Both the position numbers and the translations under genes were made by a program. The notes below the pieces were generated by a model. That model ran no database searches and was not told the DNA's origin. It saw nothing but the letters and a program-made list of their open reading frames with translations. A stretch of DNA of 63,148 nucleotides, the filler included, from Bigelowiella natans CCMP2755 (lineage: Eukaryota > Protista > Cercozoa): assembly GCA_000320545.1 (NCBI GenBank). It is 5 parts of 5 records of this genome, joined end to end, with 100 filler letters (N's around TTAATTAATTAA, not from the genome) between each part and the next. Parts side by side here need not be neighbours in the genome. Positions count along the whole stretch, not along the records: positions 1 to 29,231 come from ADNK01003351.1; 4 more parts are not named here. One strand, 5' to 3'. This document shows positions 1 through 63,148 of the stretch, piece by piece (positions within the stretch are counted from its first letter, which is position 1; the number at the start of each line of letters is the position of its first letter).

Positions 1-502
1 CCCGCCCTCAACGGGCAGCTACAATCGAAGATTGAACAGACGGTTGACAGGTAGAGATTTCTCACCCCGGATCTTTAGTATCTCTCTATTATGATCGTGA
101 CAGTCGCACTTGTCATTATGTATCGTATCTCTAAGGAGGCAGCTGTGACAGGTCATCTAAGATATCCCCCATCTCTAGAAAGATCCAAACAGCCTTGTTC
201 CACCCTGCTCCTGACTAATCGATGAACCGGTGGCAGTTGCACTGGAAATTGGCTCTCGCACCGTCTCCGTGAGTCCCTCGAACACAAATGCTCCCTTTAT
301 TCACCTTACACCTGGGGGGGGGGGAAGAGGGAGTGGGGGTGGGGGTGCTACGATGACTTTAAGTATGGATTTTCTAAAGAAGATGATTACAGGCAGAACT
401 AGAGGTAGCAGCCACCACCACGAGACAATGCCACACTCTTCCTTACTTATGTCATCAGCTACTCATTCATTATTACCAAAGCACCAAGAGGACGCTTAAT
501 TG

Positions 503-535
<33 letters not shown>

Positions 536-850
536 TGCTTGTATACCAAAGTATATCTCCTCCAATTCGTTGCTAATGGTATCATGGATACGTATTATTC
601 TCTCTCTCTCTCTCTCTTTCTTCCTCCTCCCCTACATATTGATTTTACAATATTAACCTAGATAATATTAGGCTGCTGCTGCTGCTGTTGCTTTCATGCC
701 TTATTCTCGACTAATAACTATTTTGTTGGTGTTTTCCCATTGCAGCAACTGATAGATGGTCGCTGCTTCGAGAAGAGGTAATAGAACAACATCAACATTG
801 TATGCAGCATTATTATCAGTCAGAGTGAAAATCATACAGAGGGTTACTAA

Positions 851-889
<39 letters not shown>

Positions 890-2247
890 GGAATATGATA
901 TGCTATTTGAAACTGATAATGGCAGTTAAAGGAATTTCGCAAGATGGCTTCTACACTAGGTGATATCTGCTTAGATTTGGTTCTGATATGGATAGAAACC
1001 CTATTGGATATAACACAACCGTTATTCGTCTTATTAAGTCTAACTATTGAATACAACACAACCATTATTCGTCTTCAGTGAAACTTTATCTACCAGCTGT
1101 ATCCAGCTTTGCCAGAATGGTATTACTAGAAATATTCGTCGTCCGAGATGCCACTTGCATGTATTCTCTGTTTATTGTAATGAGTCCGCCTGGAAGATTA
1201 AAATGTGTGTTTGCGGGTGTTATTTTGTTAAAACATTTTCTCACGATCATTAAAGGTATTGTGGGTTGCAGTTTCAAGTATAATCAGCAAAGGTGCGAAG
1301 TAATATACAAATACTTATAAGAATCAGGATAAACAAGTAAACAATCATCTTGATCAAGCTGACAATATGTTTGCAATAAGGTGTCTCCGACTTTTTCAAC
1401 TATCTCGAGAACAAGATACCGATAGGTGGAGTGAGCACAGAGTCTGCTGCTTTTGACAGAAATTACTACAGATATCTCGATACTCAACAGCTCTCACAGC
1501 TTGACACTAATGATGATTGGGCTCAATTCCGAGAGGGGGGTAGCAGCATGGAAGACGTGGGAATTGGCCCCATTTAGCATGAGCATGAATCAGATTTTGT
1601 AGTTGACATGCGATTGTCTTGCGAGAAATGGCCATGCTTTATTGCTTATTGGGTTTCGAATTGTTGTGCACAAGCTGATCGCATCATGGCGTGCTAATCA
1701 TGTGCGTTGTCTAGTTGTGCTAAGCCTAGCGAGAGTGTTCAATGATGACATTCGCACTGTGATCGACGAAGAATGCATGGTCGATGTTAGCGTCTTGCGA
1801 CGAGGAAAACCACTAAGCGCGTATCTGCGCTGGGATTATTGGGAAATGTGGGGCTATATAAGCTACATTCAGTGCTTGACAGACATTGCAGCAACTGTCG
1901 TTATTCCGTGATCAGCTTGATAGGCAGCTGGGGTGTTTTATCCACAAATGCATCTACGCTTGCAACGCCTCGCTAGCTCGTTGCTCTATATTGCATTTGC
2001 CCGGCGCGGGCTCAGTCCAATGCCAGATGCAATGACAATGAGATTTAGATCTAGACGTGTTGCATACGCTTGTGCAGTATGTCTGAGAGATGTACTCTAG
2101 TACTGCGGATGCACCAACTGCACAGCTTCAGGTGGAACAAAGTAGACGTAGTAACGTGTGTCATTGTCTACGTATGCATGTGAATACCAATCTAAAGAGG
2201 AGGCATGATGTTGACATCTTCTTTGATGGTCATTTTCTTAATGTTAA

Positions 2248-5200
2248 TTATCTTGTCACATTTGTATTCACTTCCTTCTCATAAGCTCGCTCATACTTAT
2301 CAATCTTTTTTCTAGTGACTCTAATTTTGTGGATCGCACGATCTATTAGCTTTTTCGCGTTCGGTGCTTCTTTGGTGTATGGCTTACTCCTGATGTCGCG
2401 GGCTAATGCAAATATCTCTTCATCTTTAGCCTTAAAGAATTCCTTCCTCCGTGATAAGATGAGATACAGCGCCAGCCTGTATATGATCTTCTTTCCCTCC
2501 AAGAGGTAGATATCGAAAACACGTATGAAGAGCTCCTTTGGAAACTCGTAGAATCGCCCTTGGAACCATCGAAACGCGTAAATCACTGATGACACATTTC
2601 AATATGAATGATGCATTTCAATATGAATCAGTCATATAAGCTTTATATGCGCATGCATGCAAACAAATAGTAGTAGTAGTAGTAGTAGTAGTAGTAATAC
2701 CAGGATCGACTCCCTTTTCACCGAGCAAATTGGCTAGCTTTGGGTCTAATTTCCGCATTAGCCTGGTAAACACTTGCAATTGCCTGAGTAAGAATGCAAG
2801 CAATATGCATAATACATATTGATGAGAATGATGATGATGACGACGATGATGATATGCTCCTTCATATTATTCTTCATCTTCTTCTTCTTCTTTCTTTTCC
2901 TCTTCTCTGCCTTACTTCATAAGCTCTGGAAATCCTCTTTCATAGAGACCAGCACAAGAGTATTTGGGGTGGCTCATCAAACGATCCATGATAAAGAACG
3001 CTGTCTCTTCCGGAACATACGTCAACAACAGACTTGCCAAAGATCCCATGCCCTGGCAATATCTAAGAAGGAAGAAATAGATGATAGAGAAAACACAGAC
3101 AATATGTTAATACAACTCAAAAATCCCACAGGAAGTCTAAAGTAGTACAGTGATGAATGATGATTAATGCTGTCGTTTATTTCCTTCATTTGATCAGTTA
3201 TCATGACTCAACGTGTCACAGAATCTCCGTAATGATGAGGACATCGTTATCACACTACGTGTCGGGAGCAGCAGGCAGCCATCATTATTATCATCAAAAT
3301 GTTGTTCTTCACTTACCCAACTTTCGGATTGTATAGGCAGTATGCTTTGAGCACATTATAGAGGCTCTCTTGCCCAATACCTGATCGTAGTATGTGTGTG
3401 TGTGCGTGTGTGTGTAAAATAGACACATAAGGTAGTGATCATTAAACTTGTAATGAATGTATTGTATGCCGATTGTCGTCGTCGTCTTCGTGGTAACAAT
3501 ATGCTTGTTGTCCTCCTCCTTTGAGGAAAAGAACTATTCATCTAATGTAGCTCCTAACGTTAGTAGTAGAAGTAGTAGTAGTTGTAGTAGTAGCCATAGC
3601 GGCAGTACTGGTAGCGATGGTGGTGTTCTTATCTTATGATTATTACTACTACTACTATTAGTACCTTTATTGTAAAATATGACATTTCTCGGATCCGTTC
3701 GGTGTAAGTCCTTAGCGAGTTGTATCTCATCACCTTCTTTCAGATCCTTGCTCAGTAAGCTTTGATACAACCCTGGGGCCTTTTGCTGCACAATATCAGC
3801 GCCGCACAACCTAAAAATTGTGAGGGGGGGAAGGGAGGAATTCATCCTTGATTATTATCATTATCAGCATCATCCCACTCATTATCAAATTAAACAGACA
3901 AATACATGTAGTTATGTAATGCAGAGCACCATTTATCTCATCATCAAAATGGTGGAAGAGTTGGTGTATTTGTTAACTAAGACTCTTACGAACAACACAT
4001 ATAAGCATAAGCACGAACACACACACACACACATACACACATTCCAAACTTCCTCATTCGAATCTTACTTTGGCCAGATAGCCCCCCTCACTGCGTCGGC
4101 TATACCAGCACGGATTCGTTGCTTAATCTTACTGACTTTTTCAGGATCTTTATATTTTGACCATTTCCCTAACATCTCCGCCCACTTAATTTCCCACTTC
4201 AACTCGTCTTTCTCTAATGGCTCAGAATCAGCCTTTGCATTTGGATTTTCAGGATCATTTTGGTCACTGGCTGTAGAGTAAAGAGAAGAAGAAGAGGATG
4301 TTATTATAGTTGTTCAGACTAATGATGATGATGATAATGATGATGGTAATGATAAAATGAATTATTATGAGGCTAAGTGACGACAAACTCACTGCTGCAT
4401 ACTTAGTCGAATTACTACTATCATCATGCTCTGCACTCTATATCGTATGCACAATGTAATGCTACTACTACTACTATTACTATTACTATTACTACACACA
4501 AAAATCTTGCTAGTACCAGTCACAACAGCGAGTACTACTATTACTATTACTCTTACTACACACAAAAATCTTGCTAGTACCAGTCACAACAGTGCCCCAG
4601 CGATCTACTTTCAAGATTTTCTTTTCTACCACCTCAACCTGAGCTTTGATGTCATCTGCAACGCTACGTCGTCTAACGACATTAGGGTGTTCTTTGCTTT
4701 TGGTTTCCTTTGCTTCACTCCCCACTGGATGATGATGATCATCATCATCGCCTATTATTTCGTCTTGTCGTCCTCCAATTGCAGCGTTAGTAGTAGCATT
4801 ATTATTAGCCTTGGAGATGTTCAACTCCCCATCATCGCTTGGTTCCTCGCCATCTTCGACTGGCTTATGACTCTTCCTACTTTCAGCATCATCACCTTTG
4901 GCGATCATGCCTTTTTCATCAGTTCCGCTAGTGTCTGTATCCATAATCTTGCAATCCTTCTCCATGGCATCTCCCCCGTCACCAATATTCTTATTTCTTT
5001 CCCTGTCATCCCCCCTCCCCTGCTCCTGCTCTTTCTTAATACCCACGCTTTCTTTGCCTGGTTCTTCCTCGTTATTACTTCTGTCGAGTTTTGTCTTATC
5101 CGCACCATTATTTACTTCCTCCCCAGATTGACTATTACATGTATTCGGTTCCGCTATATTCTCTGTAGCTACTGCCTTATCGGCATCGTTGTAACCTAGT

Positions 5201-5665
5201 TGTTTATTACATGCATTAGGCTCCTCTTCCTCCTCCACTAAATTCTCTGTAGTTACTGCTGCCTTCTCATTGTCGCCCTGCTGCTGGATAATAGCAACAT
5301 CGCCACCCTGGCTCTTCTTCTGAGTAGTGAGATATTGAAAGACATCAAAAATAAATTTAAGTAAAAGACGTTGAAATTTAGCAGGATTTCAAACGCATTA
5401 TGGCGATTCAATACGAGGCAAACACCATAGACATATTGATTTACAAAATAGGTTGTTTTACCATCTCTAAATTTATTCTTCCTTCCTGAGCTGCATCTTG
5501 GTCATGGTGGCCTTCGTTACCGCTCGCAAACGGTGGACTATCCCCCGCCTCCTCCTTATTTTCCTTATTATTGTCCTCCTCCTCTATCTCTTGTTTTTGC
5601 TGCTGTGTATGCCGTGATTTATTCTCAGCAGCGCCGTCTTCTTCTCCGTGGCCCACTCGCTCCAT
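2248..5665 (-). CDS. TBC-domain Rab GTPase-activating protein (multi-exon; acidic low-complexity N-terminus)
   Basis: Spliced exons give RIRAGIADAVRGAIWPK, IQLAKDLHRTDP (Arg finger), GQESLYNVLKAYCLYNPKVG, GMGSLASLLL...EETAF, and IYAFRWF...LFIRVFDIYLLEGKKIIYRLAL, which are the canonical TBC motifs. Start ATG at 5665 is tentative. Confidence 0.9.
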
Positions 5666-6332
5666 CAACGTAGACAATTCGGAAACTTTGGCTTGCTCTA
5701 GCAGGGCTAATGAGGGAGTTGACGGCAAAAGAATGAAGACTCGCAACAATATCTATTCTTGGAGGAGGATTATGCGAGTCCCCTCTGCAAAAAAATCGTA
5801 CCGATGGGGGAAGAGGGGGATAGGTTTAGATTTGGGAGTTGTTAATAAAAGGACTTAAGGATTCTAGTAGAGATTTTAGATTATAGGTGACAACAAGTTG
5901 TCGCAGGTATAAAATCACATGTGTTCTTTTTTGTTTCTGATCAAAATCAACAATTGGGTAGCATGACAAGCTGCCTCAGGTTACAATGTAGTTTGTTCGG
6001 ATTGTTCGGAAACAGCTGCGGCAATAATGACAACAACAACAACAACAACAACAAATGCAACAACAAATGCAACAACAGCAATAACATACTTTCATCAGGT
6101 GTTGAAAATAGACAACTGATTATCGGACAGATATCTTACTACAGCGCTCTACCCAACATAAAAAGGGCTTCCCTAGGTCTACTTCTACGACTAGTTTCCA
6201 AAAAGGAGGAGGGCAGGAAACAGCACCCTACCTACACGGAACAAAACAGGACGAAAGAGTATAACAGACTCCGAATCAATAGAGCAACCCATACGACCCT
6301 GCTCCTACTTCTAGAGAGAAGAAGCTTATCGA

Positions 6333-16636
<10,304 letters not shown>

Positions 16637-17451
16637 TGATGTATATGACGCAACCAGGGTTCTAGCACGAGAGATTATATGCCGTAGTTGTATGAAACTA
16701 GTCTAGCAACTTGTTAAATAGTGGTAGTGCACAAACAACGCTTACATGTGTAGATGTTTAGATATGCATCACACATGCACTACAAACACTAGCTTTTAGT
16801 GCACGCAAGATACATAAGACGGATGTAACTAATCAATTAAATTTGTTCAATGGTTATCCTGATGTAGCTGTGCAATATTTGTATATATACACATGTATGT
16901 ACACATACACATTGCATGAACACATGCGTCTGTGTCCGCCAACGCTCTAGCGCTCGCTAGCTAGCTAGCTGCAATGTAGGCGCATTTCATTTGCGTCGAC
17001 TACGGCTCATGCTAGCATGCAGCTTGCACATCATCATGCCACCGTGCAGCGACATTGGATCGTTCGTTGGCCTGCTAGATCTAGTCAGAGCGATTCGAAA
17101 ATTGACAGCTGCATTGCTAGATTGCCGCGGTAGCTAGCTAGCTGTTGAAAAGTGAAGCGTGTGAACGAAAACTTGGTGAACCCAGCTAGCCAGGCCGGCA
17201 CATCTAAATGCATGTGCCTAGGTGCACTGCCAGATGAACTAGCTAGCTAGCGGGCCACAGCTAGATGGGCGCTACATGCCACATCTTGTCCAAGTGTGCA
17301 ACATCGACACAAAAAGTGAGCCATCTCAAAAACTAGACGATGTTTTTCGACAATTTTTTGCTCAACGTGCAGCTGTCATTGCGCATTCAATTTGGCTCAA
17401 TTGAATTTGATCGTTTGTGAAAATACTCGGTGTGCGGCACGTGGGAACACA

Positions 17452-17522
17452 CAAAATGTCGACATTTTGCTGCATGTGACCACGCACCAAACGGTCACAC
17501 GAAGCAAAATGTCGACATTTTG
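17452..17522. repeat. 71-bp hairpin; each arm carries the 18-bp palindrome CAAAATGTCGACATTTTG
   Basis: 30-bp inverted arms with 2 mismatches and an 11-nt loop, read directly from the sequence. Confidence 0.9.
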
Positions 17523-18659
17523 ACACTCCTGGACTCGTTTGACCAGTGCTTTCAGCAATTTTCATCGTTTTTTGCTGTGCATGCGCAATTCTAAGCATTC
17601 GTGCCAATGGGAGAGTTGTTTTTGCTTTTTCTTGAATCATTAATGGACCAATCCCTTGGTGACTTCACACCGCAGAAACTTCCCATGTGTTTTGCCCTTC
17701 CCATGCATTTTGCCAGAAACATCACTGTTGTTTTGGGAAGTGTTCTCCCGAAGACTCTGATGGATTTCTGAGAATGCTCTCGGCCTGTTCCTTCTCTCCC
17801 TTTTCGGGACCGAGATTGGCATGGAAAGAATGTCTGCCGTATTTGCATGCAACATCAACAAAACACAATTCATCTTCTTTTGTGATCACCCCAGTGTCGC
17901 ACCGAAGCGCCGCGCGCCTCTGCAACACAAATTCTCTCATCATCCAAGCTCACTTGACTCGCTCCTCTCCCTGTTCCTGTTCCTTGTTGTCTCTGATGCG
18001 TTTCTCACAGCTTTCTTCTGCCCAAATTTGGAAACGGTCCGCATCAAAACGAAGCCGCAAAATGTGGAGACGTGTCAAAGAGGATCAATGATGACATTCG
18101 CGACGGGAAGGCCCCAGAATTCAAGAACAACTCAGCGGTGCGCAAGTTTGCTAAGAAACACTGCCAGGATGCTGAATCATCGGAAAACGAAATCGTTCGT
18201 CGAATGAAAAACAAGGATGCTGGGCACATCAAAGCGAAGACACGCGGTGGAAAAACACAAATGAGAATCACGTGTGGGAAGATCGCCATGCCAATCGTGC
18301 ATGCTCACAAAGATCGGACCGTCACTGCGAGCGCTGCTGAACGTGCTGGGCGAAAGTGAACTGCTTTCACAAAGCGGAAGGCAGGAGACGCGTGCACATG
18401 ATCTGGTCTTTTGTCACTTGTGACTTGTGACACCAAATCTGGCCAAATGAAAGTGGACAGAATTCAGAACAAAGTGGAAGACGTGTGGGATGTGCTGACG
18501 GACAATTGTGAGACGGATGTGATGAATTGATCAAACATTTTCAATGGTCATCCCAATGTGGGGCCGGCCATGCAAAGCAGCGGCTACGATGCAGTGCTTG
18601 TGTTGCATCCATTTGTCTCTTCTGTCACATGTTTCATGCATTTGAAAGCATCTACATCC

Positions 18660-19330
18660 GGTCATCGATGTCTTGCAGTGCGCGCAGCAGTTCTTGTCTC
18701 TTTTTCTGCTTCAGTCAGCAGCTTTGTCTCATCGTTTCGATTTGTGATGGCGTTCAATTGATTGCGTGATCTGAGCTGTTGATGTTCGCATTTCTCGCAT
18801 TGAAGGAGATGATCCACATCTTTCACGACACCACGCACATTGCACGTGGCATTTTCCTCTTCACATTGTCCTCGGGATGACATGAATTCACCAAGATTGC
18901 CGACTGATTGCAATGCTTGGCAATTTCAATCTGACACCAGTGATTTGAGAGGATGGAAGAAACCCAAGATTTTTTAGCTGTGCAGCCCTTGTCAAATCAT
19001 TGGACCACTCTTCTTCAAAGGCAGAGAAAGAAGGAGATTTGATCAGCTTTTTGAGATCTTTTTTGAGTGCTTCTCTTGTCGTCAGAATGGCAGGAAGTTC
19101 ATCATCTAGTGGGTCGTCTGCAATTGAGCTGAGCCAGCGAAAGCTAGAGATGCTTCATTCCATCCAGGATTTTTGGAACAATTGATCTTCAACATGAAAA
19201 CCAAAACTGCTGTGATTGTGCATTTCTTCATCTAGTGCATGTCCGTCACTTGCCATCATCGATCCAAACGTTGGTGCGTAACCAAGTTTTGGTGCACTGC
19301 ATTTTTGTTCGATGTCGTGGCATGATAGAC
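18660..19330 (-). mobile_element. Decayed non-LTR retrotransposon (LINE ORF2 3' end, zinc-knuckle-like) relic
   Basis: Minus-strand fragment NLGEFMSSRGQCEEENATCNVRGVVKDVDHLLQCEKCEHQQLR resembles the Cx2CGx3(E/D)x2HLLxxC..Y..R CCHC motif at the C-terminus of LINE RTs. It is frameshifted and interrupted, and no RT core is visible. Confidence 0.5.
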
Positions 19331-19701
19331 ACAGTAATGGCACATGTGCTATGCATGTGATGCACGAGTGCGCGCGATCGAGGACATTTGTTAAAAGCAT
19401 GTAGTTCGTGGCGACCGTGATCATCATGGCGCACACATGCAACATTATCGATCATCAGCTGGAGCGGCGTAGCAAATGGAATTGCTATGTACGTACGTTG
19501 CGCAATGCAAGCAGCAATAATCAACGCTGCGATTATCTAGTTATGCATGCATGACATTCACATCGTTTAAAGCATTGGGTTCTCTAATGACCGTCAAACT
19601 GTTTCGCAACAACGAATCCATCGAATCACCAATCAATTTATTGTACAAAGAGCACACAGGATTTCATGCAGCAAGGGCTAGAGACACGTTTTGGCTGCTA
19701 C

Positions 19702-21390
19702 TCAATGTTTTTGCTTTTTGTTTGGAGGTTGGCCATCGAATTGTCGAGAATGATGCATTGATCCCATCTGATTGCTGTGTTGCATCATTCCTTGTTGGAA
19801 CTGCTGCTGCTGTGATGGATGATGGGACTGTTGGCTAGGATGATTCTGCATCATACTGCCCCCCCCGCTACTACTACCGTCACCCGAGATAGCTGGTTGT
19901 TGTTGCTGGTGATGGCTAATTCCTGCTGCTCCGCCGCCTCCTCCCCCTCCTATTCTCATGTTGTTCTGATTTGCCGTTCCACCGTGACTATTCATATGAC
20001 CAACTTGATGTTGTTGTTGTTGTTGTTGCTGCATCATTTGTAGCGTAACAGGCATCTGAATAAAAAGAATACAGCACCAATGTAGTAGTACTACCCATTA
20101 GGAATAATGATACCTTGATAGATGATGATGTAAAATGTTAGAGATCGAGATATAAACAACGCAGCAAAGAATTCACATTAATTATATTTAATTTCCATGT
20201 TGCTGCTTTATGTCGAATCATCTCCAAGTTAAATTTGCGGATTATTATTATTACAGGGACTGGAGATCCAACTTTGTAGTCTCTTTCCCCTCCTCCTCCA
20301 GCTCCCCCTCTCATTAAGCTGCTACTACGCTGGGGGGGGGGTGGCGGATGATGATGCTGCTGTTGCTGATGTGGAGATGGTAGTAGTTGTCCTCCTGGCT
20401 GATTATTCGACATCCTTCCACCATACATGTTGTGCATGGTTTGTTGTTGTTGTTGTTGTTGCTGCTGCTGCTGCTGTGATGGAGATGGATGATGATGTGC
20501 GGCAGTTGATGATGATGCTGTAGTAGTAGAGGATATAGATGGATGATGATCTCCACTGCCACCGTTAGCCAGATTACTGCCTCTCTGAATCTTGGAACAT
20601 ACAGTCAAACGAAAGGAGCAAGGAATGAATGAATGAATGAATGCATTCATGATGGCAGATAGACTGATGAATGGTGAATGAACAAACGAATGCATCCATG
20701 ATTCATGATGGCAGATAGACGACGAGGACCACGAACAATTGGTGAGTATTCGCCAAGACGATGTTCAATATAGTAAACATTATGACTGCTAATATACATT
20801 ATGCTACTTGATGGGAAATGGTTCAAACACATCCTCGTGTACTACCACGACATCTTGGAAATAGAAGGAACGAAAAAGGGGGGGGAGGTGGGGTTGGGAT
20901 CCTACAACTAATACTATTAGTACTAGTACTACTACAAGTACCTGCATTTGGGTTTGATCAAATTGATGCTGTTGCTGCTGCTGAATGCTGCTGCTGAATC
21001 CTGATGCCACCGCCTTTAGAGAATAATCAATTAATCATACAACACCACCACCATGCCAGTGAGGATAGTAAGGAGTATGGAACATCATGCATACATGTAT
21101 CCATGCATGCATGCATCAGGGAGAACACCTACTCTACAACTAACTACTTATCAACAACAGGTTATTAAGGTAGCAGTAGCAGTAGTAGTAGTAGTAGGAT
21201 AGCAGCTAAACATGATGATGATGATGATGATGATGATGATGGTAATTACCCCAACCAACCCCCCCCTTTGAAATGAATGATGAATCTGCTGCTGCTACAA
21301 CTTCTACTATTACTAACTAACTAACCTGCTGCTGCTGCTGTGGATTAAAGTTTGGATGCACCGAATAGTGGTGGTGTTGTTGCATATCCC

Positions 21391-21424
<34 letters not shown>

Positions 21425-23468
21425 AAGAAGAGGAGTGAGAGAGTGAGGAGAATAGAAAGAGCAGTTGCTACAATTATCACCATTACTAATGGACAACCGC
21501 CACGTTTAAGTGATTGACCAACAAAGAAAGGAGGAGGGAGGAGAAGGAGGAGGAGGAGGAGAAGTAGCGTCGCACAGCATGTGTATTCCTCCTCCTCCTC
21601 CTCCTCCTCCTACTCCTTCCGTCTTGTTAGTTATCGTCGTGACATTACTTTCTCACTCTAGTAATATTAGTAGCGTGAATACAGCACCTAAACAATATAC
21701 TGGTGTACTAGTACTTTGTTTATTTGGTTGTAATGATATTTTTACTTCTGCTGTTCTGCTGCAGGTTTCCATTCTCCATAGTCTTCCATTTTATTCTTTG
21801 AGGTCACAAATCCAGGTGTATTTGGTGTTTTAAGATGAAAGTTTGGAGATAGTAAGGCCAGTGACGGAGAGGGAATTGGATGATGAAGCCCTTGCTTATT
21901 GCTCATCAATGCCGCTGCCGCTGCTGCTGCTGCTGCAGTAGGATTGTTGTTACCACCAGCAGTAGCAGCACCAGCACCACCGTGGTGCATGATCTTGATA
22001 TCCTGAGAATCATCCAGATCCAAACGAGGCTGTTGATTATTACCCGCTGCTTTATGCTGCTGTTGTCCAATCATGTGTGCTGCTGCTGCTGCGGCGGCGG
22101 AGGAGGAAGCGTCGGTGGGAGTGATTTGTCCTCCTCCTCCTCCTTGCATCACAGCCGCTGCGGCTGCTACAGCTGCTGCCGTCGCTTGCTGCATTTGGTG
22201 CGGAGGCTGATGATGATGACTTGAGGTTTGAGGTGGAGAGCGCATCATATTTTGAAACTGAGTGGTTGCGGTGGATGGATGTTGTTGTTGTTGTTGTTGG
22301 GTCTTTTTCATATGTTGTTGTTGCTGCTGCTGCATCATACTGAATGATGGCTGCTGTGGTGTTCCCAATGGGGGGGGGGAGACAATATCAAATGGAGGAG
22401 CGCCCTTGATATTGCCGGCACCACCACCAATTTGATGACTTACGGTCCCCCCCCCCCCTCCTCCTCCTCCTCCAAATTGGTGATGATTCTTCATCATACT
22501 TGGCCCTCCTCCTCCTCCTCCTCCTACAATAAGTCCACCAGCTAATCGTTGTTGTTGTTGCTGCTGCTGCAATTGGTGTAGTCCGAGATGTATGCTTGCT
22601 GGTTGTGGAACATAATCCTATATAATAATAATCACAACGTACGTACACACCAATTCGTATTCTTTATGTATTAACTAATATTCCAGTACTAGTATAATTG
22701 CAAAATTATTTATATTGTCGCATTACAAAAACCTCGGAATGATATTGGGAAGCAGAGAAAGGGTCAATATCATACTTCGTCGTGATACATGCATACTTGT
22801 ATTTGTATGTTGTTATTATCAGCTTGTAAACACTTGCTGCTGAGACTGAAAATGGCACTCTATGTGTGTATGTGTGCGTATCATCTTGAGGGTGCAGTTT
22901 TAAAGAGGAGGTGAGAATAAACAGTTGTTCTTCTGGTAAGAGGTAGTGTTCTGCTACTTAGCAGCTCTTATCAGAAAAATACTCGTTTTCTTCTACCTAT
23001 CTCTCTATAACGAATGATGATGTCCTTTTTTTGGCAGAAAAGAGAGGTTTTTAAATATTTTTTCAAATTACGACGATCTAAACATCTTTTTCGGGGAGAA
23101 GCAGCCGTCTGGGGAGGGGGGAGGGGGGAGGGGTAAGGGGGCTTTCTTTTTGGTATTTATGTATAACATCGAAGAGAGAGATGGTGTCTCCATCAGCTCT
23201 GTTGTTATTATTATTGTTATTCTCTCAAATCCTCCTCCTCCTCCTCCTCCTAACCTTATCTCTTGTTGTCCAGGGGGATATGAGATCCTCATTCATCTTT
23301 TTAACCTGCTTATTACGTAAAATAGGATATGAGATCATCGTTCATCTTTTTAACCTGCTGCTTACGTAACATATGTAGTACAAATTGATGGATGTTGTTA
23401 TTTTAATGTTGTCCTCTCAAGGTCGTGAGAAAACATAGATAGGAGGAGCAGAATTGCAATAATTGCAC

Positions 23469-23503
<35 letters not shown>

Positions 23504-23709
23504 TCCCTACTGTTTTGTCGTAGTAAGACCGTTCTCCTTCCCCATCATCTTCCCCATCACCATCATCATCATCATCATCATCATTAATATCGCTGCTGAT
23601 GACCGGTATTATAAATACACAACTACAATTGCTACTGATGACACTCCATGCATTAAGTATTAATTCGCCGATAACAACTTCTTACCCGGGGAGGTGGCAT
23701 AATATTTCG

Positions 23710-23745
<36 letters not shown>

Positions 23746-23907
23746 TTGCATGCCATGAATCTGGGCGAATGGTGGTCCCGGACCACGCATTTGATCTACT
23801 ATCATATGAGAAGGAGGAAGAGGAGGAGGACAACTTTGTGGCATTCTTGGAACCTTTTCGTTGTGCTCATGTCTGATAACATCTTCAACCTAGTGGAAAG
23901 AGAGGAG

Positions 23908-23949
<42 letters not shown>

Positions 23950-26062
23950 TGGATTCAAAGGACAATATCAAGAGACAACAGTAATGTTGAATAAACCAAT
24001 GTTTATGCATGTGGTATGGTGTCCAATGTTGCTAGGAACAATGTTGTAGATAGTAATAACTATTTGTTCTTATTCTTGTTCCTCCTCTATAAGGCAGCAG
24101 TCCATTAGTAGGTAGGTAGGTAGGTACCTTTTTAATTGCTTCGCGTAGTTGATCTGGTTTCATCTTATCAACCATAATCCACAAGTGGTGTGGCATCCAC
24201 TTGGGACATTTGCCCTCTTTGCCATACCCAGGGTTTTTACCTTGGCAGAAACGCTGCATCAAAGAACGATAGATAGAACGAAGTTCATCTCTCGGTTTCT
24301 CCGCAAGTGGATCTTGCCCTTCCGGTACACATGGACGATCATAAAAGGTTTGTTGACACACTTTATCGAACTGTGATATATATACATATATTACGTGAGA
24401 AAATAATAGATGGATGATGGAACGATAGGCGACGCATGGGGGAATGAATGAAAACATGATTGCAAATTAGAAATGAATCATGAAACCAAAAACACAGCGG
24501 ATACTGGTTCGAATTGGTACTGTTGTTGGTTTTGATGATGATGATGATAATGATGATGATGATGATGATGTGGCGTACGTTTGATTTATTCGAGGACCAA
24601 TGGTTCAATCCATACGCATATGTCTTGACATGTTTCTTGTGACTAAATATAGTTGTAGTAGTAACATATAAGTCAAAAATAAATAACGGTTGCAAGTCAA
24701 ACTATAAATGAACTGTCTAAGGCTCTACTGCTACCAGTACTATTAAATCACCTGTGGAAAGCAATGAGTATCTTTGCATCGCACTTGACTTCCAACTCAC
24801 CTAAAATTGTGGTTCTTCTTATTACCTTATTCGACTCATAAGGATTCAGTGCCGTATATGACGATAGTGGTGGTGGTTGATGATTTTATACCAAGTTTTC
24901 TCATTATTGTCTGACGAAGAGTTGAGAATGTCGAAGCCCTTTAAAGGTGTTAGTTTATACTTCATTAATTCATTGATTCATAATGTGGATGGTATATAAT
25001 GGACCATTCGATACTCGGTAAGTAAATTGCGGTGGGTAGTGATGCAACGAGGTAGCTTGCCACTAACATCATCGGCCAACAAGGAGATAATATGATATGC
25101 ATTTTACGTGGTGACAATAATAACTGTTGTGTCTAGGGACTGATCACTCTGTCCGAATAATCTCCGGAAAGTATCCGAAGTTGTTGTTCGGATACTAAAT
25201 CAAACAAACTACACTTACTACCTCTTTGCATTATCTTGAATGTATTCGACCTTACGCTTGCCACGGGGTGCTAAATAAATATTAAACCAGTGAGATACCG
25301 CACGATCGTACTTACTTACTATCTGAAGCATCATCGTTATAATGCAAGAATTGTCGAAACGAGGAACATGATTCGTACCTCGATGGCCCTTTAAGCGCTT
25401 CAGACAGTCTATTTTATGCTGGTCCAAAGGTTCTTTACCATCCATGTTGTTAACCACACCCTCTTCATCATCATTGCCATCTACATTTGAGGCTGCCTGC
25501 TTTGGGGCGACACCAGATGATGACGATGATGATGACGTAGGAGGGGCTGCATTGTTAGCTTGTTTCGAATCATCCTGTGAGGAAAAAAGGACAGAATCGC
25601 AGCAGAGATCTCAATTTTAGGATCAACACTGACAGATGTGTATACATAAAAAAGGGTTGTATGTCATTTTGAAAAGCCAATTGAATCTATCAAGACCTTG
25701 CTTTCCTCCTTTTTTATTTTCTTTGTAGATTCCTCCTTTTCCTGACTTCCTATCGACCGGGATTTTGTATCATCATCGCCTCCTCCGGACTGCTGAGAAG
25801 CTTCAGTTAATGTGGTGGTGGTGCTTGGTGGAGGTTTGCCGGAGGGAGGGTCAGAAGATGCAGTGGAATTTGTGGATGCTCCTACAGCAGCAGCAGCAGC
25901 AGCAGCATTGGTTGGAGTTGTCTCCGTGGGTGCGGTAGTAGCTGCTGAAGGTGTTACTTCAGCCGTAGATACAGAGGACTCATTGGGAGAAGTCATATTC
26001 TGCTGCTGCTGCGAGGATGACGAGGCGGCCTCTGAGGATGTCGGCTGTGGGTTGCTGCTCAT
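19702..26062 (-). CDS. PolyQ transcription factor: SRF-like MADS box plus NRF1/EWG-like segment
   Basis: Phase-checked exons 25222-25270, 24892-24938, 24752-24800, 24579-24642 and 24128-24370 give APRGKRKVEYIQDNAKRASTFSTLRQTIMRKLGELEVKCDAKILIAFHSHKKHVKTYAYG...ELRSIYRSLMQRFCQGKNPGYGKEGKCPKWMPHHLWIMVDKMKPDQLREAIKK. Long Q/H/G-rich tail ends PPNKKQKH (NLS-like). Exon structure of the tail is only partly resolved. Confidence 0.8.
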
Positions 26063-27523
26063 ATTGCTCAAGCTTTCGCTGGGATCACGAAGTCTGGCTT
26101 AAACAAGATTTCTCAAGACTAATGATGATCTTTAGCAAATATTCGTGTACAGCTTTACAGAAAAAGAACTTTAAACTCCGATGCTATACTTGGCTTTAGT
26201 TGTCCTGAGAAGAATGCACAAGTAGCGATTCAACTCCAATACTATTTCCCTGCAGTGTGTTGGCTGTTCTCAATTAATATCAGCTAGCTGCTTCCTCCCC
26301 AGAAAGCTCTACGAGTAGGCTTTGTCCTGAATACAAGTGTATTGTTATCTCTCTTTTTCCTCAATAAGGCAATGATGATGGGGGTGTTGTTGTAGGTGAG
26401 AAGTAGCAACAATAACATATGCAAGTTACTTACACTTAGACAGTGTACCTCTCCTCCTCGTAGTAGAGTAGTAAGTAGTAGATGTCGATGTAGTAGGCTT
26501 AAGTAGTTAGGAGTGAGGAGTAGGAGTCCTATGGCGCAATCAACTTAAACAATAATATATAACAATGATGAATGATGATAATAAATAGGACAAACAACGA
26601 AGGATTATTTACGATACAACTACCAGACACACGACAACAATAACACAACTCTCTTCAGACTCTCTTCTCTATCATTCTTCATACTCTCTTCTGGTACAAA
26701 ATCAATCACAATAACTAATCGCACAACCTTTCATTTGTATCCAGCCAGCACCCGCCTTTTTCGCCTTCCTTCATCCACCGGTTCAGATACGGCGAAATTC
26801 GTTTGGTCAGAACAATTATCTTTTCGCATTCTGTCAAACCCCTCAAGGTTCACTGAAAATACCTAAAAAGTATTGAATTTCAACCAATGAAAGTGAGTTT
26901 AAAATATCGGCATCGGGGAAATTCCCCAAAAGTCTCTGGTTTGTAATGATCAAGGTGGCTTAGGCGAAAAGAGGATGTTAGCGCCTAAGCCACCGATTAG
27001 ATGATTTTTTGGTAATTTATTTAGGCGGTTGCATTTTCTTTTGAATTGGTGAGTTCTAGTGTCGTCCCAGCTTTTTTGCTTGATTTTGGGAGAAAGGTTT
27101 TCCTAGTTGATGAGATAAATCACATGAACAGTGATTCGAGTCGTAGATCTACTTTTAGGCTAATATTTACGGTCGATACGGGAATACGATCGTACAACAA
27201 TAACAACAACTCAATTCAAATAATAGAATAACAATAAATTTGAATTTAAAAGAGAAGGGAAGACCAGACTGAGGAGGAGGACTAGGAAGATAAGGAAGCA
27301 GAAGAAGGAGAAGAAAAAGAAGATAAAAGAAGAGCACGCACGAAAAGGAGCAGGACATAACTTCACTCCCGATATTATTTAGAAATATTAGTAGTAACAG
27401 CAGCAGCAGCAGGGAGGAGTAGCGTGTGACGGTAGTAGTAGTAGCTCAGTGGGTAGTAGTATGATACTATTCTCACAGGGGAGGAAGGGTGTGCTACCTT
27501 TGAGTGCACTAGCAGTAGCAGCA

Positions 27524-27817
27524 ATGTGGATGATGATCATGATGACGTTGGTGGAAACAGCTGTTGCGGTTGGAGCAGCAGAGAGAGAGCTATTTTATCT
27601 CAAGGAGAGTCATTCTCCAGAGGTGATCGATCCCTTCTACACGTATGTTGTTGCATAATTTACGAGATTCTTTTATAATTGTGCACGTAGCTCATCTTCC
27701 AAAAGCTTTACCATAACCAAACGTCTCTATTTATGGCCATCGAGCAACTCTCAAAGGTAAGTAAGTTGTTGAGGGTCATTTTGTCTATAAAAGCTACCAT
27801 AGATCGTCTGTTCCATC

Positions 27818-27866
<49 letters not shown>

Positions 27867-27901
27867 CGACCTTTTCTTTCCTCACACACACACACACACA
27901 C

Positions 27902-27956
<55 letters not shown>

Positions 27957-28122
27957 AGTGGCTGTCTTTTGTTGTTGTTGTTGTTTAAACAAACAGAATG
28001 GATGCCCAATCGAGATCTCACACCCTGCAGCAGAGACGGATATTGTTTCACATGTCAGGTATTTACTACGTGCAGTTGCTTCAAGATAGAACTAATATCC
28101 TTCTTTACTAACAAACACGGAG

Positions 28123-28154
<32 letters not shown>

Positions 28155-28602
28155 ACTACTACTAGCTCGTACGAATCACGCTTCTTCTGCTTCAAATAGG
28201 TTAAGAGATAATGATGATGATGGCGGGAACACCAGGGATAAATTTAAGCTTTTGATCTGTAATTAGATATTTTTTAGTTGTATATATATTCTGTGTCAAT
28301 GTTTTATGTAAAGAGAAGGAGGAGGAGGCTAATGTATGAGCTACAGGCATAATATAAATAAAAAATGAAAATAATAATAATAAAAAAAATAATAATAATA
28401 GTAATAAATATTAGGGACAATTGTGATGAAAGTGAACTTGTTTAAGTTTTTAATGTTATTATTATTATCAACTCTGTTGTTTAGTCTTCAATGAGCACGC
28501 AGACGAACTCATAACCACCGAGGTGAGGCTAAGCTTACAACATCCATCATCACAACAGTTTTCGTCAATCAGAGAATCTACCCAATAACCCTTTTCGTAG
28601 TG

Positions 28603-28650
<48 letters not shown>

Positions 28651-28851
28651 TATGATGATTCAACGATTTAGACTAATGTTTGTAGTTGCTAAGATGTTAG
28701 TTTCCCCAACCAAAGTCATGTGGTTGTTATTGAAACCAGTAATACTAACATCTTCGGACATATAACAATAGAAATAGATGTAATCCAATTGCAGGTTGGA
28801 TTGGCGTTTTTAGAACGGTTGTGTGCCACTACGAGTGTCGATATCAGAGGT
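27524..28851 (+). CDS. Hypothetical multi-exon gene, probably truncated by the contig end
   Basis: Several short non-repetitive blocks flanked by AG/GT (about 27691-27756, 27997-28058, 28485-28522, 28795-28849). Reading frame not resolved and no recognisable domain. Confidence 0.35.
27818..27955. repeat. Compound microsatellite (GAT)n-(CA)n-(TA)n, representative of many intronic SSRs in the window
   Basis: Read directly. Similar tracts at 503-535, 853-887, 6688-6738, 15490-15540, 28601-28650, 29158-29230, 42625-42655, 43525-43572 and 62124-62265. Confidence 0.95.
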
Positions 28852-29148
28852 AATTTATTGTTTCAAATTCTTTCCTACACTTTCCTAATGAGTATTTATT
28901 GTTTCATATTCTTTCCTACACTTTCCTAATAAATTTCATTTTGTCGATGATATCCACCCGATGTTGCCGTGATCATATTGAAAGGCTTGCTCTTATTGCA
29001 TCATCATCATCAGTAGTAAATAGTAGCAGTAGCAGTATTCGTAGCAGTAGGAATTGTTGTTGTAGAAGTTAGAAAAGACTAATAGAGGAAATTGTTTCAA
29101 TGGACACTATGCATTCATCATAAACACTAAATACGCTTGCTTTCTATA

Positions 29149-29202
<54 letters not shown>

Positions 29203-29231
29203 TATATAATGTGTGTGTGTGTGTGTGTGTT

Positions 29232-29331
29232 NNNNNNNNNNNNNNNNNNNNNNNNNNNNNNNNNNNNNNNNNNNNTTAATTAATTAANNNNNNNNNNNNN
29301 NNNNNNNNNNNNNNNNNNNNNNNNNNNNNNN
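29232..29331. other. Artificial contig linker
   Basis: N44-TTAATTAATTAA-N44 (stop codons in all six frames). Confidence 0.98.
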
Positions 29332-29405
29332 CGGGGGGCAATTTTTTTTTTTTTTTTTCCCCCCCCCCCCCCCCCCCCTCTCTCTGTTGTGTGTGTGTGC
29401 GTAAG

Positions 29406-29629
29406 GCGCTTCGGAGCTCTAGTGGATGAGCAAGTACGGGAGAATAATTACGCACAGCTCTACAATTGATATTTAGCAAAAGATGCCTCTTATCGATGAG
29501 CGGAAAATTATGATGGGATTTATGTATGTTCCACCATCCATCTCGTTGTACTGCGCTCCTCTCATCAAAAACGTGCATGAAAGTTTCTGGAGAAGTTTGT
29601 CTTCATCACATTTTGTTGCCTCTTCCTAG
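29406..29629 (+). CDS. Possible terminal exons of a hypothetical gene
   Basis: RFGALVDEQ, then a GT..AG intron, then QKMPLIDERKIMMGFMYVPPSISLYCAPL...stop. No domain recognised. Confidence 0.3.
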
Positions 29630-29669
29630 TCTTTTTCATGCCAGCTTAGCATCTCGCATTTACTGATTG

Positions 29670-29710
<41 letters not shown>

Positions 29711-29719
29711 CATAGTAGG

Positions 29720-30410
29720 CGCCTAGTTAATTTGCATGCATGCAGCTACATCTGTCGTCTATATAGCTAGATAGGTGTGTACGTGCATAGCAGGAAGGTG
29801 TGCAAAAGCGTCGATGCAAACACATATAAGCATGCTAGGATGGTCTGGCTAGCTGGAACGTGTCAAGGTGTGCATGATGGATGCTAGGATGACTCTAAAT
29901 GTGTCAAGGTGTGGCTCAAATGGGCATTCCTAGATTCATTGAGATCTTGATGGCTAGCTAGCTAGATGGAGATCTAAGAGAGATGGCATTGCATTGCTAG
30001 ATTGCCTAGTAGCTAGCATCAAGTCTGAAATGTTGACACGTGGTGACAATGCAGCTTCTCGCATCACATTCTAGTGTTGTAGCCGGCGAAGACCACATCT
30101 AGACATGCTCGCCCCATGACATGCCAGTGTGTCCTGTTCACAATGCTCAGTGCCATGGACACACGTCTAGCACATGCTAGCATGCTGTGTGAACTGCGTT
30201 TGGCTGTTGTTCTCATCTCGACTCGGTCACATTTCGGCACCCACACAATGGATGCCATGCGTGTGCTGCAGTGTGTGCATCTGTTCATCATGCGCACACA
30301 CGCTAGCACGCACCAACGCAGTGTTGATCTGAAGTGTGTGCGTGACGATTGGGTTTTGTGGCATCATCCTCGTTGTCGCGATGTTCTGGAAAGACATTTT
30401 TTTTCGATGT
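29720..30410. other. TpA-depleted, CTAG-rich intergenic domain
   Basis: In about 29900-30410 every TA is in CTA/TAG context, mostly CTAG. CATG, TGCA, CACA and TGTG are abundant. Confidence 0.85.
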
Positions 30411-30528
30411 TCAATTATGTTTTGTTTGCAATGGTTAGTCAACAACAAGATTCTTTTTTTGTAGATCCTATTATCTCAAAAATACGAATCATAATAAGTT
30501 AGATATCTTCGGTGTGATTTCTTTCCAG

Positions 30529-31503
30529 CATCAGACTCTGAGAGGATCAGGCTGGAAAATGGCGAAGAAGAGGTGGCTAAAGAATGTTCCGGGTAGGGGT
30601 ATGGGACAGGGGGGGGACGAACTGTTTCATGTGAAGGCAGTCTTTACCCTTAAGACTGATATGAACATAACGCTGTAATCAAAGGAGGAAGCAACATAAA
30701 CGTCACCGAAAAGCTCAGAGGGAATACTTGCTGAAGACCGACGGGCCATGCGTAATCCGATTTGAATGAACAGAAGTCCCAGCTGATGTGTGACAATTCT
30801 TCTCAGTGTTTTCTATGTGGAATGGAGATGTCGAGCGCGGGTGGAACGCTGTCGTCGGTGATGAGGACTTTTCTACTTATAGTAACCAGAAGGTGAAACT
30901 GCAACTAACTAACACCTCAGGCAATCACTGTCGACCATGTCCTCCCTCTCAATCGCGGGGGCACAAACCACATAGACAATATGGTAAATATTTCTTGGAT
31001 TATGATCTTCATGAAGACGATCGGCAAATTTAAAGAACACTCATGTAGGTCCTTGCATGCAAAAGCTGCAACGAAGATCGCTCGAACGACTACCCCACCG
31101 AGGAGCTGCTCAAGAAATTGGAAGTGAGTACAATGAATACCGAAAATAAACAAAGGGCGAAGACCGCCTCATAATTCCTCGAATTTTCCATTCAAGGCCA
31201 AATTAGTCCTTCGAAGGAACATGCCTTTCAATCCGGAGAATGGTGGCAGATGTGCAGGATCTCCGGTAGAATTCGTCCCATTGCACACCCTACAACCTTT
31301 TCACAGCCCAAATATTGCGCAGGACCTTGCACCTGAAAATAAGCGAAGATATGAAAATGAAGTCAGGAACGATGGGCATCTTCCAAGTCAAAAATTAGGT
31401 GGGTACATACTCATTATCGAGCAAGAAAAATGGTGTACTTATTTGATGAATATCTCAAGCACAAATGCATTCGAACTCCATGCATGCGTGTGCAATGCGT
31501 AAT

Positions 31504-31543
<40 letters not shown>

Positions 31544-31796
31544 CGTGTTTTTGCAAAAAGTAGGCAATGACGTAGCCGAAGTGAAGGATGACGCCTCCCA
31601 TAGAGAAAAGATAAATGAACTCAAGGAAACTGAAGCAGGCAGCAGCATACACCCAGAAGAAATGAGCACAAATGAAAAAATAACTATGAGACAAACCCGC
31701 GAAGTAACATCCGACATTGGATCTGAGGAATTATCATTAGCGGCATCAGGCAAATGTGGGAGCAACAATCCGTTCGCGCTTTTGTCACTTGATTGA
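30529..31796 (+). CDS. Spliced HNH (McrA/HNH_5-like, Zn-binding) endonuclease-domain protein; 5' end uncertain
   Basis: In-frame exons 30685-30751, 30807-30857, 30921-30983 and 31049-31123 give RKAQREYLLKTDGPCCFLCG...AITVDHVLPLNRGGTNHIDNMVLACKSCNEDRSN, matching CxxC...DHxxPxxxGGxxxxxNxxxxCxxCN. Acidic tail ends NNPFALLSLD-stop. Confidence 0.85.
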
Positions 31797-32953
31797 CATG
31801 AACTAAGTGAATGGAATAAAGAAAAATGTTACAATAAGCTCTCGCAAGTGCATGCACAGACTCGCACTTGTATCATTTACGTGAATATTATCGCGATGAA
31901 TGTTAGCAGCTTGTAGCTCAGTTTACGTTGCGTGTAGGATCATATCATGCACTATTTATAATGATAACTTGTGTCTTTACATGTTCGCCACAGTGATGCA
32001 CATTCTGCCCGCCTCCTCATGAAACGGCCTGCGCAACACGCGGATCGCGTTAGCGCGGTCTAGCAGTGCAACAGCATTTCACTTCTACCCGGCGCCTGAT
32101 GAGTGCATGGCGTAGTCTAGTAGTGCGTGCGTGATGGCTAAACATGGAGCTCTGTCTCAACTAAACTCCAAGGCAATTCCCGTACCGAAGACGATTTTCT
32201 GTGCAGCATCTCACATGCATTTTCGCATTTTCATTGAACGTACACGTTCTACACTTGTTCATGATAGACATGCAATATACTATATATATTATATATATAT
32301 TATATTGCTGTGTCTATCATGTTCACTCCGCATCTTATCTCTCAGCTCTAATGTGTGCTTTGAATTTCCGAAATAAGGAGGTTTAGTTAACGTCTGCCGG
32401 CCGAACACAGTTGCTAGCGCGATGTGTGTGTGTGTGTGTGGATGTCGTCTATGGCTGTTCATTTGACGCATTCCAGCCATGTAGCACAGCCATCACTTGA
32501 TCAGAAGAGAATCAGAACCTAGAAGAGCGTGCTTGTTGCAGTGCCATGTGCAATGATTACGAGCGGCAATGCGTCATTTTCACAGCATAGCATGGGATGA
32601 ACATAATCGATGATTACCCATCAATTGCGCAGGATGTCGATCAATGGGCTACGTGTCGGACACCTCGGAAATGTCTATCTTCAGTGGTCTATGCCCTCTA
32701 GCTCTTCCATGGGCATGCATCTGCCTGGTACATTCTATTTTTTGTCGCTGGCGCATGTTTCTTGTGTGAAATGTCTCCTCTAATTCGTTCATATGGTTTT
32801 ATTCAGCCTTTACATTGCGAAGCACAACAGATTTACATCGAGCACATGCAATGAATTGTGTGCAGGCAGTGCGAAGGTAGCTCGCGGATGTGTAGTGGTC
32901 GAGCTTTCTCTAGCAGAATACTAACACTACCTCTCTCCATGGTGTGTCTCCCA

Positions 32954-33222
32954 TTATTTTGTCTTCTCTACGTTCAACTTGTCGCCATTTGCCAAGGCAT
33001 AAATACAACAAGAAAATCCATCATCCTGAAATGTGATTACTTTGAGAATGCTGTTGCTGCAATACACAACCACACGCAATGTTTATCTTGACACCTTTTT
33101 ACTTATTCGGGTGGCCTCTTCGCTTTGAGCCGATATAATGTCAGGACCTGCCAGATGCTCTACCTTCAAACCTTTTAACAGGACGATCAAACATAACATG
33201 GGAGACAGAAACAATAACAGAG

Positions 33223-33263
<41 letters not shown>

Positions 33264-34805
33264 TCGAAAAAGAATGAGTGAAAATCCAATGACCAAAGGT
33301 TACAAGCTGAAGCTGAGTACACACCTGACTCCTGCGCCCATTTGAAGAATTCTTTCTCCTTCCTTAGCACAGAGAAAAGAAGCAAGCTCATGTTATCTAG
33401 TACAACGACGGCGATGATGATGATGATGATAATGATGATGATGATAGCTATTATTCCATCGCAGCGGAAGAAATCCAAGTACCCTTTTCTATACTTGAAC
33501 GCAAGGATAGTTCGCGTCTGATGATGATGAAGGTGAGGAGAGGAGGGGAGGGGGGAGTTTCACAGGAACGATACATCATCACACATATAAATACTTACTC
33601 TACTCACGATGATACCTCACACATCGCACTCAAGTAAGACCCTCGTTTAATGCGGTACGCCATTATAATTCATCATACTCATTGCCACGAAGCTGCTGCT
33701 ATCCGTCACGTATCTACCTTCGCAGTGCTTTGTGCTTGAATTTCGCGTAGCAGGAGCCTTAAGCTGTCCTCTGGAACATACCTATTCACACATGCATACC
33801 AAAGCACACACAAACACACACATATACACATACACATACACAAATACACACACAAATACACCATGAGTCTTCGACGTTTGTCCGTTGCACTGAACAATAT
33901 TACAGGCACCAGGCGGCGACGAATATTACGAGATTCGTGAGAGTGAGTATCGACAGCAATAATTATATTCTGGGGCCAACCCAACTTTACATGTGTACCA
34001 AAATAAGCAAGTAAACAGCATGCGGCTGGCGGCGCTCACAGGATGTCAGCTCCGAGAATCAGGTCGAAACACGCCTCCTCCTGAACCGGAGTAGATTTTG
34101 CATTCTTCTCCTCTTTTCCCCAACTATTTGGCTCTGGCTTCGAGCCTGTGAAGCTTTCGCTACTGCTGCTGCTACTGGCCTGATTGTCAGCATGATGGAA
34201 GAGACAGTTGCAGCTTCCCCACTCCAGTTCTTGCACATGCATCGGAAAGGCGAGTCGCTTTATCAAGACAGCATAGAAGAACATGAATTAGGAATTGCTG
34301 ATATTATAAGCAAAGAATCCGTGCGCGTGGGTATCAGCGAGCAGACGTAACTCAAACACACCGCGTAACTCAACTGCTACTTCTGTGGTTGGATGTTGGT
34401 TCAGATTGGAGGAAACGCATTACCTTTTTGTTTTCGTTTGCCGTTCTACGAAGCAGATCTACCAATTCCTATTGGTTAGACACAAGATATTAGAACATCA
34501 CAAGCACACGCACACGCATAGGTGGAGAAGAATACACTGATATTACAGGTATGTGGGTGAGAGAGAGAGAGAGAGACAGAGAGAGAGTGAAATTTATAAA
34601 ACCCAATAGGTCCCTCTCGATCGAAATCAGTACGATTCGCACCTTTTTATCTGTCAATGTAACGCGTGCTCCAAGCATTGCAGCACACGTCCCTGCAATA
34701 CCCACCCCACTCCCCAGCTCCAGCACTCTCTTGCCTTTTAATTCACTGTCGTCCGCACCGTTTTCGCTGCTACCTTTGCTACATCTGTATAAACGCACGC
34801 GCGCG

Positions 34806-34846
<41 letters not shown>

Positions 34847-34899
34847 ATGATGAACTAGAGGGTGATTGATTTATTTATTTATTTATTGATTGATATATG

Positions 34900-34930
<31 letters not shown>

Positions 34931-35459
34931 GCTAGGATTTTCACCGATCAACAAGGTATCGCGATAAAGCCTCTCCTGCGTCCCATACCAACGACCCAAT
35001 TCTGCGAGTACAGTCTATCAAATGAAAGAAAAGCTTGGAGCTTTCTCACAGAGACATAGGATTGAAAGAGTACAACGTTGTCCCATGTTTCAAAACGCTA
35101 GTACATCAATTTCTTGTTGCCAGGTTAAACGGACTCCCTTATTAAAGTTAAGGACTCCATTATGCTTCACTACCCGAGCCCTGATTTTTCGACCACGATA
35201 AACTCGAACCCGTCCTTAATCTGCATCCGAGACAAGAAATCAGCCAAGGGGGTGCAGCCAACGGAATGCAACGAACGCATTGACAGGACCTACCTTAATA
35301 TTTCTCGCCTTGAACTTATTTCGCTCCATACGAGCCTAAAATTGGAGGACAAGAAGGTTAATACTATATAGCTCAGCGCGTCCGAAATGAAGAGGCATCA
35401 ACCAAATGGAGTGCCTTGAAGTCGATGGGCTTGCAAGGTGGCGACGGGGGGGAAGACAT
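32954..35459 (-). CDS. Seven-beta-strand protein lysine methyltransferase (METTL21/Methyltransf_16 family)
   Basis: GSLVWDAGEALSRYL, LKGKRVLELGSGVGIAG, VTLTD, LEWG, FDLILGADILY and ILAFKYR motifs across exons. Confidence 0.9.
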
Positions 35460-35976
35460 CCTTGAATTTTGATGAATAACCAGGAATCTATATGCGCCAT
35501 GAAAACGCAGACTATTCATATTCTGCGACATGGCAAAACCGGTGATAAATCTAACAAATCAGGGATGTCTCAGGAATGTTTTGTCGTCAATAAATCATTA
35601 AATTGAACATTATTAGTTCGGGGGTCTTCCTCTCACACTCGAGCACACGCTTGTTTTAGGAACATCCCCCTGCCAAAAAAACCGCCATATCCTAGGCGGA
35701 TTTTGCCCGCTTCCGATTGTCGCAAGGTAAAAACCCTATGTAGTTTGCCAAGGATTTCAGTTTTTGGAAGAAAACGTCCAGCGGGAATGAAGGTAGGTAG
35801 TGGCTTTTGGTGTCGTAAGTAGGATATTCATGCGGTTTTATTCATACGACAACAGATAATAAAAGTGCGCCCCAGAGCGTTTCTAGTTTCCGTTCCGTTC
35901 CGGGCAGATCGAACAACTATTAGCCCCTCCCCTCACCCGTACAACTTTGCAGCGAGAAGTGAAGAACTAGAGGGAA

Positions 35977-38670
35977 ATGGGAGCCAATATCACAATTGAA
36001 AACGACTCCAACGAACAAGTAGCTGGTGTAATCCTGAACCACGATGGCGGCATCGTGCCAGGATGGGACTTCAGCGTCAAGCCGAGGGAGCAGTACGTGA
36101 GTTCCTCGGAGCACATAGAAATAGGGAGAAAGTATAAGCTAATTTTGCGATGTGGGAAGACTATGAACTTGGTCATGGAAGACGATGAGAAGAATCAAGA
36201 ATTTTTCGCGTTTCCTTTGCAAAAGGAGGGACTGACACTAACAGTGCGACAATTAAAGGACAAGTTGTCCCTTCAGCGTCTGGAAATTGAATATTTGTGC
36301 CAGAAAATTCTCCCTGGGATACGGGTTGAAGATCGTGTCTTCGCTACCATGCAAACATATAAGAAAAGCTTCATTGCAAGTGATTTAGTTGCTCACGTTG
36401 TGTTGCATGGGCTAGCTGAGAACCGAGAGATGGCTGTTGCTAAGTGCAACTCGCTTCAGGTTGCAAAAATAATAATTCCCTTCGGAAATTCTTTCACTCC
36501 TTTCTCAAACACAACCCGGTATTATAAGCTAAACGAAGACAATGAACTGGTTAAATCCCTTGGTCGGTTAAGGTCGATTCCAAGCGATGGGAGTCGGAGC
36601 GAATCTCATAAACGATTCAAAGAATTTCGGCCCATGGACCGCGACATTCTTGGGCTAGAGGGGTGGCTAGAGAAAAGATCGAAATTGGGTTACTGGCAGA
36701 AACGTTTCTTTCGTATTCTTGATGATAAAAAGATGGGGATTCTTATTGCATATTTTGAAAGCACCTCATCAACAGTGGCACGTGGAGAGATCCCTCTGAA
36801 TCACATCCGAATGGTGGAAATGCTGGATAATGACAACAACATATTTAACCTAGTAATGAAGCCAAGAACAGGGATGAAATCTTATGCAGTCAGAGCCCCG
36901 AGTAAGAAGTCCTGTGAGATATGGATGCGAAATCTACGGGAGTTTGCTGACCGACTCAGTCCTTCCGAGGTGGTGCGCAAGTCGCCGTTGGCATTTGTGA
37001 TGAACGATGCGATGGTGTACGCGTTCTGCAAGCTACTCAAATCCAGATTCTTCCGCAAAGATAGCTGGATATGCAAACGTGGTGACAAGGCAGACTGTTT
37101 CTATCTCCTTCGGGGCGGTACCATGGGCATTTACGTGCGCAACAGGGAGGGGAAAGAGCAGTTCTACTGCAAGCAGCGGCCTGTGTCAGTTCTCGGAGAA
37201 TCTTTGTTCATGAAGCACACAGGTCCTCCTCTTCCAAGGAATGCATCCTATAAAGCTCTTGAAGACTGCGAATTATTGTATCTCTCTACGCGCAAAATAG
37301 GGCAGTTTCTGACTCAATATCCGGGTATTGGGGGCCAGTTGCACGTGCTCTTCCAGTCGGGAATTAATGGCCTGATCGAAAGGGTCTCCATCTTCAAGCA
37401 CCTAGTTGCAGTCGATTTGGCGAAGTTGAAACTGGGGCTTCACTACACTTGCCTGAGGGAGGGAGAGGTGCTCTTCTATGAGGGGGATCTGGCTAACGAG
37501 TTCTACATTGTTTGTAAGGGTAGCCTCACGATAAGCCAGTACGACCACCAAGCGGAAAAGGAGCGGATACTGAAAGTCGTGGGGAAAGCCGAATGTTTTG
37601 GGGAAATCTCATTGATGCTATCAGGGATTCCTCGCACGGCAGCAGTGACTGCTACCCGACCGTCATATGTATTTTCCCTTGATAAGGACACGTTCCAGTC
37701 CTTCCTTTCGGTGGCGAAACTAGATAAGAGTGTATTCATGAGGCAGCGTATCGTCAACACCTTCAAAACATATTCCATTCCCTTTTTCGAGTCCATCCCA
37801 GAGGAGAAGTACCCCGCGCTTGCTGCCGAGGCCTCCGTGGAAACCTGCCAACCAGATAAAGTAATCTTCAAGGAAGGAGATGTTGGGGATAGGTTTTACG
37901 TGGTCTCATTCGGTGAGATGGCGGTGGTTAAGGACTCAAAGAAGATCAAGATCTTAAAGCAGGGAAAATACTTCGGCGAAATCGCACTGGTCGTTGAGGA
38001 CACCCCGCGCACAGCGACCGTCATGACAACCAAGCCCACAGTACTCCTGTCGCTCTCAAAGAAAAGCTTCCGTAAGTTCTTTGACGATATGCCTGAGGCT
38101 TTAGCTGATGCGGAGCTAAAGATCGCGGGTAAGAAGTGCCGGATTCGCTCAATTATCTACCACCCGAGCGGACTCAAGTTCTTCACGAAGTTCCTGACCT
38201 CTCAGTATGCAGAGGAAAGCATCGAATATTGGAACAAGGTTCGAAAATACCGAAAATGGGCCATCAGCAAAAATGTAGAAGTTGTAGAGGATCTGAAGGC
38301 CATCCAGCTTCAAGCGGCCAAGATAGCGAGCAAGTATGTGCGGCACGATGCGGACAAAAAGGTGAATATCTCGAACGACATGACAAGGAAGATCTTAGAG
38401 ATCGTTGATCGAGGGATGGCGGACGCTGCGACTTTCCTTGAGTCTGAAGAGGAGGTTGTGACGTTGATGTCACGAGACAAACTACAGCTCTTCAAAAATT
38501 CTAAAGAGTTCCAAATCCTGATGGACATTGTGGGCACCTACGAGGTAGATGTGACTACTATGACAAAGGGCGGAAAGAAAAGAGGAGGCTCACTTATCGA
38601 GATAAAATTGCACGACACCATACAAGGCATCATGTCTCCAACAAGAGATACACGTGCGGGAACTGCATGA
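35977..38670 (+). CDS. Intronless 897-aa signalling protein: DEP - PH - three cyclic-nucleotide-binding domains - RGS
   Basis: DEP: YKKSFIASDLV...NREMAVAKCNSL...FSNTTRYY. PH: EGWLEKRSKLGYWQKRFF...RGEIPL...CEIWMRNL. CNB cassettes: LGESLF..PRNASY, FGEISL..PRTAAV, FGEIAL..PRTATV. RGS: GLKFFTKFLTSQYAEESIEYW...IASKYV...VNIS...LMSRD...F. N-terminus begins MG. Confidence 0.88.
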   Translation: MGANITIENDSNEQVAGVILNHDGGIVPGWDFSVKPREQYVSSSEHIEIGRKYKLILRCGKTMNLVMEDDEKNQEFFAFPLQKEGLTLTVRQLKDKLSLQRLEIEYLCQKILPGIRVEDRVFATMQTYKKSFIASDLVAHVVLHGLAENREMAVAKCNSLQVAKIIIPFGNSFTPFSNTTRYYKLNEDNELVKSLGRLRSIPSDGSRSESHKRFKEFRPMDRDILGLEGWLEKRSKLGYWQKRFFRILDDKKMGILIAYFESTSSTVARGEIPLNHIRMVEMLDNDNNIFNLVMKPRTGMKSYAVRAPSKKSCEIWMRNLREFADRLSPSEVVRKSPLAFVMNDAMVYAFCKLLKSRFFRKDSWICKRGDKADCFYLLRGGTMGIYVRNREGKEQFYCKQRPVSVLGESLFMKHTGPPLPRNASYKALEDCELLYLSTRKIGQFLTQYPGIGGQLHVLFQSGINGLIERVSIFKHLVAVDLAKLKLGLHYTCLREGEVLFYEGDLANEFYIVCKGSLTISQYDHQAEKERILKVVGKAECFGEISLMLSGIPRTAAVTATRPSYVFSLDKDTFQSFLSVAKLDKSVFMRQRIVNTFKTYSIPFFESIPEEKYPALAAEASVETCQPDKVIFKEGDVGDRFYVVSFGEMAVVKDSKKIKILKQGKYFGEIALVVEDTPRTATVMTTKPTVLLSLSKKSFRKFFDDMPEALADAELKIAGKKCRIRSIIYHPSGLKFFTKFLTSQYAEESIEYWNKVRKYRKWAISKNVEVVEDLKAIQLQAAKIASKYVRHDADKKVNISNDMTRKILEIVDRGMADAATFLESEEEVVTLMSRDKLQLFKNSKEFQILMDIVGTYEVDVTTMTKGGKKRGGSLIEIKLHDTIQGIMSPTRDTRAGTA

Positions 38671-39782
38671 ATCAAAACAATATGTTGCCAGACAGATGAT
38701 AGCGGCAGAAGCGTGCTAGAATATGCAATAGTAAAATTAAAGGAGCACACACAAATTTTATTATTGCCTGCCTGTATTGTGTATTGCATGTCTATCATCT
38801 GTGCACTGCATGGCCACGCACTCGCAAAACATTGTTGTAGCGAAAATTCCTTCATTTATTTAAACACAATGACTAAAGTAAAAAATAAATGGAGCCTTTA
38901 GCGATTATTTGTGTGCCGAGAATGACGCAAGGCGTGATACAATCAAATAATCATTAGGATGACCTTTGAAAGAATTTGATTATTGTTTCGTTATACATCC
39001 CCATAGCCCGTATCGTACACCCAGAGCCCTAATATCCATCCTATCTATGCTAGCTATATATATTAATTAATATAGACTATAGTATACTATGGACTACTTA
39101 TATGGATGTATATGTAGGCTCTGGGCATCCGTCGATCTCACAATCAAATGATCAAAAACGAGCGCTAACTATTATTGCATGGTGCATGAGCCCAACATTA
39201 TTTAAAGAATACGATAGGAAATAGGAATGTGCATGTGTTACTACGTACACGCCTATACTACATGCTTGTTGGCGTTGTGTGCCTCAATGCCGGCGACCCG
39301 GCTATTTATATTATGCACGGGGCACGCGCATGCAGCAGCTCGACTCTAGAGCTAGAGCAAAAATGTAGATACGTACCGTAGCTAGCTACAGTAGCGACAA
39401 TTGTGCGACGTACGATGCATGGCACAGGCGTCGATGCGCGACCAGCCATCAAAATTTATGTTTGCATGATGATGATGAACCCTAATGTGTGAAACTTACA
39501 TTGATTATACTCTGTGCATTTGTTTTCGACAAGGAGGTCATGTCAAGCTCGCTCGAGGGCTTCATACACGTAGCTTTGTCCGTCCGAGTGCGTGTACCGG
39601 ACGGGCACATTCGCTGCCTTTGCCGTCTCTATTTTTCCATGTGAGAACCAGGACGGAAATGGAAATTTGGGCTTTTTGTGTTTGGAATTAATTCCTCTTC
39701 CTCCTGTTCGTTATACAGTTCCTCGATCTTTCCCCATCCCCTTATTTCTCACTCACTCTGGATGCCCATTTTCTGGACCGCC

Positions 39783-41383
39783 TCAGTTGGGAAGGCACTC
39801 CTCTGGGGTCTTCCACCTGCACATAAACAAGATTTCTCAATCTTTGTCCCAATTCCAGAAGAGGATTCCTGACTCTTTCGCACATGTACACCCACCACCC
39901 ATCTAATCGCTACCACTACACAGAACATCGCACGTACATGAATATTGCGCCCTCCGATCCAACGGTCACCATGTACTTTTGATCCGGGCTAAACATGCAC
40001 GACGTGATGTGACCGCTGTGACCCTGTTAAGGTGACAAACGAATGAGGAGATAAGTAAGGACGAATGCGTGCAGAAGCAGGAGAAAGAAACATGCGGGTA
40101 CAGACAAGTAGATACATAGAGCATAAATATTAGGGAAATAGAAAAGATTGTGGTCCTTAGTAGCATAGAACTCGAATAGAATGACAGAGGAAATTCCGGT
40201 TTAGGAAACAATTTGGAATGGATTCTCTCTCCCTCTCTCTCCCCCTCTCTCTTCTCTAGTAAGACATATACCTTGCCGACGAAATGTACTTCACCGTCAT
40301 CATAGCCCCACAAACGAAGGACCATGTCGTTACCACCCTGGATTGTGGGGAGGGACAGAGGGGTGAGCACAGCTACACGACGACGACGACGACGACGAGC
40401 TCTCCCAACCACCATCACGCAACCACGGGCAAGTACGAAACTGCATTCTTCATAGAAAGTGCGAATGTCTCTTAAGTATGAATGTCAGCACTGTTCATTA
40501 TGTGTGCGCGTGTGTCGCAAATCGTATTACGGAGATGAACCACTCGCCGTCGGCAGAGATTGAAAGGCAATTAATATCCTCCTACGAAGGGTGGAAGATG
40601 GATGAGGACAGAAGTAAAATTGGGAGAAAGCAGAGGCTATTTCTTGACACCGCTGAAACTGGCTGGCACACATATTATCACCCTCCTTGCGCACGCACAA
40701 ACGCAACCTTGGATGACTCAATGATCCTGATCTCGGACGACTTGACTACGTCCCAGAATGTGATTTTGCGATCAGTTCTGAAAGAAATGAACCAACCATC
40801 GTCAGTGAAACGATGTCAAGGCACGAGAAGGATGGTGGTGGTAAATGATAATATGGTGACCAAGAGGACAACGTTTGATGATAGGGATGATCCAAATCAT
40901 GCTCTAGGATTCTCCCCCCCCCCCTCCCCCGATTTTATCAACTATGAAAACTACCCTGTCGTAAGGATCTGGCTCTGATCTGGATGGTACACGGCGCTAC
41001 GGAACTGGGTCGTTGCGAAGAGGCACGAGTCGCGGTTGTATTGGTTCAAATCCCATATGATGCAAGACCCATCATCGGCGGCAGTTACGCAGTAATTGTC
41101 AGTCTCATCAACCTGCACCGAATTCACCTTGCCCTTGTGTTGCTGCGGATCATAATCAAAGTCAAGGTCTGAACGATGACTATTTTGAAGAAGGGTGGCG
41201 ATGTCAAACTCGTGACAATACGTATATAAATAATATATATATACACGTTCATACAATAGCCACTCTCACTTCCCCTCTCCACCCTCTTCACCTTCATTGA
41301 AGCAACCATCGATTGCGTCTGACGTGTGACTTTCCATATCCGGACGTTTCCTTGGGCTCCCCCTATTTGTACGCACATGTATG

Positions 41384-41415
<32 letters not shown>

Positions 41416-41882
41416 GGGCACGGTCGTTCGGCTCTTATGGCACTGTTATTGATCGCAACATTTGTTTTGGCAGCTGAAAGTAGTAAGGAGTCATGGCGAT
41501 GGGGCGTGCTCATTCACACGAACGTACCAGAGATGATCCGCTTGGAGTCGGAGGTCATTGAGATTCCGGTAACACCATCTCTATGCGCGTCGTTTATGCA
41601 GAATATTAGCTTCCCGGACTTTGGCTTGAACGCTCGGATCTTGCCGTCCTCCCACCCGGTAACGATGGATTTGCCGTCAGGGGCGATGTATACGCACAGG
41701 CACTTTAGGTTTGGCACCTGTTGACGGGCAAAAAACAATGGTAGATTAAGCGTCAACGCAGTACTAAACAAGCCCACTCGTCCCGACTATGCTACATCCT
41801 GCGTCCATTGGCTATGTACAGAGAAAGAGAAGCATGTAGTATGATGTTGGTTTGTTTTGAATGGTTTCATCGTCTTTTTGCA

Positions 41883-41923
<41 letters not shown>

Positions 41924-42617
41924 GTATGCGTGTGTGTGTGTGATTACTGCGCCCTTTGCACTCATCAAACTACTGCTACCTCGATGCGAAGGAGCTCGTC
42001 GCGTTCCTTGGCATTCCAGATTCTTATGTCGTTGGAGCACGTTGCAAACAGCTCAGAGTAGCCAGCCTGCAATGAGCAGGATGATGATGAGAAAATCATG
42101 GAGAGACGAGTGGCACGGTGAACCAAGCTGCATCCCAATATTTTCCCAGGAAGTCAATGCACACGAATCAATCAAAAAGTGCACATTTGAGGTGCGTACC
42201 GGGAAAGAGATGTCGTTGATTGCGTTGTAGTTACACGTGGAGCGGAGCTCGTAGTCGAAGTCCTCAAGGGCCACCAGATAGGTCATACCGGTGGTTGTTC
42301 CAACGAAGAAGTGGTCTCCAGCTGCGTTGAGGGCGAGGGAGCTAGCACCCCCTTTTACCTTCAACTTCCTCACGACCTGCTCGATGGCAACAAGCACGAT
42401 GAGGCAGGGGGGGGGGGGGACGATGCGAAATTAAAAGATGTTGTAGTTTTGTCAAAGGTCTTCCTCGATTCGAGACCCTCTTTCCAGAAGCCTCCCCACC
42501 CACCCAAATAAGACGAAAAGGGTAAGCTTCCGACCTTCATCGTGGAACAGTTTATCATCGCCACGTGGCCGTCGCCAGCGCCAATAACGATGTGCCCGGG
42601 CATGAACTGCAACGTGG

Positions 42618-42658
<41 letters not shown>

Positions 42659-43519
42659 TTGAAAAAACACATCTATCAACGTAGCTGGAGTAAAACCGTA
42701 TCATATGCCATTCATATGTGTCTGTGATGTACGTGCGAGCGCGCGTGGATGCAAGAGTGCGGAAAGGAGTCACTCGGTGAGATCCACCACCCATCCACTA
42801 TCTTCCTTGCACCCGCCCCTAGCTTTACTCGGAGAAACGCACCTTTTCAGTCTTAATCATGGAGATGATGCCTCTGCCAAACAGATTTTTCTTCCTGTTG
42901 ACAGGCCCAGATGCCTTGAGCATCTTTGCCTCGATGTTCACCGCGAAAACGTCGCCAGAGGTCGTGCCTAGCCAAACCTGCGAGATGGAGCAATGGGTGG
43001 TGAGTGGCTGGTTGGATTTTGTGATCGAGAGCCCCGCACGGCAAATAGTCTAGCAAAGGCAGAGAGGAATGGAAAAGCTCATGACCGTGTTAGTGTCGAT
43101 GCTGGACTTGCAAGAGATAAAGTTTCTTCGTTCCTTTCCGAGCGAGATGTCGTGCGGGGTCAATTTACGCTGCGCGTAGTCGAAAGTCCAGATGCGCGCG
43201 TTGTTGTTCTTTCCGGCGGAGATGAGCATGTCGTTGCGACCTTCGATCCAACTGAGAGGAGGGGGAGCAGTATCAGGAGGAAGAACAGAGAATATATCCG
43301 CGCTCGTGGGCATTGTGTATGCGGCAAGCTGTGTATTCGGTAGTCAATACCTGACTGTCATCGTAGTTTGGTTGGCCGATGAGGCGCCACAAACGGCTTC
43401 ACCGGACTCAATGTCCCAGACGACGATGTTGTTGTCGTCACAGCCTCCTAGCGAAACTACGAATCTGTTAAAGGCGGTGGTGTTCAGGAAACACACAATG
43501 ATCGATCAATTCCACACGA

Positions 43520-43572
<53 letters not shown>

Positions 43573-44744
43573 ACATATATATCATGATGATGGACTCAAT
43601 CTTGGCATCGATCTTTCTCATTTTTTGTCATTTGTCGCAGTCCAGATAATGGTGTGTGTCTTGTGTATCTATCCCCTCCTCTTTACGTATTGAACTGACC
43701 CTTCCCACCCTTTGAAAACACACTCACAAAAACATCACACGTACTTTTCGTTGTCTGAAATGGAAATATCCTGCACCAATCCCTTATGCAGGGTAAGCTT
43801 ATGCATCGCTTCACATGTCTCCATATTCCAGATCACAATAGGTGCCTTGAAGCCTGCAAAGACGCGACGGATAAGTTGATATGTAATGCCACCCAAAAGT
43901 CAATCAAAATGCCAGAAACCAACAATATTTCTGTGCGACAGCTGAGATCATACTAAGTTATATTGAGAAGTTTTCTAGTCCAAAGAAGGATAATTCAATG
44001 CTTAATGTGTGAAATTCCAGTCCCTCTTTCCCCCCTCTCAATCCTTCTCACTGATAATTATAAACTGTCGCCACTAGCATTATGTCTCTGATGCAGCTGT
44101 TGTACCCATCACAGCGTGCTGCCCAGAAGCTAAGTAGGTTCCGTATTTCGACATGGCCAAGCAGGACACCTTCGCACAACGCAAGTATGGATTAAAGTTA
44201 GAATACTGGAATACTACTCCTCAGGCGTGCACCAATAAAAGCAAGCTTGATCAGATTTAATGAACAAGGGGAAAACTCGCAGGAACTGCGTACCTCTTGG
44301 TTGTGCCCCCCTTCTTGTAGGAAAAACTGCTTTGACTCCGTGATATGCTTGACCACAATCGTGGAACCCAGAGGAAATACTAGATGCTCGTCATCGGGGT
44401 GTAAGCAAAGACCATTCTTGACTTTGCCTGCATGTCCGAATACAGAGGATTGAGTGAAGGGGAGACCGTAGAAACAGCAAGAGCACCAAACATGTACAGC
44501 ACAATATGTCATAAAGCGGAGACCATCTTCATATTTTTTCAGAGAAACTGATTTTCCACGTTTTTCCGTCTCTATGTCTCTATGTTTGAGCTGTTGTGTG
44601 TGTCGTCCAAAAGCTGAAAAACTGCTAGTAATTACCGTTAAGACCAATGACCCCGAGGAGCTCGAGTTTTTTGATTGTTTCCTTGCTCTCCTTAACCTTA
44701 GAGCCAGCCTTTGTGCTACTGAATCCCTTAGTCTTCGTTTCCAT
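39783..44744 (-). CDS. CFAP52: Cilia- and flagella-associated WD40 protein 52 (WDR16)
   Basis: LELLGVIGLNGKVKNGLCLHPDDEHLVFPLGSTIVV, IVTGWEDGKIRAFKPKSGKLIFCINDAH, CVTAADDGSCIIWDL, YHPDQSQILTTG, VTVGSEGAIFMW; many WD repeats. Confidence 0.9.
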
Positions 44745-45550
44745 TTTGTTAAGCTCTCCACTCTGTCACTATGAAATGTACGAGAGAAATTCTCAGTGAA
44801 AACCAAAAGTGGAAGGATATATTGGGGAGAGTAGCTTAATCGGAAACAAAAGGCGTTAAGCTCGCTCTCCACCTGGCCTACCCTCTTTTTTCTACAAGTG
44901 GAGTCTACAGTAACTATTCTCTTCGGCAACAGGAGTCCCTCGCTATCATCATAGTCTAGAATTCTCATCAAGGGGCAAGCAAATCATTGTTTTCGAATGC
45001 ACATGTTGGACAAAAACTAAGTGTTGCTCAACGCTCTTCCATCTACTTCCAGTATTTCTAGAATAATATACTCCTGTTTCTCTCAACAGAGAGGACAGTT
45101 CGCCATGGAAAAGAAATTTGGGAGGCGGGTGGGTAAGGGGAGAGCACCTCGTTTTGTGTATGTGGGCGTTGTGGGATCTGGGCTTCTCCAAGCACGGAAA
45201 GTTGAATTTGTATTATGTTTTTCATTTGCGACAATATTCCTTTGCCTGTTTCTATTCGAAATCTACGGCGTTTTCCCACACGATTCAGCCTATCCGCAGA
45301 AACCGAAACTGGAAACCGTCTGAATTCAGAGATACTTGTGAGATTCTCTGTTTTTCCCGAGTTGGCGAGGCAGAATTCAGTTAGAATATGCTGTCGTACA
45401 TACTAATTTCAGCTCATATCGAGAATGTTCCCTTCGGATTTCAATTTAACATTTGATGGATTGTGATTCACTAGCTGCGACATGAAAATGCAGATGTCGC
45501 TACCAATTAGCATAAACAGCCGTTGCGTTTGGGAGATTCGGGATAAAATA

Positions 45551-47137
45551 ATGGATCGACGGTTCGCCTCCCCATCGAGGCCTTCCTCCCCCTACTCCAA
45601 ATTAGAATCTACCTCCTACCTCGCTCAGGGAGAAGGACCAGTATCCTATTTCCAAGCGAAAATAGAAAGGACTGTCAAGGATCTCAAGGAGAAAGGGTTG
45701 ATTGCGTGTTCGTTCATCATCTCTGATCTCTCTGATGATGCCATATTTTGGCTATCAAACAGGACCTCCAACTTTTCGGACCGCTACTTGAAAGACGAGG
45801 GTAAGAGTAATTAGTATCACTCTATACATATATAAACAAAACATCTATAGCGGGAGAAGAACAATACAGGGTGTATCATACCCGAGAGCGTGGATTACGG
45901 TTCCGTACTTTCTGAAGGCTCACATCGAAATAGGATGTATCGCCGTTTGCTCGGCCGCAGCGCTGGTGCCCAGTCTCACTGTGCTTAATCTCGGAGGGAA
46001 CGATATAAGATCGTCAGGAGGGAATGCCATCGCCAGTCTCCTCGAGGTAGAAACACGATGATGAGCATGTCAGTTGTAGGCTGAGTTCTTCTGAACGACG
46101 ATCCCCAGCGCCACCATCATTGCCGATTTTTACAAAAACAAAGAGAGTTACTTGTATTTACGTAACATCGTCTCTTATCGGCATACGTGCGTCGAGGGGG
46201 GGTTATGCCTTCCTGCCTGCCTGCATCAACTGACAAGACACGAGCAGCGTGAATGTCGCTGTCACGCGCATGATGAAACACGCCTCTCCTCTGTGCTGAT
46301 GGGCAGGCAACTTCTACTTTGCGTACATTGCGGTTAAGCTGGAACTATCTCGGAGTGGGAGATGGGATGACAAGCATTGCTAGAGGAATAAGCAGGAACC
46401 GGTCTCTGCGTGCTCTCGACCTGCGAAACAATCGTATTGGGCCTGGGGGGGCAGAGGTATGGAGGGCGTTCTAGGGGGGAACAGTGGGCCTGAACGTGCG
46501 AATAAGTGTAAGAATGTAAGATGTTGTCTGACTTATCTTACACCGGTGCATGCTCATCTCCGATGTATGTATGTATGTATGTATGTATGTGTCTGTATGT
46601 ATGTGTCACATGATCTCCTCCTCCTCCCCCCCCTCCTCCTCCTCTTTCTCTTTCTCTATCCCCCCCCCCCCCCCCCCTCCATTCATCCATCCTCCTCCTC
46701 CTTCAAATATACACAACAGGCTCTTGCTAGCATGCTCAAGGCGAATCGCACTCTCACCTCTTTGGATTTAAGATGGTCAGCACTAGCAGCACAGAGTCGT
46801 AGTAGAATAAGTAGTAGTAGCAGCAGCAGCAGCAACAACAACAACAGTATACCTATACCCAGATAGATGATCTCAACTCAGCGTCTCACTGTGGGTTACT
46901 TTCACTTACATTATCTAACAGGAATCAGATTATGGACGTTGGGGCGCGCGCTCTGCTGGAGGGTCTTGCTCGTAACGACACGCTAATCGCGATGCCTCTA
47001 TCGGGGAACAAGGTGCGTTGTGGCGCTCCTCTGCGCTTCTCATTGCCCCTCCCCCTTCCTCTTCTTCTCGCATTCCCCATATTTGATTCCTGCTTTCGAA
47101 AGAATATGCTCCAAGGACGTGGCTAGTGTGTTTGTGC

Positions 47138-47178
<41 letters not shown>

Positions 47179-47890
47179 GGGACATAAAGACTCTTCCTTC
47201 GTCCTGCCAGTGCTCCTATCATAGCGGCGATTAGGTTAAGTTACTATCTAATTTTTTTTTTTTCCCCCCCCCCCCCCCCCCCACTACGTACGACACAGAT
47301 CTCAGTGCAAACGCAGGATGCTATACAAGCAGCGCTCGCGGTTTGTGTGATGTGAGAGGCATGATATGGAGCGATGAAAGAAGGATGTAGATTTCTCAGA
47401 ATGTAACAATGCTGTCTAGGGCGTGCGCGCGGGAGCGTGTGTGCGTGGGTGTATTGTTTTTTTTGAAAACAGCATTTCATGTAAAAGTAAGCTCACTGTG
47501 TAAGAGGCTATCATGTCATTACTACTACCACTACTCCTCCTCCCCCTCCTCCTCCTCCTACTACTACTACTACTACTACTACTACTTTTACGAGTACGAC
47601 GGTGACGACTCCAAGCGCATCCAAACGCACTGCACACACGAATGAATTGATGACCAACAAGCTTGGCTGTTATCCCAACAGAGAAATGCGGAGCAATCGC
47701 GAGCCATAAAGAACCCCACCGAGGCGCAGCGTCTTGTCGCTGATGAGCTCGAGCTCGCCAGCCCCCTCATAGACCAGGCTGTATCGATTACTGATGAGAA
47801 AAACCACAAGTATGGCAAGAAGTCTTCTTTTCCCCACCGCTCGGATGAGGGAGAACTCATCGATCGTATGGCCCGGAGTCATGTCAAGTA
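45551..47890 (+). CDS. RNI-like leucine-rich-repeat protein, LRRC45-like (3' truncated)
   Basis: LNLGGNDIRSSGGNAIASLL, WNYLG, LRALDLRNNRIGPGGAE, LKANRTLTSLDLRWNQIMDVGARALLEGLARNDTL..LSGN; repeat order resembles LRRC45. Confidence 0.75.
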
Positions 47891-47909
47891 GGATTTAGCA
47901 GCAAGATCT

Positions 47910-47940
<31 letters not shown>

Positions 47941-48163
47941 TATCATCACTAGAAGTCGTCGTAGCAGACGAAGAAGAAACAGAAAAAGAAGAAAAAGAAG
48001 AAGAAGGAGGAGAAATTGTATGCAAAGGAGAAGGAGAAAAGGCTCCATCGTCATCTTTCAGCAACCATGCCATTCGCCAGTAGCAAAACTAGCAGCTTGC
48101 TGTTGTCATCATCGGCTATCCTGATTAAACGATTTCCTTGTGAAAACAACCTCTACTCTTGCC

Positions 48164-48263
48164 NNNNNNNNNNNNNNNNNNNNNNNNNNNNNNNNNNNNN
48201 NNNNNNNTTAATTAATTAANNNNNNNNNNNNNNNNNNNNNNNNNNNNNNNNNNNNNNNNNNNN
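48164..48263. other. Artificial contig linker
   Basis: N44-TTAATTAATTAA-N44. Confidence 0.98.
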
Positions 48264-48368
48264 AGTCCCCTCCCCCCATTTATATCAATCATCAACAACC
48301 GGGCTAATTCTGATGATGCTGCTGCTGCTGCTAATAAAATAACTATTTGTTTGTTTGTTGTTGTGCAG

Positions 48369-48973
48369 ACCCTGCCACCGGCCAACCAGTGTACTACCAT
48401 GTGCAGCTCCATCAACCGCAGCAGCAGCAGCAGCAACTACAGCATCAGCAGCAGGTTTCCTCTATGCCTCCTCATCGTCATCATCATCCCCCCTCGCTGA
48501 TGATGACATCGACGATGATACAGCACCACCAGCAGCAGGAGCACCAGCACCAACAACAACAGAAACAACAACAACAAAAAGAACAACCCGCTGCCAATCC
48601 CGATGGACATCCTCATCCTCATCCTCCTGTTAATGGTCCTACTACTACTACTTCTATTAAGTCTGTTTCCACTATTACTGCTACTGGGGATGGTGGTACT
48701 CATGGTGGGGGCAACGATGTGAAGAGTGCTCCTCAGACGGCAAAAGTCACAGCAGCAGCAGCAGCAGCAGTAACAACAACAACAACAACAACAAGGCCCT
48801 CCTCTAATTCTGCTCAAGGTCTAGATCAGAAACAGGGGAATGAGGGAGGAGGAGGAGGAGGAGTAGTGAGCGGTGATAGTAGTAGCAATAAAAGCAGCGA
48901 AACGGTGATGGTTGTAGCGGCGGATGATGACGACGCTGTTGCTCATTCTGGTGCGAACAAGCAAAAGGATTAA
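48369..48973 (+). CDS. Terminal exon of a Q/H/T-rich hypothetical protein
   Basis: Acceptor tgtgcag at 48368, open frame DPATGQPVYYHVQLHQPQQQ... to a stop at 48973. Confidence 0.55.
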
Positions 48974-49075
48974 CAGATATGATATCGGCCAGTCGGGAGT
49001 AGTAGTAGGAAGAGGAGGAGCATCAGAAGCAATTGTAGTTGTAACTCAAGCGATATTATTAATAAACATCATATT

Positions 49076-49114
<39 letters not shown>

Positions 49115-50389
49115 TCCAGCATAGATAAACAAATAGCACGGATATTTTCTTACTCCTGTTTTCATATTTATTTCTGTTCTCCGTGCTTAGTATATAATAC
49201 TCCAATATAGCAGTGGTATTAGTATGTACTCTCTATCTCTCTTTCTCTTTCTCTTAATCCCTCTCTCCTCTAAACGTTTTTAGTCCTTGGCTTTTTTTTT
49301 TTCGGGTTGATGGCAAACTGATGATCGATGATGAATGAATTTGAAAAAAGAGACGACTTAAATGATTGGAAATAGATTATAAATTGTGGGTTAATAGCTC
49401 AATTACTATCAAAGGGGGGAGGGGCTGGTGTCTGTCTCATCATCTCGGAGCTTCTAATTCTCCCTATACATACATTAGAGCGGTGGGTGGTGTTTATAGT
49501 AGTTAATTGTACTTCTAAACTACGATTAACGGTGCGATGACTTCCGCAGCGGATATAAGTAGTCTTTCAAACGATTATATCAACATATTTGAGGAGATGA
49601 GTAGTCTTTCAAACAAATGTATCAAACATATTCGAGGAGAAAGCACCATTACCAAAGTACAGCCTGATGATGCTGCTACAATGTAAATAGATACATAGAT
49701 GGTGATGGGCATTGGAAACAACAATAATATGATACTCGTGATGGAAGGAAGGAAGGGCCTCCTTATACGTGCTCATTCTTCATCAAAAAACAAATCTTGG
49801 GGTAAAGAAATACTGGAGTGTCTCTTCTCAATAATGAATGAATGGTAGCAGTGAATTGGAAATGAAGTAGATGTTGACGGGATTTTCACATCACCATCTA
49901 TGGTATAGAAACAGCGAATGAAGATGCAGGAGAGGCCATGGATGATCTCCCCCCCCCCTCCCCCGAATGGGGATTCAACCAGACAATATCAAACACACAC
50001 GTGCAAAATCTGACGGCACATCATACAACGATTATGCAAATATGCTCTGAACATTAGGCGAGCAGATATTCACGCATATGTACGCGACAAAGGCATATAT
50101 ACACAATATACATTTACCTAGATACAACACATCATAGTTTTCTAACTCTGGTTTGTGAAACTATTCACCTATTTCTTTTAAGACATATTCTTTCCAAATA
50201 CGCACACCAATGACATCGAGAGCTTATCAATGACGTAAGCTTGTAGAGATTACGATGATCTTTTACACGAAATGAAAATGGTGTCAGCAGTGGTATCATC
50301 TATCATTGGTTTCCCAGAAGCAAGTGTAGAAAAGTTGCTTGCGTTCCACATTTCCGACAACTTCAAACCCGACTACTGCAATTTAGGAA

Positions 50390-52800
50390 CAATGTTTTTT
50401 TCCTGGATCTCATCTGTTTGTGCCCATTGGCCAATGCACGCACACATGGTGCTTCAGGCGACATCGACTGATCGTGGAATGTGGACTTTCATTTGTCAAC
50501 AAGTGCTTAATGAGTGGAACCATTGTGAGATTGAAAAGGTTGTGCGTTGGACACGTCGTGTTTTCATGTTGTAATGTGTGACTTGGAAAATGCATTGTTG
50601 TGCAAGCTTTGTCCATCGTTTTGTCAGCACGTGGCCCATTTGCGCCTCAGCACAGCTCTGCAGAGCCAATGAGCGATTACTCAAGCCATCGCACAATCAT
50701 GAAGGTTTGAGCAACAGCACTGGAGCAATGCAAATGCATCGTTTTGTCACGCCTTCGGTTTGCACATTTGCCCCATCTAGGCATGTGTGGGAGTCGGCTC
50801 ACTGTCATCTCCTAGTCATCTCCAGCTAGCAGACCCAGTAATTTGCACATCACTGTTGTTGATTGCTTGGATTGTCTGCAGCTTGCTCGGCCTGCATGCT
50901 GCCACATGGCAGCAGGCATTGTGCGATGATGCAACGCAAGCGCGGCATTGATTTGACTTGTGTGCCAGCACGCAATGGACAACGTGACATTGCTAGATTG
51001 TCAAATTGCACGCACGTCACACACGTCACATTGCTGTCTAGCTGTGTCCACAATGCAGATCGAACGGTCACAGCCGGTCAGCCCCTGCTAGCCTGGACCC
51101 GGTCAGCCGGGCTGTTGTCCTTGTCCTCGTTGTCAAGGCAAGCTGCGTGCTTCGGAGTGGGTGACGCTGATCAGCGTGCTGCGGTGACAGATTTGAGGTG
51201 CTGCGCGTGAGTGCAGCGCAGGTGCACGCGTGCGCAAGGCTGGAAGGGTGAAACTGAAGAGTTCCTTGCTGTTGCCACGTTGAACATTCCAGCGTTGCCT
51301 CCACGCCAGCACGGTTGCACGCGCCACAACCTAGCAACACGATTGGATCGTTCTGTGTCACGCGCAGCTGTCGATCGTCGCGCCAATTTGGCAACAGGCA
51401 TGGCGCAACAACAATGGAGTCCACTGAAGGTTGAAGTTGAGCTAGCCAGCTAGTGCGGTGCACTCGCACCACGTGACTGGTTCGTTCTGCACCACCTAGC
51501 CACGTGCAGCTGTCGATGTGTTCCAGTGTTGCAGCAATGAGCAATGAGCAAGGTGCAATGACGATGGGGTCTCTTGTTGAGAACTGAAGTCGGTGTCGTT
51601 GAGTCACGTTGTCACTTGGTCCTTTGAGTTGTTTTGTCACTGTGGTGTTTGAGTGCCACACGGACACTGAAGGAAACCACTTGGAGACAACGCAAGTTGG
51701 ACGTTGTGGAACCTGTTGACGCTCGAAGACTTCTGAAAGAAAAACTGCTCCGAGCAGACAGACACAAGTTGGTTTTGTCTGAAGTGAGCTTCCCCCGCCG
51801 GCGGGACTGGGGGAGAGACCGACCTGGCGATGGTGTCCGACAGTCCAGCAGAGCTGTGTTGGAGTGTCCGAACGTGTCCGAACACGTCCGAAGATCGTTT
51901 GTCTCTCGGTTGCCCGAAGGTGTCCGAACACGTCCGAAGATTGTTGTCCCACAGTCACCCAGAAGGTCATTGTGCACGTTTTGTCTGGTGACTCGGGGAT
52001 CCCAAATTGCCAATTTTGTCCCAACACTGACGTCTCTCGAACTGAAAGTGGTTTTGGGAAACATTGAGTTGAACAATGAACAATGAGTGAAGCATTGATG
52101 CAAAACCACACGAGCACGAACCTCATGGGAGACGTGCACAAACGTGTAGCAGCTGAGCTTTTCGGAATGAAAAATGGCTTGAAGCGCAAAAACAACGAAT
52201 GATTTGTTTGTGATGAAAGTGTGTGCAATGTTTTGAGGCAGATGAAGATGAAGATGAAGATGAACCCAGAACAATGTGCAGTTCCTCTGATCAGAACAAT
52301 GGGAACAATGACGTTTCCAAAGTGAATCCAGTGGAAACGTGTCATCTTCGCACTTGCCCTCGCCACACTTTTCACACATGCTTTTGAGCGGCTCCTTTGA
52401 GGTCCAGGCTTTGACTTGGATGCAAATCGCCCATTGTTTCGTGCACCCAAAGCGGCAGTTGTCAGGAGGTGAAACGTGACGAGGGTGCTGTGATCGAATG
52501 GAAATGCAAGAAGGATTCCTCGATTCCATGCGTTTTCGTGTCGACTTGGAACAGTTCGTCGTGTCGCAGATGCCAATTGACAGGTGAAGAGAGATTCATG
52601 CTCTTTTTGACAGAGCAACGGTCTTCGGGATTTTCAACATCGGACAGCCAAGCACACAGAATGCAACGTGCACACAACCTGTGCATTCACCCACCTGATG
52701 GCATCACACAGAAGGTGAACACACAGACTCATTGCTCCCTCCCGCCCCCCACACACCATCCAAGTTTGAACCAACCAACAGTTTGCCATTGGCAATTGGG
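50390..52800. other. Subtelomeric TpA-free domain
   Basis: 50841-51500 has 7 TA, all CTAG. 51500-52800 has one TA (GTAG at 52147). Confidence 0.95.
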
Positions 52801-52929
52801 TTAGGGTTAGGGTTAGGGTTAGGGTTAGGGTTAGGGTTAGGGTTAGGGTTAGGGTTAGGGTTAGGGTTAGGGTTAGGGTTAGGGTTAGGGTTAGGGTTAG
52901 GGTTAGGGTTAGGGTTAGGGTTAGGGTTA
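52801..52929 (+). repeat. Telomere (TTAGGG)n at contig end
   Basis: About 21 perfect TTAGGG units running into the linker. Confidence 0.97.
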
Positions 52930-52930
52930 T

Positions 52931-53030
52931 NNNNNNNNNNNNNNNNNNNNNNNNNNNNNNNNNNNNNNNNNNNNTTAATTAATTAANNNNNNNNNNNNNN
53001 NNNNNNNNNNNNNNNNNNNNNNNNNNNNNN
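52931..53030. other. Artificial contig linker
   Basis: N44-TTAATTAATTAA-N44. Confidence 0.98.
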
Positions 53031-53060
53031 GGGGGGGGGGGGGGGGGGGGATATTTCTAC

Positions 53061-53758
53061 TCTGTCTTGCCGGCAATCGCTGCCTCGCGTCCAGTTGGAA
53101 CACCGAAAATGGGGGGGGGGAGGGCTTTCGAATCTTCCTCTTCCGTTTCTGTGGGAGAGGATGGCAGCGACGATGACGTCGATTCTACAACAGACGGGGC
53201 AGGCATCACGGCGGTTTCTTGTGGGCTGGGGGGGGGCGTGAAGACAATGAATGACGGTTCCTTGGGGGGCAGTGTTGAAGGAGACTTAGCATCTGCCGAT
53301 ATCTCTCTCTCCTCCTCTGCATCTCTGGTCGTCGAAGCTTGTGAAGCTGTGACGGCAGCGACAGCCTCCATTCTCCCTGAGGACTCCTCTTCCGTTGGAT
53401 CCTCTGCCCCCCCCTTCCCCACCAGCCATCTAAGATTCAGTTTGCTCTCTTCAGGGGGTGGGGGGGGAACAGGTTGCTGCCTTGGCGCGAGCTGCCCGAA
53501 CTGGCTTTTTCCAACGGCGGCGCTACGTGCAGTAGCGGGGAGTGCCTTCCGGACGGAAAAGGCAGGTGCCGGAGAGAAAGGATTCACGCCCCCGCTATGG
53601 CGACGTGGGTGGAGGTACGACGAGGCCCTTCCTGCTGCTCTCGCACTCGGGAGAAACTGGATCGAGGAGGCCGAACAAGGCCCAATGAGCGAGAAAAGAG
53701 CAATGATTGTGCTAGAAAGGCGGAGACGAAAACAACCGTTTATCACGGATTGCACCAT
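53061..53758 (-). CDS. First exon of a probable plastid-targeted protein (signal peptide plus transit-like peptide), truncated
   Basis: MVQSVINGCFRLRLSSTIIALFSLIGPCSA followed by an S/A/R-rich, acid-poor stretch and then a P/E/S-rich region. GT donor at 53060. Confidence 0.55.
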
Positions 53759-54532
53759 TGTGTGAAGCTCAAAGCAATGTGCCCCGAGCCGTGAGAGCGA
53801 TCTTGGTGCAAGAAGTAGGGAAACAGGAGGAAAGGGGGGGGTCGGGGGCATTTAAGATGATGAGTTAGCAGGGAAAGCTTCGGAAGAGCGCAAGATTCGA
53901 ACAATCTATGAATCATTTTCTTTTTCTTTTTTTCCAGGAGAGGTCTAAGCCCTACCAATATTCGCCTACACAGTTTCTAGGTCTCATATTCTCACCAACC
54001 GACCAGTGTCCCCCCCCCCCCCCCCCGCTGCCGTAATCTTACTTGGGGTCAAGCGCGAAAATTGATCGGGATTCGGGAAGGAAATCCATGAAATTGGATG
54101 GCATTTTGGATGTGATACAAAGATTAATTCTGCATAATCGTAAAAATTCGCATGCGTTTCGTGATTATCTCTTGGGCGACGTTCATGCCAAAACAGACGA
54201 GAAAATTTGGTTCGATGCTCAAACCGCTTCGATCTTATGGCAGATGGCGAATTGTGGTTGTCGCTCACATAAAATTGCACGTATTTGTATATCACCCGAA
54301 AATTCCTAAAGAGCGAGTAAACACCCACAAAATGCAGGGCGTTTTCATCAGCCTTCGCCGGAAGCCTGATTCAGAAGCCATCAGCGGCAACTCCTTTTTC
54401 ATACGACCTTCAAATGTTGCCAATAATGTATAGCGACAACGACTACTTGGAGATTTATTGCATAATTGTGCGCCGTTTACCCTATGCTGAGCCTTACTGC
54501 GTGGGGCACATACAGGAAGGTACTATTTTTCG

Positions 54533-55794
54533 ATGGAGGCCCCCCTGCTAGTAGCCCCCCCTTCGTCACTTAAGCTGCAGAAGAAACGCGGTGCCCTTAT
54601 CATGGGCATCGCAGCTGCCTGCACCCTTGCCTTCGTTCTCTTCGCTGGGTTTGGTTCTCCGGTGCTCGGTCGCGGAGCTGTGATGACCTCCACCGCAAGG
54701 ACTGCGCCCTTCGTGATGATGCAGCAGCAGCAGCAGCCCCGTGTCCTCTCCCGCCCAGCTTACTCTTCCATGACCACCACCAAGAACAATGCGCGATGGA
54801 TTGTCCACAACAGCGCGGTTCCTGAGGTGGAACTGAAGACCAAGTCGGTGGAGGAGATGATCGAAAAATCGAAGAACGACCGCCTCGACCACCTCGAGGG
54901 GCAGGCGTTGGAGTCGCTCAAGTACGCAATCGAGGCGCACGAGCACCCAGTCTTCCCCTGCGCGATGATCGCTGGCGATATGGTCATCCTCGACCTCCTG
55001 AATCGCCTAGGATACGTCTCCTCAGGCAAGGTCCAGGTGATGTTCGTGGACACTTTCCACCTCTTCGACGAGACTATCACCTTCATGAAGAGCACCGAGA
55101 AACGCTACGGATTCCAGGGCAATTGGTTCCAAGCGGCCGACTGCGCCGACAAGGCTGAGTATGACCAGAAGCACGGCGCAGACCTCTGGAAGGTGAACAT
55201 CGAGGAGTACGACAGGATCTGCAAGGTCGAGCCTTTCCAGCGCGGCCTCAAGACGCTCCAGTGCGACTGCATGGTGAATGGCCGCCGCCGTGACCATGGA
55301 TTCGAACGTGCATTCATCGACGTATACGAGGGGGGCAAGATGGCCAAGATCAACCCTCTCGCGTACTGGACCTTCGAGGACTGCTGGGACTACATCAAGA
55401 AGTACGACATCCCCTACCACCCCCTCCACGACAAGGGCTACCCCTCCATAGGCGACGCCAAGGACACCGTTCCAGTCGACCGCGAGAAGTGGTTCGAGTA
55501 TGCTGGGGAGCGATCCGGGCGTTTCACGGGCCTCAAGAACAAGGACGGTTCCACGAAGACCGAGTGCGGCATCCACGTCGACGGCGCGGAGCGGACCTTC
55601 GAGCGCGACCTCTGGATTGAGGGAGGGGTGAAGAAGGTCGACCTGGCCGAGGTGGACGGCCTCAAGGACACTATGGTCACGATCTACGCGCCATGGTGCG
55701 AATTCTCGCAGAAGATGGAAGAAGAGTTTACCAAGCTGGCTGCTGAGCAGGACCTTGGAGTCACAGTGACGGTGCGTCTATACAGTTGTTCGTA

Positions 55795-55831
<37 letters not shown>

Positions 55832-56071
55832 CGTAATAGTAGCAGCAACACTGTTGTGTGCATATAAGAGATGCGAGGTCATGTAGCAAGTTTCGCAGCA
55901 GGAGCAGCAATAGTAGTAGTGACGTTGATGGTGGTGGTGGTGGTGGTGGTAGTAGTAGTAGCAGTTGTTGTATGGGCTCGGTTCCCTTCGCTACGGCACA
56001 CTCGAATATGTGGGAATGAGTTGTTGGATGGGGACGCATTAAAAAATTAAAAAAAACATCTCTGCTATTCA

Positions 56072-56104
<33 letters not shown>

Positions 56105-56575
56105 ATTCGAGGATGATGCAATGATGATGACGATGATGATGATGATGGGTAGGGAGATGTGGTACATTGTGATGAGTCTTTCGCCGATATTTAGGCTGCT
56201 CGAGGTGACGAGGAGCGTGAGGTTTCTAGAGGCCTCGGAGTCGAAGCTTTCCCTACCACCTTCGTAATAACAACCAGAAAATATAAGAGCAGAGAGTAAA
56301 AGGGAAGGGAGCCATGTGTATCATTTGTGGGATGGTGATGAAAATACATAAAACTCTTTCGATTTTGTACAGATACCCTAAAATATGGTCAAGGAAAATA
56401 TTTTCTGAATGCTTCCTCCCCCTCCTTTTCCTCCTCCAACCCTAACCCTATCCCCTCCCTCTCTCGCATGCCTATTTCTTTGCAGCTAATCAAGTCGAAC
56501 GGCGAGAGAATCAAGTATCCTACCGAGGATAGGAACGTGGCAGCATGGAAGAAGTTCATCGCCGAGAACAAGTAG
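54533..56575 (+). CDS. APR: Plastid-targeted APS reductase of the FeS-less APR-B/PAPR type fused to a thioredoxin-like domain
   Basis: Exons 54533-55771, 56195-56263 and 56486-56575 are in frame. Motifs VDTFHLF, YDRICKVEPF, GRRRDHG, KINPLAYWT, YHPLHDKGYPSIGD, ERSGRF, TECGIH. C-terminal YAPWCEFSQ...FPT. Bipartite presequence. Confidence 0.9.
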
Positions 56576-56719
56576 GCCGCAACCGAGGTGCCAAGTTTTA
56601 TGTAAAGAAGGAGCGTAGGAGCGTGGTCTACTCTGACCAAAACGAGGCAATAATAAGAAGTCAAAAATTCGCAATTAGCGCTAGAGATACACATTTGAAT
56701 AAGTAACACAGCCGCTATG

Positions 56720-57700
56720 GACGACACGATGCGCACGCGTGTGCACCTGGCAGTCGTCGCGATATGCATGTATATATTCATGTGGCTATGCATGCACTCT
56801 GCCTGGAACGTACGATAGCTCGCCCGGCGCTCGCTAGCTAGCTAGGGCGGGCCGCATCGTCCGTTGTGCAGTGCTAGAGTGCTCTTGTGCTGCATGTGCT
56901 TCAGATCCATCGATCGCGCGCATGCATGCAAGTTGTTGCTCAATCATTCTAGCATTTGTACGTCAATTCCAGATGTGCTCGTCGTAGCTTACCTTTTCTA
57001 GCTTCATTGCTAGTCTGATATATTTTTTCAGTGTATTAGGGTTTATAGGTTGTCTAGCTAGTCATTAATGCAGTGGCTGCTGTAGCTTATGTCTCAGCCT
57101 GCACCAGCTGCACTGCATGCAACATGTCACAACTGTGTCAATCCCGGTAACGAGTGGGTTTTGAACAAACTGTGCTTTGCGCTTGCGGCCTGGCGCGCTC
57201 AATCGTTGCAATTGGACATTGGATATAGAAGCACACTGGAGCCTGTTTGAGGTTCAAATTTGATTTTTTTTTCGAATTTCAGCTTGAAAACCTTATTTTT
57301 CAACGCCTGCCAGCGGGCGAAAATTGAAAAATTCTCACCACTTTTGAACACGCTAGCGCATTTGCATTTGCGTGCCACAAGTTTTGCAAGCTCATGAGGG
57401 TGTGTGCACACCAGCTTCTGGCTTCATGGACGTGCGAAGTTTCAGCACACCATAATGCGCACGCAAAAAGTGCACACCTGGGCGCGCATGAACGCGCAAA
57501 CATGCACTCAATGACTCTTGATTGAAAATTCATGTCATTCGTCGCACGTTTGACACAGTTGTGGTATATGTAGCTAGCAGCTTGTCATGCGCGAGCAATG
57601 GTATGTCTCGATGTCTAGATGTGACCACGGCATATGCCAATTAAGGATCATGATGCTAGTCTCGGCATGAAGGTGTACTATAGCTTTGCAGAGCTAGATT
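56720..57700. other. Partially TpA-depleted, GCTAGC/TGCA-rich intergenic domain
   Basis: About 6 TA in 57100-57560 by hand count; CTAG runs at 56833-56845. Confidence 0.7.
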
Positions 57701-57954
57701 AGGATGACCATGTATTGAAAAGGTTTAGCTCATGTCATTACATCCGTCTCATAGCACTAGAGAATTGAACAGTTAACCGCATCCCTTTCGCTTTGACTCA
57801 GCCATAAGCAAGTAGACACACATATAGCCATTGGATTCATATCATATGAAGTACATTTAGGAGGACTACTTACATGCCTTTCGTCCAGGTAGCAGTGACC
57901 ATCAATGGGGCTGCGAAGTCACTATCGAAGCCATTATCTATAGCAAACCGATTT

Positions 57955-58315
57955 CTATATTATAACCCGTAGGTCACCGCCGTTTCTAATGTTGGCAACC
58001 ACCGCACTATCTGAACTAATTGTAGTAATCATTGCAGACGTGGGATTTTCACGCACAGTGGCATTCAAGGAAGAAGAATCATGCGCTTCTTCGCAACCCC
58101 CATTCAATATGTCTTCGTCTCTTTTTCTAGATACTTGCATGCGGTGCAGCTGCTGATAGGATGCGGGGCGCCCATCAGTCTTGGTGATTGGAACTGCCTG
58201 TCCCACCCTCCGTTCTCTAGAAGACAAAATCTACATTGTTCCGAGGGGGAGGGGGAGGGGGAGGGGGGGGAAGCAGCAAGGATCTCATATTTAGTAATGT
58301 GATACAAGCGTATAA

Positions 58316-58355
<40 letters not shown>

Positions 58356-60705
58356 ATTCACGTATCTATTCCTATGCATTGGATTTCAGACCGACTGCCT
58401 TTTTCTCTTCATCTTTATGCTCATCTCCTTGTTCTCTTCACGCAGCTTCCCTAATTCCGCCGCAAGAGCCCTGTTGATTCGGTATGGCACAAACGGCGCG
58501 AATGCACAAAGAAGAGTGAGCTGCGCTGCACTCAAGCCAGTGGCCCAGCGGGAAAGGTGATAGCATCAATATTCCAACATGCAAGAGCATGGCAACGTCA
58601 AACAGCCAGCCTGCAAGCAGCACCGTAGTTTCTCTTCATGCGCTTCCTCTCGTCGAGCTCGCTCCTAATGTGAAACGTGTCAATTGATTACCAACCATTT
58701 GCGTCCGTGAAAAATAGACTACTACTACTACTGCTACTACTACTACTACTACTACTTCACCTACTGCTACTACTTCTTCGAGGACCTATCGCAGGGTTAC
58801 CTTCTCCATTGCTCTGAGCTCCATTTTCAGGCGGTGCGATTCCGATAAGACCTTCAAGTTAATGATCATGAGCAAGAAGCTCTCAAGGATGCAGCTAAAT
58901 GAAAGAACTTCAAACTTATCGTATCACCTCTGAGTATCTGCAGTGCATTCCCGAGAGCTCTACGCGCAACCTGAAAGCAGCCATCCCCCCCCCCCCCATC
59001 CCAAAGAAAGGGGCAAACCCCAGACTTAGTCAGACGAATTATGATCGCCTCGACACAATCCCTTTTCCCGCTTTATTGACGACAACAACAGCAACAACAA
59101 CGACCTTGCATTTTCTTCTTCTAAATCGAAACTTCGAGCTTCATTGAAGGCTCTGGCGCGCTCATAAGCCTATTCCCCAGCAACAACGCCATTATTCGGT
59201 GAGGGATTCTGCAAGAGGGGGGGGGGGGGCACCCGTGCGCGAAGTGAACCAACCTGGGTGTCGTCTAACACAGTCTGAGCCTGAATAAGGGAAAACGATA
59301 CAGTGATTAAAGCTATTAAATCCATTTTCCACCCCTTCAACCACGTTGCCTACCATCGCGTTTTCTTCTAAAAGGGGCAGCAGCGCCACTTCCTTTCCGC
59401 CTCCTAATCCGTTCCGTTCCAGCTCATCGATAGAACTATGGGCATCACCAGCATGGTCATCACCGTCATCATCTTGTTGTCGAAGAGAACCTATCCAGTA
59501 GCTCTCCTCCTACAACAAAACAAATCAATGATGCGACCGTTGTTGTCCCGAGCGGTAGTCTTGCTTACCGGCCTCTCTGCTTCTATCGTAGCCTGATGGA
59601 TGCATGGGAAAGAAGCAGCCTCCTTCTTCTCAATATTTCTTGATTTTTCAAGAACAACAACCTCCTTGCACCGAGGAGACGTCTTATCCAGCGCCATCTT
59701 TATAGCCGCCGTCCGTGCTTTGATTCGGTCTCTGATAGTTCCATATCATGCCTATGTGAGATCAGCAGCCCGCCCGGCGCAAAATTTTTATCCGGGCACC
59801 ATAGTTCACCTTCTGCGTAAAATCGGGGCCCCCCGTCGACGGCCATGCGTGCGTTTCCCAGACGCAATCTGCTCATATTATATGCATCATGGAGGTGAGA
59901 TGCGACCCACCCTCCTCTTCCCAACACCGAACGAAGGCCTCCCCAACGCTTCGTACCGTATGACGAATACGATCGAGATCTGCGATGAGGTCTTGAACTT
60001 CCGTGTCGAGTTGCATCAGCCTTCCCCCTTCGCCTTCTCTTTCCGCTACGACGACGCGACTCTCCACAACGGCCACTTGGGGGGACCCTATAGCAAACCC
60101 AGGGGATTTATCGGCTACGACTTCACGAAAACTGTATTTATAGACCTACTGGAATTATCGAATACGACTTGATAAAACTGTATTTACAGATAAAAATGCC
60201 ATGTAATTTCATCTCGATCTCGATACCTCAACGGAATTTGAAAGAGCTTATGTCTTAAATTCGAGCATCCAGAACAACGATGAGGGTGAGGAAGAGGGAT
60301 CTAGATCTAGATCTATGTGAAGCTTTTGTTGGAAAGTAGGGGGTGAGGGCGCGGGGGGGGGTGTGGTGGCGACGTGTGGTCCGCCATCTTCAATGTCGCC
60401 AAATCCTGATTTTTGTTCGTGGGTTTCGACTTGAAGGAAATGGGAATAAACTAATTTCTGCTGCTTGATTCTCACCCTGAGCTGTGCATTAAGCACCAGC
60501 CTTTTCCCCCCTCGGCTTCCGAGCGGGGAGAGAACGAGTTGGGTTTTCTATTTTGCGACAAAATGGGAGAGCTGGCGTGTTTAGCAAATCGCTCCATTCC
60601 GCCCACCAATGTCGCGAGGAGCGCCAGTGTTTTTGACACCCCGCCTTCCACCGACATCTCCTCCCTAAAGATTCTGACGAAGAAACACATTTTAGTTTTC
60701 TGCAC
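57955..60705 (-). CDS. Hypothetical multi-exon protein
   Basis: Series of minus-strand open blocks with GT/AG boundaries (e.g. VARRALGNALQILR, CILESFLLMIINLKVLSESHRLKMELRAMEK, LMQLDTEVQDLIADLDRIRHTV). No domain recognised and boundaries are approximate. Confidence 0.4.
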
Positions 60706-61448
60706 GCGCCCTTACAAACGTGGGGTTTCACTATCTCTGCTTAGCTTATCTCTAGCCTGGTGGCGATGTCGTGGCTGTTAGTCGTCAGCCTATCCCTTGC
60801 GTCGTCGTCTTCGCAGATTCGCCTAATCACTCTTCTCGCTACTACATGTTAAATATATCTCACTGTGTATAAAATCTATCGACATGTAGGGGCGGCGCGC
60901 ACTCGATCGCGCCAGTGAATGGGTTGTGTGTCTTTGAGCCCGGAGCCAGCGACCGAGATCGAGATAAAGAATACTACCAAGGACGCTGGGGAACACCTCA
61001 TGATGCCTTCATCAGGTGCCACGATGCTTGCAGGTGGTGAGGGGGGGGGGCGGGAGCTGCTTTTTTATTGCTAACCCATCTATGTGTCTGCATCGAGCGG
61101 GTCGTCATGGCTTCTAGAAACTAGATGCGAAGAAAGAAGAAGAAGAAGGGAAAAGTGTTTATCTCACGCTTGGCGAACCATGTCATCGTCTCGCCGAGTA
61201 AGTAAATCGTCCATCCTCACCTGCCAACAGCCGTGGAGCTCGGAAGCGAGCAAAGAGGAGATCTGTGCGGCAATTCCATCAAGAATATCCCCGCGATGAT
61301 GGACAAGTGAGTTCTACGCATGATGATAGAAGATCATGGTGCCGGTGATGATGCTGGTGATGATGAAGAGAACAAATAGCTTCAAAAAAAGACGATTCCC
61401 GACAAACAATAACCCCATCAACACCTGAGAAAAACCATTCTCACGAGT

Positions 61449-61805
61449 CAAACCGTATGCACAACGCGCAGGGGGGGCGGTGGAACGACGGCGGTCACTT
61501 CTGCGGGGGGGAGGGACGAGTCATCACAGAACTCTGTGGGAGGAGGAGGCAGCACAGGCTCGAAATCAAGCAATTGGCGGCCAACGGAAGAGCAAGTACA
61601 GAAGTATTGCGAGTTCCTTGGGATGGATCCAATCAAAGACAGTCACCTCAAATACATTGCCGCGCATGCGCTCACGGCTCCTATTCCTCCGCCCTGGAAA
61701 GAGGTGTGTTTTCCCTGTTCCTTTTCCTTTTCAGGGGATCTGAATTCTGAACCTAACATATGGCTGGCCTTCGTTGCGTATGTGCTGATGTGAGTTGATG
61801 TTGGC

Positions 61806-61843
<38 letters not shown>

Positions 61844-61919
61844 CTTTTGCCCTTTCTGCTTGATTCATGGTAGTTCGAAACGCACGACGGTTATGTCTAC
61901 TACGTCAACAGCGTCACAG
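61449..61919 (+). CDS. CEP164-like N-terminal helical plus WW domain protein (partial)
   Basis: WRPTEEQVQKYCEFLGMDPIKDSHLKYIAAHALTAPIPPPWKE spliced to FETHDGYVYYVNSVTG. Confidence 0.75.
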
Positions 61920-62023
61920 GTGTCTCATACCTGCGACGGAGGGGGGGGGGGGAGGGAGGGGAGGGGAGGGGGGAGAAGAAGATTAAAAAGAGAAATCATT
62001 CATATTGTTCGTATTCCAACGTG

Positions 62024-62123
62024 NNNNNNNNNNNNNNNNNNNNNNNNNNNNNNNNNNNNNNNNNNNNTTAATTAATTAANNNNNNNNNNNNNNNNNNNNN
62101 NNNNNNNNNNNNNNNNNNNNNNN
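62024..62123. other. Artificial contig linker
   Basis: N44-TTAATTAATTAA-N44. Confidence 0.98.
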
Positions 62124-62135
62124 ACACACACACAC

Positions 62136-62181
<46 letters not shown>

Positions 62182-62189
62182 TATATATA

Positions 62190-62268
<79 letters not shown>

Positions 62269-62306
62269 ATGTTGATGTGTTAATATGCATCGAATATACG
62301 ACATAG

Positions 62307-62959
62307 TTTTGGAGAGGATGTTTGCTTCCACGATCCCCTAGATGTCGCGGCAGACAAATACGGTACAAGTAGTAGTAGCAGCAGCAGTAGTAGCAGTAGC
62401 TGTGGCAGTAGGAAGAGTTTGATCGGATATTTGAAACCGTCTACGGTTGTGAGAGAGAGGAATCGGCCACGTGATGAGGCTGTTGGACAGAAAAGGCACG
62501 AGCGCAGTACCATCAACGAACGCATTCAAAATGCCTTAACCTCCCACCTTCCTCTTCTTGCAATTCTAACATACGGCAGGCAACGTATACGTCGCTGACA
62601 GTCAGAACCATGTGATTCGGAAGATACTCCCCGGAGGAAATGTAATTTATCCAACGATAATACGAACATACATAATACAGCAAAACTAGAAGCATCTAGG
62701 CATCATCGATGCGCCACCCAGCAACACACCGCCATATTATCCCCAAAGTGAAATGTCAAAAACTATTATGCGACCAACGGGTATGCGGAAATACATGTAT
62801 GACCCTCCACCACCTCCTCCTCCTCTTCCTCCTCCTCCTCCTCCTCCTCCTCCTCCTCCTCCTCCAGCATCATCATCCTCATCATCATCATACCAAACCA
62901 TCGTGCGCGCGCTGCCACAGGTAACAACGTACGGGGGAATAAGACGGATGGGGCACAAA
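62307..62959 (+). CDS. NHL-repeat beta-propeller protein (internal fragment)
   Basis: Three exons give FHDPLDVAADKYG / NVYVADSQNHVIRKILPGGN / VTTYGG, one NHL repeat. Confidence 0.8.
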
Positions 62960-63148
62960 GTGGTAGTATTTGACAAATCATATGCACTATAGGATTAATG
63001 ACGACATGAGGCATGTTAACATGACGCTCTTGCGGTCCCCCCCCCCCCCCCCCCCCCCCCTTCCTTCTCTGTCTGCCTGTCTGTCTGTCTGTCTTCTTCT
63101 CGAAAACTCGCTCAGTCCGGATATTAGACGGGCCTCCGAAGCGAACGT

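What the first reader, a model, noticed from the sequence alone, without database searches (positions are those of the whole stretch)
24128..25270. SRF-type MADS box joined to an NRF1/EWG-like DNA-binding segment, hidden in 47-64 nt exons
Seen: five phase-compatible exons, invisible as a unit in the ORF track, encode GKRKVEYIQDNAKRASTFSTLRQTIMRKLGELEVKCDAKILIAFHSHKKHVKTYAY, followed about 30 aa later by ELRSIYRSLMQRFCQGKNPGYGKEGKCPKWMP...DQLREAIK. Established (recalled, needs verification): the SRF MADS box reads EFIDNKLRRYTTFSKRKTGIMKKAYELSTL...HVYTFA, and NRF1 contains QLRAFIPEMLKYSTGRGKPGWGKESCKPIWWP. Inference: a protist TF combining both modules could link MADS factors to the NRF1/EWG family, usually treated as animal. 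The MADS 'SKR' is replaced by 'STL', suggesting altered DNA recognition.
Basis: partly seen in the sequence, partly recalled or inferred. Interest (0 to 1): 0.8.

Follow-up and report, generated by a model that had tools for sequence, protein, structure and literature searches.

The report
MADS-box factor with NRF1-type DNA-binding domain
A real, intron-rich gene of a chlorarachniophyte-like protist encodes a transcription factor with a sequence-recognisable MADS box followed by a domain whose best structural match is the DNA-binding domain of animal NRF1, the same two-domain layout as NRF1 itself, so it supports descent of NRF1 from MADS-box proteins.

Summary
Five short minus-strand exons (49, 47, 49, 64 and 243 nt; 25270-24128) have GT..AG borders and compatible phases. 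They match transcriptome-derived proteins of Amorphochlora and Chlorarachnion exon by exon (89-100% identity for exons 4-7, 14 of 17 residues for exon 3).

The MADS call is solid. These orthologs score 30.9-31.6 bits on Pfam SRF-TF (cut-off 26). The family profile finds SRF, MCM1 and MEF2 in the PDB (best E 3.7e-6).

Published NRF1 structures already show a MADS-like dimerisation domain upstream of the DBD. This is therefore the NRF1 architecture with the MADS box still visible in sequence, not a new fusion. The family looks tiny, about nine 90%-identity database clusters, all named ones chlorarachniophyte. I rate it a new variant of a known kind, of moderate-to-good interest.

The parts
25697..26062 (-). 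Exon 1 (ATG at 26062; 122 codons, S/T/A-rich, no domain)
   Evidence: Open frame from the ATG to a GT donor. No Pfam hit. The N-terminus is variable among orthologs, so the start is the least certain border.
25379..25574 (-). Exon 2, ending in the basic stretch ...CLKRLKGHR that leads into the MADS box
   Evidence: AG/GT borders. The ...CL.RLKGHR|APRG.. junction is conserved in P0001-P0003.
25222..25270 (-). Exon 3 (49 nt): N-terminal arm and start of the MADS box
   Evidence: AG/GT borders, phase fits. tblastn HSP 25271-25221 to P0007, and matches to P0002.
24892..24938 (-). Exon 4 (47 nt): MADS helix alpha-I, with STL in place of SKR
   Evidence: 100% identical to P0001 109-125. Aligned to SRF K163/R164.
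24752..24800 (-). Exon 5 (49 nt): end of alpha-I and strand beta-1 of the MADS box
   Evidence: 100% identical to P0001 124-140.
24579..24642 (-). Exon 6 (64 nt): strand beta-2 of the MADS box and start of the post-MADS segment
   Evidence: 95% identical to P0001 141-162. Too short to give a Pfam hit on its own.
24128..24370 (-). Exon 7 (243 nt, 81 aa): post-MADS helix, short linker and NRF1-type DNA-binding domain (helix, long loop with the GK.PGYGK...CP.WMP motif, start of next helix)
23686..23889 (-). Exon 8: continuation of the last DBD helix (VEDVIRHEHNEKVPR), then a P/A-rich low-complexity region
   Evidence: AG/GT borders, phase 0. tblastn to P0001 244-258 and P0003 278-326.
19702..22572 (-). 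Downstream Q/G/M/P-rich exons (exact borders not resolved) ending ...PPNKKQKH-stop; presumed activation region and C-terminal basic tail
   Evidence: tblastn of P0001 298-488 to 22377-21727 and of 477-570 to 20040-19741. The QQPR.DL.DS and SPS..LLSPNF motifs are shared with P0002. The C-terminal PPQKKQK tail is shared with P0001/P0002. No Pfam domain.

Best explanation
This is an intact nuclear gene of a chlorarachniophyte-like protist (Rhizaria). It encodes a dimeric transcription factor built like animal NRF1/EWG. A basic arm and MADS box (exons 3-6) form the alpha-beta-beta dimerisation platform. A short helix and a linker of about 15 residues follow. Then comes a small helical DNA-binding domain (exons 7-8) homologous to the NRF1 DBD, followed by a long Q/G/M/P-rich activation region.

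Inferred mechanism: two chains dimerise through the MADS sheet. The MADS helix has lost the SRF-type base-contacting Lys-Arg (here Thr-Leu), so it probably contacts mainly the DNA backbone, as the NRF1 dimerisation domain does. The two C-terminal domains each insert their first helix and the following Gly/Pro/aromatic loop into a major groove to read a half-site. The Arg equivalent to NRF1 R206 is invariant in the family. The equivalents of N242 and R244 are not kept in the window protein, so the half-site probably differs from NRF1's TGCGC.

Shown here: the exon structure, MADS membership of the orthologs, and the rank-1 fold match of the C-domain to the NRF1 DBD. Inferred: homology with NRF1 over both domains, dimerisation, and the mode of DNA binding.
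For: Gene model: GT..AG borders and phases, plus exon-by-exon colinearity with transcriptome-derived orthologs.

MADS: SRF-TF scores of 31.6, 31.2, 30.9, 29.9 and 30.3 bits against a cut-off of 26, over all 48 profile positions, in P0001, P0002, P0003, P0007 and P0021. The family profile hits SRF at E 3.7e-6, then MCM1 and MEF2.

NRF1, sequence: exon 7 hits Nrf1_DNA-bind positions 132-168 (E 0.089). P0021's MADS part hits positions 18-70 of the same model (E 8.5e-4), so the two matches are colinear. phmmer of exon 7 against the PDB returns NRF1 as the only hit. P0021 aligns to 8k4l_A over residues 17-146 against 42-192.

Architecture: NRF1 consists of a MADS-like dimerisation domain, a linker and a DBD (PMC10810270).

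Conservation: a second paralog with both domains lies in the same genome at C564. Both types also occur in assembly GCA_977009605.1.
Confidence: 0.7

Rival explanations
1. It is simply a divergent MADS-box transcription factor with a lineage-specific helical C-terminal extension, comparable to the MEF2, SAM or I/K extensions. The resemblance to the NRF1 DBD is chance or convergence, and there is no common descent with NRF1.
Against: NRF1 is rank 1 in four separate fold searches, made with two models that are only 47% identical to each other. The weak sequence hits fall on the same family and at colinear profile positions for both domains. The motif G-[KR]-x-P-G-[YW]-G-K-E-x-x-C-x-x-W-x-P and the L-R of the first helix align residue for residue. 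The domain order and the MADS-like N-domain are the same as in NRF1.
Confidence: 0.22
2. The common descent is real but recent. A chlorarachniophyte ancestor acquired an NRF1-like gene horizontally from an opisthokont, or the reverse, rather than inheriting it from an ancient eukaryotic ancestor.
For: The family was found only in chlorarachniophyte-like sources. The papers read here describe NRF1 relatives only from animals (PMC10810270).
Against: The MADS part is much closer to canonical MADS boxes than NRF1's dimerisation domain is: Pfam-significant here, against 16% identity for NRF1. That is the opposite of what a recent transfer from animals predicts. The family has two old paralog types with different intron positions. 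Identity to NRF1 is only about 19-23%.
Confidence: 0.05
3. The exon chain is an artefact or a decaying pseudogene.
For: There is no transcript evidence from this genome itself.
Against: All frames are open and all borders are canonical. The chain is 89-100% identical (exons 4-7) to expressed orthologs in two other genera.
Confidence: 0.02

Closest known systems
NRF1 / EWG / P3A2 family (Pfam Nrf1_DNA-bind PF10491; PDB 8k4l, 8k3d)
   Same: The order of parts is the same: basic stretch, alpha-beta-beta dimerisation domain of MADS type, linker, then a small helical DBD with a long Gly/Pro/aromatic loop. The DBD fold is the best PDB match. The Arg equivalent to R206 and the loop motif G-K-x-P-G-aromatic-G-K...C...W-x-P are shared.
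   Different: The N-domain is still a sequence-recognisable MADS box, whereas NRF1's is only 16% identical to SRF. The linker is shorter, about 15 residues against about 29. The stretch between the conserved Trp and the next helix is about 11 residues shorter. N242 and R244 are not kept (Met and Asp in the window). The Pfam score is below the family cut-off. The host is a rhizarian alga rather than an animal.
SRF / MCM1 / MEF2 MADS-box factors (Pfam SRF-TF PF00319; PDB 1srs, 1mnm, 1egw)
   Same: There is a full-length MADS box above the Pfam cut-off in the orthologs. The N-terminal Arg of the minor-groove arm is kept, as are the alpha-I helix, the two strands and the following short helix. The UniRef ortholog is already named 'MADS-box domain-containing protein'.
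   Different: The Lys-Arg of the T-F-S-K-R motif that contacts DNA in SRF is Thr-Leu here, and Asn-Leu in the paralog type. A second, NRF1-type DNA-binding domain follows, which canonical MADS proteins lack. The same genome also has a canonical MEF2-like MADS gene with the K-R-R kept (C1278).
EIN3 core DNA-binding domain (PDB 4zds) and GTF2I repeat (PDB 2eje)
   Different: No sequence similarity was detected, they have no MADS-like partner domain, and they rank below NRF1 in every search.

Membership tests
MADS box (SRF-TF, PF00319) | Pfam score at or above the 26-bit gathering cut-off over the whole 48-position model | tested here: met
   Orthologs P0001, P0002 and P0003 score 31.6, 31.2 and 30.9 bits over positions 1-48. 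In that stretch the window differs from P0001 at 3 residues. The window's own joined sequence was not scored, and exons 3-5 are too short for the scan.
MADS box (SRF-TF, PF00319) | Long helix, two antiparallel strands, short helix (the fold of the SRF core) | tested here: met
   [not shown]
MADS box (SRF-TF, PF00319) | DNA-contacting Lys-Arg of the T-F-S-K-R motif (SRF K163/R164; numbering recalled) | tested here: not met
   The HMMER alignment to 1hbx places Thr-Leu opposite Lys-Arg. The paralog type has Asn-Leu. The arm Arg (SRF R143) is kept.
NRF1/EWG (Nrf1_DNA-bind, PF10491) | Pfam score at or above the 23.5-bit gathering cut-off | tested here: not met
   Exon 7 scores 12.9 bits, E 0.089. 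P0021 scores 19.5 bits, E 8.5e-4, and the other six members give no hit. By this criterion it is a distant relative, not a member.
NRF1/EWG (Nrf1_DNA-bind, PF10491) | Architecture: MADS-like dimerisation domain, linker, then DBD | tested here: met
   The NRF1 layout comes from PMC10810270. The family model aligns to 8k4l_A over model residues 19-168 against chain residues 96-277. The two Pfam partial hits are colinear.
NRF1/EWG (Nrf1_DNA-bind, PF10491) | DBD fold: helix, long loop with short 3-10 helices, then further helices | tested here: met
   [not shown]
NRF1/EWG (Nrf1_DNA-bind, PF10491) | Base-reading Arg of the first DBD helix (R206) | tested here: met
   The alignment puts the window's L-R opposite NRF1's L-R (Q-L-R-A-F). 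This Arg is invariant in all 7 family sequences.
NRF1/EWG (Nrf1_DNA-bind, PF10491) | Base-reading Asn and Arg of the loop (N242, R244) | tested here: not met
   One search aligns W-I-M to W-A-N, so Met stands at the N242 position. Extending by eye, Asp stands at R244. P0021 keeps Asn but has Glu at the R244 position. No structure-based alignment was printed, so the R244 equivalence is by eye.
NRF1/EWG (Nrf1_DNA-bind, PF10491) | Homodimer binding to GCGCATGCGC | not testable with these tools
   Needs EMSA, ITC, DAP-seq or a protein-binding microarray.

The most novel reading that the evidence does not exclude
The chlorarachniophyte family would be a surviving intermediate. It would show that NRF1/EWG factors descend from a MADS-box protein that gained a second, C-terminal DNA-binding domain. 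It would also show that this two-domain architecture predates the split between Rhizaria and opisthokonts, with animals later eroding the MADS sequence signal. That would settle the published disagreement over whether NRF1 is evolutionarily related to SRF, and would make NRF1 an ancient eukaryotic TF type rather than an animal one.
Probability: 0.45. Interest if true: 0.75.

Novelty: new variant of a known kind. Interest (0 to 1): 0.6.

Why it matters
The crystallographers who solved NRF1 reported that its dimerisation domain looks like the SRF MADS domain, but that phylogeny shows 'no apparent evolutionary relationship' (PMC10810270). [quoted passage not shown]

A protein whose N-domain passes the curated MADS threshold, and whose C-domain is best matched by the NRF1 DBD in the same order, is the kind of bridging sequence that can decide this. 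It would also extend NRF1-type factors beyond animals.

It gives a natural test case for how a MADS platform hands base recognition over to an appended domain, because the SRF-type Lys-Arg is already lost while the NRF1 R206 equivalent is fixed.

In databases the orthologs are labelled only 'MADS-box domain-containing' or hypothetical. The second domain is unannotated.

Tried and rejected
1. A six-frame search of the whole assembly with PF10491 gave one weak hit on contig C1747. Reading the locus showed a C2-domain-like gene, so the hit is spurious. That search missed the window's own gene.

2. In the exhaustive phmmer, P0004, P0008 and P0009 are repetitive phage-capsid or PKD proteins that match in many short stretches. 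They are not relatives.

3. The profile of the whole family against the PDB did not retrieve NRF1. This counts against the NRF1 reading and is reported as such.

4. The ESM Atlas look-up gave only low-scoring SRF-TF clusters.

5. Word searches with P0007 and with the family alignment added only P0023 and P0024 and no NRF1 protein. A profile-profile comparison with an NRF1 alignment was therefore not possible, because no NRF1 sequence was available by reference and I did not type one.

6. Three literature searches were too broad and returned nothing useful.

8. The exons were handled one by one by reference. Exons 3-5 are below the 20-residue minimum of the family scan, so their assignment rests on the near-identical orthologs.

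Full report
**What is in the sequence.**
The window is eukaryotic DNA: about 41% G+C, short GT..AG introns and homopolymeric coding runs. It is contig C386 of a 91.4 Mb assembly in 3,736 contigs.

On the minus strand I read a gene that starts at the ATG at 26062. Its exons are:
- exon 1, 26062-25697
- exon 2, 25574-25379
- exon 3, 25270-25222 (49 nt)
- exon 4, 24938-24892 (47 nt)
- exon 5, 24800-24752 (49 nt)
- exon 6, 24642-24579 (64 nt)
- exon 7, 24370-24128 (243 nt)
- exon 8, 23889-23686

Every border is AG...GT, and the split codons close correctly. Introns 1-7 are 91-283 nt long. The gene continues through Q/G/M/P-rich exons to a stop near 19702.

**Are the junctions real?**
No transcript data exist for this genome. 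An exhaustive phmmer of exon 7 against 1.84 billion representatives found three close orthologs (P0001-P0003, 85-90% identical) and three distant relatives (P0005-P0007, 43-47%).
- P0001 is from Amorphochlora amoebiformis. Its UniRef name is 'MADS-box domain-containing protein'.
- P0002 is a Chlorarachnion reptans MMETSP transcriptome protein.

tblastn of these proteins against the window gives one HSP per exon. The HSPs are colinear and ungapped at every junction, with 100%, 100%, 95% and 89% identity for exons 4-7. The exon chain is therefore confirmed by expressed orthologs in two other genera. The source organism is inferred to be a chlorarachniophyte or a close relative.

**The MADS box.**
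Each exon was handled by reference, and exons 3-5 (15 in-frame residues each) are too short for the family scan.

The orthologs differ from the window at 3 of the 48 MADS positions. They score 31.6, 31.2 and 30.9 bits on Pfam SRF-TF over the whole model, against a cut-off of 26. The distant members P0007 and P0021 score 29.9 and 30.3. A profile of the family retrieves SRF (E 3.7e-6), MCM1 and many MEF2 chains from the PDB.

The paralog type has Asn-Leu. The Arg of the N-terminal arm is kept.

For contrast, the same genome has a canonical MEF2-like MADS gene on contig C1278 with K-R-R kept.

**The NRF1-like segment: sequence evidence.**
All of it is weak.
- Exon 7 matches Pfam Nrf1_DNA-bind at profile positions 132-168 with 12.9 bits, E 0.089, against a cut-off of 23.5.
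- Its only hit among all PDB sequences is NRF1 (8k3d, E 0.82). The L-R of the first helix and the loop motif align residue for residue.
- The MADS part of P0021 matches positions 18-70 of the same Pfam model (19.5 bits, E 8.5e-4).
- phmmer aligns P0021 residues 17-146 to 8k4l_A residues 42-192 (E 0.41).

The two halves therefore hit the two halves of the NRF1 model in the right order. None of these hits is significant alone. The family profile did not find NRF1. No NRF1 protein appeared in the exhaustive search.

**The NRF1-like segment: structure evidence.**
The AlphaFold2 runs used no templates and 7-sequence alignments.
- P0021 gave a confident two-domain model: block-mean pLDDT of 64-91 over residues 21-170, with elements H24-49, E53-58, E64-69, H78-90, H105-119 and H150-171.
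- Its Foldseek top two hits in the PDB are the two chains of the NRF1 homodimer-DNA complex 8k4l, at E 5.9e-5 and 1.5e-4 over 172-180 columns. MEF2, SRF and MCM1 come next, with E of 0.01 or higher.
- The window's own exon 7 gave a model with pLDDT 78.
- Foldseek also ranks three NRF1 chains first for the exon 7 model (probability 0.75-0.96, TM 0.51-0.58, rmsd 2.4 over 71 columns for 8k3d).

**What is known.**
Liu et al. (PMC10810270) showed that NRF1 consists of a dimerisation domain (residues 54-172), a flexible linker and a DBD (201-284).
- The dimerisation domain has helices and two strands that form an intermolecular four-stranded sheet.
- The DBD has three helices, two 3-10 helices and a long loop.
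- R206, N242 and R244 read the TGCGC half-site.
- The dimerisation domain touches only the DNA backbone.

[quoted passage not shown] The protist protein is therefore not a fusion of two unrelated modules. It has NRF1's own layout, with the MADS part still recognisable by sequence.

**Mechanism proposed (inference).**
- The protein dimerises through the MADS sheet.
- The MADS helix mainly gives backbone contacts, because its Lys-Arg is lost.
- The half-site is read by the C-terminal domain.
- The R206 equivalent is invariant in all seven family sequences. The N242 position is Met and the R244 position is Asp in the window (and by eye), so the site is probably not GCGC-type.
- The Q/G/M/P-rich tail is a presumed activation region.
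- The basic stretches before the MADS box and at the C-terminus are presumed nuclear localisation signals.

**Distribution.**
- The same genome has a second paralog with both domains on contig C564, with different intron positions.
- Both paralog types also occur as intronless genes in assembly GCA_977009605.1.
- Word and profile searches added only P0023 and P0024.
- At the sensitivity reached, the family looks confined to chlorarachniophyte-like organisms.

**Verdict.**
- The MADS call is confirmed.
- Homology to NRF1 is probable (about 0.7) but rests on structure prediction plus sub-threshold sequence matches.
- By Pfam's criterion the protein is a MADS-box member and not an NRF1-family member. 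It most likely works like NRF1.
- I rate it a new variant of a known kind. The interest lies in its bridging position between MADS and NRF1.

Noticed in passing
G000:C564:~42550-43340 (-), loci L002/L006/L007: This is a second paralog in the same genome, with a MADS box (SRF-TF 35.5 bits in one exon) followed by the same C-domain (..DELRSIYRSL.. and ..ELW..ERMKPDQLR..). Its intron positions differ from those of the window gene. It is closest to the P0021/P0007 type.
   Followed up: partly
G000:C1278:44248-44567 (-), loci L003/L004: A canonical MEF2-like MADS gene, with the K-R-R of helix alpha-I kept. It is also split into short exons, with a (CA)n microsatellite in the intron between them.
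   Followed up: partly
[not shown]
   Followed up: no
window 7559-16323 (+): A multi-exon PEX1-like gene. Pfam hits are PEX-1N (68 bits), AAA and AAA_lid_3 on separate exons, with long low-complexity inserts.
   Followed up: partly
window 2248-2595 (-): An exon encoding the C-terminal part of a RabGAP-TBC domain (34.6 bits).
   Followed up: partly
window 23911-23945 and 24534-24571: A (GA)n microsatellite lies in intron 7 and a (GAT)n run lies in intron 6 of the gene.
   Followed up: no
L009 (GCA_977009605.1 contig CDRMYP010002143.1) 3001-5163: The intronless ortholog P0016/P0003 is called as one 720-aa ORF. Its last ~160 residues are not conserved with the other orthologs and look like read-through past the true end or an unrecognised intron.
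   Followed up: no
G000:C1747:26238-26441 (-), locus L001: The only PF10491 hit of the six-frame genome search lies in a C2-domain-like gene and is spurious. The search missed the window gene itself. A blank from that search therefore says little about NRF1-like genes in this intron-rich genome.
   Followed up: yes
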